The notes under the pieces are model-generated. The model worked only from the letters and a program-made list of their open reading frames with translations, did no database searches and was not told where the DNA came from. DNA of 64,000 nucleotides from NCBI GenBank assembly GCA_000989305.1, contig LBTB01000005.1:4409-68408 (forward strand), in the 5' to 3' direction. The DNA is from Candidatus Shapirobacteria bacterium GW2011_GWF2_37_20 (GTDB lineage Bacteria; Patescibacteriota; Microgenomatia; UBA12405). A program made the translations under genes and the position numbers. Below are positions 1 through 64,000 of this stretch, piece after piece. Every line of letters starts with the position of its first letter. Within the stretch, counting starts at the first letter, position 1.

Positions 1-804
1 ACCGGCCAGTTTTTGATATTTGATTTTGGTGCCACAATTAAGACACGGCTCCCCTTTCCGTTCATAAACTTGAAAGAAAAATTGATTTTTGCCGGCAGTG
101 CCGTCGGGGCGAAGATATTTGTGATCGCGGGCAGTTGAACCACCGGCTAAAACAGACTGTTTCATAATCTTAATTATAAACTTATGGATTGATTTTGCCT
201 GTTTTTGGGTAATTTTGTTTGAAGAAGTTTGAGGATGTATTCCGGCTAAAAAGAGGGCATCATTGGCGTAGATATTGCCAATTCCGGCAAAAAAATGTTG
301 ATCTAAAAGAACTGCCTTGACAGGACGACCACTGCGTTGAAGTTGTTGAAAAAGATATTTGGGAGAAAATAAGGGGTCAAAAATGTCGAGACCTAAATTT
401 ATCTGGGATTTTTTGAGTTCGCTTGGAGTAAGCAGTTTAACCCAACCGAATTTGCGTTGATCGTTAAAATATAATTTTGAATTATCAGTAAAAGTAAATA
501 TCAGGCGGGTAGATTTGGCGGGCATGGGAAGAGTAGATTCCTTGGTAGGATGACCCAAAACATGGCCCTGATAAATAAGTTGACCGGTCATTTTGAGGTG
601 GACCAACAGTATTAATTCATTGGCTAAATAGATAGAAAGCTGTTTACCGACGCGAGATAATTTAACTATTTTTTGCTTTTCGGCAAGCTTGGGATTACCA
701 ATGAAAGATTTGGGATTAAGAATTTCTAACTTGGAAATAGTTTTGTGAAAAAGTTTCTGCTCCAAAAAAAGCTTAACTACTTCGACTTCAGGAAGTTCAG
801 GCAT
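1..804 (-). CDS. fpg: Formamidopyrimidine-DNA glycosylase (Fpg/MutM); 3' end runs off the window
   Basis: The reverse-strand ORF starts with ATG at 804..802 and translates as MPELPEVEVV..., the canonical Fpg N-terminus (catalytic Pro2/Glu3). A C-terminal CxxC zinc-finger begins (CLNCGTKI) before the window edge. It is missing from the ORF track because the ORF is open at the edge. Confidence 0.85.
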   Translation of the reverse strand, partial: MPELPEVEVVKLFLEQKLFHKTISKLEILNPKSFIGNPKLAEKQKIVKLSRVGKQLSIYLANELILLVHLKMTGQLIYQGHVLGHPTKESTLPMPAKSTRLIFTFTDNSKLYFNDQRKFGWVKLLTPSELKKSQINLGLDIFDPLFSPKYLFQQLQRSGRPVKAVLLDQHFFAGIGNIYANDALFLAGIHPQTSSNKITQKQAKSIHKFIIKIMKQSVLAGGSTARDHKYLRPDGTAGKNQFFFQVYERKGEPCLNCGTKIKYQKLAG

Positions 805-810
805 AGGCTA

Positions 811-1713
811 TTATATTAAATCGTCGAGGTTGATAGCGGAAATGGCTTCATTTTTGGCCAAGTGTTCGAGTCCCACATCCATATCAGTGAAAGAGTCTTT
901 AAGAAAAGTCTGGGTTTGGGTGACATAACCCATGATAAGAACCAGGTGTGATAAATCTTTTTGCCCAGAATAAACGGTATAAATTAAATACAGCAAATTT
1001 ATACAATAGAAAAAAACGGCTGAGTTTTGAAGTGCAAACCACTCAGTAAAACCCCATTTACATAAACGATTAAAGTGCCGGGTATAAGATGCTTGTTCGA
1101 GATCAAAGTCATTACTGTCCTGAAGCTTGGCAAAATAAGCTTCGGTTTTAGAGTTTTGGATATCCTTAAGTTGAGCATAGCGTTGAGTGGTATAGATATC
1201 GATGAGAAGATAAATGGAAACACCGGCAATAGTTATCACAAAAGAAGGAAAATCGACGGCAAACAAAATTACAGGAATAATAAGAAAAGAAACAACACTA
1301 TCGATACCAGGTTGTTTTATGATATTCAAAGTGACTGAAGAAGCGTCGGAGAAATTACGGATAGCCTGAACGGTGGCATGACGTTCTTCTTTTGACTTGG
1401 ATTCCATGCCGAATAAAAAATAGTTGTTAATATCAAAACCAATATTACTGATGATGTGTTCCAGGCGGGTAATAGAAATTAGACGAAGGTGGTTGTCGAT
1501 AATGCGGACAATGAAAGTTAATGCCACCGTCATGAAGACTATTGACAGGGAAAGCTTCAGTTCCAGTTGTTTGACGATCAGGGAATATAAGTAGATGGTA
1601 AGGAGGGGAAGAATGGCGGAAATAAAACGAACAAATGTCCAAAAAAACAAGCTCCGACGATCGGAAATTATTTTTAAAACAAAGATAAAGACTTTTCTGG
1701 TTTCACTATTCAC
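811..1713 (-). CDS. Polytopic membrane protein resembling an ABC-exporter transmembrane domain without an ATPase domain
   Basis: 300-aa ORF with about 6 hydrophobic helices whose N-terminus resembles an ABC_membrane fold. It sits 6 bp upstream of fpg on the same strand, and no NBD follows it. Confidence 0.4.
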   Translation of the reverse strand: MNSETRKVFIFVLKIISDRRSLFFWTFVRFISAILPLLTIYLYSLIVKQLELKLSLSIVFMTVALTFIVRIIDNHLRLISITRLEHIISNIGFDINNYFLFGMESKSKEERHATVQAIRNFSDASSVTLNIIKQPGIDSVVSFLIIPVILFAVDFPSFVITIAGVSIYLLIDIYTTQRYAQLKDIQNSKTEAYFAKLQDSNDFDLEQASYTRHFNRLCKWGFTEWFALQNSAVFFYCINLLYLIYTVYSGQKDLSHLVLIMGYVTQTQTFLKDSFTDMDVGLEHLAKNEAISAINLDDLI

Positions 1714-1776
1714 TGAAATTAATTATTGATGAAAAGAAGATAATAAGCAAGAAAAAAATTAAGGTAAAATAGGGAC

Positions 1777-2736
1777 ATGGTAGAAAATAATCAAATTTAT
1801 GACACAGTAATTATTGGTTCGGGGCCAGCGGGATTGACGGCGGCAATATATAATATTCGGGCCGAATTAAAAACCGTGGTAATCTCGGGGAATGTTCCCG
1901 GAGGCCAACTGACGGTGACAACAATAGTGGATAACTGGCCAGGTTTTCCAAAGGGCACCGGCGGAGTGAAATTGATGATGGATATGCAACAACAGGTAAT
2001 AAATTTGGGGGTCGAAATAAAAAATGGAAATGTGGTAAAAATTGATTCTGGAAACGAGAAGGCAGATTTTAGATTTGAGATACAGCTAGATAACGGAGAA
2101 ATGTTGAAAACAAAAGCGGTGATTATTGCTACCGGAGCAGGAGCAAGGTGGTTGGGATTACCCAATGAGAAGGAACTAATAGGAAGAGGCATTTCGGGTT
2201 GTGCTACTTGTGATGGAATGTTTTACAGAGATAAAGAAGTGGCGATAATCGGAGGCGGAAATGTGGCCTGCGAAGAAGCTGATTTTTTGGCAAAAATTTG
2301 TAAAAAGGTTTATTTAATTCACCGCCGAGATGAATTGAGAGCGTCACCGACTGAAGCCAAAAGAGTTTTGGAAAATCAAAAAATTGAAAAGGTTTGGGAT
2401 AGCGTGGTGGAAGAAATTACAGGAAAAGAAAAAGTTGAGGCAATTAAAATAAAAAATATTAAAACTGGTGAGGAAAAAATATTACCCATAGACGGGTTGT
2501 TTGTGGCTATAGGTAGAATTCCGGCAACAGATTTTGTGAAAAGTTTAATTGAGTTAAAGGAAAATGGTTATATCGTGACCGGAAATAACCAGGAATATCC
2601 TTCCATGACTTCAGTGGAGGGGGTATTTGCGGCCGGAGATTGCATGGATGAAAGCTACCGACAGGCAATTGTAGCGGCAGGAGCCGGCTCAAAGGCAGCA
2701 CTGGATGCAGAAAGATGGTTAAATTCAAAGGAATGA
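1777..2736 (+). CDS. trxB: Thioredoxin-disulfide reductase
   Basis: N-terminal FAD-binding GSGPAG motif, redox-active CATC (GCATCDG), and an NADPH-binding GGGNVACEEA motif. Confidence 0.9.
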   Translation: MVENNQIYDTVIIGSGPAGLTAAIYNIRAELKTVVISGNVPGGQLTVTTIVDNWPGFPKGTGGVKLMMDMQQQVINLGVEIKNGNVVKIDSGNEKADFRFEIQLDNGEMLKTKAVIIATGAGARWLGLPNEKELIGRGISGCATCDGMFYRDKEVAIIGGGNVACEEADFLAKICKKVYLIHRRDELRASPTEAKRVLENQKIEKVWDSVVEEITGKEKVEAIKIKNIKTGEEKILPIDGLFVAIGRIPATDFVKSLIELKENGYIVTGNNQEYPSMTSVEGVFAAGDCMDESYRQAIVAAGAGSKAALDAERWLNSKE

Positions 2737-2832
2737 AAAAAATAATTTCATGGAGCCTGGTGGCGATAGTTGTTTTCTTTGTAGGAAGTGTATTATTTAC
2801 GCCAGTTGAGACTGGAACCGAAGTTGGAAAAA

Positions 2833-3942
2833 CTACCTTGTGGAAGAGTTTGACGGAGAAATAAGAGATTTGATTTTTTGGATAAAGTTGTCACGGGAAA
2901 ATTTTTGAGCTTGGGCGACGCAGTCTTTAGGATTAAACTTCATCTTTTCAAATCTTTTAACGGCATCGACCAAAGAATCAACTGTGGGTTGGTTGAAAAA
3001 CGTACCGGTTTTTCCTTCAACAACAGTCTCTAAATAGCCACCACCGTGATAAGCAATGACCGGAGTACCCATTAACATGGATTCAACGGGGGTAATGCCA
3101 AAATCTTCGTCAACAGAAAGAACTAAAAAAGCCTTGGCACCGGCATAGAGACGGACCAATTCTTCATCGGAAACATAACCTAAAAATTCGACATTATTTT
3201 TACTTATTTTTTGAAGGTCTTTATATTCGGTGTAAAGACCAGTAGCTTTACCGGCAATTTTTAGATGAATCCCCAATTCCATGGCGGCATGAACAGCTAG
3301 ATCTAAGCCCTTGGCACCAACAATGCGGGTAATTATTAAATAATAATCTTGTTTTTTGGGTAGATTGTCGACATAGGGAAGTGAAACAGGTGGATAAATT
3401 ACTACTGATTCACGGCGATAATATTTCCAAATACGATCAGCCACATTTTTAGAATTGGCTATAAACTGAGTAACTCTTTGAGCGGCCCAGAAATCGTAAA
3501 GACGCATAAAATGGCCGACAACGTGAGCATAAAGACGAACAATCCAAAAGCGTTGTAATTCAACCGAGGTTTTAAAGCCATAGAGCCAACGGGGCGGAGT
3601 ATGACAATAACAAATTTCGCGGGTGTTGGATCCCTTGCGAAAACCTTTGGTGATATACCAGGAAGCGGAACTTAAAATAACATCGTATTTTTTAAAATTA
3701 AAAGATAGCCAAATTAGGGGAGTTAAAAAACGAAGAGGAGAATAGAGTCGATTGAAAAATGGGATGTAATGAGCCCAGGAAACGCGAATGTCCTTGCCTC
3801 TGAAACGTTCCCAGGCAGGAGAACCCTTCTTACAAAAAGCAGTATAAATGGGGGCGTCGGGGAAAGCTTCGGAAAGGGCTAATAAAACCCGTTCGGCACC
3901 GCCAAATTCATTGAGACAATCGTGAACGAGAGCGATCTTCAT
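2833..3942 (-). CDS. Glycosyltransferase family 1 (GT4-type)
   Basis: The C-terminal EDFGITPVESMLMGTPVIAYHGGGYLETV matches the GT-B glycosyltransferase group 1 signature (E-x7-E region). Confidence 0.8.
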   Translation of the reverse strand: MKIALVHDCLNEFGGAERVLLALSEAFPDAPIYTAFCKKGSPAWERFRGKDIRVSWAHYIPFFNRLYSPLRFLTPLIWLSFNFKKYDVILSSASWYITKGFRKGSNTREICYCHTPPRWLYGFKTSVELQRFWIVRLYAHVVGHFMRLYDFWAAQRVTQFIANSKNVADRIWKYYRRESVVIYPPVSLPYVDNLPKKQDYYLIITRIVGAKGLDLAVHAAMELGIHLKIAGKATGLYTEYKDLQKISKNNVEFLGYVSDEELVRLYAGAKAFLVLSVDEDFGITPVESMLMGTPVIAYHGGGYLETVVEGKTGTFFNQPTVDSLVDAVKRFEKMKFNPKDCVAQAQKFSRDNFIQKIKSLISPSNSSTR

Positions 3943-4857
3943 TGGCTAAATGATAGCAAAATGGGATTAATATATACTACAAACATGGTCGGAGTTGTTT
4001 TTGCATTGCTTTGCGCAGTATTTATCGGATTTTCACAGATATCGCTTCGGAAAAGTTACAAGGAACTATCGCCCTCAGTGGCGTTTTTATTTGATTCGAT
4101 TTTTGGTCTATTGCTCTGGGTTCCTTTGGCAATTTTTATGGGGGTGTCGAGTGGAGCAAGCTTCGGGCAAGCATTTATTTTTGCTGTAATTTCGGCAATA
4201 TTATCTGAAGCAATAGTCTTTTATGCATTATCGCGAGGAGAATTGGCAGTAACCGCAACAATAATTACCACATATCCGGTTTATACGGTTATCTTTTCAA
4301 GGATACTGAATAAAGAATTGTTGTCGGCGGGAATAGTTGTTTTTGTCGTTTTAGCAATTTTGGGTAGTATTGTAGCCAGCCTGCCAGATAAAATTAACAA
4401 GTCTGAATTTAAGTTAAACAAGGCCGCGCTTTGGCCGTTTGTAGCGGCAATTTGTATTGGTCTTTCGGACACCCTTTCCAAGGGTTATATAAACCGCTCG
4501 GGTGATTTTAGTTTTTTGCTGATGCTTGGTTTTGTGCAAATACCGGTTGCCTTGGCTTACTTGAGAATTGAAAAAGAGTCATTTTTAAATTCAATAAAGG
4601 GAGTAATCAAGAGGTTTAAGGACTATAGATTTGCACTTATCGGCGGGTTATTCAATATCATCGGAACCGGATTTTTATGGTTAAGTTTTTCGTATGCTCC
4701 GGCCTCTATTGCCTCACCAATAACCGGTTCAAATGGAGTGTTTACGGTGCTACTTTCCAGATTCTTGTTGAAAGAAAAGATATCCAGAATTAAATATTTA
4801 GGAATATTCTTGGCTATTGTGGGAGTGATTGGAATCGCGGTGTTGAGAGAGGATTAG
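3922..4857 (+). CDS. DMT/EamA-like 10-TM permease (hypothetical)
   Basis: About 10 predicted transmembrane helices arranged as two 5-TM halves. The true start may be the internal Met (MGLIYTT) at about 3961. Confidence 0.4.
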   Translation: MNESDLHWLNDSKMGLIYTTNMVGVVFALLCAVFIGFSQISLRKSYKELSPSVAFLFDSIFGLLLWVPLAIFMGVSSGASFGQAFIFAVISAILSEAIVFYALSRGELAVTATIITTYPVYTVIFSRILNKELLSAGIVVFVVLAILGSIVASLPDKINKSEFKLNKAALWPFVAAICIGLSDTLSKGYINRSGDFSFLLMLGFVQIPVALAYLRIEKESFLNSIKGVIKRFKDYRFALIGGLFNIIGTGFLWLSFSYAPASIASPITGSNGVFTVLLSRFLLKEKISRIKYLGIFLAIVGVIGIAVLRED

Positions 4858-5810
4858 AACAAAGAACTTTGATTGGGGTCGATTTTTTGTTTAAGGGTTT
4901 TGACTGGTTTAGTGTTTTCTTCAAAATTTAGTCTTCTTTTGAGGCGGGAAGAGAGAGATTTAAAATGATATTCCTCAAAAAGAGATAAAAGTCCCAAGAA
5001 TTTATCCTGATTTAGGCGAGCGGAACGGAATTTAAATTTTAGAGGAATGTTACAGATTAGGGTGGCTAGTTTTTGTGAAAGATAGGCGTTGTTTTTGTCT
5101 TTGATTAATTTTTCCTTGACATTATCGCTAATCTCATCAAGATGGGTATAGATATTGTCCAGGTTTTGATACTTAGTTAAAAGATCAATGGCTGTTTTGG
5201 GACCAACGCCGGTAACGCCGGGATAAGAGTCCGACATATCCCCCATCAGAGCTTTTAAGTCGACAACTTGAGGTGGGGTAACTCCGAGTTTTTCTAAGAC
5301 TCCGGCCGGATCATAAGTCTTAGTTTCAGAAAGACCCCGAATAGGTACAAAAAGAGAGACTTTTTTGTTGACCAACTGCATTAAATCTTTATCGCCGGTG
5401 ATAATGGTAATTTTTTGAATAAATTTTTTCTTTTGGGCTTTTTTGGCAAGAGTGCCAATGAGATCGTCGGCCTCAAAGCCACCCATAGAAAGAGAAGGGA
5501 TGCCCGTTTTTTCTAAGGTTTGGGATAAAAGCGGGAGCTGAGAAACAAGATCGTGGTCAGTAGGTTTGCGCTTGGCACGATAGCCAATAAATTCATCATT
5601 GCGGAAAGTGGGGCCGGGAGAATCGAGACAGACTAATAAATAATCAGGCTTTAACTGATCAATGGAAGATAAAACCATGGAATAGAAACCATAAATGGCG
5701 TTTACGGGCTGAGCATTGAGACTGAGGGGTGGAATGGAGTGATAGGCACGGTGGGCAATAGCGTGGCCATCGATAATGACAAGATGAGACATAAGGTGAT
5801 TATAAGGCAT
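4854..5810 (-). CDS. Stand-alone 5'-3' exonuclease (Pol I N-terminal/FEN-like)
   Basis: VIIDGHAIAHRAYH, GFEADD and TGDKDLMQL acidic metal-binding motifs, plus a helix-hairpin-helix region (YPGVTGVGPKTA). Confidence 0.8.
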   Translation of the reverse strand: MPYNHLMSHLVIIDGHAIAHRAYHSIPPLSLNAQPVNAIYGFYSMVLSSIDQLKPDYLLVCLDSPGPTFRNDEFIGYRAKRKPTDHDLVSQLPLLSQTLEKTGIPSLSMGGFEADDLIGTLAKKAQKKKFIQKITIITGDKDLMQLVNKKVSLFVPIRGLSETKTYDPAGVLEKLGVTPPQVVDLKALMGDMSDSYPGVTGVGPKTAIDLLTKYQNLDNIYTHLDEISDNVKEKLIKDKNNAYLSQKLATLICNIPLKFKFRSARLNQDKFLGLLSLFEEYHFKSLSSRLKRRLNFEENTKPVKTLKQKIDPNQSSLF

Positions 5811-5831
5811 TAATAAGGTAGAATTTTAGTA

Positions 5832-6755
5832 ATGGAACAACATCCGATTCCACAACAGATTACCTCCTACGAATTTAAGCTGGTGGGAGAAATGACCCTG
5901 AAGCAATTTGCCAGAGCGGCGGGAGGAGTAATTTTGGCATTAATTATCAACTCGACAAAGCTGGTGTTTTTCATTAAATGGCCATTAATCGCCATCACGG
6001 CTGGGGGGGGCCTGGCTTTGGCTTTCGTACCTTTTCAGGATAGACCGCTGGAAGTATGGTTGGGGGCTTTTTTGAAATCAATTTATTCACCAACAGTATT
6101 TTTCTATAAAAAGAAAAAACCAACAAACTGGTTGGATATTGACCTGACAAAATCCGTTAAAAAAACAGATGAAGAAGAACCCTTGGTTTTGCCTCAAAAA
6201 GAGACCGAAAAAGTAGCTGAATTTATTGGCTCCTTGCCATCAGTGGGAAGAGAAGAGGAGGTGGAAACAATAAACGAGGTTTTAGAAACAAAGGATGAAA
6301 TCTCAGAAGAAAGAGAGACAGAAAAAGTGGTGGCAGAAGAGAAAAAGTCAGAAGTAGCGGTGGAAGAAAAGACAGAAGAAGGAATTGAAGAAAAGAAAGA
6401 AGAAGTCGGTAGGGCTAATTTGGGATTGAAGACGGAAAAATTAGGCGCAACAGGAAGGGCGGTGTTTGGAGAAATTCCAATGCCAGATATTCCCGACTTA
6501 CCAAATTTAGTGGTAGGAATGGTGATGGACAAAAACGACAAAATAGTGGAAGGGGCGATTGTGGAAATACAAGACAAGGAAGGACATCCAAGCCGGGTGT
6601 TAAAAACAAACCAGTTGGGACAATTTAAAATCCTAACTCAATTAAGTGATGGAAAATATTTGGTGGTAACCGAAAAGGAGGGGTTGGAATTTGACAGAGT
6701 AGAAATTAATTTGGACGGAAATATTGTCAAACCAATCAAGATTCTCGCCAAATAA
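5832..6755 (+). CDS. PrgI-family (VirB3-like) T4SS membrane protein with a long Glu/Lys-rich C-terminal extension
   Basis: The N-terminus IPQQITSYEFKLVGEMTLKQF is followed by two TM helices, as in PrgI-family proteins. The C-terminal half is low-complexity and E/K-rich. Confidence 0.55.
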   Translation: MEQHPIPQQITSYEFKLVGEMTLKQFARAAGGVILALIINSTKLVFFIKWPLIAITAGGGLALAFVPFQDRPLEVWLGAFLKSIYSPTVFFYKKKKPTNWLDIDLTKSVKKTDEEEPLVLPQKETEKVAEFIGSLPSVGREEEVETINEVLETKDEISEERETEKVVAEEKKSEVAVEEKTEEGIEEKKEEVGRANLGLKTEKLGATGRAVFGEIPMPDIPDLPNLVVGMVMDKNDKIVEGAIVEIQDKEGHPSRVLKTNQLGQFKILTQLSDGKYLVVTEKEGLEFDRVEINLDGNIVKPIKILAK

Positions 6756-6782
6756 AACAGAAATAGGTTATCATTAAACAGT

Positions 6783-7481
6783 ATGCCAAGTGACCCATTA
6801 AAAATTGCCATTAAAGGTAGCACCCAGGACAATCTTCCAATTGAAGATATTGTTGATGGAATCGTGATTTTGAAGGACGGATCGGCATCAATGGTGCTTC
6901 AAGTATCGTCTGTTAATTTCGACTTATTATCAGAAAGAGAACAAGGTGCTTTAGTGTTTGCCTATGGAGGAATATTAAACTCGTTAAATTTTCCAATTCA
7001 AATAGTAATAAGCTCGACAACAAAAGATGTGGGTAATTATTTGAATAATCTGGAACTGGCAAAAAACAGCCAACAAAACGAAAAGCTGAAGGAGAGAATT
7101 GCCTCGTATAAAAAATTTGTCGAGGAAACAGTAAAAAGAAATGACGTGTTGTCAAAAACTTTTTATATTGTGATTCCTTTTTCCAGTTTAGAACTGGGAA
7201 TCAAGAATGCGCAAAAACAGATATTTAACTCACTAAACCCAATCAAAAAAGAAGTGGAATTGCCTTTTTCCAAAGAATATATTGTAGAGAAGGCCAAGGC
7301 GAGTTTGCAACCGAAAGAGGATCATTTGGTGAGACTATTTTCCAGATTAGGATTAGAAATAAAGGCTTTAAATACTAAGGAATTAATCGAGCTTTTTTAT
7401 AAAATATATAACGAAGACACCTCAAATAATCAAAAATTACAAAGCGTAAATTATACCGCCGCCGCGGTAACAGGAAAATAA
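6783..7481 (+). CDS. Hypothetical protein resembling a free-standing copy of the Gram-positive VirB4 N-terminal domain
   Basis: It shares IVDGIVILKDGSASMVLQVSSVNFDLLSEREQ...FAYGGILNSLNFPIQIV with the N-terminus of the downstream ATPase (VEGLVSIKDIIAPSAIEVDFNHIRI...FVAGYPRFVGLNWLSTLINF). Confidence 0.4.
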   Translation: MPSDPLKIAIKGSTQDNLPIEDIVDGIVILKDGSASMVLQVSSVNFDLLSEREQGALVFAYGGILNSLNFPIQIVISSTTKDVGNYLNNLELAKNSQQNEKLKERIASYKKFVEETVKRNDVLSKTFYIVIPFSSLELGIKNAQKQIFNSLNPIKKEVELPFSKEYIVEKAKASLQPKEDHLVRLFSRLGLEIKALNTKELIELFYKIYNEDTSNNQKLQSVNYTAAAVTGK

Positions 7482-7488
7482 AAAATAA

Positions 7489-10338
7489 ATGAATTTTTTA
7501 GATTTAATCAAAAAAAAGAAGACCGCTGACGGCTCTGCAGTTCCAATAGACAAGCCAGAAGTAGCGGTGGAGGCAAGGGCCGCTGACGGAACTAAACAAT
7601 TTGTGGAAGGACTGGTGTCAATAAAAGATATTATTGCCCCGTCGGCAATTGAGGTGGATTTTAACCACATAAGAATTGACAACAAATACTTTCGGACTTG
7701 TTTTGTGGCCGGATATCCACGCTTTGTAGGGCTAAATTGGTTGTCAACTCTAATAAACTTTGACGCTTCGTTAAAAACTTCGATGTATATCTATCCAACC
7801 GACGGAAAAGAGATATTGGATGATCTTCGGCGAAAAGTGGCGGAAATGGAGGCGGAAATTAGCACCGACATCCAAAGAGGAAGGGTGGTTAATCCGGCAA
7901 CACAAGCAAAACTAGAAGACGCCCTTAATTTGCAAAGCGATTTGGTAAAGGGAGAGGAAAGATTTTTTCAATTTGGTTTATACATGACATTGTCCTCTAA
8001 GACAAAAGAAGACTTGGATCGATCAACAAAGAATTTGGAATCGGCCCTGGGGGCCCTGATGATAATTTCTAAAAAGGCCAGCTTACAAATGGAGGAAGGT
8101 TTCACAAGTACCCTACCCCTGTGTTCAGACAAACTAAATATAACCAGAAATATGGACACCACATCTTTGGCTAGCACTTTTCCTTTTGTGTCTTCTGATT
8201 TGTCTGACGACAAGGGAATAATGTACGGAATCAATGAACACAACGGCTCACTGGTAATTTTTGATAGATTTTCAATGCAAAACTACAACTCGGTAGTATT
8301 TGCTTCAGCGGGAGCCGGAAAATCATACATGATAAAGCTTGAGGCGATGAGATCTCTAATGTTGGGAACTGATATTTTGGTAATTGACCCGGAAAATGAG
8401 TACCGAAGCCTAGCGGAATCAGTGGGAGGACAATACATTGCTTTTGGGTACGGAGAAGAATCAAAAATTAATCCTTTTGATTTATCGTTGGTGGTGGAAG
8501 AGGGAGAAAATGCCCTAAACGACAAGGTTTTAACGCTTCATAAAATGTTTAAGATAATGCTTGGAGCCATGGACCCAATGGAAGAGTCGATTTTAGACAA
8601 AGCGGTGATGGAGGCTTATAAGGCCAAGGGAATTACTCCTGATCCGGAAAGCCAAAAGAAGGAAGCACCATTGATTGAGGATTTATATAAGGCCTTAATC
8701 GGGATGGAAGAGGAAAAAGCTAAGAATTTAGCGGCAAGGTTGGAAAAATATATCAAGGGTTCTTTTGCGGGAATCTTTAACCAAAAAACAACAATAAATT
8801 TAAAGAATTCTTTTGTGGTGTTTGGAATCCGAAACCTTGAGGAAAGCTTAAGGCCGGTAGCAATGCACATTATTTTAGATTACATTTGGACAATTGTTAA
8901 AAGAGAGCTGAAAAAGAGAATCCTAATTGTGGATGAGGCTTGGTATTTAATGCAATACGATGACTCGGCGGCATTTTTACGGGGAATCGTAAAGAGAGGC
9001 CGAAAATATTACTTAGGAGTAACAACAATAACCCAGGATGTAGACGACTTTTTGGAGACACCTTACGGAAAAGAAATTGTGACCAACAGTGCCATTCAAA
9101 TCTTACTAAAACAACACAGTGCGGCCATCGATAAGGTGGGAGAAACATTTTACCTATCTGAGGGAGAGAAGCAGTTGTTGTTGTCGGCAGATAAGGGTGA
9201 AGGAATATTTTTTGCCGGACAAAATCATGTAGCAATTCAAGTAATCGCCTCTGACGAAGAACATAAATTGATTACTTCTAATCCTGAGGATTTGTTGAGA
9301 CAAAAAATTGCTGAAAAACAGGCGGCAATTGTTAAACAGGAACTACCGCAAGTAATTGAGGAAGAGACGGAAAACAAAGACGAGAGTCCAGAGACAAAAA
9401 TAGGGAAAAAAGTAGACCCGGCTATTGTGCCAACTGAAGCTGGAATTAGCCAGGTAAAAGAAGAATTAAAACCAGTTCCGACTCCGGAAATGGCGAAGGA
9501 ACCGATGGTTTCTGTGCCAGTAACGGAAACAAAGACTGAGATTAAAGCGGAAGAAAATCTTAAGCCCCCAACCCCGACAGATGCCGAAACGCCCCCCCTC
9601 AATCCTCCTTTGCCCGCGACTTCAGACCTACAGAACAAAGAAGATTCAGAAAGCGCCGAAGAAAAACCACAAATATTGTTTAAATCTGAGGTAGAAGAAT
9701 CACCGGAGGAAATCTTAAAGAAAAGAATTGCTCAAATGGAAGTACAAGAGAAAAAGGAAATAGAGGAACATAAAATCAAAGAGGCTGAAGAGGCTAAAAA
9801 CACTCAAGGCGGGATGGGTAAATTTGACGGAAGTGTCGGGGCCCTACCGAAATATCAGGAATTATTTAAGTCGCCAACATCAAAATTACCACCTTTGCCA
9901 CCTTTGCCAAAATTTGAAGCACCAAAACAAAGTGGTAATTTACCAAAATTTGAAGCTCAAAAACCCAGCTTTTTAACTCAAACCGAGGAAAAAGTAATTC
10001 CCCAACCACCACAATTAGCCAAAAAGGCAAAAGTGGAATTTGTTCCGGCTCCGCCACCGATCAAAACGGACACCCCTCTTAATGAAGAAAAAATCAGGGA
10101 AAAGAAGGGGGAGGAAATAAAAGCAACTGAGATTAAAGAAGTTGGTGAGACAAAACAAAGTCCCTCCCCTGATGTAAAGACGGAAGTTCTCCCTGACACT
10201 CCTTCACAAAAAGCTTCGGAGATGCAGAGTAAGGGAGACCAAGAAAAGAAAATAGACGAAGCAAAACCTGCTTCCACTGATGGTGCCGGTGAGGCGAAGA
10301 TGACTTACGAAGAATTATTCGGAAACGACAAAACATAG
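7489..10338 (+). CDS. VirB4/TrbE/PrgJ-like T4SS ATPase with an about 350-aa Pro/Glu/Lys-rich C-terminal tail
   Basis: Walker A ASAGAGKSYMIK, Walker B RILIVDEAWYL, and a VirB4-type N-domain. The tail (about 9250-10338) is low-complexity and contains the repeat LPKFEA x2 and PPLPPLP. Confidence 0.8.
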   Translation: MNFLDLIKKKKTADGSAVPIDKPEVAVEARAADGTKQFVEGLVSIKDIIAPSAIEVDFNHIRIDNKYFRTCFVAGYPRFVGLNWLSTLINFDASLKTSMYIYPTDGKEILDDLRRKVAEMEAEISTDIQRGRVVNPATQAKLEDALNLQSDLVKGEERFFQFGLYMTLSSKTKEDLDRSTKNLESALGALMIISKKASLQMEEGFTSTLPLCSDKLNITRNMDTTSLASTFPFVSSDLSDDKGIMYGINEHNGSLVIFDRFSMQNYNSVVFASAGAGKSYMIKLEAMRSLMLGTDILVIDPENEYRSLAESVGGQYIAFGYGEESKINPFDLSLVVEEGENALNDKVLTLHKMFKIMLGAMDPMEESILDKAVMEAYKAKGITPDPESQKKEAPLIEDLYKALIGMEEEKAKNLAARLEKYIKGSFAGIFNQKTTINLKNSFVVFGIRNLEESLRPVAMHIILDYIWTIVKRELKKRILIVDEAWYLMQYDDSAAFLRGIVKRGRKYYLGVTTITQDVDDFLETPYGKEIVTNSAIQILLKQHSAAIDKVGETFYLSEGEKQLLLSADKGEGIFFAGQNHVAIQVIASDEEHKLITSNPEDLLRQKIAEKQAAIVKQELPQVIEEETENKDESPETKIGKKVDPAIVPTEAGISQVKEELKPVPTPEMAKEPMVSVPVTETKTEIKAEENLKPPTPTDAETPPLNPPLPATSDLQNKEDSESAEEKPQILFKSEVEESPEEILKKRIAQMEVQEKKEIEEHKIKEAEEAKNTQGGMGKFDGSVGALPKYQELFKSPTSKLPPLPPLPKFEAPKQSGNLPKFEAQKPSFLTQTEEKVIPQPPQLAKKAKVEFVPAPPPIKTDTPLNEEKIREKKGEEIKATEIKEVGETKQSPSPDVKTEVLPDTPSQKASEMQSKGDQEKKIDEAKPASTDGAGEAKMTYEELFGNDKT

Positions 10339-10353
10339 GATATAATTTAAGTC

Positions 10354-13300
10354 ATGAGTGAGTCTCCAAAAAACATAAAAGTATTAGTTGGGGCTCTTAG
10401 AGATCTGCAAGGTCGGGTATTGCTTAGCAACGAAAGACTTTATATCGAAAGTCGCCAAGTATTTGAAAAATTACAGGGTCTGAAACTAGCAAAAACAAGC
10501 GACCTTGACGTAAACCATATTGATAAAACAATTAAGGTTTTGGAGGCGTTGCCAAAGGAGATTACCGAGCTTGATATTGAAGAATTAGGCAAAGAATCCA
10601 AGGAGCCCGAATCGAAGGCGTTGAACGAAAAAGAACTAGACCAACTCCTGGATGATTACAAAAAGTCTGAAAGCGAGAATGAAAAAGGAAAAATAGAAGA
10701 AAAAATTAAAAAATCGGGAAACAAGGAAAATGTTGACCGCTTTATTGACACTCAGAAAGAAATTGCTAAAAAATTTAAGGAGGAAGCGGCTTTCGAATCG
10801 GCAAGTAAGACTCGGGCAAAAAAAACAATAATGGAGCTGGTCGACGAATTTAAGAAAGCAGGAAATGATAAGAAAAGAGAAATCGAAAAAGAAATATACC
10901 TTATAACCGGGGAAAAAGATGCGCAAAAGTATATCCAAAAAAGTGAGGCAGTGGTAAACAGAAACACCAAAGGTTTGGAAAAAATAAACGTAGACTTGAG
11001 AGAAAAAGTGTCCCAAGATTTAATTAAAATCAGTGAAAACCAACCCGAAAAGGTGGTTAAAATTGTCGAAGAGGCAAGTTTGAAAGAAGAATTTGATAAA
11101 AAAAGAACGGAGAGGGAAATTAAAAAAAATGTTAAGGGCTCCGAGGAAGCAGAAAGAATTGTTCAAAAAATTGAAGAAATAAGAGCAGAAATTAAAGTCG
11201 AAGGCAAAGCAGAAGAGATTGCTCAAATAACTTATGAGAAATTAAAAACAGAGAATATTCCGGTATCAGAAAGGATTAAGGTTGAATTAAAAGAGGAAAT
11301 TTTAAGTTCATGGAAAGAGGGCGACGAGATAAAGATTCCCGACCAGTTACAGGGCAAGGGCGGGGAAATTGTTGTCAGAGAAGCGGCAAAAGCGGCAGAT
11401 ATTTTCAAGGAAAATAACTTGGAAGTAGTGGTTAATTATCGCGCGGGAGAGTTAGGAAAAGAAATCGGGACGGAATTAAGAAGAAGCGGAGTAAGTGATG
11501 AAAAATTGATTGAAAGATATGTTGAGGTGAGCAATAGGTTGACCAATAATCCAGAAACAATAAGGGTTGAAGCGAAGAGGGGTGAAATTGCCAATTTTGT
11601 TGAAGCTAACAATAAAAATGTTGGTGCAGGAGAAGTGGAAAGATCGATAGATGAGGCGAGATTTATGGCAAAGAGCGTAGTAATGGCGCCAAAGAAATTT
11701 AACAAAGCCATAAAAGATTACAACGAAGCAAGAGATTTAATTGGAGCAGAAAAACTACCAAAACTAAAAGAAATTAGGGTGGTGGAAAAAATGACCTCTC
11801 TTTTCAAGAACAGTCCGGGAATGTTGAGACTGATGAACGGAGCCCAAAGAATGACGGGCATCTTTCAAAGAATAAATGCTTTTCCGGGAAGTTTACTGGC
11901 AAGAACTGGAATGCAAAAAGCGGGTTATAAAATCTTGGGTAAAATTGGAGGACAGGCGGCGGTTGAGTTTGTAAAAAATGCAGCGGCAGTAATTGCAAAA
12001 GAAGGTACATTGCAAGGTGTTAAAACAATAGCCTTAAGTTTGATGGGTAAGGGGGCGGTGGTAGCGGGCAGTGGAGCGGCTACCGGCGGAGCCTTGGCAG
12101 GAGTAGTGGCGGCTTTTCAGGCTCTACCCGTGGTGGGACAAGTGGTGGCGGTGGTGGTAGCGGCGGTAGTACTTCTTAAGGGAGTAATTGATGGGGTGAA
12201 GGGGGTTTTGAGCAAGATAACCGGCCTAGACATGAACGGAGTAAAAAACTTTGTTTCAGACACTTTGGGACTGGGAAAGTTTGTTGGAGGAACGGTACAA
12301 TTTGCGGCTGATGTGGGTACTTTATTGGTTGGAATTCCGACTTTTATTGGGATGTTGGCCATGGGGGCGATTGTAACTCCGGTTGTAATATTTTTCTTTT
12401 TGGGAACAATGGCTTACTCCATGTTTCAACAAAACCTGGTGTCATCTCTAGTGCCGCCGGCAGACATGAGTAATTGTGTACTGAAAAGTGAATACGGCGG
12501 AGCAATAAACTGTGACCAAAACGCGCCGGAAAATTCAATAACCGGTGTAGATAAGGCTAATTTTATAGACATAGCAAATAGGTGGCAGAGCGGATCAAAT
12601 TTTGCCAGCGTTTGTTATAACGACACGGTAAACAGAGCGTTGTGTGCCGGAATTAATCCTACCTATGCTTTATGGGTGTGGTTACACGAATCCGGAGCTA
12701 GCAACTACTCACGTGACGATATCGAAGATTTTGGAATTCACGACAGTACAACCCCAAATAGAAATTTTGACGCACAAATTACGAAGTTTTTAACATTAAC
12801 CGGGGTAGGAAGTAGGTGTTTGTCTGACCCAAGAATCAATGGAGATTTTTGGTTGTCCTGGGCAACAAGTTATTTGAACGGATATGATTGTGATCCGGAC
12901 AAACCGAACTCAATATTTCCCGACATGACTCCAAGAAAATATGCGGCGGGGCTTAGAGACCAATGGACCTGGATTAGTAGTTCGCCAATACCTAATGGAA
13001 TTTTGGTAGCCAAGGGAGGAAAAAACTGCGGCCAGATCGGGATAGGATCGACAGAATATGCCGGAAATGCCCATGAAGTAACTGATAAGGATGGAAATGT
13101 ATGGGTGTGTACGGAAAATACACAATCGCCAATAGGTGATTTTGACCCTAATTCTCCAGGGTTGGGTGGAGTAGTTGTTGATGGGGAATGTAGCGTGGGA
13201 GAAGTAGTAGTGCCAACAAGACAATGTGATTCTCAATGGGGACAAATACCGCTTAACGGCGGGAGTTGTGCTAATGGAAAACCGGGAACAATATGTTCGG

Positions 13301-13749
13301 CGGGATGTGGCCCAACCAGCGTGTCAATGTTGACCAGACATGTAAACGGATCTTTAACGCCAAATAATGTTATTTTCAGTCGAGGGTCAGCTTATTACAA
13401 CATGGGATGTGAAGGTTCAAGTCTTAGTCAGGCACAAACAGAATTGGTTAAACAATTTGGCAGCGAAGCAGTAAGCCTTGATTCTGTTACTCAGGGCTGT
13501 GATGAAAAAGCGATTGCCAATTGGATTTGTAGCGGAAAAGTGGTGATGGTATTGGCAAATTTTTACCGAAACACAAGCTTGGAACTGGGAGGGCACTTTG
13601 TAATGGCAGTGGGAGTTAGAGATGGAAAAATTGTAGTCCAAGACCCTTATTACGATGCGACGGACACCCCGTTTGACGGGACCAAGGCATACGGCTATGC
13701 TCACGATATCAGAGGATGCTTATTAGTTGATAAGACGGCAGTAAAATGA
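10354..13749 (+). CDS. Large membrane-anchored protein: coiled-coil N-terminal region, TM/Gly-Ala-Val-rich segment, and C-terminal lysozyme-like plus Cys/His peptidase-like (C39/CHAP-like) domains. Candidate PrgK/VirB1-like cell-wall hydrolase.
   Basis: About 550 aa of E/K-rich coiled coil are followed by hydrophobic helices (VVAVVVAAVVLL..., IVTPVVIFFFLG). The C-terminal part has a candidate nucleophile Cys in GCGPTSVSM and His in GGHFVMAVGVRDGKIVVQDP. Confidence 0.5.
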   Translation: MSESPKNIKVLVGALRDLQGRVLLSNERLYIESRQVFEKLQGLKLAKTSDLDVNHIDKTIKVLEALPKEITELDIEELGKESKEPESKALNEKELDQLLDDYKKSESENEKGKIEEKIKKSGNKENVDRFIDTQKEIAKKFKEEAAFESASKTRAKKTIMELVDEFKKAGNDKKREIEKEIYLITGEKDAQKYIQKSEAVVNRNTKGLEKINVDLREKVSQDLIKISENQPEKVVKIVEEASLKEEFDKKRTEREIKKNVKGSEEAERIVQKIEEIRAEIKVEGKAEEIAQITYEKLKTENIPVSERIKVELKEEILSSWKEGDEIKIPDQLQGKGGEIVVREAAKAADIFKENNLEVVVNYRAGELGKEIGTELRRSGVSDEKLIERYVEVSNRLTNNPETIRVEAKRGEIANFVEANNKNVGAGEVERSIDEARFMAKSVVMAPKKFNKAIKDYNEARDLIGAEKLPKLKEIRVVEKMTSLFKNSPGMLRLMNGAQRMTGIFQRINAFPGSLLARTGMQKAGYKILGKIGGQAAVEFVKNAAAVIAKEGTLQGVKTIALSLMGKGAVVAGSGAATGGALAGVVAAFQALPVVGQVVAVVVAAVVLLKGVIDGVKGVLSKITGLDMNGVKNFVSDTLGLGKFVGGTVQFAADVGTLLVGIPTFIGMLAMGAIVTPVVIFFFLGTMAYSMFQQNLVSSLVPPADMSNCVLKSEYGGAINCDQNAPENSITGVDKANFIDIANRWQSGSNFASVCYNDTVNRALCAGINPTYALWVWLHESGASNYSRDDIEDFGIHDSTTPNRNFDAQITKFLTLTGVGSRCLSDPRINGDFWLSWATSYLNGYDCDPDKPNSIFPDMTPRKYAAGLRDQWTWISSSPIPNGILVAKGGKNCGQIGIGSTEYAGNAHEVTDKDGNVWVCTENTQSPIGDFDPNSPGLGGVVVDGECSVGEVVVPTRQCDSQWGQIPLNGGSCANGKPGTICSAGCGPTSVSMLTRHVNGSLTPNNVIFSRGSAYYNMGCEGSSLSQAQTELVKQFGSEAVSLDSVTQGCDEKAIANWICSGKVVMVLANFYRNTSLELGGHFVMAVGVRDGKIVVQDPYYDATDTPFDGTKAYGYAHDIRGCLLVDKTAVK

Positions 13750-14135
13750 CAAAGAAAAATAAAATAATTTTAGGACTGACAATTTTAGTAGTGATAGTGG
13801 GAGTGGTGGCGTTTTGGCCAAAAGAGGAAGAAATAAACAAGATTGTTGATAGCCCGGTGGTTGTTCCGGACAGAATAATTACTGATTATGGGAGTGATAC
13901 CGGAGCCAAAGAGATTAGTCTGAGTGAAGAACAATATAGTGAAGTATATTTAATTAAAGACCTGAGAGATAAGGTGCCGATAAACAGAACCTATTTTTTA
14001 ATTGATTTTGACTACGGAGTAAATAAATTTATAGTGAAATATAAAGACACCAACAAAGGGGTGGCTGAGTTTGAAAAATGGTTGGTGGACACCGGATATA
14101 ATGTAATTTCTAAAGAATATTTTCAAATAAAATGA
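13746..14135 (+). CDS. Small membrane-anchored protein (N-terminal TM), translationally coupled to the upstream gene
   Basis: ATGA start/stop overlap with the upstream gene. The N-terminal helix is IILGLTILVVIVGVVAFW. Confidence 0.45.
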   Translation: MTKKNKIILGLTILVVIVGVVAFWPKEEEINKIVDSPVVVPDRIITDYGSDTGAKEISLSEEQYSEVYLIKDLRDKVPINRTYFLIDFDYGVNKFIVKYKDTNKGVAEFEKWLVDTGYNVISKEYFQIK

Positions 14136-14485
14136 TAAAAAACATAAAACAATATTGGTTAGTAGGACTCTTGGTGATAATTGCGGCATGGATGGGGATT
14201 ACAAAAATCAGATATCGAAATGTCGATTGGGACTTTGTCAGCGGGTTAATAACACCGACGGTAATGCCAACGAGAGCCCCGCAAATAAACGCCGACTATC
14301 CTTTGTGGGAATTACTCCCCTACACCGGAAAAGACTTCGTGGTTGACCGCTATACAGAACCTTTAGTGTTGGCAATAAAAACAAATATTAACAAAAACAC
14401 AGTGACCCAAGAGGTTTATAAGTGGTTGCTAGAAAATAACGTAGCAACAGAAAGCCATAAATTAGTTTTTGAAGAAAAAGAATAA
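14132..14485 (+). CDS. Small membrane-anchored protein
   Basis: Overlapping start/stop with its neighbour. The N-terminal helix is YWLVGLLVIIAAWMGI. Confidence 0.45.
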   Translation: MIKNIKQYWLVGLLVIIAAWMGITKIRYRNVDWDFVSGLITPTVMPTRAPQINADYPLWELLPYTGKDFVVDRYTEPLVLAIKTNINKNTVTQEVYKWLLENNVATESHKLVFEEKE

Positions 14486-14760
14486 TGAAAAAATATCTAA
14501 TAATTGCTGCTTTAGTGGTGTCTGCCTTTGGATTGGGTGGTTGCGGAACCCAAAAAACAGAGACAACAATATTAAACTCCGTCGTAAGTCGTGAAGGAAC
14601 ACTAACAATAAAGAGCGGTGAAGTCTATTTATTGTCGACTACGGAAGGAATTGTAAATATAACCAGCAAGAAGGTTGATTTAGATGATTATTTAAAAAAG
14701 AGGATTAAAGTGACGGGGATGTTTTCGGGCGACACCTTGTATGTCGATGAGGTGAAATAA
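14485..14760 (+). CDS. Small putative lipoprotein
   Basis: Signal peptide ending in a lipobox-like motif (AFGLGGC). 91 aa, coupled to the upstream ORF. Confidence 0.45.
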   Translation: MKKYLIIAALVVSAFGLGGCGTQKTETTILNSVVSREGTLTIKSGEVYLLSTTEGIVNITSKKVDLDDYLKKRIKVTGMFSGDTLYVDEVK

Positions 14761-14761
14761 T

Positions 14762-15880
14762 TTAATCCTGGATACGGACCGGCATAATGATGTGGGTAAG
14801 AGCAGGGTCAGATTGATCTCGGAAAAGGCCGGGAGAAAGAGGTTCGCTTAGCTCTAAAACAATTTCATCGCCGGTACAAATTGACAAGAAATCAGAAATA
14901 AATTTGTAGTTAAAGGCAATGTCGAGAGCTTCACCCTCAATGCGAGCGTCAACATTTACTTTATTTTGACCAATCTGGGGGGCATTGGCGGAAAGTTCAA
15001 TTGAACTAGCCTTAAGACTAATTTTTACTACATTAGCAGATTCGCGAGCAAAAACAGAGCTTTGTTTGATGGCCTGGGCGAATTCGTCACGATTTAAATA
15101 GATTTTGGTTCCGGATTCTTTGGGAATAATTCGATTGTAGTCAGGATATTCACCATCAATAAGACGGGAAACTAACTCTAAGTCCTCTAAAACAAAAACA
15201 ACCTGATGGGCGTCTTTGGTTAAACCAATTTTTACCTTTTTAGCATTTCGAGCAAGCTTGACAATCTCCAGTAAGGATTTGGCGGGAATTAATAGGGTTT
15301 CTTTTTCTTCAGATAGACTAAGAGGATTAACCAGCTTAATGCTTTTTAACGAGAGACGGAAACCGTCAGTGGCCACCAGTGTTAGTTCTTCGTTACTAAA
15401 GGTACATAAAATAGCGGTGAGAACAGGACGAGAATCGTCGGTGGCGGCGGCAAAGGCAATTTGATTAATAGCCTGAGTTAAAACAGGAAGATCTATTTCA
15501 AATGCAGTCTTTGGATCTAAAGAAGGAATTTCAGGAAAATCAGCCGGAGGAAGACACGCGAAATTGGATTCGGTTTTGGTTGAAGTCAGAGTAAGGATGT
15601 TGGTGTCTTTCAGAGAAAGATCGATTCGGCCAGCTGGCAGATAGGAAACAAATTCGGTGATTTCTTTGGCCGGGAGACAAAAAGAACCTTCGGTTTCAAT
15701 TTTGGCGCCTAACCAATAATTAATAGCTAATTCAAGATTGGTGGCCGATAGTTTGAGACGACCGTTGTCGGTAGAGAAAAGAATGTGGTTTAAAATGGGA
15801 AGCTGGATTTTAGAAGCAACAAAGCGAGAGGTGTGACTTAAGGCTTGAGAAAGATTTTCCTCTAAAAGTGAGAGCTTCAT
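14762..15880 (-). CDS. dnaN: DNA polymerase III beta sliding clamp
   Basis: 372 aa. The N-terminus MKLSLLEENLSQALSHTSRFVASKIQLPILNHILF is typical of DnaN, and the three-domain length fits. Confidence 0.9.
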   Translation of the reverse strand: MKLSLLEENLSQALSHTSRFVASKIQLPILNHILFSTDNGRLKLSATNLELAINYWLGAKIETEGSFCLPAKEITEFVSYLPAGRIDLSLKDTNILTLTSTKTESNFACLPPADFPEIPSLDPKTAFEIDLPVLTQAINQIAFAAATDDSRPVLTAILCTFSNEELTLVATDGFRLSLKSIKLVNPLSLSEEKETLLIPAKSLLEIVKLARNAKKVKIGLTKDAHQVVFVLEDLELVSRLIDGEYPDYNRIIPKESGTKIYLNRDEFAQAIKQSSVFARESANVVKISLKASSIELSANAPQIGQNKVNVDARIEGEALDIAFNYKFISDFLSICTGDEIVLELSEPLSPGLFRDQSDPALTHIIMPVRIQD

Positions 15881-16150
15881 TGACCTATATATTAACAGAT
15901 TGGAGCTTTAGAGAACAGTAGTATTGTTAATAGGGTCGGGGGGAAAGTGGGTAAGATTAAAATATGGTGAAAGTAGAGACTAGAAATGAGAAAGAGGAGG
16001 GTGAATATGTTAGAAATAGCGGAAATATATGGTTTGTGGCAGAGATTTAACTTATAGTGTGTAGCTGGACTTTGGGAAAGTTTCGGGGGAAAAGGAGAGG
16101 GAAAAAAGTGGATAAGTCGGTGGATAAGTAAAGGAAAAAGGTGGATAAGT
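15881..16150. promoter_or_regulatory. dnaA-dnaN intergenic region with a DnaA-box cluster (putative oriC element)
   Basis: Three co-oriented GTGGATAAG boxes (the reverse complement of TTATCCAC) at 16108-16116, 16120-16128 and 16141-16149. There is an additional TTGATAAG at about 16174. AT-rich sequence lies upstream at 15890-16060. Confidence 0.6.
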
Positions 16151-17515
16151 TTAGAGTGAATTTTTTATTCGGTTGATAAGTTCTTTTAATTGTGGAGAAG
16201 TGGCTAACTCAGAGGCCACCTTGTCTCGGGCGTGCATAATGCTGGTGTGGTCGCGACCACCCAAAAGATCACCAACCTCTTTTAAAGGGATTTTAATTTC
16301 ATTAAGAAGAAGATAGGCGGTGATGTGTCGGGCGGTAACGAGATCTTTTTTTCGTGAAGAGCCACACAAGTCCCCTGTTTTTACGTTGAAATATTTAGCA
16401 CAGACTGACAGAAGGTGACGGGAGTTGAGTTTGGGGGAGGTGGAAGCAAAGGAGGGAGAAAATGAGCCGTTTTGAGAACTAAAGTAGGCGGAAACAAAAT
16501 CGATGTCAACTAATTTATGGCCCTGAGCAAGAGACATAACAGCAATTTCCTGAACCTTGCCTTCAATATCACGGGTGTTGGATTGAATGTTGTCGGCCAG
16601 GAATTGAACGGCTTCGAAAGTGAGGTCTACTCCCTTTTCCTGAGCCTTTTGTTGAATAATAGCAGAGCGCATTTCTAAGTCCGGGGGTTGAATGTCGACA
16701 GTCAAGCCGCCCATGAAACGGGAAACAAGGCGGTCTTCCAGGTCTTTAATGTCTCCCGGCTTACGGTCTGAGGTTAAGATGATTTGTTTACCGGCGAGAT
16801 GGAGGGCGTTGAAGGTGTGAAAAAACTCTTCCTGGATATATTCTTTGCCGGCAAGAAACTGAACATCATCAACTAAAATGCAATCTAACTGGCGGTATTT
16901 GTTTTTAAACTGGTTAATAGATTTGGTTTTGAGGGAGTTGATTAGTTCGTTTCCAAAAGTTTCGGCAGGAAAATATTTTATTTTTAAGTCGGGGTTATTT
17001 TTTAATAATTCGTGGCCAATGGCCTGCATTAAATGAGTTTTGCCAACCCCTACCCCACCCCAAAGGAAAAAGGGGTTGTAGGAAAGTCCGGGGTTTTTTA
17101 CAACTCCTTGGGCGGCGGCATAGGCGAAATTGTTACTGTTACCAACAATTAGGTTGTCGAGAGTGTATTTAGGATGGAGGCCAGCTTGAGAGTGGTTAAG
17201 GGAGGAGGTTTTGGGTTGGTAAGAAAACAAAGGGGTTAGTGAAGGGTTTTGGGAATCATCATTTTTTATTATTTCCTGAACCACAAAATGAAGGGTATTG
17301 TTGTTTTTGGTTTGGTTGTCGAGGGCGCTTTTAAAGAGTTGGTAGTAACGTTTTTGGTTTAGATCACAAAGATAGGCATTGGAACAGGCAATGGTGGCGT
17401 CGAGATTAACAAGAGAAACCAGTTGGGTTTTGACAACAAAGGTTTGGTAAACAGCTGGAGCCAGAACAACCCGGAGTTCTTCCTGGGTGTTTTTCCAAAG
17501 TTGTTCAATGTCCAT
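16151..17515 (-). CDS. dnaA: Chromosomal replication initiator DnaA
   Basis: AAA+ Walker A GGVGVGKTHL, Walker B ILVDDVQFL, and C-terminal DnaA domain IV (ARHITAYLLLNEIKIPLKEVGDLLGGRDHTSIMHA). Confidence 0.95.
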   Translation of the reverse strand: MDIEQLWKNTQEELRVVLAPAVYQTFVVKTQLVSLVNLDATIACSNAYLCDLNQKRYYQLFKSALDNQTKNNNTLHFVVQEIIKNDDSQNPSLTPLFSYQPKTSSLNHSQAGLHPKYTLDNLIVGNSNNFAYAAAQGVVKNPGLSYNPFFLWGGVGVGKTHLMQAIGHELLKNNPDLKIKYFPAETFGNELINSLKTKSINQFKNKYRQLDCILVDDVQFLAGKEYIQEEFFHTFNALHLAGKQIILTSDRKPGDIKDLEDRLVSRFMGGLTVDIQPPDLEMRSAIIQQKAQEKGVDLTFEAVQFLADNIQSNTRDIEGKVQEIAVMSLAQGHKLVDIDFVSAYFSSQNGSFSPSFASTSPKLNSRHLLSVCAKYFNVKTGDLCGSSRKKDLVTARHITAYLLLNEIKIPLKEVGDLLGGRDHTSIMHARDKVASELATSPQLKELINRIKNSL

Positions 17516-17750
17516 ATTAGAAATGAGGGTCTAGATTCTAGAAACTAGAAAAATAGATATTTAATAAAAAATAACTAAAAAACAGGCAGGAATTAGGTCT
17601 CGAGACAAGAGATCCTTTTGGGTTATCCACATCATCATAAATTAGTTTTCCACATTTTGGAATGGGTCAAATACCTCAGGGAGACAAGGCGATAGGTTTT
17701 AGAAACTAGAAAACAACAAAATATTTTGCTGTTTGTGGTAAAATTGCCAC
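17516..17750. promoter_or_regulatory. dnaA/rpmH divergent intergenic region with DnaA boxes (second origin segment / promoters)
   Basis: A perfect TTATCCACA at 17623-17631 and TTTTCCACA at 17647-17655. TGTGGTAAA (two mismatches to the reverse-complement consensus TGTGGATAA, opposite orientation) is at 17733-17741. The motif TAGAAACTAGAAAA occurs twice (17539-17552 and 17700-17713). Confidence 0.55.
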
Positions 17751-17903
17751 ATGAAACAAAAGGGTACATATCAACCAAAAAAGAAAAAAAGAGTCCGTGT
17801 TCACGGGTTTTTAGCAAGAATGGCGACTGCTCTTGGTCGAAAGATTATTAAAAGAAGAAGAGCTAAAGGCAGAAAACACCTGACAATTTCTTCTCAAAAG
17901 TAA
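17751..17903 (+). CDS. rpmH: 50S ribosomal protein L34
   Basis: Translates as [50 protein letters not shown], which carries the L34 signature (HGF.ARM.T..GR....RRR.KGRK.L). It is below the ORF-track size cutoff. Confidence 0.85.
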
Positions 17904-17967
17904 TAAATTTTGTTTTATGATTAAGCCCTCCTGTAACTGGGAGGGCTTTTAATATGTGGGATAATAG

Positions 17968-18288
17968 GTGGTGCTGAAGAAAATAAACAGAATTTGTAAA
18001 AAAAACGAATTTGAGGAAGTAAAGTCCAAGGGAGAAATGAAGGCGACGGAGTTGTTTTCGATAGTTTGGTTAAAAAAGAGCGGAGAAAAAGCTTTTGGGG
18101 CGATAATTTCTAAGAAAATTTCGAAGAAAGCGGTGGACAGAAACCAAATTAGAAGAAGATTAATGGAAGCAGTGAGGTTGAATATGGATATATTTCCTCA
18201 AGGATTTAGGGGAATATTTTTGGTAAAGAAAAATATTTTGAAGAAAAGTGAAACGGAGGTTGAAGAATGCTTAAAAAAATTGTTTTAA
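17968..18288 (+). CDS. rnpA: RNase P protein component
   Basis: 106 aa and basic, located immediately after rpmH. The RnpA-like region is FGAIISKKISKKAVDRNQIRRRL. Confidence 0.8.
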   Translation: MVLKKINRICKKNEFEEVKSKGEMKATELFSIVWLKKSGEKAFGAIISKKISKKAVDRNQIRRRLMEAVRLNMDIFPQGFRGIFLVKKNILKKSETEVEECLKKLF

Positions 18289-18473
18289 AGGTTTTAATTT
18301 TTTATAAAAAATATATATCGAGGGGTTATGATTGCCGATTTATCCCCTCTTGTAGTGAATATACTTACCAGGCGGTAGAAAAAATTGGGGTAATTAAAGG
18401 TCTTTGGATGGGGGTAAAAAGGGTAAGCAAGTGTCACCCTTGGGGTGGTGGTGGCGTAGATTTGATAGAATAA
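18267..18473 (+). CDS. yidD: Membrane protein insertion efficiency factor YidD
   Basis: YISRGYDCRFIPSCSEYTYQAVEKIG...CHPWGGGGVD matches the YidD signature (Cys-rich, HPWGG). Confidence 0.8.
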   Translation: MLKKIVLKVLIFYKKYISRGYDCRFIPSCSEYTYQAVEKIGVIKGLWMGVKRVSKCHPWGGGGVDLIE

Positions 18474-18509
18474 GAGGTTAATTTAGAATTTAGAAATTAG
18501 AAAAATAAA

Positions 18510-19328
18510 ATGAACTTGTTTATTGCCCCTTTTGTTAACGCTCTGTTTGGGTTTTATTATTTGTTGGGAAATTTGGGATGGTCAATTGTGGCGGTGACAA
18601 TAATTATTCGATTGGTGTTGATGCCCTTAGTTTGGCCAAGTCTAAGGTCTTCGATAAAAATGCAGGCCTTACAACCAAAACTGAAGAAATTGCAGGAAAA
18701 ATTTGGAAAGGATAAACAGGGTTTGGCCAAAGCACAGATGGAAATGTATAAAGAGGAGGGAGTTAATCCCCTGTCGGGTTGTCTGCCAAACATTTTACAG
18801 ATTGCAGTATTGATGATTTTCTTTTCCGCCTTTAATATGGTGTCTGGGTTTTCCGAGGGAAAAGTGACGACGGAAACGATTAATCAACAACTTATAAAGA
18901 CTTTTCAAATCAATAATGATTTTAAGTTTAGTGACCAGTTTATGGGGGTTAGCTTGTCGGCGACACCAGGAAAAGTGTTCAAGGACGGATTGAGTTTGAG
19001 TTTGGTTTTACCCTTGTTCTTATTACTAGGATCGGGATACTTACAATTCTGGAGCGCAAAAAAAATGATGCCTGCTTCTGCAAAGAATTCTGGCATGGCA
19101 AAGCTTTCTCCCGCGGTTAATGATACGGCCTATACAAAGCAAACTCCGGGTAAAGAAGACGACATGATGGCGATGATGAGAACCCAGTCAATTTACATGA
19201 TGCCACTAATGACAATATTTATTGGTTTTAGTTTTTCAGTGGGGATTTTAATTTATTGGTTTGTAAACAGTGCTGTAATGGCAGGCCAACAGTTATTAAT
19301 GGCCCAAATTGACAGAAAAAAAGAATAA
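18510..19328 (+). CDS. yidC: YidC/Oxa1-family membrane insertase (short form)
   Basis: Conserved QPKLKKLQEKFGKDKQ...MEMYKEEGVNPLSGCLPNILQIAVLMIFF region with about 5 TM helices, in the rpmH-rnpA-yidD-yidC context. Confidence 0.85.
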   Translation: MNLFIAPFVNALFGFYYLLGNLGWSIVAVTIIIRLVLMPLVWPSLRSSIKMQALQPKLKKLQEKFGKDKQGLAKAQMEMYKEEGVNPLSGCLPNILQIAVLMIFFSAFNMVSGFSEGKVTTETINQQLIKTFQINNDFKFSDQFMGVSLSATPGKVFKDGLSLSLVLPLFLLLGSGYLQFWSAKKMMPASAKNSGMAKLSPAVNDTAYTKQTPGKEDDMMAMMRTQSIYMMPLMTIFIGFSFSVGILIYWFVNSAVMAGQQLLMAQIDRKKE

Positions 19329-19341
19329 GGGGTGTGATAAA

Positions 19342-19821
19342 ATGGCCACTATGGATAATAAAAAAAGAAACGAATTAGTTTTAAATTTGGCCTGTGAAAT
19401 GTTGCAAAACATTAATTATGAAATTGATAATGCGTATGTGGAAGACGTTGAAGGAGAAGAGGGGCAAGTTTTAGTTAGTGTAACCGTGGGAAAACCAGGC
19501 GGATTGATTGGTTTTAGGGGCCGAAATATGGCGGCTTTACAATTACTATTGTCGTTGATGGTTAAAAAACAATTAGGTGAATGGGTCAGAGTAATTTTGG
19601 ACATTAACAACTATCGTGGAGAACAAAAGGAAAGACTGGAGGGCATGGCTAAAGATTTGGCTCAAAAAGCAATTGAAACCGGCAAGGAAGTGGAAATGGC
19701 TAATATGAGTTCATATGAAAGAAGGATTTGCCACATGGTGTTGACGGAGATTGAGGGAATTACCAGTGACTCTGAGGGTGAGGGTGAAAACAGACATATT
19801 GTAATTAGACCGAAACTTTAA
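19342..19821 (+). CDS. khpB: Jag/KhpB/EloR RNA-binding protein (KH + R3H)
   Basis: KH-like GGLIGFRGRNMAALQLL and R3H-like YERRICHMVLTEIEGITSDSEGEGENRHIVIRP motifs. The ORF track starts at a TTG at 19309, but the ATG at 19342 (MATMDNKK) follows AAGGGG and is preferred. Confidence 0.7.
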   Translation: MATMDNKKRNELVLNLACEMLQNINYEIDNAYVEDVEGEEGQVLVSVTVGKPGGLIGFRGRNMAALQLLLSLMVKKQLGEWVRVILDINNYRGEQKERLEGMAKDLAQKAIETGKEVEMANMSSYERRICHMVLTEIEGITSDSEGEGENRHIVIRPKL

Positions 19822-19884
19822 ATTCTTCGTTGTACGGAGACCTCCTTTTGAAGAAAGGGGTTTTGTTTTGTGTTAGGATAGGGC

Positions 19885-21111
19885 GTGGAGAGATTTGTCA
19901 CCGTTTTTTGGTTGTTACTAATTCCGACACAGTTGGGCAGACATTTTTGGTTGAAAGAAAGTAGTGTAATGGGGGCGAGGGTAGATTATTTATCAATTAT
20001 TTTGTATTTAACTGATTTGGTATGGCTTCTCTGGGTCTGGACTCAGAGAAAAAAGATTAAGTTGAAACCTGATTTTTTTAGTTTCATTTTACTTTTATTG
20101 GCGGTGGCAAACATAATTTTTGCTCCGGCCAGGTTGGTAGCGGTTTATAAGTGGTTGCGAATTGGACAATGGTGGTTGACTTGGCAATTAGTAAAAGAGA
20201 ACAAGATAAGGATTTTAAGTTTATTAAAGAAAATTGTACCGGCGTGGATAATAGTGGAGTCGTTTTTAGGTTTGGCTCAAGTATTGAAGGGAGGAAGCTT
20301 AAACGGAATTTGGTGGTGGCTTGGGGAAAGAAGGTTTACTTTTGGGGGGATTGGAATTGCTCAAATGAGGTTTTTTGATGAAGGTTGGATTAGGGCTTAT
20401 GGGACTTTTTCGCACCCTAATTCTTTGGCAGGATTTTTGTTGTTGAGTTGGTGGTGGTGGAGAAAACAAAGACTAAACATAAATAAGGTTTTTTATTGGG
20501 TGGTAAATTGGAGTGCAATATTGGGAATAATTTTGACAGGAAGCCGAATTGTATGGGGACTGACTTTGGGGTTGTTGATAGTTGAGCAAATAAGAAAACT
20601 AATACCCAACCTACCCCCTTTTGGTGGGGAGAATAAGAAAAAATATTTTAGGGAAATGTTGGGCAAGGGCTTATTGATTCTGGGAATAATATGTTTAACG
20701 TTGGGGGTGGTAAGTATTAATTATCGGGTGAGTGATTTTGTGGGAGGTTGGGACGTGGATAGTTGGAATAAAAGGGAAATGCTGGGCTTGGCGGCGATAA
20801 AAATGATTGGGAAATCCCCTCTTTTTGGAGTTGGGGCAGGTAATTTTGTGGTTAGGTTGCCAAAATTCCAGACGGGAAACTTTTATTGGATGCAACCGGT
20901 ACATAATATTTTTTTGTTAATGTGGTGTGAGATTGGGGCTTTGGGCATAATTATGTTTTTAGCTTTGGGGATAAATAAGTTAATTGGTTTTAAGTGGAAA
21001 AAACAGGTGTGGTTTTTGTTGATTGTGGGAATAACGGGGATGTTTGACCATTATTGGCTGACCCTGCCTCAGAATAATTGGCTGTTGGCGATAATATTGG
21101 GGTTGATATAG
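19885..21111 (+). CDS. O-antigen ligase/Wzy_C-like polytopic membrane protein
   Basis: About 10-12 TM helices with a central loop containing FSHPNSLAGFLLLSWWWW, as in the O-antigen ligase family. It uses a GTG start. Confidence 0.5.
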   Translation: MERFVTVFWLLLIPTQLGRHFWLKESSVMGARVDYLSIILYLTDLVWLLWVWTQRKKIKLKPDFFSFILLLLAVANIIFAPARLVAVYKWLRIGQWWLTWQLVKENKIRILSLLKKIVPAWIIVESFLGLAQVLKGGSLNGIWWWLGERRFTFGGIGIAQMRFFDEGWIRAYGTFSHPNSLAGFLLLSWWWWRKQRLNINKVFYWVVNWSAILGIILTGSRIVWGLTLGLLIVEQIRKLIPNLPPFGGENKKKYFREMLGKGLLILGIICLTLGVVSINYRVSDFVGGWDVDSWNKREMLGLAAIKMIGKSPLFGVGAGNFVVRLPKFQTGNFYWMQPVHNIFLLMWCEIGALGIIMFLALGINKLIGFKWKKQVWFLLIVGITGMFDHYWLTLPQNNWLLAIILGLI

Positions 21112-21125
21112 AGTAAAATCAAATA

Positions 21126-22370
21126 ATGTTAAAAAGACTGGCAGTGAATACCGGAGTACAGATATTGGGAAAGGTGTTGTCGGTAATAGTGTCACTGATA
21201 ACCACAGGAATTTTGACGAGAAAATTGGGGGTTGCGGTTTACGGGCAATATATCCTGATCGTGTCCATGTCAATATTTTTTGATGCTTTGGCTGATTTTG
21301 GAACTTCGATTATTGGTGTCAGAGAGGCTTCAAAAGTTGAGAGCGAGGGCGAGAGGGTAAAAATATGGTCTAATGTAGCCATTTTAAGATTAGTGTTGGC
21401 GGTGTTTAGTTTGGTTTTGGGATTGGGGTTGATCTTTTCCTGGCCTGATTTAAGGGAAGTCCGAATGGAGGCGGTTTTGGCCTGGGTAATGTTGGTCTTT
21501 ACTTCTTTGGCCGGGTCTTTGGGAGTAGTGTGGCAGACGAGAATTAGGATGGAGGCAAAGGTGTTGGTAGAGGTAATGTTTCCGACCATATTTTTGCTTT
21601 GTTTATGGTGGTTTTCCGGTGAGATTAACTTAGTTTGGGTTTTTGGGACTTATTTAATTGCCAGGATAATTACTTTGGCCTGGGGTTGGTGGATTGGCAG
21701 AGGAACAATAAATTTCAAATTGCTTGACACAAAGATGGTGAAAAAACTATTGGTAATGAGTTGGCCAATGGGGGTATATTTGTTGATATTTTCAGCATAT
21801 GATCGGGCAATCGACGCAATGATGATCAGAAGATTTTTGGGAGCCGGAGAGGTGGCCTGGTACGGATTGGCATATAAAATTTATGGAGTCTTGATTCAGC
21901 CGGCGTATTTTTTAGTAAGTGGGATATTTCCAATTTTGTCAAGAAACCTAAAACCTAGCTCGCCTTTTCCTGCTGAAGGTCGGCAAAAAAATACAAATAT
22001 CATATTTTGGGCTTCGGCGGCGATATTGTTGGTCTCAGGAATAACCTTGATGTTGGGAGTTTGGATGTTTGCACCAATTATGGTTCACGCGTTGGCCGGA
22101 AGCCAGTTTGAAGCTTCGGTGGGGGTATTAAGAATTTTAATGTTGGCTTTGGTATTTTCATATTTAGGCCATTTAGTGGGATTTACTCTGATTTCCAGAG
22201 AAGGGCAAAAGGAAATGTTGGGAATGGGAGTGATAATCTTGGTGTTTAATTTTGTGGGTAATATGGTGGCAATCCCCCGTTTTGGGATTATGGGAGCGGC
22301 GGGAGTAACGGTGTTGACAGAAGTATTATCTTTGATGTTGATGAGTAGCCGGCTGAGAAAGCGTAATTAG
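21126..22370 (+). CDS. Wzx-like polysaccharide/oligosaccharide flippase (MOP superfamily)
   Basis: 414 aa and about 12 TM. The N-terminus LGKVLSVIVSLITTGILTRKLGVAVYGQY is typical of polysaccharide-biosynthesis flippases. Confidence 0.6.
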   Translation: MLKRLAVNTGVQILGKVLSVIVSLITTGILTRKLGVAVYGQYILIVSMSIFFDALADFGTSIIGVREASKVESEGERVKIWSNVAILRLVLAVFSLVLGLGLIFSWPDLREVRMEAVLAWVMLVFTSLAGSLGVVWQTRIRMEAKVLVEVMFPTIFLLCLWWFSGEINLVWVFGTYLIARIITLAWGWWIGRGTINFKLLDTKMVKKLLVMSWPMGVYLLIFSAYDRAIDAMMIRRFLGAGEVAWYGLAYKIYGVLIQPAYFLVSGIFPILSRNLKPSSPFPAEGRQKNTNIIFWASAAILLVSGITLMLGVWMFAPIMVHALAGSQFEASVGVLRILMLALVFSYLGHLVGFTLISREGQKEMLGMGVIILVFNFVGNMVAIPRFGIMGAAGVTVLTEVLSLMLMSSRLRKRN

Positions 22371-22699
22371 AAGGTAGTTTTGTACTATTCCCCTATCTGA
22401 AATACTGACGGATTTTAACTTGATAAAAAACACAATTATGACATTTTCTTTGATCGAAAATACATTTTTTTGGCACTTGCTCTTTTCGGTCTATCCCCGA
22501 CTAAAGCTAAACCACACAATAATCTTGCGATAAAAAAATTTTTTGAACAGAAAATTATTTAAAAAACACCAAACTAGTTATGACGATTTTTCACGTTCCA
22601 TAGAGACGGTTTGACAAGTTGTGACAGTTTTAACAGGAAAATAACCGCAAATTAACCGAAACATTACCGCAATGGATTTCTTTGCTTTAAAATGGAGAC

Positions 22700-25627
22700 A
22701 TGGAAGGAGTGTCGACAACCGCAGTAGTTTTTGGAGGGGGATCTTTTGTGGCTGACAAACTGGAAGAGCAACTCAAAGAAAGAGGAATAAAGGTGGTTAG
22801 GGGTGATTATGAAAATATTCCTGAAAATGTGGCATATTTTTTTGATTTTGAAGGAAGAGAAGAGGTTTGGGAAAGACTGAACAACAACCAAAGATTGGTG
22901 TTGGTTGAGGTTGATAGTTTTGAAAAAATTGAGGAGTGGGAAAAAAAGCTAAATTCGAGGAATTTGAACTGGAGAATTGTGGCGGGAGTAAACGTTTATG
23001 GTGAGGGGATGAGTGAGGAGGGTTTTTTGGGCAGAGCTTTTTTACAAGCAGCTAAAAATAAAAATTTAGTTTTACCAGGTCTTGATCAAATATATAGAGT
23101 CTTGGCGGTTGACGACATGGTTGAGGCAATATTAAGGTCATGTTTTTTCTCGGGAACTTCCGGTAAGACTTTGTTTGTCGGCGGGGGAGAAATTAACTCA
23201 AAAATAGTAGCAGAAGTACTGGTGGAAGAAGCAAAAATGACGAAAACTCAGGTGATTCAAGACCCTCCCAGGGCTGATACGTTGTGGCGGGCAAGCCAAG
23301 AGGAATTAGAAAAAAAAATAATAAAGAGCCAAGAGTTGTTAAGATGGGGGCCGGAAATTACTTTTACTGAGGGAGCGAAGGCGGTAATCCAATATTTTGT
23401 AGCAAAAGTCGACCAAGAGAATAGAAAAAAACCAACAATAAAAAATTCAAAAATTGGGCCACAAATCACCAGGGAGATGGTGGAAAAAAGATATGCAGTG
23501 GAAGTAGAAGAAGAGGAAATTGGTGATGAGACCTTAGAAAGGAAGTTTGCTGGTGAGGAAAGCCACCATGAGGTGGAGGATGAAGAAGAGATTTTAGATC
23601 CCAGAACCGAGATTTTAGAAGAAGAAACAGGGGAAGAAGAAAGTCGAGAGGAGTTTAAGTTGGAAAGCCTGAAAAAAAGTCCATTACCAGAACGGGTGGT
23701 GGAAGAGAAAGAGGTTGAAATTGAACCTGATTTGGGTGAAAGCTCCGTTGAGGAGAAGTTAATTCCACCCCCAGCCTCTTTATTAAAAAAGGAAGAGAGT
23801 AAAAAAATTGTAAAAAATAAAGGCAGTTTCTGGAAATGGGGGTTGTTTGGGGTGGGGTGGATATTTTTGGTTTTATTTTTGGTGAATTTTATAAAAATAG
23901 TAACTATTCCCAAAAAGATCATGGGAACAGAAAGCCTGATTGAAAAGGGAAAATATGAAGAAGCAAAAAAAGAAATAGAGCTTCTGTCGAAAAATAATCA
24001 GAAATTGTTGGAAATTTTTGGTGGGGGGAAAGTGGGAACATTGTTGAGGGCGGAAGGAGAAGTGGTAAGTTTGTTGGGGTTGAGTGTAGAGCTGGCTCAA
24101 AGCGGAGAAAAGATAAGTAGCAGTATGTTTGGGGAAAAGGAAATTGAGATGAGGGGTGAATTACAAAAAGTGGAGAAGAGCTTAGATGAGATGGTTTCGA
24201 AAATGGGAATATTACAAGGGAGACTATCAGGACAATGGCAATGGTTGCCAGGGAGATATAGAGAAGATTTAAATAAATTAAAAGACAAGCTGACAAAAGA
24301 GAGAGAAAATGTTGAAAGAATACGAAAAATATTACCAATATTACCTGAAATTCTAGGTCTTGACGGTAAAAGGAGGGAATATATGGTGTTGCTCCAGAAT
24401 GAAAATGAAATTAGAGCCTCCGGAGGTTTTATTGGTTCTTATGCCATATTAAGTTTTGAAGGTGGGCGATGGCTGGGATTTGAAGTCAAAGACGTCTATG
24501 AGGCCGATGGGCAACTCAAGGGGCATGTGGAACCGCCGTCTGAAATTAAAAAATATCTGGGAGAAGCTGGCTGGTTTATGAGAGATGCAAACTGGCAAGC
24601 CAGCTTTCCTTCAGCGGCAAGAGACATTCAGTGGTTTTTGGAAAAAGAAACCGGACGAAAGGTTGACGGGGTGATTGGCTTGAATTTGGCATCAGTTAAG
24701 GCAATTTTGGGAGTAACAGGAGAAATATATGTAACTGATTTTAAGGAGAAGGTAAATGAAAATAATTTATACGAACAAGCTGAATATTACTCGGAAACAA
24801 AGTTTTTTGCCGGGTCGGTACAAAAGGCGAGTTTTTTGGGAGGGGTAAGTAAGCAATTAATGGAGGAAATAAAACTGGCAAAAGGAGCTGAGGGACAAAA
24901 ATTGTTGACAGCGGTTATGGATTTGATGGACAGGAATGAAGTACAAGTAGTTTTGAATGAAAAAATGGCTTCAGAGGTGTTGGCAGAGGCAGGTTGGGAC
25001 GGGGCAATTTATGAAGGGAAGTGTAATGGGGAAAAATGCGTGGCGGATTATTTATATATAGTGGAATCTAATCTGGGGGTAAATAAGGCAAATTATTTTT
25101 TGTATCGAAATATTGAAAGAGAGATAGAAATTGGAGAAAAAATAGTAAAAAATACTTTGAGGATTACTTATGAGAACACAGCAAAAAGTAGTGCCTGGCC
25201 GGGAGGGGATTATAAGAACTATATAAGAATTTATGTCCCAGTCGGAACCGGGGTTCAGGAGGTTAACTGGAGTGAGAATGGAGGCGGAGAAAGAAAAGTG
25301 ATAAGCGGCGAGGAACTGAAGCTTAGCCGGGTGGGGAACAAGGAAGAAATTGGGTTTTTGGTGATAGTGCCGGTGGGAAAGAAAATTGGTGTAGAAGTAA
25401 AATATGTGGAAAATATAAATTTGACGACTTTGCAAAGCTTTTCTTATTTGAATTATATTCAAAGACAGAGTGGTTTTGGAGATACGGGAATAGTAACTTT
25501 GATTTCTATACCGGAAAACTGGAGAATAAATGCGGTGGAGCCGGCGGCGAGCGTGGTTGGAGGCAAGCTACTGTTTAATCAAAAATTGGATAAAGACATA
25601 AAGATGGGGGTGGAGATATCGAGATGA
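22700..25627 (+). CDS. Large membrane-anchored protein: degenerate Rossmann/epimerase-like N-domain, acidic linker, one TM, and an extracytoplasmic DUF4012-like domain
   Basis: GGGSFVA Rossmann-like turn at the N-terminus. The TM helix is FWKWGLFGVGWIFLVLFLV. The extracytoplasmic part contains LLQNENEIRASGGFIGSYAIL, which matches the DUF4012 hallmark (QNNAELR.TGGFIGSY) as I recall it. Confidence 0.5.
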   Translation: MEGVSTTAVVFGGGSFVADKLEEQLKERGIKVVRGDYENIPENVAYFFDFEGREEVWERLNNNQRLVLVEVDSFEKIEEWEKKLNSRNLNWRIVAGVNVYGEGMSEEGFLGRAFLQAAKNKNLVLPGLDQIYRVLAVDDMVEAILRSCFFSGTSGKTLFVGGGEINSKIVAEVLVEEAKMTKTQVIQDPPRADTLWRASQEELEKKIIKSQELLRWGPEITFTEGAKAVIQYFVAKVDQENRKKPTIKNSKIGPQITREMVEKRYAVEVEEEEIGDETLERKFAGEESHHEVEDEEEILDPRTEILEEETGEEESREEFKLESLKKSPLPERVVEEKEVEIEPDLGESSVEEKLIPPPASLLKKEESKKIVKNKGSFWKWGLFGVGWIFLVLFLVNFIKIVTIPKKIMGTESLIEKGKYEEAKKEIELLSKNNQKLLEIFGGGKVGTLLRAEGEVVSLLGLSVELAQSGEKISSSMFGEKEIEMRGELQKVEKSLDEMVSKMGILQGRLSGQWQWLPGRYREDLNKLKDKLTKERENVERIRKILPILPEILGLDGKRREYMVLLQNENEIRASGGFIGSYAILSFEGGRWLGFEVKDVYEADGQLKGHVEPPSEIKKYLGEAGWFMRDANWQASFPSAARDIQWFLEKETGRKVDGVIGLNLASVKAILGVTGEIYVTDFKEKVNENNLYEQAEYYSETKFFAGSVQKASFLGGVSKQLMEEIKLAKGAEGQKLLTAVMDLMDRNEVQVVLNEKMASEVLAEAGWDGAIYEGKCNGEKCVADYLYIVESNLGVNKANYFLYRNIEREIEIGEKIVKNTLRITYENTAKSSAWPGGDYKNYIRIYVPVGTGVQEVNWSENGGGERKVISGEELKLSRVGNKEEIGFLVIVPVGKKIGVEVKYVENINLTTLQSFSYLNYIQRQSGFGDTGIVTLISIPENWRINAVEPAASVVGGKLLFNQKLDKDIKMGVEISR

Positions 25628-25920
25628 GGAATTTTATTAAAAAGAAAGAAAATTTTAAATGTGAAAATTGTGGATTTGAAGTGAGTGGAGACGGATACAC
25701 AGACCATTGTCCAAAGTGTTTGTGGGGAAAACATGTGGATGAGGAAATTCCGGGGGATAGAGCCAGCGAGTGTGGAGGCTTGATGAAAGCAGTAGAAAGC
25801 ACCTATGTTTCAGGCAGATATAAGATACATTACAGGTGTGGTAAATGTAGACATGAATTTTGGGTAAGGGAAGGAGAAGATGACGATAGAACTCTATTAA
25901 TGGAGTTGATGGTAAAATAA
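25624..25920 (+). CDS. Small zinc-ribbon protein (RNHCP-like)
   Basis: Cys pairs at CENCG, HCPKC and CGKC. It overlaps the upstream gene by ATGA, which indicates translational coupling. Confidence 0.4.
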   Translation: MRNFIKKKENFKCENCGFEVSGDGYTDHCPKCLWGKHVDEEIPGDRASECGGLMKAVESTYVSGRYKIHYRCGKCRHEFWVREGEDDDRTLLMELMVK

Positions 25921-25923
25921 TTT

Positions 25924-26169
25924 ATGGATTATGGTGAGCTTATGAAAGCGAAACACCCAAAACCCGATAATGGCGGTCAAGCTGTACCAGTAATTCCAAC
26001 AGCAGAAATTGTGGAAAAGGTTAGAGACCCGGCAACGGGAGTGGAATTTCCGATAAAACCCGGAATTACCGGAGAAAAAGCTATTACAGAATGGGAAAAA
26101 GAAAATGGTGACATTAGTGAGCCGGCTTATAAAAGACAGCAAAAAAAGAAAGAGACGGGAGAAATTTAG
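25924..26169 (+). CDS. Hypothetical small protein
   Basis: 81-aa ORF with no recognisable motif. Confidence 0.3.
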   Translation: MDYGELMKAKHPKPDNGGQAVPVIPTAEIVEKVRDPATGVEFPIKPGITGEKAITEWEKENGDISEPAYKRQQKKKETGEI

Positions 26170-26210
26170 GTTGCTGTAAAATAATAATCAATAAATTGAT
26201 AGAATAATTT

Positions 26211-26417
26211 ATGGGAGAAACAAGTAGAGGATTAAGTCCAGGAGAGGTGGGTAAAAAAAGGGTCTCAAAGGTTGACCAGTATAAAAAATTGTCAGAAGAA
26301 GCGATGGGCTATAACCTGGGAAATGATTTGGTAAGTGAGATGGCGATGAAACACTTAAGTGCGGTGGCTAAGAGTATTAACAGAGCTAATCGGAAAGCTG
26401 CGGTAAAAAAACGGTGA
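26211..26417 (+). CDS. Hypothetical small basic protein
   Basis: 68-aa ORF, Lys/Arg-rich at the C-terminus. Confidence 0.3.
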   Translation: MGETSRGLSPGEVGKKRVSKVDQYKKLSEEAMGYNLGNDLVSEMAMKHLSAVAKSINRANRKAAVKKR

Positions 26418-26476
26418 AAGTGCGGAGATCGGAAAGATAGATATTAGAGGTAGATACGATGATATAATTGAAAGAC

Positions 26477-28417
26477 ATGTGGGAAAGAATTAAGAAAATA
26501 TTAGGATTAAAATCTGGAAACCGGAAAGCAGATTCTGGAAACGAAAAAAAAGACAATAAAGGGATACCCAAGGAAGTTTTGGATAAATTGCCACCAGGAG
26601 TGAAAATAAAAAAAATCGAAATTGGACCATCACAAATAATAAGAAGCGTGATTTATATGATTGTGTTTTACATGATTGCTTCGACTTTGTTGAGTTTTTT
26701 GGTGGGGGAGAATTTGGCAAAAGTGTCTTTGTCGGAAGTATTGGATTCTATTAAGAAAAATGAAGTAGAAGAGGTGACGGTAATGGACAATGAGGTGATC
26801 GCCAAATTAAAAGATAATTCTAAAATTTTAACGGCTTCAAAAGAAAGTAATGTGTCGATGTCTGACATACTACAAAAAGAAGGAATTGATATCAGTACAG
26901 TGAAGTTTACAGTTCAAAACAGAAGCGGATGGAAGGCTTTTGGAGATATTGTAACCTTATTGTTGTCAGTAGGGTTGCCAATTATTTTTATATTATGGTT
27001 TTTTGGAAGACAGAGCGGTGGGGGTGCCGGAGGGGGAATGTTTGGATTTGGAAAATCAACGGCAAAACTGTTTATAAAAGGGAAGCAAAACTTGTCTTTT
27101 AAAGATGTGGCGGGAGTAGAAGAGGCCAAAAAAGATCTGGAGGAAGTGGTAGATTTTTTGAAACATCCGGAAAAATACCGAAAGATGGGGGCGAGGGCTC
27201 CAAGAGGAGTGTTGCTGGTGGGACCAGCCGGAGTAGGAAAAACACTATTGGCAAAAGCAGTGGCAGGAGAGGCCAATGTGCCTTTTTATAGTATGGCCGG
27301 ATCTGAATTTATGGAAATGCTCGTCGGGGTCGGAGCAAGTAGGGTACGAGACCTATTTGGTACAGCGAAAAAAGCAGGGAAAGCAATTATTTTTATTGAT
27401 GAAATTGATGCAATTGGTCGAATGAGAGGGGGGATGGATGGGGGTCACGGCGAAAGAGAACAAACCTTGAATCAAATATTAGTAGAAATGGATGGTTTTG
27501 AAACAAATACAGCAGTGGTAGTATTGGCGGCCACGAATAGGGGCGACTTACTTGACCCAGCACTATTGAGACCGGGACGTTTTGACAGAAGGGTGATATT
27601 GGAAATGCCTGATCTTAAGGACAGAGAGGAAATAATTAAGATTCATGCTAAAGGAAAACCTTTTGTGAAAGATGTTAATTGGACAACAGTAGCCCGAAGA
27701 ACAGTTGGATTTTCTGGAGCTGATTTAGAAAACATGTTAAATGAAGCGGCAATAAAAGCGGCCAGAGAGAATAAAACAGCAGTGGAGATGGTTGATATTG
27801 AAGAAGCGGCACTTAAGGTTAAATTGGGGTCGGAAAAACGCCGAGACCAAACGGATGAAGATAAATTGATGACGGCTTACCACGAGGCGGGACACGCAAT
27901 CGTAAATTTTGCGGAGGACCTGGACCCGGTTCATCGGATTTCGATTGTTTCACGGGGAATGGCATTGGGTTTTACCCTTATTCCACCAAAGATGGATAGA
28001 GTTCACGAAACGAAATCAAGACTGATTAAACAAATGGCGATGGCGATGGGAGGGAGAGCGGCTGAGGCGTTGGTTTTTGACGATATTACTACCGGAGCCA
28101 GCAGTGATATTAGTCATATAACTAACATTGCCAGAAACATGGTAATTGAATGGGGAATGACGGAATTGGGACCAATACATTGGGGGCCACAAGTTGACAT
28201 TGAGGATTTTGGTAAAGCCTGGATGGAGCCGGCAAAAATTTCCGATGAAATGCAGGGAAAGGTAGATGAAGAAATTAAAAAATTAGTGAATACAGCTTTG
28301 GTGAGAGCCGAAACATTGCTGAAGAAAAACAGAAAGAAACTTGATGAATTAGCGAAACTCTTGGTGGAAAAGGAAAGTCTGGATGACAAGGAATTTGAAG
28401 AGTTTATGAAGAAGTAG
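26477..28417 (+). CDS. ftsH: ATP-dependent zinc metalloprotease FtsH
   Basis: Two N-terminal TM helices, AAA+ Walker A GPAGVGKTLLAKA, SRH region, and zinc-binding HEAGHAI. The ORF track starts at TTG 26468; an ATG is at 26477. Confidence 0.9.
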   Translation: MWERIKKILGLKSGNRKADSGNEKKDNKGIPKEVLDKLPPGVKIKKIEIGPSQIIRSVIYMIVFYMIASTLLSFLVGENLAKVSLSEVLDSIKKNEVEEVTVMDNEVIAKLKDNSKILTASKESNVSMSDILQKEGIDISTVKFTVQNRSGWKAFGDIVTLLLSVGLPIIFILWFFGRQSGGGAGGGMFGFGKSTAKLFIKGKQNLSFKDVAGVEEAKKDLEEVVDFLKHPEKYRKMGARAPRGVLLVGPAGVGKTLLAKAVAGEANVPFYSMAGSEFMEMLVGVGASRVRDLFGTAKKAGKAIIFIDEIDAIGRMRGGMDGGHGEREQTLNQILVEMDGFETNTAVVVLAATNRGDLLDPALLRPGRFDRRVILEMPDLKDREEIIKIHAKGKPFVKDVNWTTVARRTVGFSGADLENMLNEAAIKAARENKTAVEMVDIEEAALKVKLGSEKRRDQTDEDKLMTAYHEAGHAIVNFAEDLDPVHRISIVSRGMALGFTLIPPKMDRVHETKSRLIKQMAMAMGGRAAEALVFDDITTGASSDISHITNIARNMVIEWGMTELGPIHWGPQVDIEDFGKAWMEPAKISDEMQGKVDEEIKKLVNTALVRAETLLKKNRKKLDELAKLLVEKESLDDKEFEEFMKK

Positions 28418-28419
28418 GG

Positions 28420-30063
28420 TTAGGAGTTTTCTTCCAGTTCGATGATGCGTTGGAGAATTGCCAGGCTACCAAGATAGACGGGTTCGACACCGGCGAGATT
28501 GAGAGAACCGGCACCGAGGTTTTTAGCCTTAGAATAAGGGGTGTCGGAGGTGTAGTTGATGATACCAATATCAAAGGGGGTGGAATTGAGATCAACCATG
28601 GTGCCACGGGGAGTTTGTTGATCATAGGTGGCCTCGGTAATAGCGGAAAGATAGGGGCCATTTTCCATTTCGATAACGGTGAGATCGTTTTGGGAATATT
28701 TTTTTAGGAGGGGTTCATTTTCTAAAAAGGTACCAAAGACGGTAACAGATTTTTGGTTGGTGAGAATGGAACCCTGGGAGTTGTTAAAAGGGAAGGAGGT
28801 GTTGAAACAATTTTTGAAAAAGTAGGAATTTTGCGAATGTTCGTCAAAAACCAGACGAGGAATCTGGAGATCGCCAACTTCAGAATTAAGAACAGCGGCT
28901 TTACCTAAAATATAGACACCTTTGACGGCGGCAACATTTTCCAAAACCTTATTTAGGACATGATAAGCGGCAAAACCGAGAGGATAGTCGATGTTAAAAA
29001 TCAGAGCATCACTTTTGGCAATTTTACTGGGTTTGCTAATTTTCAGACGAGGGTCAAGATATTTTGATTTAGAAAAAGACTTGACGGGGAAAATTTGAGT
29101 GTTGACATCGAGATAGTGGGCGGAAGGAGTGGTTTGAATATTAAGATTGTCTTGAATTTTTTGCCAATCCTTTTGGTATTTTTTATCGCTGACAAAAAAT
29201 TTGGAGAGATAATAGAGAAGATCTTGGGGAGGGATATAAGGACAGAGGTCATTGCAATTTTCCGGGGCAATTTTAAGAAGTTTTTTTTCTGATTTGAGAG
29301 CAAAACCGGTAATGATGTTTAGAAGTGAATGAGAATTACTACTGACAAAATAGACGCGTTGACGGGAAAGATGAAAAGATTTTGAGACACTGAAGGAAAT
29401 ATTTTTCCACCAGTGCTGGGTGGTTTTGGTGTAGTCAATCCAGGAACCAGCCAAAAGACGGAGGCGGATGTTTTGGGGGCGGTGATACATTCTCTTTAAA
29501 CGAAGACGCCAATTTTTACCAAGAGCGATTTTAATTTTTTGCCAATCTTCAGCCGATAAGTTGACAACTTTTAGAAAGTCGGGAGAAGTTAGGGCTTTTT
29601 TAAACTGAGAATATTTGGGGTAGGTGGAAGTGGCGATTTGGTGGAATTTATTCCATTCGAGTTGGTAGGCAATCAGAAGATTAACAATGTCGTCAACATC
29701 GGTGACGGAACTGATGAAGGAGGCGGCAACACCGGTTTTTCGGTTTAAAAAACGGGTACGGCGACGGGCGGTAACGGCAAGTTTTGACCATTTAGTGACG
29801 TCAGGAAAACCGGCGTCAGAAAAAACCTGAGGATTTTGACCCATGACAACAATTTTGGTGATGTCGACAACTTTGGGTAGACGAAGAAGGGAGTAAACAA
29901 TGGCGGAGGGATCGAGACGGGTGGGGTCGCGGGCAAGGGGGTGTAAAATTGTGTCCATTTTTAGGTAAGAATTGGTGAGAGAATGAACGGTAACCTCAAG
30001 ATTGCTTTTGAGGGCAGAGCGATAAGTACGAATGTGGAGGTCAATAGAATCAATGGAGGACAT
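28420..30063 (-). CDS. Hypothetical protein with a C-terminal nucleoside phosphorylase/MTA-nucleosidase-like (PNP_UDP_1-like) domain
   Basis: The C-terminal about 230 aa contains GKAAVLNSEVGDLQIP and TVIEMENGPYLSAI, which resemble the MtnN-type motifs G.AG.L...GD and vEMEs.A.A. The N-terminal about 300 aa is unrecognised. Confidence 0.35.
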   Translation of the reverse strand: MSSIDSIDLHIRTYRSALKSNLEVTVHSLTNSYLKMDTILHPLARDPTRLDPSAIVYSLLRLPKVVDITKIVVMGQNPQVFSDAGFPDVTKWSKLAVTARRRTRFLNRKTGVAASFISSVTDVDDIVNLLIAYQLEWNKFHQIATSTYPKYSQFKKALTSPDFLKVVNLSAEDWQKIKIALGKNWRLRLKRMYHRPQNIRLRLLAGSWIDYTKTTQHWWKNISFSVSKSFHLSRQRVYFVSSNSHSLLNIITGFALKSEKKLLKIAPENCNDLCPYIPPQDLLYYLSKFFVSDKKYQKDWQKIQDNLNIQTTPSAHYLDVNTQIFPVKSFSKSKYLDPRLKISKPSKIAKSDALIFNIDYPLGFAAYHVLNKVLENVAAVKGVYILGKAAVLNSEVGDLQIPRLVFDEHSQNSYFFKNCFNTSFPFNNSQGSILTNQKSVTVFGTFLENEPLLKKYSQNDLTVIEMENGPYLSAITEATYDQQTPRGTMVDLNSTPFDIGIINYTSDTPYSKAKNLGAGSLNLAGVEPVYLGSLAILQRIIELEENS

Positions 30064-30118
30064 TAGAACATTATAAACATTATTAGAAAAGATGACGGGG
30101 GTAGATGATATAATTTAG

Positions 30119-32743
30119 TTGAATATGGAAAACTTAGGTAGTCCCCAAGAAAAAGCGGCAAGAAGGCCGGAAATTAATAGGGTGAAGGAGTTAATAAAAG
30201 TAGCAAATAGTGTCAGGCAAAATGAAGATCCGGACCGTCCTGTCATGGATGCGGGATATAAAGACGTGGTTAGGAGTTTTGGTTTACAGGGAGTAGAGAC
30301 GGTTGATGATTTGTTTAATAGGACAGATGCACCAAATTATAACCCGGGCAAAGCAAGGGAAGCATTAAATGTGATGGCAACGGCGGTTTACGAGACGATG
30401 AAGGAAGAGGGAAAAGGAAAACTGGTAGTAGCGGGAACATCTTCGGTTGAAAAATATTTACCAAGTGAGTTCGTGGGCAGAGATAAGGGTGATCCTGAAG
30501 GAAGCCGTTTTGCTTCGATGGTGGTACAAAATTTTATTGATAAATTCGGAACGGAAGAAAAGAGAATTGAAGTTTCAAACACTTTAGAATATCTAGATTA
30601 CATAAAAAATAGCGGATACAACAGGGGAACATTTTTAGCAGAACAAGCTGATGAGACGTATGCAAATTTAAAAAAGATTAGGCCAAATGTAATGGATAAA
30701 GAAGAAATGGAGGCCTATGTAAAGGCAATTGATTATGTGTCTGGATTAAAAACCAAGAATGTGGTGGCTGAATCTCCAAAGAATAAAACCGGCGAAAGCG
30801 TTGAAGATCCAAAGAAAAAAATCGGGGAAAAAGCGAGACAGAGTGTTGAAGATATTATAAACGAGAAATTAGAAAAACATCCTTTAGCGTTTGATAAATC
30901 CGAAATGCCGTCGGACTCTGACACAGAAGAGGAAAGAGAAGAAAAGTTGAGAAGAAGAGAGTTAAAAATAGAAAAAAGAGGGGAGGGAGTGGCAAGGGTA
31001 TTAAACCAGTTTGATATGAGGGGAAGGGGCGAAAGATCAGAGCTGGAAATAATGGGACCTGTTAGTGTTGATGAAATAAGACATACATTAAAAGAGATGG
31101 AAGATAGCGGTAGAGATGTTAGCGATCTGACTTTGAATTCTCGTAAGTTTGGGAAATTGATAGACATAACAAATGACATAAACGATAAAATTAAGGCGAT
31201 TGAAGAGGGCGATGCAGAAAAAATTGAGAAATCAATTGTGGTGTTGGGGAAAAATGGTCAAGTGTTGAATAAGGCTGAAATGATGGAATTACGAACAGAA
31301 ATAAAAATGAGGAGTTTTTTGAATGATTTTTTTCTAGCGACGTCTGATGCCCACGATATTGAAAGTATAGCAAAGACAATGATTGCCTTTCACAAAGGTG
31401 ATACAGATAAAGACTGGGACAAAATGTTTATAAGTTTTTTCCTGAAAAACACTGAGAAGAAAGATGGTGATGGTAAGCTGAAAGAGCTTGGTTCGGCAAA
31501 TGGTTTGTTTGTTGATGTGGCGTGGGATTTGAGACAGGATGCATATTTTAATTATGGTGGTGAAAACGTTAATAAAGATGTTGAAAGCGGTATATTAAAT
31601 GAAATTGTCAAGCGAGAAGATCTTATGCGTGAATACGCAAGAACAAAAGGGAAGGAGCTTGATTTTAATAGTCCAAAAGATGAGGCTAGGACTAGCTTTC
31701 TTAAAGTTTCATTGTTGATGGGTAAAAGTAAGGAATATAAAATTGACAAAAATTATTATACGAATTTGAGAAACGACTTAAACCTAGAAAGGAAAGAGAT
31801 TGTAAAGAAGTATATGATCGAGGAGATTGTAAAAAAGGTTGAGGCTAAGAATCCTGATTTAAGAGGTATTTATACAAAAGAGGAGGCAGAGAGGGCATAT
31901 GAGTTGGCGAGAAAACTATCGGTAGCAACATATACAGACTCTGCCGCAAACATAGCATTTGCAGACGGAGATGATTATAGTGAACTAATTTTATTCAAAG
32001 CGTTGAGATATCAAGACGGGGTGGAGGTGGTAGTAGAAGTTGATGACAAGGGTGTGAAGCATAGAAAGCCAGCCAAAAATAAACCCGTTGGATCAACTGA
32101 GACAATAAAATATATCGAGTCGCTGACGTCGCCATGGTTAGCTACGTTTGCAAAGGTCGATGCGGATAGGGGGGCTTGGAAGGTTTTAAGGGCGGAGGAT
32201 ATTGATATTAATAAAATTAATCCAAAGTCTGAGTCGACTTATCATTTTGGATCAATAATATTGAAGAAGGTCCAAGAGGCTAAGTTGATATTGATGTCAG
32301 GAGCTTCTGCAAAGGATGTTATGGATCCTGATAAAACTCAAAAAGTTTTTGAAAGATTATCAAAAGTTGTGGCGGAGGCAGACAAAGCTGGCTGGAACGT
32401 ATTTAATCCGGAGTACTTTAAGTTACCACCAGTTGACAAAGACCATGATAGGCTAATTGAGGATTTGGTTAGAGCTCAACGATTTATGAGATTTGTTTAT
32501 GTTATGGGTTTGTTGGAGAGGGCGACAAAAACATCTTTGTACGGATGGACCAGAACGACATATGACGAATATGTAAAATTACTTATGGATAGCGGAATGT
32601 TTACTGACGTGAATGGTGGACAAAACGAAAAGTTTATTTCAGAAAAGCAACTTGATTGGATAAATGGTGCTTATCGTCCAAGACAAATATTTGATTTGTT
32701 TGAAAGTCGGGAAAGAGCGAAGAAAAGAAAATATTTTAGGTAA
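30119..32743 (+). CDS. Large hypothetical cytoplasmic protein (874 aa, E/K-rich)
   Basis: Long ORF with no TM helix and no recognisable catalytic motif. Confidence 0.4.
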   Translation: MNMENLGSPQEKAARRPEINRVKELIKVANSVRQNEDPDRPVMDAGYKDVVRSFGLQGVETVDDLFNRTDAPNYNPGKAREALNVMATAVYETMKEEGKGKLVVAGTSSVEKYLPSEFVGRDKGDPEGSRFASMVVQNFIDKFGTEEKRIEVSNTLEYLDYIKNSGYNRGTFLAEQADETYANLKKIRPNVMDKEEMEAYVKAIDYVSGLKTKNVVAESPKNKTGESVEDPKKKIGEKARQSVEDIINEKLEKHPLAFDKSEMPSDSDTEEEREEKLRRRELKIEKRGEGVARVLNQFDMRGRGERSELEIMGPVSVDEIRHTLKEMEDSGRDVSDLTLNSRKFGKLIDITNDINDKIKAIEEGDAEKIEKSIVVLGKNGQVLNKAEMMELRTEIKMRSFLNDFFLATSDAHDIESIAKTMIAFHKGDTDKDWDKMFISFFLKNTEKKDGDGKLKELGSANGLFVDVAWDLRQDAYFNYGGENVNKDVESGILNEIVKREDLMREYARTKGKELDFNSPKDEARTSFLKVSLLMGKSKEYKIDKNYYTNLRNDLNLERKEIVKKYMIEEIVKKVEAKNPDLRGIYTKEEAERAYELARKLSVATYTDSAANIAFADGDDYSELILFKALRYQDGVEVVVEVDDKGVKHRKPAKNKPVGSTETIKYIESLTSPWLATFAKVDADRGAWKVLRAEDIDINKINPKSESTYHFGSIILKKVQEAKLILMSGASAKDVMDPDKTQKVFERLSKVVAEADKAGWNVFNPEYFKLPPVDKDHDRLIEDLVRAQRFMRFVYVMGLLERATKTSLYGWTRTTYDEYVKLLMDSGMFTDVNGGQNEKFISEKQLDWINGAYRPRQIFDLFESRERAKKRKYFR

Positions 32744-32881
32744 GGCGTTGATCTATTCAGTTGGTGGTGGGTTATTATTACGAAAAATTTCCCCTCGAAG
32801 TCTGTTGTTTTCGATTTTTTGTTTAACAGTATTATTTTGGTTTAAATTAGTCATTTTGTTTATAAGTTTTTATTTACATAT

Positions 32882-34555
32882 CTAGTCCAAATCACCAACA
32901 TCTGGATTTTTTACTTGGAAATCTTTACCCTTTTGGTCTTGTCGTTTTTTCCTCCAGGAATCAAATGGCATAAAGACTTTCTTATCAACATAATCAGTGG
33001 TTTTATCGCTAATTTCTTCGCGAATTCCACCTGTTACGCTTGATGCAACAGCGCCGCCTAGACTTGTTGCCATGTTCTTACTAAGACCTTCACCAATAGC
33101 CTGGCCCCAAGGAGAGGGCTTAATCATAAAGATAAATTGAGGCACCATTTCAGGAAGCTTGCTGATGAGAGCGAGGCCAGCCAAACCAATGGCGGCACCG
33201 ATAATGGAGGGGGAAATACCGCCAGCACTGAGAAGTGATGGGGTCCAAACTGCGGGTTGAAAAAGACCACCGGTAGAACCGACATTAGAAACAGAAACAG
33301 CATCGATAATCATATTCAGAAGAACTAAAAATATTCCAACTACAGGGAAAACAGCCATGTTGGCGGCAACATCAAGAATCCAGGAGGAAAAACCTATTTT
33401 TGCATTAGGAAAAGCACCCATGCCAATCTCGAGCGGAGCTAGAACAATTTTGAAAATGAGAGTGACGTAACACTTGAGAAGACCAAAATAGAGTTTGATC
33501 AACCAAATGGCGACGATAATACAAAGAACAATGGGAACTAAGAGACCACCAATAAGACCACCGGCGGCACCGCCAACCACACGACCAACCATGTCACCAA
33601 CAAAATTAGCTCCGGTTCCAAATATGGCACCAACACCACCGAGAAGGAAACCGAGAACAATGCTACCCAAAAGACCGCCAAGCATAACAAGTGAAAGCCA
33701 ACCGGGGACAGCCCGATAGGTTAACATTTGCATGTCGCGGAGAGTAGGGTTGCTGAGGCTTGAAAATTTAAAGTTTTCAGGGGTAAAAATAGCACCAATT
33801 CCATTAAGAATGTCGCTGACAATCGGAAAGCCAGAACCCCACCAACCGGGGAAGAGACTATCAGTAAGAGGTACACCTTTGACGGAAAAGAGAAGGGCGA
33901 CGACGAGAGCCTGGATGAAATTGAACAAATCGATAACCAGACCAGCGATAGCGTAGGAAAAGGTGACTAAAATGAGAGTGGTTATCAATTGGGGGATGGC
34001 ACTTTGAACGGTGACGACGGCCTGGGGACTAATTTTGACCCGAAGCATAATCATAATGCCAATGGCTATAAAAATTATTGAGGTAAGGACATAGACGGCA
34101 TTTCTGAAACCGCGCCAAAGAGGCAATAAAAACTGAAGGCCGTTAAAACCAACACCTTGGGCATAGGCGGGTTTACCTAAAAAAGAATCCCTAACTTGGG
34201 CAATATATTCAACGCCGGAAGCGGGAGGAGTATTGAGAGCGGCGACCATATTGTTCATAGTGCCAAAGGCCCCACCGGGAATATAGTTTTGAATAACGTT
34301 GGTAGTAGGAGTACTGGATTCAAAAATTTCAGCAGGAATTTCACCAACCATACCAGTAAAAAGAGACATCATGTTACTACTCATGGCTTCATTAGTCCAA
34401 GATTCCAGGCCGCTACCATTTTTAATAGCGGACTGTTTTTGAAGAAAGAGATTGGGTTGGGATTGGGCAAAGGCAGGAGAGACAAAGAAAGACCCGCTTA
34501 GACCAAAGGTTACAGCAAGGAAAAGTAAAAAACCAAATAAAGATCGGCTGGACAT
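32882..34555 (-). CDS. Signal-peptide-bearing polytopic (about 8 TM) Gly-rich membrane protein; possible VirB6/TrbL-like channel component
   Basis: Signal peptide ...FFVSPAFAQS, an about 120-aa extracytoplasmic region, then about 8 hydrophobic helices. It lies just downstream of the pilin-like array on the same strand. Confidence 0.35.
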   Translation of the reverse strand: MSSRSLFGFLLFLAVTFGLSGSFFVSPAFAQSQPNLFLQKQSAIKNGSGLESWTNEAMSSNMMSLFTGMVGEIPAEIFESSTPTTNVIQNYIPGGAFGTMNNMVAALNTPPASGVEYIAQVRDSFLGKPAYAQGVGFNGLQFLLPLWRGFRNAVYVLTSIIFIAIGIMIMLRVKISPQAVVTVQSAIPQLITTLILVTFSYAIAGLVIDLFNFIQALVVALLFSVKGVPLTDSLFPGWWGSGFPIVSDILNGIGAIFTPENFKFSSLSNPTLRDMQMLTYRAVPGWLSLVMLGGLLGSIVLGFLLGGVGAIFGTGANFVGDMVGRVVGGAAGGLIGGLLVPIVLCIIVAIWLIKLYFGLLKCYVTLIFKIVLAPLEIGMGAFPNAKIGFSSWILDVAANMAVFPVVGIFLVLLNMIIDAVSVSNVGSTGGLFQPAVWTPSLLSAGGISPSIIGAAIGLAGLALISKLPEMVPQFIFMIKPSPWGQAIGEGLSKNMATSLGGAVASSVTGGIREEISDKTTDYVDKKVFMPFDSWRKKRQDQKGKDFQVKNPDVGDLD

Positions 34556-34593
34556 TGAGTTATTTTAGCAAAAAAACAGGTAATGTTTTCATA

Positions 34594-36015
34594 TTAAAAC
34601 CAGGATGCGGGACGAAGTAATGATTGCATTTCCTTATAGAGGGCATCAGCTCGGTAGCCAGGGTCGGGGATAGGATTATTTTGATTAGTGGTAGTGGTGC
34701 TGGAAAAAGACTTATCCAAGAGATTGTTGTTTTTGAGAGTGGAGGCAGGAATCATGTTGGAATAAGCCATTTCGGCAACCTTGGTATTATCAACTACTTT
34801 GGCGTCGTAGGTACTGGAAACTTTGATATCAACACTTTTTTCAAGAGAATTACCGGCGGTGACACGTTGAAAAAAAGCGGCAATAAGAGCGATGCTGGAA
34901 TCAACGGGTTGGTCGCGAGCAATTTCGGAATTTTTTTCAACATTGTCACAAAGAGAGGGGTTGGATAGAGTTTTTTGGCCAGCATAATTGATAAAGCCAA
35001 GATTTTGGTTGGCATTGGCGGCGGCGGCGGCAGGGAGAGTCCGGTCGAAGGAGGTTGGGACGGGACAGGCAGGATTGCCGTTGGCGTCGGTACAATTATA
35101 GTTAACAACAGTGACCTTGCTATTGACGTTGCCCTTGGGAATGTAGTTTAACTGAGAGTACATTAATTCATAGAGATCTTTAGTCAGAGGTGAAAATGAT
35201 TTTCCCTTAGAACGAGTGGAATAACAGCCGTAGGGGCCGGAACAGTTACCACCATAATGGCTTTGGACGTTGCTTAAGACATTTGAAGGAAAGGTGACGG
35301 GAGAGGCAGCGGGGGAAGAATAGTAGATGGGTTCGTCTTTGAGACCAAAAAGAAGCTCGCTGATATAAACTGGACGACAAGAATTACCGGTTGATTGATT
35401 GGTGAGTTCCTGGCAGGTGCCACCACAAGACCAGGCGATTTGATAATCCTGAACAACGGTGTCGATGGGGTTGGCTTGGTCGAGAGATTGGGCAATTTCG
35501 AGTAAAAATTGGCTACGATAATAAAGGAGCTGGGAATAAGGGGTGGTTCGAAGGGAGGCACTAGTGCCGTCGGTGTCAAAATTGGTGAAGGCGGCTTTGG
35601 CCCTGTCGGGGGTGCACTTGATACCACCACGAGCAAAGAATGTTTGATAATTGCGATAAAAATCGTTACTGAGATTTTCGACATCCATTTCGCCAGTGAT
35701 AGGACCCTGCGCCGTGTAATCAACATATTCAAAAATTGGATTACCGTTGGCGTCAGTGGTGCCAGTATCCTGTTGAACGGGTTCCCAGGACTTGGAAATT
35801 GTGGCAACACCTTCACAGGTGATGATATTGTCTTCTAAGGTGTTGGAGTAGGTGTCGTTGCTGGGAACTTCCGGAGCCAAAGCAGGTCCAGGAACAGAAC
35901 GGGTGCTGGGTTGCATTTGAATAGGGGGGAAAAGGAAGTCAATGAGATTAAAGGCTTTTGCCGGAGCCGTTGAAAAAAAGAAAAAAATAGCGATGAGGGC
36001 AGAGACTTTTTTCAA
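34594..36015 (-). CDS. Secreted hypothetical protein (473 aa, Cys-containing)
   Basis: N-terminal signal peptide MKKVSALIAIFFFFSTAPAKA with no further TM helix. Confidence 0.4.
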   Translation of the reverse strand: MKKVSALIAIFFFFSTAPAKAFNLIDFLFPPIQMQPSTRSVPGPALAPEVPSNDTYSNTLEDNIITCEGVATISKSWEPVQQDTGTTDANGNPIFEYVDYTAQGPITGEMDVENLSNDFYRNYQTFFARGGIKCTPDRAKAAFTNFDTDGTSASLRTTPYSQLLYYRSQFLLEIAQSLDQANPIDTVVQDYQIAWSCGGTCQELTNQSTGNSCRPVYISELLFGLKDEPIYYSSPAASPVTFPSNVLSNVQSHYGGNCSGPYGCYSTRSKGKSFSPLTKDLYELMYSQLNYIPKGNVNSKVTVVNYNCTDANGNPACPVPTSFDRTLPAAAAANANQNLGFINYAGQKTLSNPSLCDNVEKNSEIARDQPVDSSIALIAAFFQRVTAGNSLEKSVDIKVSSTYDAKVVDNTKVAEMAYSNMIPASTLKNNNLLDKSFSSTTTTNQNNPIPDPGYRADALYKEMQSLLRPASWF

Positions 36016-36018
36016 GAT

Positions 36019-36450
36019 TTAGCCGGGAATGATAAATTGAGTAATGTTGACGCCGGTGAATTGTTGAATAAAGCTTAAGATTAACCAGGAAGCGATTATG
36101 CCGATAAGTCCAATAAAAGCCATGGTTAGGGTTGAAGAGGCGGTGGCAACAGCCTTTTGTTCACCGCTACTGAGAAGGTATTTAAAGCCGCCACTAATAA
36201 ACATAAAGAGAAAAGCTAAACCGGCAAGTAAAACAATTACCTGGAGAACATTGAAGAAGAGACATTCAAAACCTTGGATGGTGGCAATGTCATTGTAGGT
36301 AACATTACCCAGGCCATTGGGGTTAACAGTAACGCTTTTGACACAGCGACCGGTGGTAGTCCAAGATTGAGGACTTTGGGCAAAAGCAGGAGAAACAAGA
36401 AACAAGAGATTGGAAACTAGAAAGAAGAAGAAAAAGAACATGGTTTTCAT
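36019..36450 (-). CDS. Small 2-TM pilin-like protein, paralog 1 (T4SS pilin/VirB2-TrbC-like candidate)
   Basis: Signal peptide ...LVSPAFAQS, a Cys pair in the mature N-terminus, then TM1 ending in ISGGFKYLLSSGEQKAVATA and TM2 FIGLIGIIASWLIL. Confidence 0.5.
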   Translation of the reverse strand: MKTMFFFFFFLVSNLLFLVSPAFAQSPQSWTTTGRCVKSVTVNPNGLGNVTYNDIATIQGFECLFFNVLQVIVLLAGLAFLFMFISGGFKYLLSSGEQKAVATASSTLTMAFIGLIGIIASWLILSFIQQFTGVNITQFIIPG

Positions 36451-36524
36451 GGGTTAATTATAGCAAGAAAAACCCGGTCATTATGTCCATTGGGCACGCT
36501 GACCGGGTTGAAGTTTAATAAAAA

Positions 36525-36905
36525 TTATTTATTAAAGGTTGGAATGGTGATCCCGCTAAGAAGACTGATGCCAAAGATGGTTTCGATCAGCTTCATGATG
36601 GCGAAGGTGGCGAAAACGATAGCCAAACCAATTAAGGCATTGGTAATTTGATTGCGGGCAGTCTCGACATTTTTTTGGTCACCACCAGACATAACCCATT
36701 TTAAACCGCCCATGATAAGGATAAAAAAGAAAACTAAGGCGACAACAAGAAGAGCTAGAGAGATGGCTCCAGAGACGATACCGGAAGCGGTAATGCTGGT
36801 AAGAGGCTTAAAATCGCTGGTACCAGGAGTGAGTTCGATGGTGGCGGCATAAGCGGGAACGGCCAAGATAGCGTATTGAAGTTTGTTTTTGATTGAGGAG
36901 ATCAT
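36525..36905 (-). CDS. Small 2-TM pilin-like protein, paralog 2
   Basis: Signal peptide AILAVPAYAAT. Core motif IMGGLKWVMSGGDQKNVETARNQITNALIGLAIVF. Confidence 0.5.
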   Translation of the reverse strand: MISSIKNKLQYAILAVPAYAATIELTPGTSDFKPLTSITASGIVSGAISLALLVVALVFFFILIMGGLKWVMSGGDQKNVETARNQITNALIGLAIVFATFAIMKLIETIFGISLLSGITIPTFNK

Positions 36906-36958
36906 ATTTTTAAAATTAATAAATTTATTAATGAATTTTAACAGTAAGATAAGTTTTT

Positions 36959-37282
36959 TTAAAGGGTGGGCCAGGTTATTTGTAAGTTTTCGAGTCCGGT
37001 AACACCAAGCACAGTGCCAACAAGCTTGAGAACAGCGAAGACGCCGAAAATGACAACTATACCGATAAGGGCAAAGGTAATTTGGTCTTTGGCAACAGTT
37101 AATTTTTTAGGATCACCTTCGGTGCTAATTAAATGATAGCCGGCCATAATGAAATGCCAAATGAAGTAGACAGAGGCAACGAGAAAAAAGATGGAAAAAA
37201 CAGTTTGAATGACGTTGTTGGTGTAGGTGGTGGGGTCTTCAACTTGCTGAAGACCATTTTTTAAGAGGGGATTGAAAATCAT
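36959..37282 (-). CDS. Small 2-TM pilin-like protein, paralog 3 (start trimmed to the internal ATG)
   Basis: The ORF-track start at 37408 would overlap the upstream paralog by 119 nt. The ATG at 37282 (MIFNPLL) removes the overlap. Core motif IMAGYHLISTEGDPKKLTVAKDQITFALIGIVVIF. Confidence 0.45.
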   Translation of the reverse strand: MIFNPLLKNGLQQVEDPTTYTNNVIQTVFSIFFLVASVYFIWHFIMAGYHLISTEGDPKKLTVAKDQITFALIGIVVIFGVFAVLKLVGTVLGVTGLENLQITWPTL

Positions 37283-37289
37283 ATATTTT

Positions 37290-37652
37290 TTATAAACCCA
37301 TATTGGTAAACATGGTTTGAAGATCGAGGGGGTTGTTGAGGCCAAGGAGTTTGGAAATAAGAGTACCAAGACCAATGGCGATAACAACGATAAATAATCC
37401 CAAAACACCGTTGGTGAGTTTACTACGGTTCATTTCTAATTTTTTCTCGTCACCTTGGGTGGACATAAAGCCGTAACCGGCCAATATAATTTGGACGATA
37501 AAAAAGATAACAGCGATGATGGTGAGAACACCAATGAGTTGGCTGATCAGTTTTTCGAGCATGGTAGTGGCTTGGACACCATCGGTGGGGGAAAGTCCAG
37601 GACCCTTGAGGGTATATTGAACAGCTAGAAGTTTATTGGTTAGTGGGGCCAT
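37290..37652 (-). CDS. Small 2-TM pilin-like protein, paralog 4
   Basis: Core motif ILAGYGFMSTQGDEKKLEMNRSKLTNGVLGLFIVVIAI. Confidence 0.5.
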   Translation of the reverse strand: MAPLTNKLLAVQYTLKGPGLSPTDGVQATTMLEKLISQLIGVLTIIAVIFFIVQIILAGYGFMSTQGDEKKLEMNRSKLTNGVLGLFIVVIAIGLGTLISKLLGLNNPLDLQTMFTNMGL

Positions 37653-37962
37653 AGATTTGTGGACTTAAAATGTTAATTCCGGTGAGTCGTCCGACCAAAC
37701 CGGCAATGATAAAAGCAGCGGAAATAATGATAAGTCCAACCAGACTTTGCCAAATTTTCATCCAGGCGAGTTCGGTTTTTTTGGTGTCGCCATTAGCATT
37801 GATGTAATCAAAACCGGCAAAAATTAGTTGAGCAATCATGAAAATGCCACCGGCAATAGCGGCAAATTTTAAAACATTGCCTAAGAAATCAAAAAGACCT
37901 TGACCGGGAGTGGTGCTGGTGTATTTGGTGGGATTTTGGATAGTACCAAAGAGTCCAATCAT
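37633..37962 (-). CDS. Small 2-TM pilin-like protein, paralog 5
   Basis: Core motif IFAGFDYINANGDTKKTELAWMKIWQSLVGLIIISAAF. Confidence 0.5.
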   Translation of the reverse strand: MIGLFGTIQNPTKYTSTTPGQGLFDFLGNVLKFAAIAGGIFMIAQLIFAGFDYINANGDTKKTELAWMKIWQSLVGLIIISAAFIIAGLVGRLTGINILSPQIYGPTNQ

Positions 37963-37965
37963 AGT

Positions 37966-38289
37966 TTATAGAATAGATAATCCAGTAATAACTTCAACAA
38001 TTTGGATTATAAAGTAACTGAGAAAAATTACCAAGAAGCCAATAAGAGCGTCGGTAATCAAGGTTTTTCCGGTAGCGGCTTTTTTTTGATCACCGGAACC
38101 GGCACTGGCAATCATCATAAAACCACCGGCGATTATAAGGACTATAAGAATAATTCCGGCTATGGTTAGGCCATTTTTGACAATTAAAGTAATGAGAGAG
38201 GCGGGGTCGGGATAAGTTTGAGAAATGCTTTTACCGCCACCCAAGGGGGTGTCACCAAGATTGACGGCAGCTAAGACAAGGTTGGTCAT
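37966..38289 (-). CDS. Small 2-TM pilin-like protein, paralog 6
   Basis: Core motif IAGGFMMIASAGSGDQKKAATGKTLITDALIGFLVIFL. Confidence 0.5.
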   Translation of the reverse strand: MTNLVLAAVNLGDTPLGGGKSISQTYPDPASLITLIVKNGLTIAGIILIVLIIAGGFMMIASAGSGDQKKAATGKTLITDALIGFLVIFLSYFIIQIVEVITGLSIL

Positions 38290-38394
38290 AAATATATAGT
38301 TGGATTATACAATAAATAAGGATAATAATGGTGTTATAATACGCCACAAAATTAATTGATAGAATAAATTTATAAATTAATATTTGCCAAAAAT

Positions 38395-39252
38395 ATGAGA
38401 AAAACTGCCCTAATAGTATTTGCGTGTATCTACCTTAGTTTGGGGATAATTAGAATTGAAGCAAAAGCAGTTAGTCCAACTGTAATACCAACAGCGATAC
38501 CAACAGTGGAGATAATGCCAACGGTGGCGGCGAGAGAGAACATTACTGAGGTATCAAACAAGACGGCGATAAAGACGACTGAGGTGAAATGGAAAGGATG
38601 GAATAGTATAAGTTTCTTGATTTCAGAAGCGATAAAGAGAGGGGTGCCGGAAAATACAATAGTGTTACTGTTACTTTTACCTTTGGTGGCAACTTTAGCC
38701 TCGTTTTTGCACTATGTCGGAGGATTATCCGGATATGGGGTTTTTACACCAACGATGATGGCGGTGGCTTTCTTGGCAACCGGAGTGACGGGCGGATTGG
38801 TTTTATTTGCGGTAATATTGGCGATTACATCCCTGAGTAATATTTTTCTTAAAAAAATGAAGCTGCATTTTTGGCCAGCAAGATCGATTTCTTTGCTGTT
38901 TGTGAGTCTGGGAACTTTTGGGGTAATGATAGTGTCGGCACTACTGAACATCTCTGAAGTGAGTAAAATTTCCATTTTCCCGATTTTGTTTATGATTTTG
39001 CTAACGGAAGAGTTTGTGAGAACCCAATTAATAAAAAGCAAAAAGGAGGCAGTGAGATTAACAATTGGTACCCTAATATTGGCGGGGGTGGGAGCAATTT
39101 CAATGGAAATAAAAGGGTTGCAGGAATTAGTTTTAAAATATCCGGAGATGTTGGTTTTGATGGTAATTGTGATAAATATAGTGGTCGGAAGCTACGGGGG
39201 GATTCGGTTGACAGAGATAAAGAGGTTTAAAAATGCAATCAGAAAAAAATAA
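38395..39252 (+). CDS. 7-TM membrane protein of the 7TM_transglut type (no transglutaminase domain), partner of the ATP-grasp ligases
   Basis: Signal peptide, an about 70-aa Pro/Thr-rich extracytoplasmic segment, then seven hydrophobic helices. It lies immediately upstream of RimK-type ATP-grasp genes. Confidence 0.55.
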   Translation: MRKTALIVFACIYLSLGIIRIEAKAVSPTVIPTAIPTVEIMPTVAARENITEVSNKTAIKTTEVKWKGWNSISFLISEAIKRGVPENTIVLLLLLPLVATLASFLHYVGGLSGYGVFTPTMMAVAFLATGVTGGLVLFAVILAITSLSNIFLKKMKLHFWPARSISLLFVSLGTFGVMIVSALLNISEVSKISIFPILFMILLTEEFVRTQLIKSKKEAVRLTIGTLILAGVGAISMEIKGLQELVLKYPEMLVLMVIVINIVVGSYGGIRLTEIKRFKNAIRKK

Positions 39253-39277
39253 ATTAATAATGAATAATTAAAAATAT

Positions 39278-40666
39278 ATGTTGGGCATAGATTTAAAACA
39301 GTACCGGCAGTTTTTGACAAAAAACGAAAGAAACAAGGTGTATCTACGCAAAAACAGTTCGCAAGGACGGTCAATTGCTGATAACAAATATAAAACCAAA
39401 ATAAGACTGGCAAGGGCGGGAGTAAGTGTACCAGAATTGATGGCCAGATTTAGAAAAGGAGAAGATCTAAGGAGTTTTGAATGGGGGAAATTGGAGGCGA
39501 ACTTTGTGATTAAGCCGGTATTGGGCTATGGAGGAGAGGGAATACTTATTATAAGAAGGAAACTAGATTCTAGAGACGAGAGAGGGGAAGAAAGATATCT
39601 GATGATGAGCGGGAAGATAATTGGCCTGGAAGAAATTAAACTACATTGTCAGGAAATTTTAGCAGGTAAATATAGTATGCACGGAACGGCTGACAACGTG
39701 ATTATTGAAGAAAGAATTAAAATTCACCCGATGTTTTTTTCACTAACCAAGGTGGGTACTCCGGATATCAGAGTAATTGTGTTTAATTGGGTGCCAGTGA
39801 TGGCCATGTTGAGAATTCCAACCGAAAAAAGCGGGGGAAAGGCGAATTTACAGCAAGGAGCTTATGGTTTGGGAATTGATTTGGCAACGGGAATTACTAC
39901 CTTTGGGATTGAAGGGAAGGGTGAAGAGGTGCGAAAAATTTTTGATTATCGAAAAAAAAGAATGATTAAGGTAAATGGGATTAAGATTCCTTTTTGGAAA
40001 GAAATTTTAGAAACAGCAGTAAAATGTCAGAGGGCAATCCCGGGATTGGGATTTATGGGGGTTGATATAGTGCTGGATAAAGAAGACGGACCAAAGGTGT
40101 TGGAAGTTAATGCCAGACCAGGCTTGTCAATTCAGCTGTGCAACAAGGCGGGGATGAAGAGAAGGATTGAAAAAATCGATGATATAAACGTGAGAAGTGA
40201 TGAGCACGCCATCTCTTTGGCGAAGTATTTGTTTGGAGAGAAGTTTTCAGATAAGGTCGCTGAGAAGGAACAGGAGAAAAAGATTCAGCCTCTCGAGATT
40301 ATTAAAATGAAAATTCCTCGTGGTTTTAAACCTGATTTACAAAAAAGTCCAATTTTAAAACAAGGGAAACACCGGGTGGTGGAGGTAAGGGCGAAAGTTG
40401 ATACCGGAGCGTTTAGAAGCTCGATTGACAGAAATTTGGCGGATAAATTGGGATTGATGTCGGTGGAAAAGATTTTATATTTTCGGCATTACAAATCAAG
40501 CCTGGGAAAACACAAGGACAGACCGGTAATCGGAGTGACTTTTTGGTTGCAAGGAAAAAAGGTAGTAACGGCAGTTAACGTAGCCGATAGAAGTAAGCTT
40601 CGAACCAAGTTTTTGCTGGGAAGAAAAGATTTGGAAGGATTTTTAATTTCGGCCAAAAAAATATGA
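39278..40666 (+). CDS. ATP-grasp ligase (alpha-L-glutamate-ligase-related, ATPgrasp_ST-like) fused to a C-terminal retropepsin-like aspartic protease domain
   Basis: ATP-grasp motifs IKPVLGYGGEGI and GVDIVLDKEDGPKVLEVNARPGLS. The C-terminal about 130 aa carries KVDTGAFRSS (the D-T-G-A aspartic protease hallmark, as in Pfam Zn_protease/TIGR02281-type). Confidence 0.7.
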   Translation: MLGIDLKQYRQFLTKNERNKVYLRKNSSQGRSIADNKYKTKIRLARAGVSVPELMARFRKGEDLRSFEWGKLEANFVIKPVLGYGGEGILIIRRKLDSRDERGEERYLMMSGKIIGLEEIKLHCQEILAGKYSMHGTADNVIIEERIKIHPMFFSLTKVGTPDIRVIVFNWVPVMAMLRIPTEKSGGKANLQQGAYGLGIDLATGITTFGIEGKGEEVRKIFDYRKKRMIKVNGIKIPFWKEILETAVKCQRAIPGLGFMGVDIVLDKEDGPKVLEVNARPGLSIQLCNKAGMKRRIEKIDDINVRSDEHAISLAKYLFGEKFSDKVAEKEQEKKIQPLEIIKMKIPRGFKPDLQKSPILKQGKHRVVEVRAKVDTGAFRSSIDRNLADKLGLMSVEKILYFRHYKSSLGKHKDRPVIGVTFWLQGKKVVTAVNVADRSKLRTKFLLGRKDLEGFLISAKKI

Positions 40667-40700
40667 AGAAGTTAATAAATATTATTTTTTTTAATTAAAA

Positions 40701-41681
40701 ATGACTAAAATAGCATTGTTTTTTGGGGGGAAAATCAGTAAACATTTGGTGTTGGTGAGAAATGCGGCGAGGAAAGAGGGGGCGGAACTGGACTTGGTGT
40801 CATATAACAATGTTTGTTTTGAGACGGAAACAGGGAAGATAAGTTTACGGGGAAAAGACGTAAATGATTACGATGTGCTATTTTTTAGGACGACGGGGAA
40901 ACACTGGGAGGAAGTTGACCTGATTATTAATAGTATAAAAAAAGAGGACATGGTGGTAATTGATCCTTTGGTTCGAGACGGAAAACCAAGCTATGCCTGC
41001 AAAGCGTGGCAGATGTTGAAATTAAAAGAAGCAGGGATTGATGTGCCCAGAAGTGTGTATGGATCTTTGTGGTATTTATATGAAGTTATGGCCAGAAATG
41101 ATAATACCCACCAACGAATTTTTTCTTCCGGTGAAGCTGCCAGACAGGCACAAAGTCAGGAAAAGATACTGGAAGGAGATTATGAATTTAATTTTCCGGT
41201 GATAATTAAGGGGAGCGGCGGAGATAGGGGAACAAGAGTGTTTAAGGCTAACAATTTGAAAGAATTAGAAAAATTGGTCAGAGACTTGAGAAAAACGGAA
41301 ACTGAGGGAGGGAAACGATATTTATTACAGGAATACATCGAAAATGATGGAGACTTTAGGGTTTTGATACTGGGAGAAAAAGTGTTGGGGGTAATGAAAA
41401 GAGCCAGGGCGAATAAAAATGAGTTTAGGAATAATTATAGTGCCGGGGGAACAGTGGAAGTGGCTGATTTGCCGGAAGAAGTGAAAGAGTTAGCGGTTAG
41501 GGCGGCGAAAACTTGTGGGCTGGCGGTGGCGGGAGTTGATGTGGCATTCAGAGATTTTGATATGAAAAAACCGGTGATTTGGGAGGTGAATAAGGGCCCA
41601 CAATTTAAGGGTTTTATGAAAGCCACAGGAGTTGATGTGCCGACAGAAATTGTTAAATATTTGGTTTCACTTAAAAAATAA
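40701..41681 (+). CDS. RimK-like ATP-grasp ligase, paralog 2
   Basis: FPVIIKGSGGDRGTRVF and GVDVAF...KPVIWEVNKGPQF match RimK-family motifs. Confidence 0.75.
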   Translation: MTKIALFFGGKISKHLVLVRNAARKEGAELDLVSYNNVCFETETGKISLRGKDVNDYDVLFFRTTGKHWEEVDLIINSIKKEDMVVIDPLVRDGKPSYACKAWQMLKLKEAGIDVPRSVYGSLWYLYEVMARNDNTHQRIFSSGEAARQAQSQEKILEGDYEFNFPVIIKGSGGDRGTRVFKANNLKELEKLVRDLRKTETEGGKRYLLQEYIENDGDFRVLILGEKVLGVMKRARANKNEFRNNYSAGGTVEVADLPEEVKELAVRAAKTCGLAVAGVDVAFRDFDMKKPVIWEVNKGPQFKGFMKATGVDVPTEIVKYLVSLKK

Positions 41682-41685
41682 AATT

Positions 41686-42594
41686 ATGAAGAGAAAAATT
41701 GTTACTTTTACCATGTCGCTTCGACAAAGCCAATTTGAGGTGGACAGACTTGAAGGGGAAGCCAATAAAATGGGAATTGAAGTGAATAGGGCGCTTTATA
41801 GAGAATTAAGCTTTGATCTGAAAGACGGGGCGGCGAAAGTATTCGTCCGAGGCGAGGAATTGACAGCCGAGAATACTTTAGGATTGTGGTTTAGGGTAGC
41901 GGGAACCAGAAGCGGAAAGTATACCGAAGCGAGAAATCTAGTAATCAGAATCCTAAGAGGAAAAGGAGTGTTTTGTGTTAATGAAAAAGGTTATCTGATG
42001 TGGACGAGAATGGGAAAAATTGCTCAGCATGGGGTGTTTTTGGAGAATAATATTCCGGTGGTGCCGACAATGGTTTTTTATACAAAAGAACAGGTTTTGC
42101 AAAGTAAAATAGGAGAAGAATTCGGGTGGCCGGTGATAGCTAAGCATGAGAGGGGGTATCAAGGGAAGTCTGTCAGAAGATTTGAAGAGAGAAAAGAATT
42201 AGAAAAATTTGTTAGGAAAATTAACGAAAAAAACGTGGGAATGTTTTTGTGGCAAAAGTATTTACCAACTAAGTGGGATATCCGAGCAGTAATTGTTGAC
42301 GGAAAGGCGATTGGGGGAATGAAGAGGTCGGCGGTGGGAGAGGAGTTTAGAAGTAATTTTTCATTGGGAGGAGAGGTGGAAGCGTGGAAATTGAGTGACG
42401 ATGAGATAAAATTGGCGGAGAAAGTGGCAAATGTTTGTGGACTGGATTATGGTGGGGTAGATATTATGAAAGACGAAAAAGGGAATAATTATATTCTGGA
42501 GATAAATCGGCAATGTCAGTTTCAGGGTTTTGAAAAAGCGACAGGAATCAATGTGGCCAAAAGAGTAGTTGAAATGATAGCCAATAAAAAATAG
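41686..42594 (+). CDS. RimK-like ATP-grasp ligase, paralog 3
   Basis: WPVIAKHERGYQGKSV and GGVDIMKDEKGNNYILEINRQCQF. The ORF track starts at 41632 and overlaps the previous gene; the ATG at 41686 (MKRKIVTF) is preferred. Confidence 0.75.
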   Translation: MKRKIVTFTMSLRQSQFEVDRLEGEANKMGIEVNRALYRELSFDLKDGAAKVFVRGEELTAENTLGLWFRVAGTRSGKYTEARNLVIRILRGKGVFCVNEKGYLMWTRMGKIAQHGVFLENNIPVVPTMVFYTKEQVLQSKIGEEFGWPVIAKHERGYQGKSVRRFEERKELEKFVRKINEKNVGMFLWQKYLPTKWDIRAVIVDGKAIGGMKRSAVGEEFRSNFSLGGEVEAWKLSDDEIKLAEKVANVCGLDYGGVDIMKDEKGNNYILEINRQCQFQGFEKATGINVAKRVVEMIANKK

Positions 42595-42615
42595 TTATAA
42601 TTGTTAAAATAGGGT

Positions 42616-43140
42616 ATGAAACAAGTATTTCTAACTTTGGGGTTGTTGTTGGCGGTAATGGTGGGGTTTTACTGGGTGAGCAATAGATTTGAGGTTAAAA
42701 AGGAAGTAAGTGTTCAAATAGCTGATAAAGAAATATATTTTGAAACACCGGAGAAATTAATGGCCATGACAGAAACGGAAATTAAGTTGTTAGCCAGACA
42801 TGAAAATGGAAAGCTCGTGAGTTATTGGATAGATTTCAATTATGATCCGGCAAAAATAAAAATACTGAATATTGAGGTAAATAAGGATGTTTTTGATAAA
42901 AAAGTGGCGGTGGAACTTGATGAAATAATGGGCAAGGCAAAAATAATTGGGGAAAATTCAAAAAAGAGGGAAAACTTAGTGGGGGGAGACGTATTATTGG
43001 CGACTTTAAAAATAAAAGGGTTGAGTAAAGGAGAGACAATGATTTATGCCAGTAGAAAGCCGGAAGTAGGGATTTTGGAGGGGATAAAAGTGATCGAAGG
43101 TAATTTCCAAATGCCTAACTTTAAGGTAAATTTCTTGTGA
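42616..43140 (+). CDS. Membrane-anchored hypothetical protein (174 aa), last gene of the ATP-grasp cluster
   Basis: N-terminal TM helix LTLGLLLAVMVGFYW. The remainder is hydrophilic and lacks an obvious motif. Confidence 0.4.
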   Translation: MKQVFLTLGLLLAVMVGFYWVSNRFEVKKEVSVQIADKEIYFETPEKLMAMTETEIKLLARHENGKLVSYWIDFNYDPAKIKILNIEVNKDVFDKKVAVELDEIMGKAKIIGENSKKRENLVGGDVLLATLKIKGLSKGETMIYASRKPEVGILEGIKVIEGNFQMPNFKVNFL

Positions 43141-43159
43141 TATACTAATTGGAAATTAA

Positions 43160-43233
43160 GGGCAATTAGCTCAGTTGGTTAGAGCACCGTCCTGATAAGA
43201 CGGGGGTCAATGGTTCGAGTCCATTATTGCCCA
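43160..43233 (+). tRNA. tRNA-Ile (anticodon GAT)
   Basis: Cloverleaf: acceptor GGGCAAT/ATTGCCC, D-arm GCTCAGTTGGTTAGAGC, anticodon stem CCGTC/GACGG with loop CTGATAA, T-arm GGGTCAATGGTTCGAGTCCATT. No CCA is encoded. Confidence 0.85.
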
Positions 43234-43422
43234 CAGGTGTTATTTTTGTAGTGTTAGAATTAAATATGGAAGAGAAGAAGTATAGTTTCTTAAAAGTTTT
43301 GGGAATTTTGGGGGCAACGATATTGATTATTTTTGGAAGTGTGGACAATATTTGGCGGACGCTAAAACTGGGCTGGAATAAGGTAGCAAAAAAATAAGGG
43401 GAGCCTGATATAATTTGAGGAT

Positions 43423-44067
43423 ATGTCGCAGCTGAAATATATAATTGATTTGTTTTTGCATATTGATAAGAATTTGGCCGCAGTGATTGTGCAATATGGG
43501 GTCGGGAGCTATGTATTGTTGTTTATGATTATTTTCATGGAAACAGGCTTTGTGGTGACTCCATTTTTACCCGGAGACTCACTGCTTTTTGCGGCCGGAG
43601 CTTTGACGGCTTCAATGGGGGTTTTTGATATCAAACTATTATGGCTATTAATGGTGGCAGCGGCCTTTTTGGGCGATACGGTGAACTATTGGATAGGACA
43701 TTTTATTGGACCTCGGGCCTTTCAATCAAAAAGTAGGTTTTTGAAAAAAGAATATTTAGATAAAGCCCAGGCTTTTTATGATAAACACGGGGGAGTGGCA
43801 ATTGTGTTGGCACGTTTTGTACCGATTGTACGGACCTTTGCCCCTTTTGTGGCCGGAATTGGAAAAATGCATTACACCAGATTTTTGTCGTTTAATGCGG
43901 TCGGAGGATTGCTTTGGGTGAGCATAATGTTGTTGTCGGGATACTTTTTTGGGAATATCTCTTTTATTAAAAATAATTTTCACTATGTAGTAGTGGTAAT
44001 TATTTTGATTTCAGTGGTACCAATCTTTGTGGAATGGTTGAAGAGCAGAAGAAAGAGGGTAAAATAG
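43423..44067 (+). CDS. DedA/SNARE-associated family membrane protein
   Basis: VTPFLPGDSLLFAAGAL is the DedA signature. Confidence 0.75.
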   Translation: MSQLKYIIDLFLHIDKNLAAVIVQYGVGSYVLLFMIIFMETGFVVTPFLPGDSLLFAAGALTASMGVFDIKLLWLLMVAAAFLGDTVNYWIGHFIGPRAFQSKSRFLKKEYLDKAQAFYDKHGGVAIVLARFVPIVRTFAPFVAGIGKMHYTRFLSFNAVGGLLWVSIMLLSGYFFGNISFIKNNFHYVVVVIILISVVPIFVEWLKSRRKRVK

Positions 44068-44070
44068 TTT

Positions 44071-44499
44071 ATGGACAATGAAGGAGAAATAAAATTAGAA
44101 AAAATCAGACAGACAGTTAATTTGGAAAAGATTACGACTGAAAATTTTGTGAATAAGTGGAAGGAAATTTTTGGAGAAGAGACAACTGTTAGAAGAGAAA
44201 GGTTTGTTAATCAAAGCGGTAAAGAAATCAGTGGAGTGAAGGATACAATTATAGAAAACGTAAAAATAACTCCTGTGGAAAATTTGATTTTTTTGACATA
44301 TCAGGGGGGAGTTGGTCAAGCTGACAAATATATAGCGATTGATAGTAAGGAATATCTTATGGGGGTACAAGATCATGATGGTGGCGAAAAGTCATTTATC
44401 TTGGTTCACAATACAGAGAATAAAAAGACCGGAGAAAATAGGCAGACAACAAGACGCTTTACGCCAGCAAGAGCACAGACCTCGATAAATCAGGTATAA
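44071..44499 (+). CDS. Hypothetical protein (142 aa)
   Basis: Unremarkable ORF. It is a distant paralog-like neighbour of the next ORF; both contain the RER(F/V) motif. Confidence 0.35.
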   Translation: MDNEGEIKLEKIRQTVNLEKITTENFVNKWKEIFGEETTVRRERFVNQSGKEISGVKDTIIENVKITPVENLIFLTYQGGVGQADKYIAIDSKEYLMGVQDHDGGEKSFILVHNTENKKTGENRQTTRRFTPARAQTSINQV

Positions 44500-44925
44500 T
44501 TGGGCATGGAAGTAAAGAATAATATTGAGCCGAAGGAAGAAAATATTTCAATGGAGTGGAAAAAATTACCGGCGAATGAAGCGGTGAAAGTTTTCCGAGA
44601 AGTAATTCCAAATGCATCGATTAATGTGCAGAGGGAAAGGGTGCTATTTGTCGAAGGAAAAAAAGTAAATTATGAAGAGGAAGAGGTGATGTTTTTAATA
44701 AGTTCTCTTGAGGGAAAAAATAATGAGAAGCTAAAATTAGCCTGGAGAACAGATGTTGGGGGAAAGGGTGGTGGGGTATTGGAGTTTGAAGGGAAAATAA
44801 GTATAGCCCAACAGAAAATTGAAGGGGGAAATGATTTGGTGTTGATTGGCGAAAAAGGGGTGACAGATGATGGTAAAAAATGGGAATCTATCCGAAGATT
44901 TCAAGTAAAAGGGAGACAGATTTAA
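44500..44925 (+). CDS. Hypothetical protein (141 aa)
   Basis: Adjacent to and the same size as the previous ORF, and followed by a terminator hairpin. Confidence 0.35.
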   Translation: MGMEVKNNIEPKEENISMEWKKLPANEAVKVFREVIPNASINVQRERVLFVEGKKVNYEEEEVMFLISSLEGKNNEKLKLAWRTDVGGKGGGVLEFEGKISIAQQKIEGGNDLVLIGEKGVTDDGKKWESIRRFQVKGRQI

Positions 44926-45033
44926 CCCATTGATTTGGAGGTAGAGATTAGATACAATATGAACACTTGATGTATAAGCTTCAAATTCGGAATGGAAACA
45001 ATAATACGTGAGAGTATTAGGTCCGAATTTTGG

Positions 45034-45059
45034 GAGCCGACGCAAGTCGGCTTTTTTTA
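45034..45059 (+). terminator. Rho-independent terminator hairpin
   Basis: GCCGAC-GCAA-GTCGGC stem-loop followed by TTTTTTTAT. Confidence 0.55.
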
Positions 45060-45095
45060 TGCTAAACATCGGCTCTTTTTAAATAATAGGCTCTT

Positions 45096-45171
45096 GGGCC
45101 TGTGGCTTAGTTGGTTATAGCGCTTCATTTGCAATGAAGAGGTCGGGAGTTCGAATCTCCCCAGGTCCACC
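45096..45171 (+). tRNA. tRNA-Ala (anticodon TGC)
   Basis: Acceptor GGGCCTG/CAGGTCC with the G3:U70 Ala identity pair, anticodon loop TTTGCAA, T-arm GGGAGTTCGAATCTCCC. Confidence 0.85.
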
Positions 45172-45309
45172 TACGCCATTAGAGAAATGTACCTAGAATT
45201 AGGAAAAGAATCTGAATTGATTGTTTTCCTTGACTATGTACGCACATTAACAATCTATTGAATATTTTATTTTTAATTTTTATCTTGGCAACTAAACTGA
45301 GTTGCTTAA

Positions 45310-48297
<2,988 letters not shown>

Positions 48298-48395
48298 TAC
48301 AGCTCTTAGGCCGCCAGCACTGGTGGTTTAGGAGCTGATTAGGCAGCTCAATTTAGAGGCCAAGAAAAATTAATATAAAATAACTTTACTTTTTG

Positions 48396-48517
48396 AGTCT
48401 CGGTCATCAGAGCGAGGTGGCTCCACCTTTTCCCATTCCGAACAGAGAAGTGAAACGCCTCAGCGCCGACAATAGTCTCCCTGCAAAGGGTCCTGAAGAT
48501 AGGTCGTGGCCGGGACT
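48396..48517 (+). rRNA. rrf: 5S ribosomal RNA
   Basis: CCGAACAGAGAAGTGAAACGCCTCAGCGCCGA matches the 5S consensus (CCGAAC.CAGAAGTGAAAC...AGCGCCGA). The terminal helix is AGTCTCGGTC / GGCCGGGACT. Confidence 0.85.
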
Positions 48518-48549
48518 GAGAAAGTAAAAATTCAATAGATTGAAAATTA

Positions 48550-48576
48550 AATCCCCTCAAACAGGGGATTTTTTGT
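48550..48576 (+). terminator. Rho-independent terminator after 5S
   Basis: ATCCCCT-CAAAC-AGGGGAT followed by TTTTTT. Confidence 0.6.
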
Positions 48577-49082
48577 GGTGTTCTACTATGATATTTAGTG
48601 ATATAATATACACCATATGAGGGAAAGAAAAAGAATATTTGAGGTGTTACCAGGCGGGAAAGTTCAATGTAATTTATCCTGTAGGACAGGAAGTACTTAT
48701 CAGGATTTAGCGTATATTGATGGAGATAATAATGTTTGTATTGCGGCTGAGACCCCGTTAATTGATGGTGGATATTTGGGCAGGGATACTTTAATGATTA
48801 AAGGCAGATTTAGAGTGTGTGCCTTAGTGGGGGCTGTGACCGGAAAAGTTGAGGGAAAAAAGTAATTTTCTCCATAGTTTTGATATGGTGTAATATAATT
48901 GGCGATGTGTGAAAAATACAGACGTTATCGACAAATGTGACGGAAAGTAGTGTGAAAGAGTGACGAATATCTAGAGGGCGGAGGAGTAGGAAACATTGAG
49001 GTGGAAAGAGGCGTACTCTGTGCTATAATAGCCAAGCTTTGAATTAGTTATTCATTTATTTAGGGTATCCAATCCCGCGAAT

Positions 49083-49110
49083 AATCCCGATTGAAAGCGG
49101 GATTTTTTAT
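49083..49110 (+). terminator. Hairpin + U-tract immediately upstream of rpsA (terminator/attenuator candidate)
   Basis: ATCCCG-ATTGAAA-GCGGGAT followed by TTTTTTATTTT. Confidence 0.45.
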
Positions 49111-49119
49111 TTTAAAAAA

Positions 49120-50235
49120 ATGGCAAAAAAAATAAAAGTTTCTAAAAAGAAAAACTCTGGCCCAATGACCATGGAAGAGTTGTTGAAGATGGATGGTGTG
49201 CAGATTTCCGGCTTAAAAAAAGGTCAAGATGTTAAGGGTAAGATTACTACCATAAAAAATAAATCCATTTTTATTGACATTGGCGGAAAAACCGATGCGG
49301 TGGTAATGGGCAAGGAATATGAATTTGTGAAAGATTATGTGGCAGACCTGAAGGTTGGTGATGAGATTGAAGTTCAAGTAAAACATCCGGAAAATGATAA
49401 AGGTCAAATTTTGGTGTCGATTAGAGGAGCTGCTTCCGGTTATGGCTGGAATTATTTTACAGAAAAAGAAAAGAACGAAGGTGAAGTAACTGTATTTGGA
49501 AAAGAATTAAATCGAGGCGGGGTAGTAGTGATTGCACCTTTTGGATTTTTTGGGTTTATCCCAGGATCGCAAATTGGGAGTAAATACGATATTGATCCGG
49601 AGAAACTGTTGGGGAAAAAGATTAAAGCTAAGGTTTTGGAGGTGGATCAGTCTAAAAATAGGTTGGTATTTTCCGAAAGATTAGTGTCTGAACCAAATAA
49701 AGTGGGCGAAGAGTCAGTGGCAATAGAGAACTTAAAACTCGATGATATTTTCCAGGCAGAAGTGGTTAGGGTTGAACCTTTTGGAATCTTTGTAAAAGTG
49801 GAAGAAAGTTTTGACGGGAAGCCAATGAAACTGGAAGGCTTGGTTCATATTTCTGAAATTTCCTGGGCGAAGGTTGATGACGTGACGGGGATGTTTAAGG
49901 CTAAAGATAAAATAAAAGTAAAGCTAGTTAATAAATCTGAGGGCCGTTTGCAATTTTCTCTAAAGAGATTAAAAGAAGATCCCTGGACCAAAATTGAAGA
50001 AAAGTATCCAAAAGATAAGGAGTTTGACGGTGAAGTAGTAAAAATCGCCAACTTTGGTGCCCTGGTCCGACTGGAAGAAGGAATTGAAGGATTGATTCAT
50101 ATATCAAAACTAGCTGGAGTGGTGTTGAAGCCAGAAGAAAAGGTTCAGGTTTATATTGAATCGATAGATGTAGGAAAGAGAAAGATATCGCTGGGACTGG
50201 TAAATACTGACAAGAGCAAGGTTATTTATAAATAA
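49120..50235 (+). CDS. rpsA: 30S ribosomal protein S1 (four S1 domains)
   Basis: Four repeated S1/OB-fold segments (G..V.G.V..I......FV.I), for example GQDVKGKITTIKNKSIFIDIG, FQAEVVRVEPFGIFVKV and FDGEVVKIANFGALVRL. Confidence 0.85.
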   Translation: MAKKIKVSKKKNSGPMTMEELLKMDGVQISGLKKGQDVKGKITTIKNKSIFIDIGGKTDAVVMGKEYEFVKDYVADLKVGDEIEVQVKHPENDKGQILVSIRGAASGYGWNYFTEKEKNEGEVTVFGKELNRGGVVVIAPFGFFGFIPGSQIGSKYDIDPEKLLGKKIKAKVLEVDQSKNRLVFSERLVSEPNKVGEESVAIENLKLDDIFQAEVVRVEPFGIFVKVEESFDGKPMKLEGLVHISEISWAKVDDVTGMFKAKDKIKVKLVNKSEGRLQFSLKRLKEDPWTKIEEKYPKDKEFDGEVVKIANFGALVRLEEGIEGLIHISKLAGVVLKPEEKVQVYIESIDVGKRKISLGLVNTDKSKVIYK

Positions 50236-50246
50236 GAAAAGGTTAG

Positions 50247-50276
50247 AAACCCGCTTCGAAAGAGGCGGGTTTTTTG
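50247..50276 (+). terminator. Rho-independent terminator after rpsA
   Basis: AAACCCGC-TTCGAAAGAG-GCGGGTTT followed by a T-tract. Confidence 0.6.
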
Positions 50277-50648
50277 ATATCATATGCCATGGTAAAAAAG
50301 GTGAAAGAAATTGAAACAATAAATAATAACGAGTTGAGTTATGATACAAAAACACTAATTACGGTGATTACTTTGGTGACGATATATCCCGTAGGTTTAA
50401 TTTTGATGTTTGTGTGGATGAAATGGGGCAAGTGGATTAAATTTTTAGTAGCACTTCCCTTGTTTTTAATATTGTTAATACCCTTATTTGTAGTATTGGG
50501 GGTGTTGACGGTGGTGTTTAGAATAATGTCTCACCCGGAAGACAGTATTAAGACCTTTGAGGTGATTCGGGAAGAAGTGAGGAAAGAGATGGTGATTAGT
50601 CCAACGGAGGTTGTTGCTAGTCCGACAATAAGAATGGTAAGGAAATAA
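50274..50648 (+). CDS. Small membrane protein (2 TM), hypothetical
   Basis: Two hydrophobic helices (LITVITLVTIYPVGLILMFVWM and LVALPLFLILLIPLFVVLGVL). The start probably lies at an internal ATG (MAMVKK or MVKKVK). Confidence 0.4.
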   Translation: MISYAMVKKVKEIETINNNELSYDTKTLITVITLVTIYPVGLILMFVWMKWGKWIKFLVALPLFLILLIPLFVVLGVLTVVFRIMSHPEDSIKTFEVIREEVRKEMVISPTEVVASPTIRMVRK

Positions 50649-50675
50649 TGCGAAAATGGTGGTATAATCGGGAAT

Positions 50676-51089
50676 ATGGCAACAAAAAATAATACTGAGT
50701 GTCTCAAGTCTAGTTTAAAAATAGATTTGTTCAAGGGAGAGGGATCTTTTCCTCAGCACCCTATTTGGGTATGTCCGTTAGGGGAAACTTGTATAACTAG
50801 GCCAGGAGGAAAAGGGGGAGAGGTTAGGGTTATTTTGGGTAGGGCTGAGAAAAAGTGGGGAGATCATAAAAAGATTTTTGGAGTAGTGGGTTGTAGGAGA
50901 GTGGAAGAAACAACAAAACAAAGTTATTGCGACTTTCAAGACAAGGAGATTGAGCTAAGAAAGATTAATGGATTACCAAGATGTATTACAAGTTGTGAAC
51001 ACTTGAAGGGTTTTCAGGGTTTTGTATTATTGGATGAGGGAGAAGATGTTGGTGGTTGTGGTAACAGCGAAATAGTTTATCAGCTATAA
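50676..51089 (+). CDS. Cys-rich hypothetical protein (137 aa, 9 Cys)
   Basis: ORF with multiple Cys residues (CPLGETC, GCRRVEE, CITSCEH, GGCGN) and no TM helix. Confidence 0.35.
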   Translation: MATKNNTECLKSSLKIDLFKGEGSFPQHPIWVCPLGETCITRPGGKGGEVRVILGRAEKKWGDHKKIFGVVGCRRVEETTKQSYCDFQDKEIELRKINGLPRCITSCEHLKGFQGFVLLDEGEDVGGCGNSEIVYQL

Positions 51090-51177
51090 TTGCTGGTATT
51101 ATCCGGTAAAAAATGTAGTGGCTTCATGAGAGGCGCTTAAAACGAAGAAAAGAGATAAAGCTTGATAAAATTAGGGT

Positions 51178-52479
51178 ATGAAAAGGAATTTAGAGACGAT
51201 ATTTGTATGTGCTAATTGTGGGAACGAGTTTTCGAAATGGGCGGGTCAGTGTAGTGCTTGTCATGAATGGAATAGTTTAAAGGAAGTTAAGAGTTTGGGA
51301 AAGAAAATAAAATCCGGTAGGGCGTCGGCAAGCGTCGCCCCTACATTAAAAAACTTAAAAGAAATTAATAGTGAAAATAAGAGTAATGTGGCTATATTTT
51401 CGACGGACATTAAGGAGTTTGATAGGGTTTTGGGTAAAGGAATTGTTCGAGGACAAGTAGTGCTTTTTGCCGGCGAGCCAGGGATTGGGAAGAGCACGTT
51501 GTTGACACAATTGCTTGGGAAAATAGGTGGATTGTATGTGGCTGGGGAAGAAACTGCTGAGCAAATTGCCCTACGGGTGGAGAGGTTAGGTTTGGACAAG
51601 GAAAAATTCGATATTTTAGAGACAAATATTGTAGAAGAAATTGCCGGGGTAATAGAACGAACAAATAATGTGTTCAAAATAGTGGTGGTGGACAGTATCC
51701 AAATGATGATGAGCGAAAATAATGCTTCGGTACCGGGGAGCATTGGTCAAATTAGAGAATCGACCTTTCGACTGGTGGAAATGGCAAAAAAAAGTGGGGC
51801 TGCAATTTTTATTGTAGGACACGTAACCAAAGAAGGGGAGATTGCAGGACCAAAAATGATGGAGCACATGGTGGACACGGTATTATATTTTGAGGGGGAG
51901 AGAAACGGAGAGTTGAGAATTTTAAGGGTGGACAAAAATCGTTTTGGTCCAACTGACGAAGTGGGGGTTTTTAAAATGGAAGAAAAGGGATTACGGGAGA
52001 TTTCTTCAGAAGAGGTAAGTCTAATTGATAATAAAGTGAGTCAAATTGGATCAACTGTAAGTTTAGTGATGGAGGGGACTCGACCGCTTTTGGTAGAAAT
52101 ACAAGCATTGGTAACTGAAAGTTTTTCGCAAATGCCAAAAAGAATATTTTCGGGAATTGATTTTAATCGGGGACAGTTGTTGGTGGCGGTGGCGCAAAAA
52201 GTTTTAGGGATACCATTATATAAGGAAGACGTTTTTGTGGCGGTCTCAGGTGGGATAAAAATTTCTGACCCGGGAGTGGACTTGGCAGTAATCGGAGCAA
52301 TATATTCGAGCTATAAAGACAGACCATACAAAAATGGAATAGTGCTGGTGGGGGAGGTAAGTTTGTTGGGACAAGTGAGAAAAGTAAAGATGGGAGAGAA
52401 GAGAACTAAAGAGATAAAAAGTCTGGGGAGGGAGATGTTGACTATAAATAGTATAAGAGAATTGAAGGAACTGATTTAA
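51178..52479 (+). CDS. radA: DNA repair protein RadA/Sms
   Basis: N-terminal C4 zinc finger CANCGNEFSKWAGQCSACHEW, Walker A GEPGIGKSTLL, KNRFG motif (RVDKNRFGPT), and a C-terminal Lon-like domain. Confidence 0.9.
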   Translation: MKRNLETIFVCANCGNEFSKWAGQCSACHEWNSLKEVKSLGKKIKSGRASASVAPTLKNLKEINSENKSNVAIFSTDIKEFDRVLGKGIVRGQVVLFAGEPGIGKSTLLTQLLGKIGGLYVAGEETAEQIALRVERLGLDKEKFDILETNIVEEIAGVIERTNNVFKIVVVDSIQMMMSENNASVPGSIGQIRESTFRLVEMAKKSGAAIFIVGHVTKEGEIAGPKMMEHMVDTVLYFEGERNGELRILRVDKNRFGPTDEVGVFKMEEKGLREISSEEVSLIDNKVSQIGSTVSLVMEGTRPLLVEIQALVTESFSQMPKRIFSGIDFNRGQLLVAVAQKVLGIPLYKEDVFVAVSGGIKISDPGVDLAVIGAIYSSYKDRPYKNGIVLVGEVSLLGQVRKVKMGEKRTKEIKSLGREMLTINSIRELKELI

Positions 52480-53183
52480 CCCCCGCTTTTAATGATAAAT
52501 TCGAATATCTTTTCCGGTGAGGAGAAATAATTGATTATTAGCTAGTTATCCACATAGTGTTGATAAGAGGGATCTTGAAGGGGTTTTGAGGCTAAAATGT
52601 ATGAAAAATAAAAATATAGGATTAGAGATTTTGGAGGGTTAATTTAATATAGGGTATAGACAAGTGAAAAAGGGAGTGATAAAGTTATGACAATGCTTAA
52701 GAAATGGTGGATGAAACTACAAAAGAAAGATAAGTGGGCTGAAGGACAGATTAAGGAGATGGCAAAATTAGGCGGGAAGCTGATTATTATGTAGGCAGAA
52801 AAAGGGATTGAGTATCACTCCGATGCTCGTCTAAAGATTCGATCGGAGTCTTGTTTTTAGGCAAAATTTCGTCGCTTGAAGCTTGAAATTTTACCTAAAA
52901 AAAAGAAAAAAAAGAAACAACTTTATCGATATTCTCAAAGCAGGTGGAACACGAATATTGTTGTTTCTTCAACATCTAAAATAGAGGAATGTGGCCCAAT
53001 TGTCAAATTGGCGGGTTTAAGTTGATATTAGTGTTGAGAGTAGCAGAGGGGGCAGGTCTGCTACTTTCAACAGTGAAATCATCGATGAGCGAAAAGTAAA
53101 TAATTTGACACCAGAGGAAGGATTTATTACAATAGAGCATTCCCTGAACGAGCAAGCTTGTTTTTTATAAGTTTTCCCAATAA

Positions 53184-54545
53184 ATGCCTAGAAAATCAAT
53201 GAAGACCGATGAGGTAGTGGCGGTATCTGCCGTCGTTAACAGTGAAGATAAAGACACCAAGGTCGTGTCCGACTTGGCAAAGAGCTCCGTCGAGACAAAG
53301 CCGGAGGTGGTTGCGCCTGTTGTAGTCGAGGCGACGAATAATCGGGTGGGAATCGTAAACCCCAAAAAAGTAAATCCACCAATTGTTGTGGAAACACCAA
53401 AAACAGTAATACCGACGAAAATTGAAAGTAATCCAGTGAAACTGGAGATGATAACCGGCGTTTTGGAAATTATGCAGGATGGTCAGGGTTTTGTCAGACC
53501 AAAATTTAATCCAGGATATAAGGATGCCGTTATCGGGTCGATGCAAGTCAGAAAATATGGTTTGAGGGTGGGGGATATGGTGACTGGTGTGGCAAAAGCA
53601 CCCAAGGATGGCGAGAAATATTGGGGTTTGGTTAGAATCGATAAAATTAATGGCTTGGAATTGGCGGCGGCGCAAAATAGAGTGGAATTTAAAGACCTGG
53701 TCCCAATTTATCCAATCAAGAAAGTCAGTTTGGAATTTGATAAATCAGTAGCATCAACCCGGATTATAGATATTTTTTGCCCGATTGGTTTTGGTCAAAG
53801 AGGAATGATTGTGTCTCCGCCTAAGGCGGGAAAAACAACCTTATTGAAGGAGATCGCGGCCGGAGTGGCGGCAAATTATCCAGAGATACATTTGATGGCA
53901 GTGTTGGTGGGAGAAAGGCCAGAAGAAGTAACTGACATGCAAAGATTTATTAAAGGTGAAGTAATTGCGTCTCATTTTGATCAAAAACCGGAAGAACAAA
54001 CCAGAGCGGCGGAAATAGCGATTGAAAGAGCCAAAAGACTGGTGGAAATGGGTAAGGATGTGTTTATGGTTTTTGATTCGATTACAAGACTGGCCCGAGC
54101 TTACAATTTGGCAATTCCGACCTCAGGAAGAACTTTATCGGGTGGTTTTGATCCGGCGGCTTTGTATCCTTCTAAAAAGTTTTTTGGTGCAGCCAGAAAA
54201 ATTGAAAACGGCGGATCTCTAACTATCATTGGAACAGCCTTGGTAGATACGGGTTCGAAGATGGATGAATTGATTTTTGAAGAATTTAAAGGAACCGGAA
54301 ATATGGAATTGAGGTTGGAAAGAAAGTTGGCAGAAAGAAGAATTTTTCCATCCTTTGATATTTTGAAGTCCGGAACCAGAAAGGAAGAACTATTGTTACC
54401 GGCAGAAACCTTGTCTAGGGTGATGGCAATGAGAAGAATGTTTGATAATCTAGAAGAGAAGGATCAAATGACGGAATTAATTATTGACCAAATGAATAAA
54501 ACGGATAATAATGAAGACTTTTTAAAAAAAGTCGGTAAGAGATGA
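53184..54545 (+). CDS. rho: Transcription termination factor Rho (with N-terminal extension)
   Basis: RNA-binding OB region (GVLEIMQDGQGFVRP), Walker A PPKAGKTTLL, the Q/R-loop region and Walker B VFMVFDSITRLARA. Confidence 0.9.
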   Translation: MPRKSMKTDEVVAVSAVVNSEDKDTKVVSDLAKSSVETKPEVVAPVVVEATNNRVGIVNPKKVNPPIVVETPKTVIPTKIESNPVKLEMITGVLEIMQDGQGFVRPKFNPGYKDAVIGSMQVRKYGLRVGDMVTGVAKAPKDGEKYWGLVRIDKINGLELAAAQNRVEFKDLVPIYPIKKVSLEFDKSVASTRIIDIFCPIGFGQRGMIVSPPKAGKTTLLKEIAAGVAANYPEIHLMAVLVGERPEEVTDMQRFIKGEVIASHFDQKPEEQTRAAEIAIERAKRLVEMGKDVFMVFDSITRLARAYNLAIPTSGRTLSGGFDPAALYPSKKFFGAARKIENGGSLTIIGTALVDTGSKMDELIFEEFKGTGNMELRLERKLAERRIFPSFDILKSGTRKEELLLPAETLSRVMAMRRMFDNLEEKDQMTELIIDQMNKTDNNEDFLKKVGKR

Positions 54546-55657
54546 AGAAAATAATAGAGTTGATAAAAGAGTATTTTGGATATGAAGGTCAGTTGATAAA
54601 ACAATTTTTAGGACTGCAGGGGCGGTTTTGGGTAGAAATCGGATCTTTATTTTTAGGCTGGGTAGTGAATATTAAGGATGGAACAGCAAAGTTAATGTAT
54701 AAACAAAGAGGACGTTTTTCTCAGAGTTTTGTGAGTACAAGTTTGGCAATTCTGTCTTTTGGGGCAGTTGTGTTTTCAGGAAATTTGGAAGATTTGATTA
54801 AGAGGGGGAGTAATTCTGAGGTGGGAGGTAGCGGCTATTTAATTATGGCGGCTGATAGCGGAACGGGTGGAGCGGAAACTTTGATTTCCGATTTGCCAAA
54901 AGGAGAGACAACTGAGTATCGGGTAGTGGAGGGGGATACGATTTCCAGTATTGCCCAAAAATTTGGAGTCAGTATTGATACAGTTCTTTGGGAAAATAAT
55001 TTAAAGTCAGTGGAGGCAATTAAACCTAAACAGATTTTGAGGATTCTTCCGGTGACGGGAGTTAGACATCAGGTAAAACGTGGCGAAACAGTTTATAGCA
55101 TTGCTAAATACTATTCGGTTGATGCTCAAAACATTATTGATTATCCTTTCAATACCTTTAGTAACGATGAAATATTTGCGTTAACGGCTGGGCAGGAGCT
55201 GATTATTCCCGAGGGAATTGAACCAAAAGAGACAATTACGGGGACAAGAAGTATTGCCAGAACGGTGGCTCCAATACCGGGAGTGGTGGGAGAGGGTAAT
55301 TATATGTGGCCAACGTCGGGGACGATCACTCAAAGATCTTCTTGGTATCACCGAGCGGTGGACATCGCTAATCGTGGTAATCCGGCGATTGTGGCGGCGG
55401 CAACGGGAACGGTGGTGACAGCAGGTTGGAACGGGGGCGGCTATGGAAATTATGTGGTTATTGATCACGGCAATGGCCAATCGACCCTGTATGCACATAT
55501 GTCAAATAATTCAATTGTTGTTAAAGCGGGAGATAAGGTGTCTCAGGGGCAAAAAATTGGTACGATGGGAAGCACGGGAAGATCGACCGGGACGCATCTG
55601 CATTTTGAGATTGTTGCTGGGGGAGCTAAGTTGGATCCACTGAAGATGTTGAAGTAA
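54542..55657 (+). CDS. LysM-domain M23 family metallopeptidase
   Basis: Two LysM repeats (YRVVEGDTISSIAQKFGVSIDTV and HQVKRGETVYSIAKYYSVDAQNI). The M23 catalytic motifs are HRAVDI and GSTGRSTGTHLHFEI. Confidence 0.8.
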   Translation: MKKIIELIKEYFGYEGQLIKQFLGLQGRFWVEIGSLFLGWVVNIKDGTAKLMYKQRGRFSQSFVSTSLAILSFGAVVFSGNLEDLIKRGSNSEVGGSGYLIMAADSGTGGAETLISDLPKGETTEYRVVEGDTISSIAQKFGVSIDTVLWENNLKSVEAIKPKQILRILPVTGVRHQVKRGETVYSIAKYYSVDAQNIIDYPFNTFSNDEIFALTAGQELIIPEGIEPKETITGTRSIARTVAPIPGVVGEGNYMWPTSGTITQRSSWYHRAVDIANRGNPAIVAAATGTVVTAGWNGGGYGNYVVIDHGNGQSTLYAHMSNNSIVVKAGDKVSQGQKIGTMGSTGRSTGTHLHFEIVAGGAKLDPLKMLK

Positions 55658-55718
55658 TAGTGCGGAGAAAATTTAATTTGGTATTGTCACCGGAACGGGC
55701 TTTTGTTAAGCTCATTTT

Positions 55719-57704
55719 ATGATTAAAATACTGCAAATGTATTTAAAGGTATGGTTATTGGTACTGCCGATTTTTTTCTTGCCGGTAGTTGTGGATAGTT
55801 TTGGTTTCGGGAAAAATTGGTTAATGCTGCTGACAATGTTGTTGGGAATAATAATTTGGGGGATGGCTTTGGTAATCAGAAAAGAAAACAAGATTTTTAT
55901 AGGAAAGGGCCTGGGGTGGTTGATAACTTTGACGGTGTGGGCGACAATTGTTTGGTATTTTGGGGAAGCTGGAGTGAGAATGAGAACTTTTATGGGAACA
56001 TCCGGTTTAGCGTTGATGTGGAGCATGACTATCTGGACGTTTTTGTGGATGCAGGCGAGCGAAGAGAAGGACGAGGGTGGAGAGAAATGGTTGATAGTTG
56101 CGGGAATTTTGGTAGCACTAAGTTCTTTGGTAGTATTTTTATTGCCGGCAGCTAAATTGCCAATTTCTTGGCCAAAACAAAACCCGATTATAAACATTAA
56201 TTCGGACTGGTCATTGACGGGTTCGGTTTTGGGAGAGTTGTGGTTGCTGGGTATATTGGGGACAATTTGGATAAAAAAACTGGCAGAAAAGATTAAGAGG
56301 AAGGAGGGGTATGTCGGAGAGATGGCGATAACGGCGATATTAGTATTGGTGTTATTTTTGGATGTTTTCAAAATGTTTAGAAGTGGTTGGAACTACCTCG
56401 ATATAAATAGTTCATGGACAATTGCCACAGAATCGTTAAAGTACCGACCATTGCAAGGAGTGGGGGCAGGAAATTATTTAGAGGCATTTAATAAGTGGAG
56501 ACCGGTGGCTTTTAACAACAGTAAAAACTGGTCAGGAAGTTTTGGATGGGCGGCCAACGGAGGATTGCAATTGTGGACGGAGCTAGGAATTGTGGGCTTA
56601 ATAATCGGGATATTGACAATGAGAGCTTTGATAAAAGGTCAAAAAAATAAAAGCAGAAAAATAGGAATAGCTTTGGGAGGGGTAATGCTGGTATTAACAC
56701 CATTTAATCTGGTGGGGTTGATGTTGATGATGTGGCTAGTGACAAGAGAAATAGAGAAGAAAGAAAGAAGTCTGATGTTAAAAGTCGGCGAAAAGGGATT
56801 GAACGCGGCACCAATTATATTGGCGGTGGTGGTGTTGCTGGGAAGTGGTTTTGGACTTTACTGGTGGACGAGAGTTTTGTTGGGTGAGACTTATTTGAAA
56901 AAATCATTGGTGGCGGCAGTAAACAATGATGGAGGGTCAACTTATATTTGGCAAATAAAAGCGATTACGGCTAATGCCAATAATGCTGAGTATAGAAGGA
57001 TCTATTCACAAACTAATTTGGCGTTGGCAATAGGGTTAATGAGTAATAAAGATATTACTAATGACCAGAAAGAAAAGGCGGCAGTGCTGATTCAACAAGC
57101 GGTGAGAGAAGGGAAGGCCGCGGTGGCTTTAGATACGAGGAACGCAAGTTATTGGTCCAATTTAGCTTCTATTTACCGACAGCTAGTGGGGAGTGTTGAG
57201 GGGTCGGCAGACTGGAGTTATGAGGCGTATTCTCAGGCGATAGGCTTAGATTCAGTGAATCCATCTTTAAGACTTGATTTTGGAGGCTTGCTATTTGCGA
57301 CAGGAAGATATGAGGAGGCGGATAGATTGTTTGAACAGGTGGTTTCTTTAAAACCTGATTTAGCAAACGGTTGGTACAACTGGGCATATACGGCAAAAAA
57401 TATGAATAAATTATCAAGTGCGGTAGCCAGGTTAAGCCAGGCGCTTAGTTTGGTGCCGATTGATTCCGGTGACTATGATAAAGCTAGTAAAGAACTTGAG
57501 GCCTGGAACAAAGAGTATGAAGCCCTGATAAAACAACAGCAAGGCTTACAACAAGAGAAAGAGGCAGAAACACTGAAACTACCAGAGGCTTTACCCGACG
57601 ACGGTAATAATAGTAGTGTGGTAGTGCCAACGGGTGGTTTAGAGCCGCCGGTGGTTGAGGTAACGCCGACACCTAGTGACGGCGGAGTGATAATAGAACC
57701 TTAA
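55719..57704 (+). CDS. O-antigen-ligase (Wzy_C)-like membrane domain fused to C-terminal TPR repeats
   Basis: The N-terminal about 420 aa is polytopic. The C-terminal about 240 aa has TPR-like repeats (YWSNLASIYRQLVG..., GWYNWAYTAKNMNK...). Confidence 0.5.
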   Translation: MIKILQMYLKVWLLVLPIFFLPVVVDSFGFGKNWLMLLTMLLGIIIWGMALVIRKENKIFIGKGLGWLITLTVWATIVWYFGEAGVRMRTFMGTSGLALMWSMTIWTFLWMQASEEKDEGGEKWLIVAGILVALSSLVVFLLPAAKLPISWPKQNPIININSDWSLTGSVLGELWLLGILGTIWIKKLAEKIKRKEGYVGEMAITAILVLVLFLDVFKMFRSGWNYLDINSSWTIATESLKYRPLQGVGAGNYLEAFNKWRPVAFNNSKNWSGSFGWAANGGLQLWTELGIVGLIIGILTMRALIKGQKNKSRKIGIALGGVMLVLTPFNLVGLMLMMWLVTREIEKKERSLMLKVGEKGLNAAPIILAVVVLLGSGFGLYWWTRVLLGETYLKKSLVAAVNNDGGSTYIWQIKAITANANNAEYRRIYSQTNLALAIGLMSNKDITNDQKEKAAVLIQQAVREGKAAVALDTRNASYWSNLASIYRQLVGSVEGSADWSYEAYSQAIGLDSVNPSLRLDFGGLLFATGRYEEADRLFEQVVSLKPDLANGWYNWAYTAKNMNKLSSAVARLSQALSLVPIDSGDYDKASKELEAWNKEYEALIKQQQGLQQEKEAETLKLPEALPDDGNNSSVVVPTGGLEPPVVEVTPTPSDGGVIIEP

Positions 57705-58837
57705 GGGTTAACTATCCACCATTTGAAGGTAACATCTTCGGAAAGAGGAGAGAGAAAGCCAGCCGAAAAAGAATCGAGGGACTTAGAAAGAAGTTCAAGA
57801 GATTGGTTTTTGCCGCCGGTCAAGACAGTGAGATAAACCTGGGAGGAAGGAGTAAGTTGGGAATTTTGAATGACGACTTGTTTTTGGCCGGAAGGAATAG
57901 TGCCAGTACCGGAGAGAGAGTTGGAATCAGTTTGATTTTTGAGAGAGATGTTTTGAGAAATTTCGGGAGCGGCGATTATAAGACTGGAAATCATTGAGGC
58001 CTGAAGAAGATTGCCTTCAGTGATAATAGAAGGTTGAGGGGCGCTGGTGGGGGTCGAGGGACTGGTAAAGTCGTTTTGGGCAACAATTTTTTCCAATGTT
58101 TTTTTTTCAGTTTCAACTTGAAGTTTTTGAGCGGAATCTGAGATTAAGGGGAGGAGGCGATTGTAGGTGGCCAGGGCGTCGGGAAGAAAACCGGCTTGTT
58201 GTTGAATGCGGGCCAGGTCGTAGAAATTCTGAGCCTTGGTTGGTTCAAGAGAAACGGTGGCTGAGAGATAGGCGAGAGTGTTTTGGAGATCGCCCTTTTT
58301 GGCATAGAGAGAAGCTAATTGTCGGGTAAGATCAGGAGAATTTTGATTTAAATTTTGAGCTTGCTGGTAATCACTAATGGCGGCGGCAATTAGTTGAGGT
58401 TGAGTGTCTAGGAGGGAGAGGTAGATCCGGCCACGTTGTTCGTAGCCACGGTAGTCAGAAGGTGATGTTTTGATAGCATCTGATGCGGCTATTATTGATT
58501 GATTAAGATAATTTATGATAGTTTGGTTATCACTTTTTGAGGCTTGAGAATCTAAGGCTTGGGTGAAATATTGCTGGGAAGCCAGAAGATAGTGTTGGAT
58601 TGATTTAGGAACCTGGGTGGGAGAGGGAAGAGATTCTTGAGATGGGAAATTGGAGGGGGGGGTAATTGAAGAAGAATTTTTGGTTTTTAATAAAATAAGG
58701 CCACCGAGAGAAAGGAGAGTGATTCCGGAAATAGAAAAAAGGGGGATAAGATTGATTTTTGAAGGAATTTGATCTGGTTTGGTGGGTGTTAGACCGAGAT
58801 TTTCGAGCTGTCGTTGCTGGTTGGGGGTGGGGTCCAT
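57701..58837 (-). CDS. Membrane-anchored TPR-repeat protein with a conserved C-terminal ~55-aa domain ending in WWIVNP
   Basis: N-terminal TM helix LIPLFSISGITLLSLGGLILL. TPR-like helical repeats (YEQRGRIYLSL, YDLARIQQQAG). The C-terminus VVIQNSQLTPSSQVYLTVLTGG...DVTFKWWIVNP is homologous to the C-terminus of the 62380..64000 ORF. Confidence 0.5.
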   Translation of the reverse strand: MDPTPNQQRQLENLGLTPTKPDQIPSKINLIPLFSISGITLLSLGGLILLKTKNSSSITPPSNFPSQESLPSPTQVPKSIQHYLLASQQYFTQALDSQASKSDNQTIINYLNQSIIAASDAIKTSPSDYRGYEQRGRIYLSLLDTQPQLIAAAISDYQQAQNLNQNSPDLTRQLASLYAKKGDLQNTLAYLSATVSLEPTKAQNFYDLARIQQQAGFLPDALATYNRLLPLISDSAQKLQVETEKKTLEKIVAQNDFTSPSTPTSAPQPSIITEGNLLQASMISSLIIAAPEISQNISLKNQTDSNSLSGTGTIPSGQKQVVIQNSQLTPSSQVYLTVLTGGKNQSLELLSKSLDSFSAGFLSPLSEDVTFKWWIVNP

Positions 58838-58870
58838 GGATTTATTTTAAATGATTTGTAATTTAATACA

Positions 58871-61800
58871 TTAGTAAAAACGGAAGGTTCCGGTTTGGAG
58901 GGTAACGGTTGGGGTGGTGCACCAGTCTCCATAAATTGGGCCGGTAAAATAAGGGGCAATTCGATATTGATATGAATTGCCAGAAGAGACACTGGTGTCA
59001 GTGTAAGCAGTAGTGCCGACACCGAGATCCTGGAAGGCAGTAAAGCCTATGGAGTTAACGTTTCTTTCAACAAGAATACCGTTTTCACCACTGGCCTGAA
59101 GGTTCCAGACAACTTTGATGGAAGAATTATTATTAGCTTTTTGTAATAAACAGCCCTGACTAACTCCCGGGTTGGCAACGGTGGTAAAGTTGAAAGGAGT
59201 AACTTGGGTGGGACTCCAAACGTTGGTGCCACTGTAATCGATGGATTGAGATTTCCAATAGTAGGTAGTGTCGGGTATTAACTGGCTCTGAAAGGTATAA
59301 GTGGCAACAGTTCCGGAAGAATAAGCAGAGGTGCCGACATTTTGACCACTCCAACCTACATTGGAGGAAGTTTGATCATAAACATTGCAGTCTGTGGTCA
59401 TATCTGAATCAGAGCAAACAGTAATTTTATATTGAAGGGGGTTACTGTTTGGGTCAGAGCTAGAGGTACCAAGAGATAAGGTAAGGGGTTGGTTAATACT
59501 ATCGTTTGCGGGGGAAATTAAAGTTGGAGTATAAGAAAGGCCGTCGGTGGTAAAACTGTAGGCGGCGGCTTGAGTGCTGCCCCAGTTTTTACTACCGGCA
59601 TAATCTTTGGCGCGAGTTTTCCAGTAATAGGTGGTACTTGGTGCAAGGGTGGATCCGCTTTGAATGATATAAACGGCGGTAGTTCCGGAAGAATAAGCAG
59701 AAGTACCGACATTTTGACCGCTCCAACCAACATTGGAAGAAGTTTGGTTGTAAGTAAGACAACCGGTAGTCATGATGGAATTGGTACAAATTTTTAGTTC
59801 ATATTGAAGATTGTCACTTTCGGTGTCGGTGGTAACGGTTTTGAAAGTGGGAGCTAATTTTTGATTAGTGGCGGTGTTGATGGGAAGGGAAAGGGCGGGA
59901 ATAGCGGGGAGATTGTTTACTACTGTTTGAATATTGTCAAAATAGAAAATTTGACTGGGTTCAGCATTATTAATGTAAAAATCAAACTTAGTGACAGCAT
60001 TTCTGGCGCTAGGATCAATACCGGTAATATCCCAAGATTTTTGCTCCCAGGTGTTGGTACTACCAATAGTAATATTATTTGAGTTTTCGCTGGCATTGGT
60101 TTCGCCAAAACGAAACCGGAGGTTTTGGCCGGCAATGTTGGAATAAACATAATAGGTGATAGTGATACTACTGGAAAGGTCAATGGAAGTGGTTTTGGTA
60201 ATCGTGTCTTGATAGGAGGCTAAATTATCTTGAGCGGTGGTAGCGGAGGGGTTATTAGTAGAACCGGAAAGGGAGGTGATGTAGAAGGCGGCAATTCTGC
60301 CGGCACCACCATTGCCTCCATCACCTCCAGAAGTACTGTTACCACCAGTGCCTCCTGGAGCAGAGACAAGGTTGGTACCAAGGGTAATAGTATTGGCAAG
60401 AAGGCGAATTGAACCTCCAGCACCGCCACCGCCACCGCCTCCATAGGTTGGAGCGGCGCCATTAGTGCCAGCGCTTGTAATAGCTCCGGAAACACTTATA
60501 CTGCCCGCGCCAATGATAATGATGCCGCCGCCAGTACCACCGGCACCGCCAGTAGTGGCTCCGCCACCTCCGCCACCTCCTCCTGAGCCTAAGTGAGCGA
60601 TGGCCAGAGTGGCATCTCCGTAGGTACCACCTCCGCCACCTCCTCCTCCGATGACACCACCAGTACCACCATTACCACTAGCATTAGTACCTCCGTTGGC
60701 TCCATTGTTGGTACCGACACCGTAATAACCAAAGGTACCATAACCACCGCCGGCACCTCCACCACCCAGGGGGTTGACGGCGTAGTGGACAGTACCACCA
60801 CCGCCACCACCTCCTCCAAGGGAAGCGCTACCGGCACCGCCGGCATAGGCAGTGGTCATATTGTAACCGCCACCACCACCGCCACCACAAGTTCCGGCAA
60901 GACCGGCGTTGTTGAATTGACCTCCATTACCACCACCGGCAGTACCGCAAAAGGCAATTCCACCGGTAGCACGGGCACCACCGTCGACTCCACCCGTGCC
61001 GCCAGAAAAACCGAGACCGCTGGCACTGATAGTGCCAGAAACAGTAACGGTGCCATTAGCCTTGAAAGCAAGGACACCGCCCTTGGTACCATTAAAGGCC
61101 ATGGGACGGAATATTTGACCGGCATTAACGGTAACATTGGTGTATTGAGGGACACGCTGAACCATAATTTTTTGAGTAGTACCCGCATAAGCATTTTGAA
61201 GGCCGGTGTCGAAAATAAATTTGGTAGTGCCAATTTTTTGAGTAACAGTTCTAAGTTCATATTTGCCAACGTCTGCATAAGTGGTGCCAACACCCTGAAG
61301 GTTGATGATGATAACTTCGTCTCCGACGTCAACACCGGTGGTGGTAGTGGAGACAACAATAGCGGTACTGCCAGCCGAGGTATTAATAGTCGAGGAAAAA
61401 TTGACGGCATCGGCGGTGGCACGACCGACACAGGATTCGGTATTTATTTCATCGTTACTAGTGGATGAGACAGTACAAGCGCCATCTTTGCCGGTGCCGG
61501 CGTAGCCAATAATGTTAACTCTGACTGAGCCGGTACCTTCCTGTTTGATAGCGGTGTCCTGGGTGGCGGCAGCATAGGTAGTGTCACTGCTGACCCAGTT
61601 AGCAACTGCATCAGCATTATCAATAACAAGGTCGATAACAATGGGGTAACTACGGTTATGCTCATTTAACCATTGCTGACCTTCCTGGGTGATAATTTTG
61701 CTAATAGAATACTGGTTTTTGGAGAGAGGCTTAATTTCGTATTTAATACCAAAAGAAAGGATGCCGGGACTGTTGGCTTCATACATGACGGGCTTGGGAA

Positions 61801-62380
61801 CGGTAAAGGATTTTTTACCTTGACTGTAAAAATCGATTCTACCGTCGATTTCCTGGTATTTATCAATACCGGAAGTTTCAACGTTTTGAATTATTTTATC
61901 AATGCTTATAGCGGTAATTTTGTCAGCGACGATAAACTCTTCCAAAAGACGGGTGGGGTTAATGGAATATTTGAGGTCGATATGGGGAAAGATCTTCGGA
62001 TAGGTAATGGAACTTTCGCTGACAACGGGTTTTTCTTTGGTTTCGGAGGAAGCGAAGGTTTGTTGAGGAGGAGTATAAAAGGTGAGAGAACTGGAATTGT
62101 TGGTGAATTTGATGGCATTTGAGACAAGGGGATTGGATTTAAAATAAGTTTGAAAATTGTTGGTAGTATTTTCGTAATTGTATTGTCCTTTGGAGGGTTT
62201 AATGGTGGTGTCGATATTTTTGAAAGTGTTTAAATTGTTGCCAAAAGATGATTTTTGGTTTTTGTTGTTAATTAAAAATCTGGTGATGACTATAAAGAGA
62301 GAAATAATGACAATAAAAATGACTCCAAATATAATTATCAGATCTGATTTAGGGCGGTGGGTAAAAAGATGTTTAATCAT
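58871..62380 (-). CDS. Giant surface-anchored protein (about 1170 aa): N-terminal TM anchor, extreme Gly-rich central region, two tandem FN3-like repeats plus a third FN3-like C-terminal module
   Basis: The ATG at 62380 (MIKHLFT) overlaps the upstream gene's stop as TAATG; the ORF track extends to a GTG at 62395. Residues about 455-700 are mostly Gly (GGGGGGG runs). Two about 120-aa repeats contain TSSNVGWSGQNVGTSAYSSGT...TTYYWK. Confidence 0.6.
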   Translation of the reverse strand: MIKHLFTHRPKSDLIIIFGVIFIVIISLFIVITRFLINNKNQKSSFGNNLNTFKNIDTTIKPSKGQYNYENTTNNFQTYFKSNPLVSNAIKFTNNSSSLTFYTPPQQTFASSETKEKPVVSESSITYPKIFPHIDLKYSINPTRLLEEFIVADKITAISIDKIIQNVETSGIDKYQEIDGRIDFYSQGKKSFTVPKPVMYEANSPGILSFGIKYEIKPLSKNQYSISKIITQEGQQWLNEHNRSYPIVIDLVIDNADAVANWVSSDTTYAAATQDTAIKQEGTGSVRVNIIGYAGTGKDGACTVSSTSNDEINTESCVGRATADAVNFSSTINTSAGSTAIVVSTTTTGVDVGDEVIIINLQGVGTTYADVGKYELRTVTQKIGTTKFIFDTGLQNAYAGTTQKIMVQRVPQYTNVTVNAGQIFRPMAFNGTKGGVLAFKANGTVTVSGTISASGLGFSGGTGGVDGGARATGGIAFCGTAGGGNGGQFNNAGLAGTCGGGGGGGYNMTTAYAGGAGSASLGGGGGGGGTVHYAVNPLGGGGAGGGYGTFGYYGVGTNNGANGGTNASGNGGTGGVIGGGGGGGGTYGDATLAIAHLGSGGGGGGGGATTGGAGGTGGGIIIIGAGSISVSGAITSAGTNGAAPTYGGGGGGGAGGSIRLLANTITLGTNLVSAPGGTGGNSTSGGDGGNGGAGRIAAFYITSLSGSTNNPSATTAQDNLASYQDTITKTTSIDLSSSITITYYVYSNIAGQNLRFRFGETNASENSNNITIGSTNTWEQKSWDITGIDPSARNAVTKFDFYINNAEPSQIFYFDNIQTVVNNLPAIPALSLPINTATNQKLAPTFKTVTTDTESDNLQYELKICTNSIMTTGCLTYNQTSSNVGWSGQNVGTSAYSSGTTAVYIIQSGSTLAPSTTYYWKTRAKDYAGSKNWGSTQAAAYSFTTDGLSYTPTLISPANDSINQPLTLSLGTSSSDPNSNPLQYKITVCSDSDMTTDCNVYDQTSSNVGWSGQNVGTSAYSSGTVATYTFQSQLIPDTTYYWKSQSIDYSGTNVWSPTQVTPFNFTTVANPGVSQGCLLQKANNNSSIKVVWNLQASGENGILVERNVNSIGFTAFQDLGVGTTAYTDTSVSSGNSYQYRIAPYFTGPIYGDWCTTPTVTLQTGTFRFY
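59183..59906. repeat. Tandem duplication (about 2 x 360 bp, about 75% identical) encoding two FN3-like modules
   Basis: Direct-repeat DNA, for example ACATTTTGACCACTCCAACCTACATTGGAGGAAGTTTG (about 59340) versus ACATTTTGACCGCTCCAACCAACATTGGAAGAAGTTTG (about 59709). Confidence 0.65.
60283..61020. repeat. Low-complexity Gly-codon repeat region (CCACC/GCCACC-rich on the + strand) inside the giant gene
   Basis: Dense reiteration of CCACCGCCACC / CCTCCTCC tracts. It generates many spurious overlapping ORFs on both strands. Confidence 0.7.
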
Positions 62381-64000
62381 TAGTTTATTAGCCACCAGTT
62401 AATATTTACATTATCGTTTAAGGCTTGATCGATGGCAATGGTAAAGGTGTCTTGGTCTTTACTTTTTAGATAGGGAACTTGGTTTTGAGTAGAAGAAGTA
62501 GGGGTGAGATAGACCATGGAGGTTGAAGTAAGTTGGTTGTTTTGGATGGTAATTTCGGTTTGACCGGCGGCAAGAGTGATAGTACCGACAGTGGCATTAG
62601 TTGAGAGTTGAGCGGAAGAGGTGGCAAGAGAAGCAAGTGAAGAATCAGCAATAATAGCGGAGGAGGTAGCGATGTTGATTTTTTCAGCGGTTAAATTTTT
62701 AGTTTCGATGTTGTCGGCTTTTAACAAGTTGGCGATAAGAGAACCGTTAATATTTAGGTTACCATTGATGGTAACATTACCGTCGCTACTAAGAACCAGG
62801 CGGTCGTTTAAGAAATGAATGGTACCAAGACCACTGGGTTGGATATAGAGATTTTCAGAAGTGGTTTCCAAAATATTATCCTGAAGAGCAATTTGACCTA
62901 CGGTGAAGATATCGGAAACGTTGGCGGAGGTAAATTTACTAAGACCCTGAACAGTGAGCTGAGCACCGATAATGAGGTCGTTGCTAAGAGTGAGATTGTC
63001 GAGAGTAAGGTCAGCGCTGTCGGTAGAAACTGAGGTATCCCAGGTAGTAGAATCAGCCAGAAGAGCAGAAGGAGTGGCTTGATTCTCAGCGATAATAGTC
63101 TTGATCTCGTCACGAAGAGCAGTGATTTTGGCGGCGAAAACATCAGAAATGTTACCTTCGGGGTTGATAATTTGATCGGCGTAAATTGAGGAGAAGGAGG
63201 CCTCGTTGGCGGTGATTTGGTTGGCAGTAAGATCTGAGATTTCGGCAGTAGTGGCGGTGATATTTCCGGTGATGATGGTTTCGGAGGCGATTTTTTTGGC
63301 AGCAAGATTGTCGACGATAATATTCTTGGCGGAGAGGAGGCCGGTGTTGATTTTGGCGGCGGAGATTTGGGCAAAGAGACCGATTTTGGTGATGATTTTA
63401 TCTGTAGAATCAGTTAAAGAGTAAGACGCGGTCTCGATTTCATTTTTAGTATCGGAATAACCAAGAGAGGCGAGAACTTCGGGAGAAACATTGTAGTTGA
63501 CGGCGACTTGGCCATTTTCGGTGATGAAGACATCTGGGTCGTACCAACCCAGATTGACGATGACATTAATTAGACCCACCTGATTCGGATCGGAGCTATT
63601 GTATGAGTCTATGGCTTTGGCGGCAATATATCCGGCGCTGATAGCTTTGGAGGCAATTCCTTTAATTGAGCTTGCTGTTAGAGAATCGCCTGGATTTATT
63701 GGACCATTAATGGAACTTACTTTTAACTTGACGATACCAGACAAGGCCAAAGGTAGGGCATTGGGTTGATCAGCAATATTTTCATTTCCGACAAATGAAG
63801 GATCAAAAGAGTGAATTCCGGCCAATGAATTATCGGAAGAGGCTTTAATATATTTATTGTCAGAAAAGGCAATTAAGTCACCAGCTTCTGTGGGTTCGCT
63901 GGCGATGACATATTCGGCAAAATCAGCAGTACCAGAAAGACTGTAGGCAACAGAAGAAGCTAAAACATTGGTTCTGATTCTACCGACTTTAGTACCACTA
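62380..64000 (-). CDS. Repeat-rich surface/fibre-like protein whose N-terminus lies beyond the window. The C-terminus has the same ~55-aa domain as the 57701..58837 ORF (ends NINWWLIN).
   Basis: The reading frame stays open from 63825 to the window edge, and the 'start' at 63825 is a TTG. The protein is rich in N/T/S/I repeats (NITATTAEISDLTANQITANEAS). The C-terminus is ITIQNNQLTSTSMVYLTPTSS...NINWWLIN. Confidence 0.5.
   Translation of the reverse strand, partial: SGTKVGRIRTNVLASSVAYSLSGTADFAEYVIASEPTEAGDLIAFSDNKYIKASSDNSLAGIHSFDPSFVGNENIADQPNALPLALSGIVKLKVSSINGPINPGDSLTASSIKGIASKAISAGYIAAKAIDSYNSSDPNQVGLINVIVNLGWYDPDVFITENGQVAVNYNVSPEVLASLGYSDTKNEIETASYSLTDSTDKIITKIGLFAQISAAKINTGLLSAKNIIVDNLAAKKIASETIITGNITATTAEISDLTANQITANEASFSSIYADQIINPEGNISDVFAAKITALRDEIKTIIAENQATPSALLADSTTWDTSVSTDSADLTLDNLTLSNDLIIGAQLTVQGLSKFTSANVSDIFTVGQIALQDNILETTSENLYIQPSGLGTIHFLNDRLVLSSDGNVTINGNLNINGSLIANLLKADNIETKNLTAEKINIATSSAIIADSSLASLATSSAQLSTNATVGTITLAAGQTEITIQNNQLTSTSMVYLTPTSSTQNQVPYLKSKDQDTFTIAIDQALNDNVNINWWLIN

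What the first reader, a model, noticed from the sequence alone, without database searches (positions are those of the whole stretch)
58871..62380. Giant surface protein with an about 250-residue poly-glycine domain and duplicated FN3-like modules
The region at residues about 455-700 is dominated by Gly (runs of 7-8 G, GGTGG/GGAGG/GGNGG units), encoded by a CCACC-rich tract (60283-61020). It is followed by two about 120-aa tandem repeats (TSSNVGWSGQNVGTSAYSSGT...TTYYWK) and a third FN3-like C-terminal module. The N-terminus has a single TM anchor. The Gly tract is recombination- and slippage-prone, and it may form a flexible or polyglycine-II stalk projecting binding modules. The protein is a candidate adhesin for an epibiotic lifestyle.
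Basis: seen in the sequence. Interest (0 to 1): 0.6.

Follow-up and report, generated by a model that had tools for sequence, protein, structure and literature searches.

The report
Membrane-anchored surface protein with folded glycine-rich module
This is a real, intact gene for a large cell-surface protein of a groundwater Shapirobacteria (CPR) bacterium. Its glycine-rich stretch is the conserved core of a widespread, structurally unsolved 440-residue module related to the N-terminal domain of the myxobacterial gliding protein AgmC, not a floppy poly-glycine stalk.

Summary
One intact ORF (58871-62380, minus strand, 1169 aa from the ATG) has an N-terminal membrane anchor. It has a 250-residue stretch that is 43% Gly with six G7-G8 runs, two tandem repeats of about 120 aa (53% identical), and an FN3-like C-terminus.

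The identical protein is encoded on 15 independent contigs, so the tract is not an assembly artefact or a frameshift. It is already deposited (KKQ31446.1) under the misleading name 'PE-PGRS family protein'.

The Gly runs are fixed in position and length across homologues that are 42-82% identical, and all indels fall in the loops between them. They lie inside a module of about 440 aa (beta-barrel plus beta-solenoid) that AlphaFold2 models confidently (pLDDT 89, pTM 0.91), with the Gly core neither helix nor strand.

That module is homologous to the AgmC N-terminal domain (hhalign 99.6%). It has no Pfam model and no solved relative, and it occurs in more than 11,000 protein clusters.

The DNA is not a slippage tract: Gly codons are mixed and GGG is never used. 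One public assembly does carry a 78-nt in-frame deletion between 17-nt direct repeats.

Polyglycine-II packing of the core is plausible but untested. An adhesin role is inferred, not shown.

The parts
58871..62380 (-). Complete CDS (1169 aa from the ATG, stop codon included). An alternative in-frame GTG lies at 62395.
   Evidence: The exact protein is on 15 contigs and equals KKQ31446.1 / KKQ63650.1.
62273..62344 (-). N-terminal hydrophobic signal-anchor or TM segment (residues about 18-41, GTG numbering).
   Evidence: Kyte-Doolittle 19-residue window reaches 3.57 at residues 19-37. It is the only such segment in the protein.
61517..62218 (-). Membrane-proximal N-domain, weakly DUF7948-like (residues about 60-293). 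It is shared with many Microgenomates paralogues.
   Evidence: Pfam DUF7948 E 6.7e-4, below the cut-off. BLASTP shows 42-51% identity to the N-termini of proteins including P0012, P0016, P0017, P0020 and P0022.
60248..61510 (-). AgmC_N-like module (residues about 296-716): beta-barrel, Gly-rich core, and solenoid coils.
   Evidence: NCBIfam NF047640 E 1.4e-13. hhalign to a bona fide AgmC_N gives 99.6%, E 3.5e-24. AF2 pLDDT 89.4, pTM 0.91. 11,672 clusters match.
61091..61498 (-). Beta-barrel sub-domain of the module (residues about 300-435). It carries the conserved motifs DGACTVS, GDE(I/V)(L/I)IINLQG and QKIMVQRVPQYTNVTV.
   Evidence: Strands in the AF2 model. Invariant D304, D329, N365, Q413, R414, P416 and Y418. 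Local Foldseek matches to tailspike/depolymerase and V-ATPase beta-barrels.
60524..61021 (-). Gly-rich core (residues 459-624) with five conserved oligo-Gly runs separated by variable loops.
   Evidence: The model is confident but has almost no DSSP helix or strand.
60248..60523 (-). Three solenoid-like coils (residues 625-716). Each is a long beta-strand plus a Gly-rich return, and they include the sixth G-run (652-658).
   Evidence: DSSP strands at model positions 336-346, 373-385 and 411-423. Conserved GGGI(I/V)xI, AGGSI and GRI motifs.
60811..60888 (-). 78-nt block deleted in frame in GCA_000992285.1. It is bounded by two exact copies of GTGGTGGCGGTGGTGGT (60872-60888 and 60794-60810).
59891..60229 (-). 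Conserved module of about 110 aa of unknown fold (residues 723-835).
   Evidence: BLASTP to many homologues at 39-52% identity. No significant Pfam or PDB hit.
59531..59902 (-). Tandem repeat 1, Ig/FN3-like (residues about 832-955).
   Evidence: 53% identical to repeat 2. Ig_Rha78A_N and Ig_J_second both E 0.011. The aligned region of homologue P0016 hits Ig_Rha78A_N at E 3.3e-20.
59171..59530 (-). Tandem repeat 2, Ig/FN3-like (residues 956-1075).
58874..59170 (-). C-terminal FN3-like module (residues 1076-1174).
   Evidence: Best PDB sequence hits are 3mpc 'Fn3-like protein' (E 0.0047) and neogenin FN3 (E 0.19). No Pfam hit.
62380..64000 (-). 3' end of the upstream fibre-like gene, which stays open to the window edge. 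Its stop overlaps the ATG by 1 nt.
   Evidence: The orthologous gene is 4620 aa in L014. Peptidase_G2 and K1-lyase_C hits.
57701..58837 (-). Downstream co-oriented gene (378 aa, TM plus TPR), starting 33 nt after the stop. It shares a C-terminal domain with the upstream fibre protein.
   Evidence: The synteny is conserved.

Best explanation
The gene encodes a type-II (N-in, C-out) membrane-anchored cell-surface protein of a Candidatus Shapirobacteria (Microgenomates, CPR) bacterium.

Domain order outside the membrane:
- a DUF7948-like domain;
- one compact module of about 440 residues, homologous to the N-terminal domain of myxobacterial AgmC;
- an unassigned module of about 110 aa;
- three Ig/FN3-like beta-sandwich modules.

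The glycine-rich 'tract' is the interior of the AgmC_N-like module, not a linker. Six oligo-glycine segments of fixed position and length pack against long parallel beta-strands. They most likely adopt polyglycine-II-type extended helices that only Gly can fill. This would give a rigid body from which the sequence- and length-variable inter-run loops project.

The protein is made together with a giant tail-fibre-like protein encoded immediately upstream, by translational coupling. It most likely acts as a binding or structural element of a surface-fibre apparatus.

Shown: gene integrity, domain map, conservation pattern, homology to AgmC_N, a confident compact model, synteny.
Inferred: PGII geometry, extracellular orientation, binding function.
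For: - Integrity: the identical 1169-aa product is on 15 contigs, and the gene DNA differs by 0-1 nt in three of them.
- Anchor: there is a single hydrophobic segment, at the N-terminus.
- Module boundaries and homology: phmmer and BLAST against 119 homologues. NCBIfam AgmC_N E 1.4e-13. hhalign of the module profile against a protein that scores 464.8 bits on AgmC_N gives 99.6%, E 3.5e-24 over 348 columns.
- Fold: AF2 pLDDT 89.4, pTM 0.91, with the G-runs at pLDDT 86-97 and almost no helix or strand assigned across model residues 170-335.
- Conservation: runs 0.88 versus loops 0.52, zero insertions in runs, and about 12.6 inserted residues per sequence in loops (alignment).
- Spread: 11,672 clusters at E<=1e-3 and 1,765 at E<=1e-30. 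The module occurs in proteins up to 7,697 aa, with several matched stretches in some of them.
- Context: the TAATG overlap with the upstream gene. The gene order fibre gene, this gene, TM+TPR gene, multi-TM+TPR gene, M23/LysM peptidase, Rho is conserved in a 67%-identical orthologue. It is also seen in near-identical contigs as far as those loci extend, to the multi-TM+TPR gene.
- Precedent: PGII scaffolds that display variable recognition loops are described for phage S16 gp38 and modelled for PE_PGRS33 (PMC7830552). The few known natural PPII bundles are listed in PMC12227593.
Against: - PGII geometry was not verified. The tools return no coordinates. Foldseek of the whole module found only weak tailspike-type matches (TM about 0.15). 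The core modelled alone found nothing in the PDB, and that model was only moderately confident (pLDDT 70).
- A profile search of PDB sequences found no ALK, gp38 or antifreeze relative.
- There is no experimental information on any member. No paper on AgmC was found in the searchable library.
- Topology, surface exposure and binding are inferred from sequence features only.
- The Ig/FN3 assignments are below curated thresholds.
Confidence: 0.62

Rival explanations
1. One reading: the Gly tract is a flexible or extended poly-glycine stalk or spacer. It merely projects the C-terminal binding modules away from the cell.
For: High Gly content and G7-G8 runs. The tract lies between the N-terminal anchor region and the C-terminal Ig-like modules.
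Against: The runs are fixed in position and length across homologues 42-82% identical, with no indels inside them. Conserved hydrophobic strands interrupt the tract. AF2 models the runs at pLDDT 86-97 inside a compact domain with pTM 0.91. The tract is an integral part of a module conserved in over 11,000 clusters.
Confidence: 0.08
2. The tract is a contingency (phase- or length-variable) locus. Slippage or recombination would generate surface variants.
For: One public assembly (GCA_000992285.1) has an in-frame 78-nt deletion exactly between two 17-nt direct repeats. The rest of the gene differs by only 3 substitutions. A second, 21-nt repeat pair lies 63 nt apart and is also in frame.
Against: There is no simple-sequence repeat. 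TRF finds only arrays of 2-3 copies with scores of 46 or less. Gly codons are mixed, GGG is used 0 of 168 times, and the longest homopolymer is 5 nt. Fifteen contigs encode the identical protein. The 84%-identical orthologue cluster shows no tract variation.
Confidence: 0.1
3. The module is a tailspike-like enzyme, such as a polysaccharide depolymerase or lyase. It would cut host or own envelope glycans rather than simply bind.
For: Foldseek's best PDB matches are phage tailspikes, capsule depolymerases and K1 lyase, at E about 1e-3. The co-translated upstream protein carries Peptidase_G2 (intramolecular chaperone) and K1-lyase_C signatures typical of tailspikes. An M23/LysM peptidase gene is nearby.
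Against: Overall TM-scores are only 0.15-0.18, and the high-probability matches are short (80-170 columns). No catalytic family is hit in Pfam, NCBIfam or PHROGs. No catalytic residues can be assigned.
Confidence: 0.15
4. The region is an assembly artefact, or two genes joined across a frameshift in a low-complexity region.
For: GC-rich, repetitive coding sequence of this kind is prone to mis-assembly. One assembly differs by 78 nt.
Against: The same reading frame and length appear on 15 contigs from independent assemblies. Full-length orthologues at 65-84% identity keep the same run structure. Homology continues on both sides of the tract within one domain.
Confidence: 0.02

Closest known systems
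AgmC N-terminal domain (NCBIfam NF047640, gliding_AgmC_N), found in Myxococcota adventurous-gliding protein AgmC
   Same: It is homologous over essentially the whole module (hhalign 99.6%, E 3.5e-24, 348 columns). The shared features are the beta-barrel motifs, the KGGV..F.A.GTV strand, the GGGI..I / AGGSI / GRI coils, and Gly-rich segments. Both sit in large surface proteins followed by Ig-like repeats.
   Different: The score is 50.6 bits against a 275-bit cut-off, and only model positions 27-266 are matched by HMMER. The Gly-rich insert here is larger, with six G7-G8 runs where the AgmC example has shorter runs. The architecture also differs. AgmC has a signal peptide, the module at the extreme N-terminus, and Ca2+-stabilised adhesin repeats. 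This protein has a TM anchor, a DUF7948-like domain, the module, and then Ig/FN3-like domains. The AgmC example is named a TIGR03382-family protein by its source. TIGR03382 being the MYXO-CTERM sorting domain is from my own knowledge, not checked here. AgmC itself has no known mechanism. Its discovery in a transposon screen is also from my own knowledge, and no paper on it was found.
Polyglycine-II / PPII helical-bundle domains: phage S16 gp38 adhesin, ALK/LTK glycine-rich domain, springtail antifreeze proteins, Obg, acetophenone carboxylase (PMC12227593)
   Same: Several oligo-Gly segments of about 6-8 residues are strictly conserved, while the connecting loops vary. This is the pattern described for gp38 and modelled for PGRS domains (PMC7830552). 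The model is confident but contains neither helix nor strand.
   Different: There is no detectable sequence relationship and no Foldseek match. Here the Gly segments are embedded in a beta-barrel plus beta-solenoid module, not in a stand-alone sandwich or a TNF-like domain. PGII geometry is unverified.
Pfam Gly_rich_2 (PF21722) domains in paralogous Microgenomates surface proteins
   Same: They occupy the same architectural slot, directly after the homologous TM plus DUF7948-like N-terminal region and before the same Ig-like repeats. They are also very Gly-rich.
   Different: The two are unrelated in sequence. There is no Pfam hit even at E<=10. jackhmmer from Gly_rich_2 does not recruit this family. 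hhalign probabilities are 8% and 0.9%.
Mycobacterial PE_PGRS proteins (the name attached to the deposited record)
   Same: Both are glycine-rich surface proteins with GGxGG-type units, proposed to be folded rather than disordered (PMC7830552).
   Different: There is no PE domain. PE_PGRS proteins are essentially actinobacterial and are exported by the ESX-5 type VII system (PMC7830552), whereas this protein comes from a CPR bacterium and has an N-terminal TM anchor. The repeats are not tandem GGA-GGX arrays. The name reflects compositional similarity only.

Membership tests
AgmC_N domain superfamily (NF047640) | Significant profile match to the family model over the domain | tested here: met
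   hmmscan E 1.4e-13 for residues 299-536. Profile-to-sequence hhalign against a bona fide member (464.8 bits) gives 99.6%, E 3.5e-24, module columns 7-416.
AgmC equivalog (NF047640 at its curated cut-off) | Score at or above 275 bits, and an AgmC architecture: the module at the extreme N-terminus after a signal peptide, followed by Ca2+-stabilised adhesin repeats | tested here: not met
   50.6 bits. The architecture is TM, DUF7948-like domain, module, then Ig/FN3-like domains, unlike P0119.
Pfam Gly_rich_2 (PF21722) | Match to the Pfam HMM, or profile similarity to members | tested here: not met
   No hit at E<=10. hhalign probability 8.4% for the module and 0.9% for the core.
PGII/PPII helical-bundle domains | Several oligo-Gly segments conserved in position and length, with variable connecting loops | tested here: met
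   Five runs in the core have 0.88 column conservation, no insertions and 0.4% gaps. Loops have 0.52 and carry all the indels.
PGII/PPII helical-bundle domains | Backbone dihedral angles near phi -75 / psi +150 and close hexagonal or layered helix packing | not testable with these tools
   Structure prediction returns only pLDDT and DSSP. The core is confident with no helix or strand assigned, which is compatible with PGII but not diagnostic.
PGII/PPII helical-bundle domains | Sequence or fold similarity to a solved PGII domain (ALK 7LS0, gp38 6F45, sfAFP 3BOG and others) | tested here: not met
PE_PGRS family (deposited annotation) | N-terminal PE domain followed by tandem GGA-GGX repeats, in an actinobacterial ESX-5 substrate | tested here: not met
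   No PE domain in Pfam at E<=0.1. The N-terminus is a TM anchor. The organism is a Shapirobacteria CPR bacterium.
RTX / HemolysinCabind beta-roll | Tandem GGxGxDxUx nonapeptides matching PF00353 | tested here: not met
   No Pfam hit for residues 290-735 even at E<=10.
FN3 / Ig-like beta-sandwich (C-terminal three modules) | Match to FN3/Ig family models, or a beta-sandwich model | tested here: inconclusive
   Only sub-threshold hits: Ig_Rha78A_N and Ig_J_second at E 0.011 and 3mpc Fn3-like at E 0.0047. Homologue repeats hit Ig_Rha78A_N or Pur_ac_phosph_N at 3e-4 to 1e-5. P0016 hits Ig_Rha78A_N at E 3.3e-20 in the aligned region.
Simple-sequence contingency locus | A long perfect short-unit repeat or homopolymer whose copy number varies among strains | tested here: not met
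   TRF arrays have 3.2 copies or fewer of units of 6 nt or more; the 7.7-copy ACC row is only 80% matched and overlaps the 12-nt row. The longest homopolymer is 5 nt and there are no GGG codons. Fifteen contigs are identical. One repeat-mediated deletion variant exists.

The most novel reading that the evidence does not exclude
The AgmC_N-like module may contain a previously unrecognised and very widespread polyglycine-II helix core. It would have six all-Gly helices packed against a beta-solenoid sheet, acting as a rigid scaffold that displays hypervariable loops, like the glycine-rich motifs and hypervariable segments of phage gp38 adhesins. With over 11,000 clusters at 50% identity, it would be by far the largest natural family of PGII-bundle domains. 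It would also be the first tied to CPR cell surfaces and to giant bacterial adhesin-like proteins.
Probability: 0.35. Interest if true: 0.6.

Novelty: new member of a known kind. Interest (0 to 1): 0.4.

Why it matters
CPR bacteria are thought to depend on other cells, and their large surface proteins are the obvious candidates for contact. Almost none of these proteins have an assigned fold or function.

This analysis replaces a misleading database name ('PE-PGRS family protein') with a domain map. It also shows that the eye-catching glycine tract belongs to a conserved, confidently modelled module. That module has no Pfam model and no solved relative, and it recurs in thousands of giant surface proteins across many phyla and in some viruses.

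If its core is a polyglycine-II assembly, it would greatly enlarge a class of protein architecture currently known from only about seven natural examples. It would also offer a natural scaffold for loop display.

The conserved, translationally coupled pairing with a giant tail-fibre-like protein points to a surface-fibre apparatus worth looking for by cryo-ET.

Tried and rejected
- Pfam, NCBIfam and PHROGs on the whole protein and on each segment: only AgmC_N (NCBIfam) was significant. DUF7948, Ig_Rha78A_N and Ig_J_second were sub-threshold.
- PDB sequence searches with the protein, the module profile and individual segments: nothing significant except a weak Fn3-like hit.
- Foldseek of the 446-aa model against the PDB: only weak tailspike/depolymerase and small beta-barrel matches, TM about 0.15. 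Against BFVD: a Bathycoccus-virus PA14 protein has the same fold (TMq 0.59), but it is uncharacterised.
- The Gly core modelled alone (pLDDT 70) and searched against the PDB: zero matches, so it gives no support for or against ALK- or gp38-like folds.
- Relationship to Pfam Gly_rich_2 was rejected. The Gly_rich_2 seed itself has no PDB sequence relative.
- No paralogues of this protein exist in the window.
- The genome-contig scan was swamped by poly-Gly patterns and confirmed only 13 loci. These span Saccharibacteria, Microgenomates and several other phyla.
- Cluster look-ups gave almost no taxonomy for the giant homologues.
- Literature searches for AgmC returned nothing relevant.
- The length difference inside the P0002 cluster was only an alternative start call, not tract variation.

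Full report
**1. What is in the sequence**

The region holds one long ORF on the minus strand, 58871..62395 from a GTG (1174 aa). The ATG at 62380 overlaps the TAA of the upstream ORF by one base (TAATG). It is also the start used in the public records, so the product is most likely 1169 aa. Residue numbers here count from the GTG; subtract 5 for the ATG.

- Residues 451-700 contain 107 Gly in 250 residues. There are G7-G8 runs at 504-510, 527-534, 583-590, 605-612 and 652-658, plus GGGGAGGG at 544-551.
- GC rises to 55-61% over this stretch.
- The only strongly hydrophobic segment is N-terminal, with its peak at residues 19-37.
- Two tandem units (about 832-955 and 956-1075) are 53% identical over 118 aa, with a DNA period of 372 nt.
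- The last 99 residues give a weak best match to a solved 'Fn3-like protein' (3mpc, E 0.0047).

The caveats are that the region is glycine-rich rather than poly-glycine, and that the protein is large rather than giant.

**2. Is it real, or an assembly problem?**

- The exact 1169-aa product is encoded on 15 contigs from independent assemblies, including Rifle groundwater metagenomes. In three loci fetched, the gene DNA differs from the window by 0-1 nt.
- The protein is deposited as KKQ31446.1 / KKQ63650.1, from Candidatus Shapirobacteria GW2011_GWF1_38_23 and GWF2_37_20, under the name 'PE-PGRS family protein'.
- Full-length orthologues at 65-84% identity keep the same run structure.
- A frameshift or collapse artefact is therefore excluded.

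One assembly, GCA_000992285.1 (protein P0001), differs by 3 substitutions and a clean 26-aa deletion. At the DNA level this is a 78-nt deletion exactly between two copies of the 17-nt repeat GTGGTGGCGGTGGTGGT (window 60872-60888 and 60794-60810). It removes one G-run plus its loop.

**3. Is the tract slippage-prone?**

Only weakly.

- Tandem Repeats Finder sees only short arrays of 2-3 copies, with scores of 46 or less.
- Gly codons in the tract are mixed: GGT 57, GGC 26, GGA 24. GGG is never used, in none of the gene's 168 Gly codons. The longest homopolymer is 5 nt.
- Only two exact repeats of at least 14 nt exist in the 750-nt tract: 21 nt at 63-nt spacing and 17 nt at 78-nt spacing. Both spacings are in frame.
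- The cluster of the 84%-identical orthologue shows no tract variation.

Rare repeat-mediated in-frame deletions therefore occur, or were assembled once. This is not a contingency-type simple repeat.

**4. Domain map**

BLASTP and phmmer against 119 homologues split the protein into six parts:

- (a) The TM anchor plus an N-domain (to about residue 293) that is weakly DUF7948-like.
- (b) One module of about 440 aa, residues about 296-716, which contains the whole Gly-rich region.
- (c) A conserved module of about 110 aa (723-835) with no family assignment.
- (d, e) The two tandem repeats. Their own Pfam hits are sub-threshold (Ig_Rha78A_N and Ig_J_second, E 0.011). The aligned region of homologue P0016 hits Ig_Rha78A_N at E 3.3e-20. 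Other homologue repeats give only weak Ig_Rha78A_N or Pur_ac_phosph_N hits.
- (f) The FN3-like C-terminus.

Many Microgenomates paralogues share part (a) and the C-terminal modules. In the slot of module (b) they carry one to three copies of Pfam Gly_rich_2 instead.

**5. The glycine-rich module**

Family assignment:
- It has no Pfam hit even at E<=10.
- It is unrelated to Gly_rich_2 (hhalign probability 8% and 0.9%).
- NCBIfam matches it to the AgmC N-terminal domain (NF047640, E 1.4e-13, 50.6 bits, far below the 275-bit equivalog cut-off).
- A profile of 31 module sequences aligns to a bona fide AgmC_N (P0119, 464.8 bits on NF047640) with probability 99.6%, E 3.5e-24, over 348 columns spanning the barrel, the Gly-rich part and the terminal coils.
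- The module is therefore a distant member of the AgmC_N superfamily, with a larger Gly-rich insert.

Distribution:
- A profile search of 1.84 billion representatives finds 11,672 clusters at E<=1e-3 and 1,765 at E<=1e-30.
- Several of these proteins are 3,000-7,700 aa long, and some show multiple matched stretches.
- Confirmed genomic loci include Saccharibacteria, Microgenomates, Bacteroidota-type and proteobacterial MAGs.

**6. Predicted structure**

With the 31-sequence alignment, AlphaFold2 gives pLDDT 89.4 and pTM 0.91 for residues 290-735.
- The first 130 residues or so form a beta-barrel.
- Long strands at protein residues 441-452, 625-635, 662-674 and 700-712 look like successive coils of a solenoid.
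- Between them, model residues 170-335 have pLDDT 86-98 but almost no DSSP helix or strand.
- The G-runs themselves sit in blocks with pLDDT 86-97, which is incompatible with a disordered linker.

Fold searches:
- Foldseek against the PDB gives only weak matches to phage tailspikes, capsule depolymerases, K1 lyase and small beta-barrels (E about 1e-3, TM about 0.15).
- Against BFVD, a Bathycoccus-virus PA14 protein shares the fold over 435 columns (TMq 0.59), and several giant-virus 'collagen-like' proteins match partly.
- The Gly core modelled alone is less confident (pLDDT 70, pTM 0.73, no secondary structure) and finds nothing in the PDB.
- A profile search of all PDB sequences finds no relative.

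**7. Conservation pattern**

This uses 29 core sequences that are 42-82% identical to the query.
- The five oligo-Gly runs have a mean top-residue frequency of 0.88, 0.4% gaps and no insertions.
- The loops between them have 0.52, and they carry all the indels (about 12.6 inserted residues per sequence).

This is what is expected if only glycine fits at those positions. It is the rule described for PGII sandwiches and bundles, whose loops are free to vary. It matches the glycine-rich motifs and hypervariable loops of phage S16 gp38 and the homology model of PE_PGRS33 (PMC7830552). The few natural PPII bundles known are listed in PMC12227593.

I therefore regard PGII-type packing of the core as the most likely reading. 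It remains an inference, because no coordinates could be inspected and there is no fold match to a solved PGII domain.

**8. Genomic context**

- The upstream ORF is open to the window edge. In a 67%-identical syntenic locus, the gene at that position is 4620 aa.
- The translated 3' part of that gene in the fetched locus shows many tail-fibre-like GIGTT repeats. It also hits a Peptidase_G2 intramolecular-chaperone domain (27.6 bits) and a K1-lyase_C domain (31.6 bits). The same signatures are weaker in the window.
- The same 1-nt stop/start overlap with the Gly-rich gene is present in both places.
- Downstream, 33 nt after the stop, lies a TM+TPR protein of 378 aa. Its last 94 residues or so are 37% identical to the C-terminus of the fibre protein (E 2e-14).
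- The order fibre gene, this gene, TM+TPR gene, multi-TM+TPR gene, M23/LysM peptidase, Rho is conserved in that orthologous locus. The first four genes are also seen in the near-identical loci, which end there. In the window the last two genes were identified.
- The cluster lies among housekeeping genes, so it is chromosomal rather than a prophage.

**9. Most likely function**

The protein is held in the membrane by its N-terminal anchor, with everything else outside. The AgmC_N-like module is a rigid body built around the oligo-Gly core, and it presents variable loops. The Ig/FN3-like modules extend it. It is co-expressed with a giant fibre protein, probably as part of a surface-fibre apparatus for contact with surfaces or other cells.

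A depolymerase-like enzymatic role is a weaker alternative, suggested only by distant tailspike similarities. A flexible stalk, a phase-variable tract and an artefact are each contradicted by the data above.

**10. Comparison with known families**

| Family | Result |
|---|---|
| AgmC_N | Homologous, but not an equivalog and with a different architecture |
| Gly_rich_2 | Not related |
| PE_PGRS | No PE domain and the wrong phylum; the deposited name is a compositional mis-annotation |
| RTX beta-roll | No match |
| PGII bundles | The conservation signature is met, the geometry is untestable here, and there is no similarity to solved examples |

**11. Novelty and interest**

The gene and its product are already in public databases, and the module already has an NCBIfam model. 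It is therefore a new, better-described member of a known but uncharacterised kind.

The interesting residue is structural. This is a very widespread module with no Pfam entry and no solved relative, and its confidently modelled core is neither helix nor strand. It may be a new class of polyglycine-II assembly. I rate the interest as moderate (0.4). The PGII reading has a probability of about 0.35 and would deserve about 0.6 if confirmed.

Noticed in passing
window 62380-64000 (minus strand); L014 1-6001: The upstream ORF runs off the window edge. It is the 3' end of a giant tail-fibre-like gene, 4620 aa in a syntenic relative. The relative has GIGTT-type fibre repeats, a Peptidase_G2 intramolecular-chaperone signature (motif GTADFAEYV here) and a K1-lyase_C C-terminal domain. 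Its stop overlaps the Gly-rich gene's ATG by 1 nt.
   Followed up: partly
window 62380-62670 and 57701-57990 (minus strand): The fibre protein and the downstream 378-aa TM+TPR protein share a C-terminal domain of about 94 aa ending ...WW(L/I)(I/V)N (37% identity, E 2e-14). In the fibre protein, its last 70 residues or so match Pfam K1-lyase_C weakly. The function is unknown; it could be a docking or assembly domain.
   Followed up: partly
homologues P0012, P0016-P0022 and others: A Microgenomates paralogue family keeps the same TM plus DUF7948-like N-terminus and the same Ig-like C-terminal repeats. It replaces the AgmC_N-like module with one to three copies of the unrelated Pfam Gly_rich_2 domain. 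Two different glycine-rich domains are thus interchangeable in one architecture.
   Followed up: partly
window 58871-62380: None of the gene's 168 glycine codons is GGG (GGT 84, GGC 51, GGA 33). This keeps G/C homopolymers to 5 nt or less in the tract. I did not test whether it reflects genome-wide codon bias or selection against slippage.
   Followed up: no
public records KKQ31446.1, KKQ63650.1, UniRef100_A0A0G0I4E1: The deposited name 'PE-PGRS family protein' is a compositional mis-annotation. There is no PE domain, and the organism is a CPR bacterium.
   Followed up: yes
window 45096-48515 (plus strand): A tRNA (45096-45169), a complete 23S rRNA (45316-48293) and a 5S rRNA (48399-48515) fill the ORF-free gap. 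No 16S gene lies directly upstream, since only about 1 kb separates the tRNA from the preceding gene. The 16S therefore appears unlinked.
   Followed up: partly
window 38395-42594 (plus strand): A cluster of a 7TM_transglut membrane protein, a sugar-transfer-associated ATP-grasp protein and two RimK-like ATP-grasp ligases. It may be a peptide-ligation or modification system.
   Followed up: no
window 60593-61468 (+) and 60856-61431 (-): Long shadow ORFs (291 and 191 aa) overlap the Gly-rich tract in other frames. They are by-products of the GC-rich GGN codon run, not genes.
   Followed up: no
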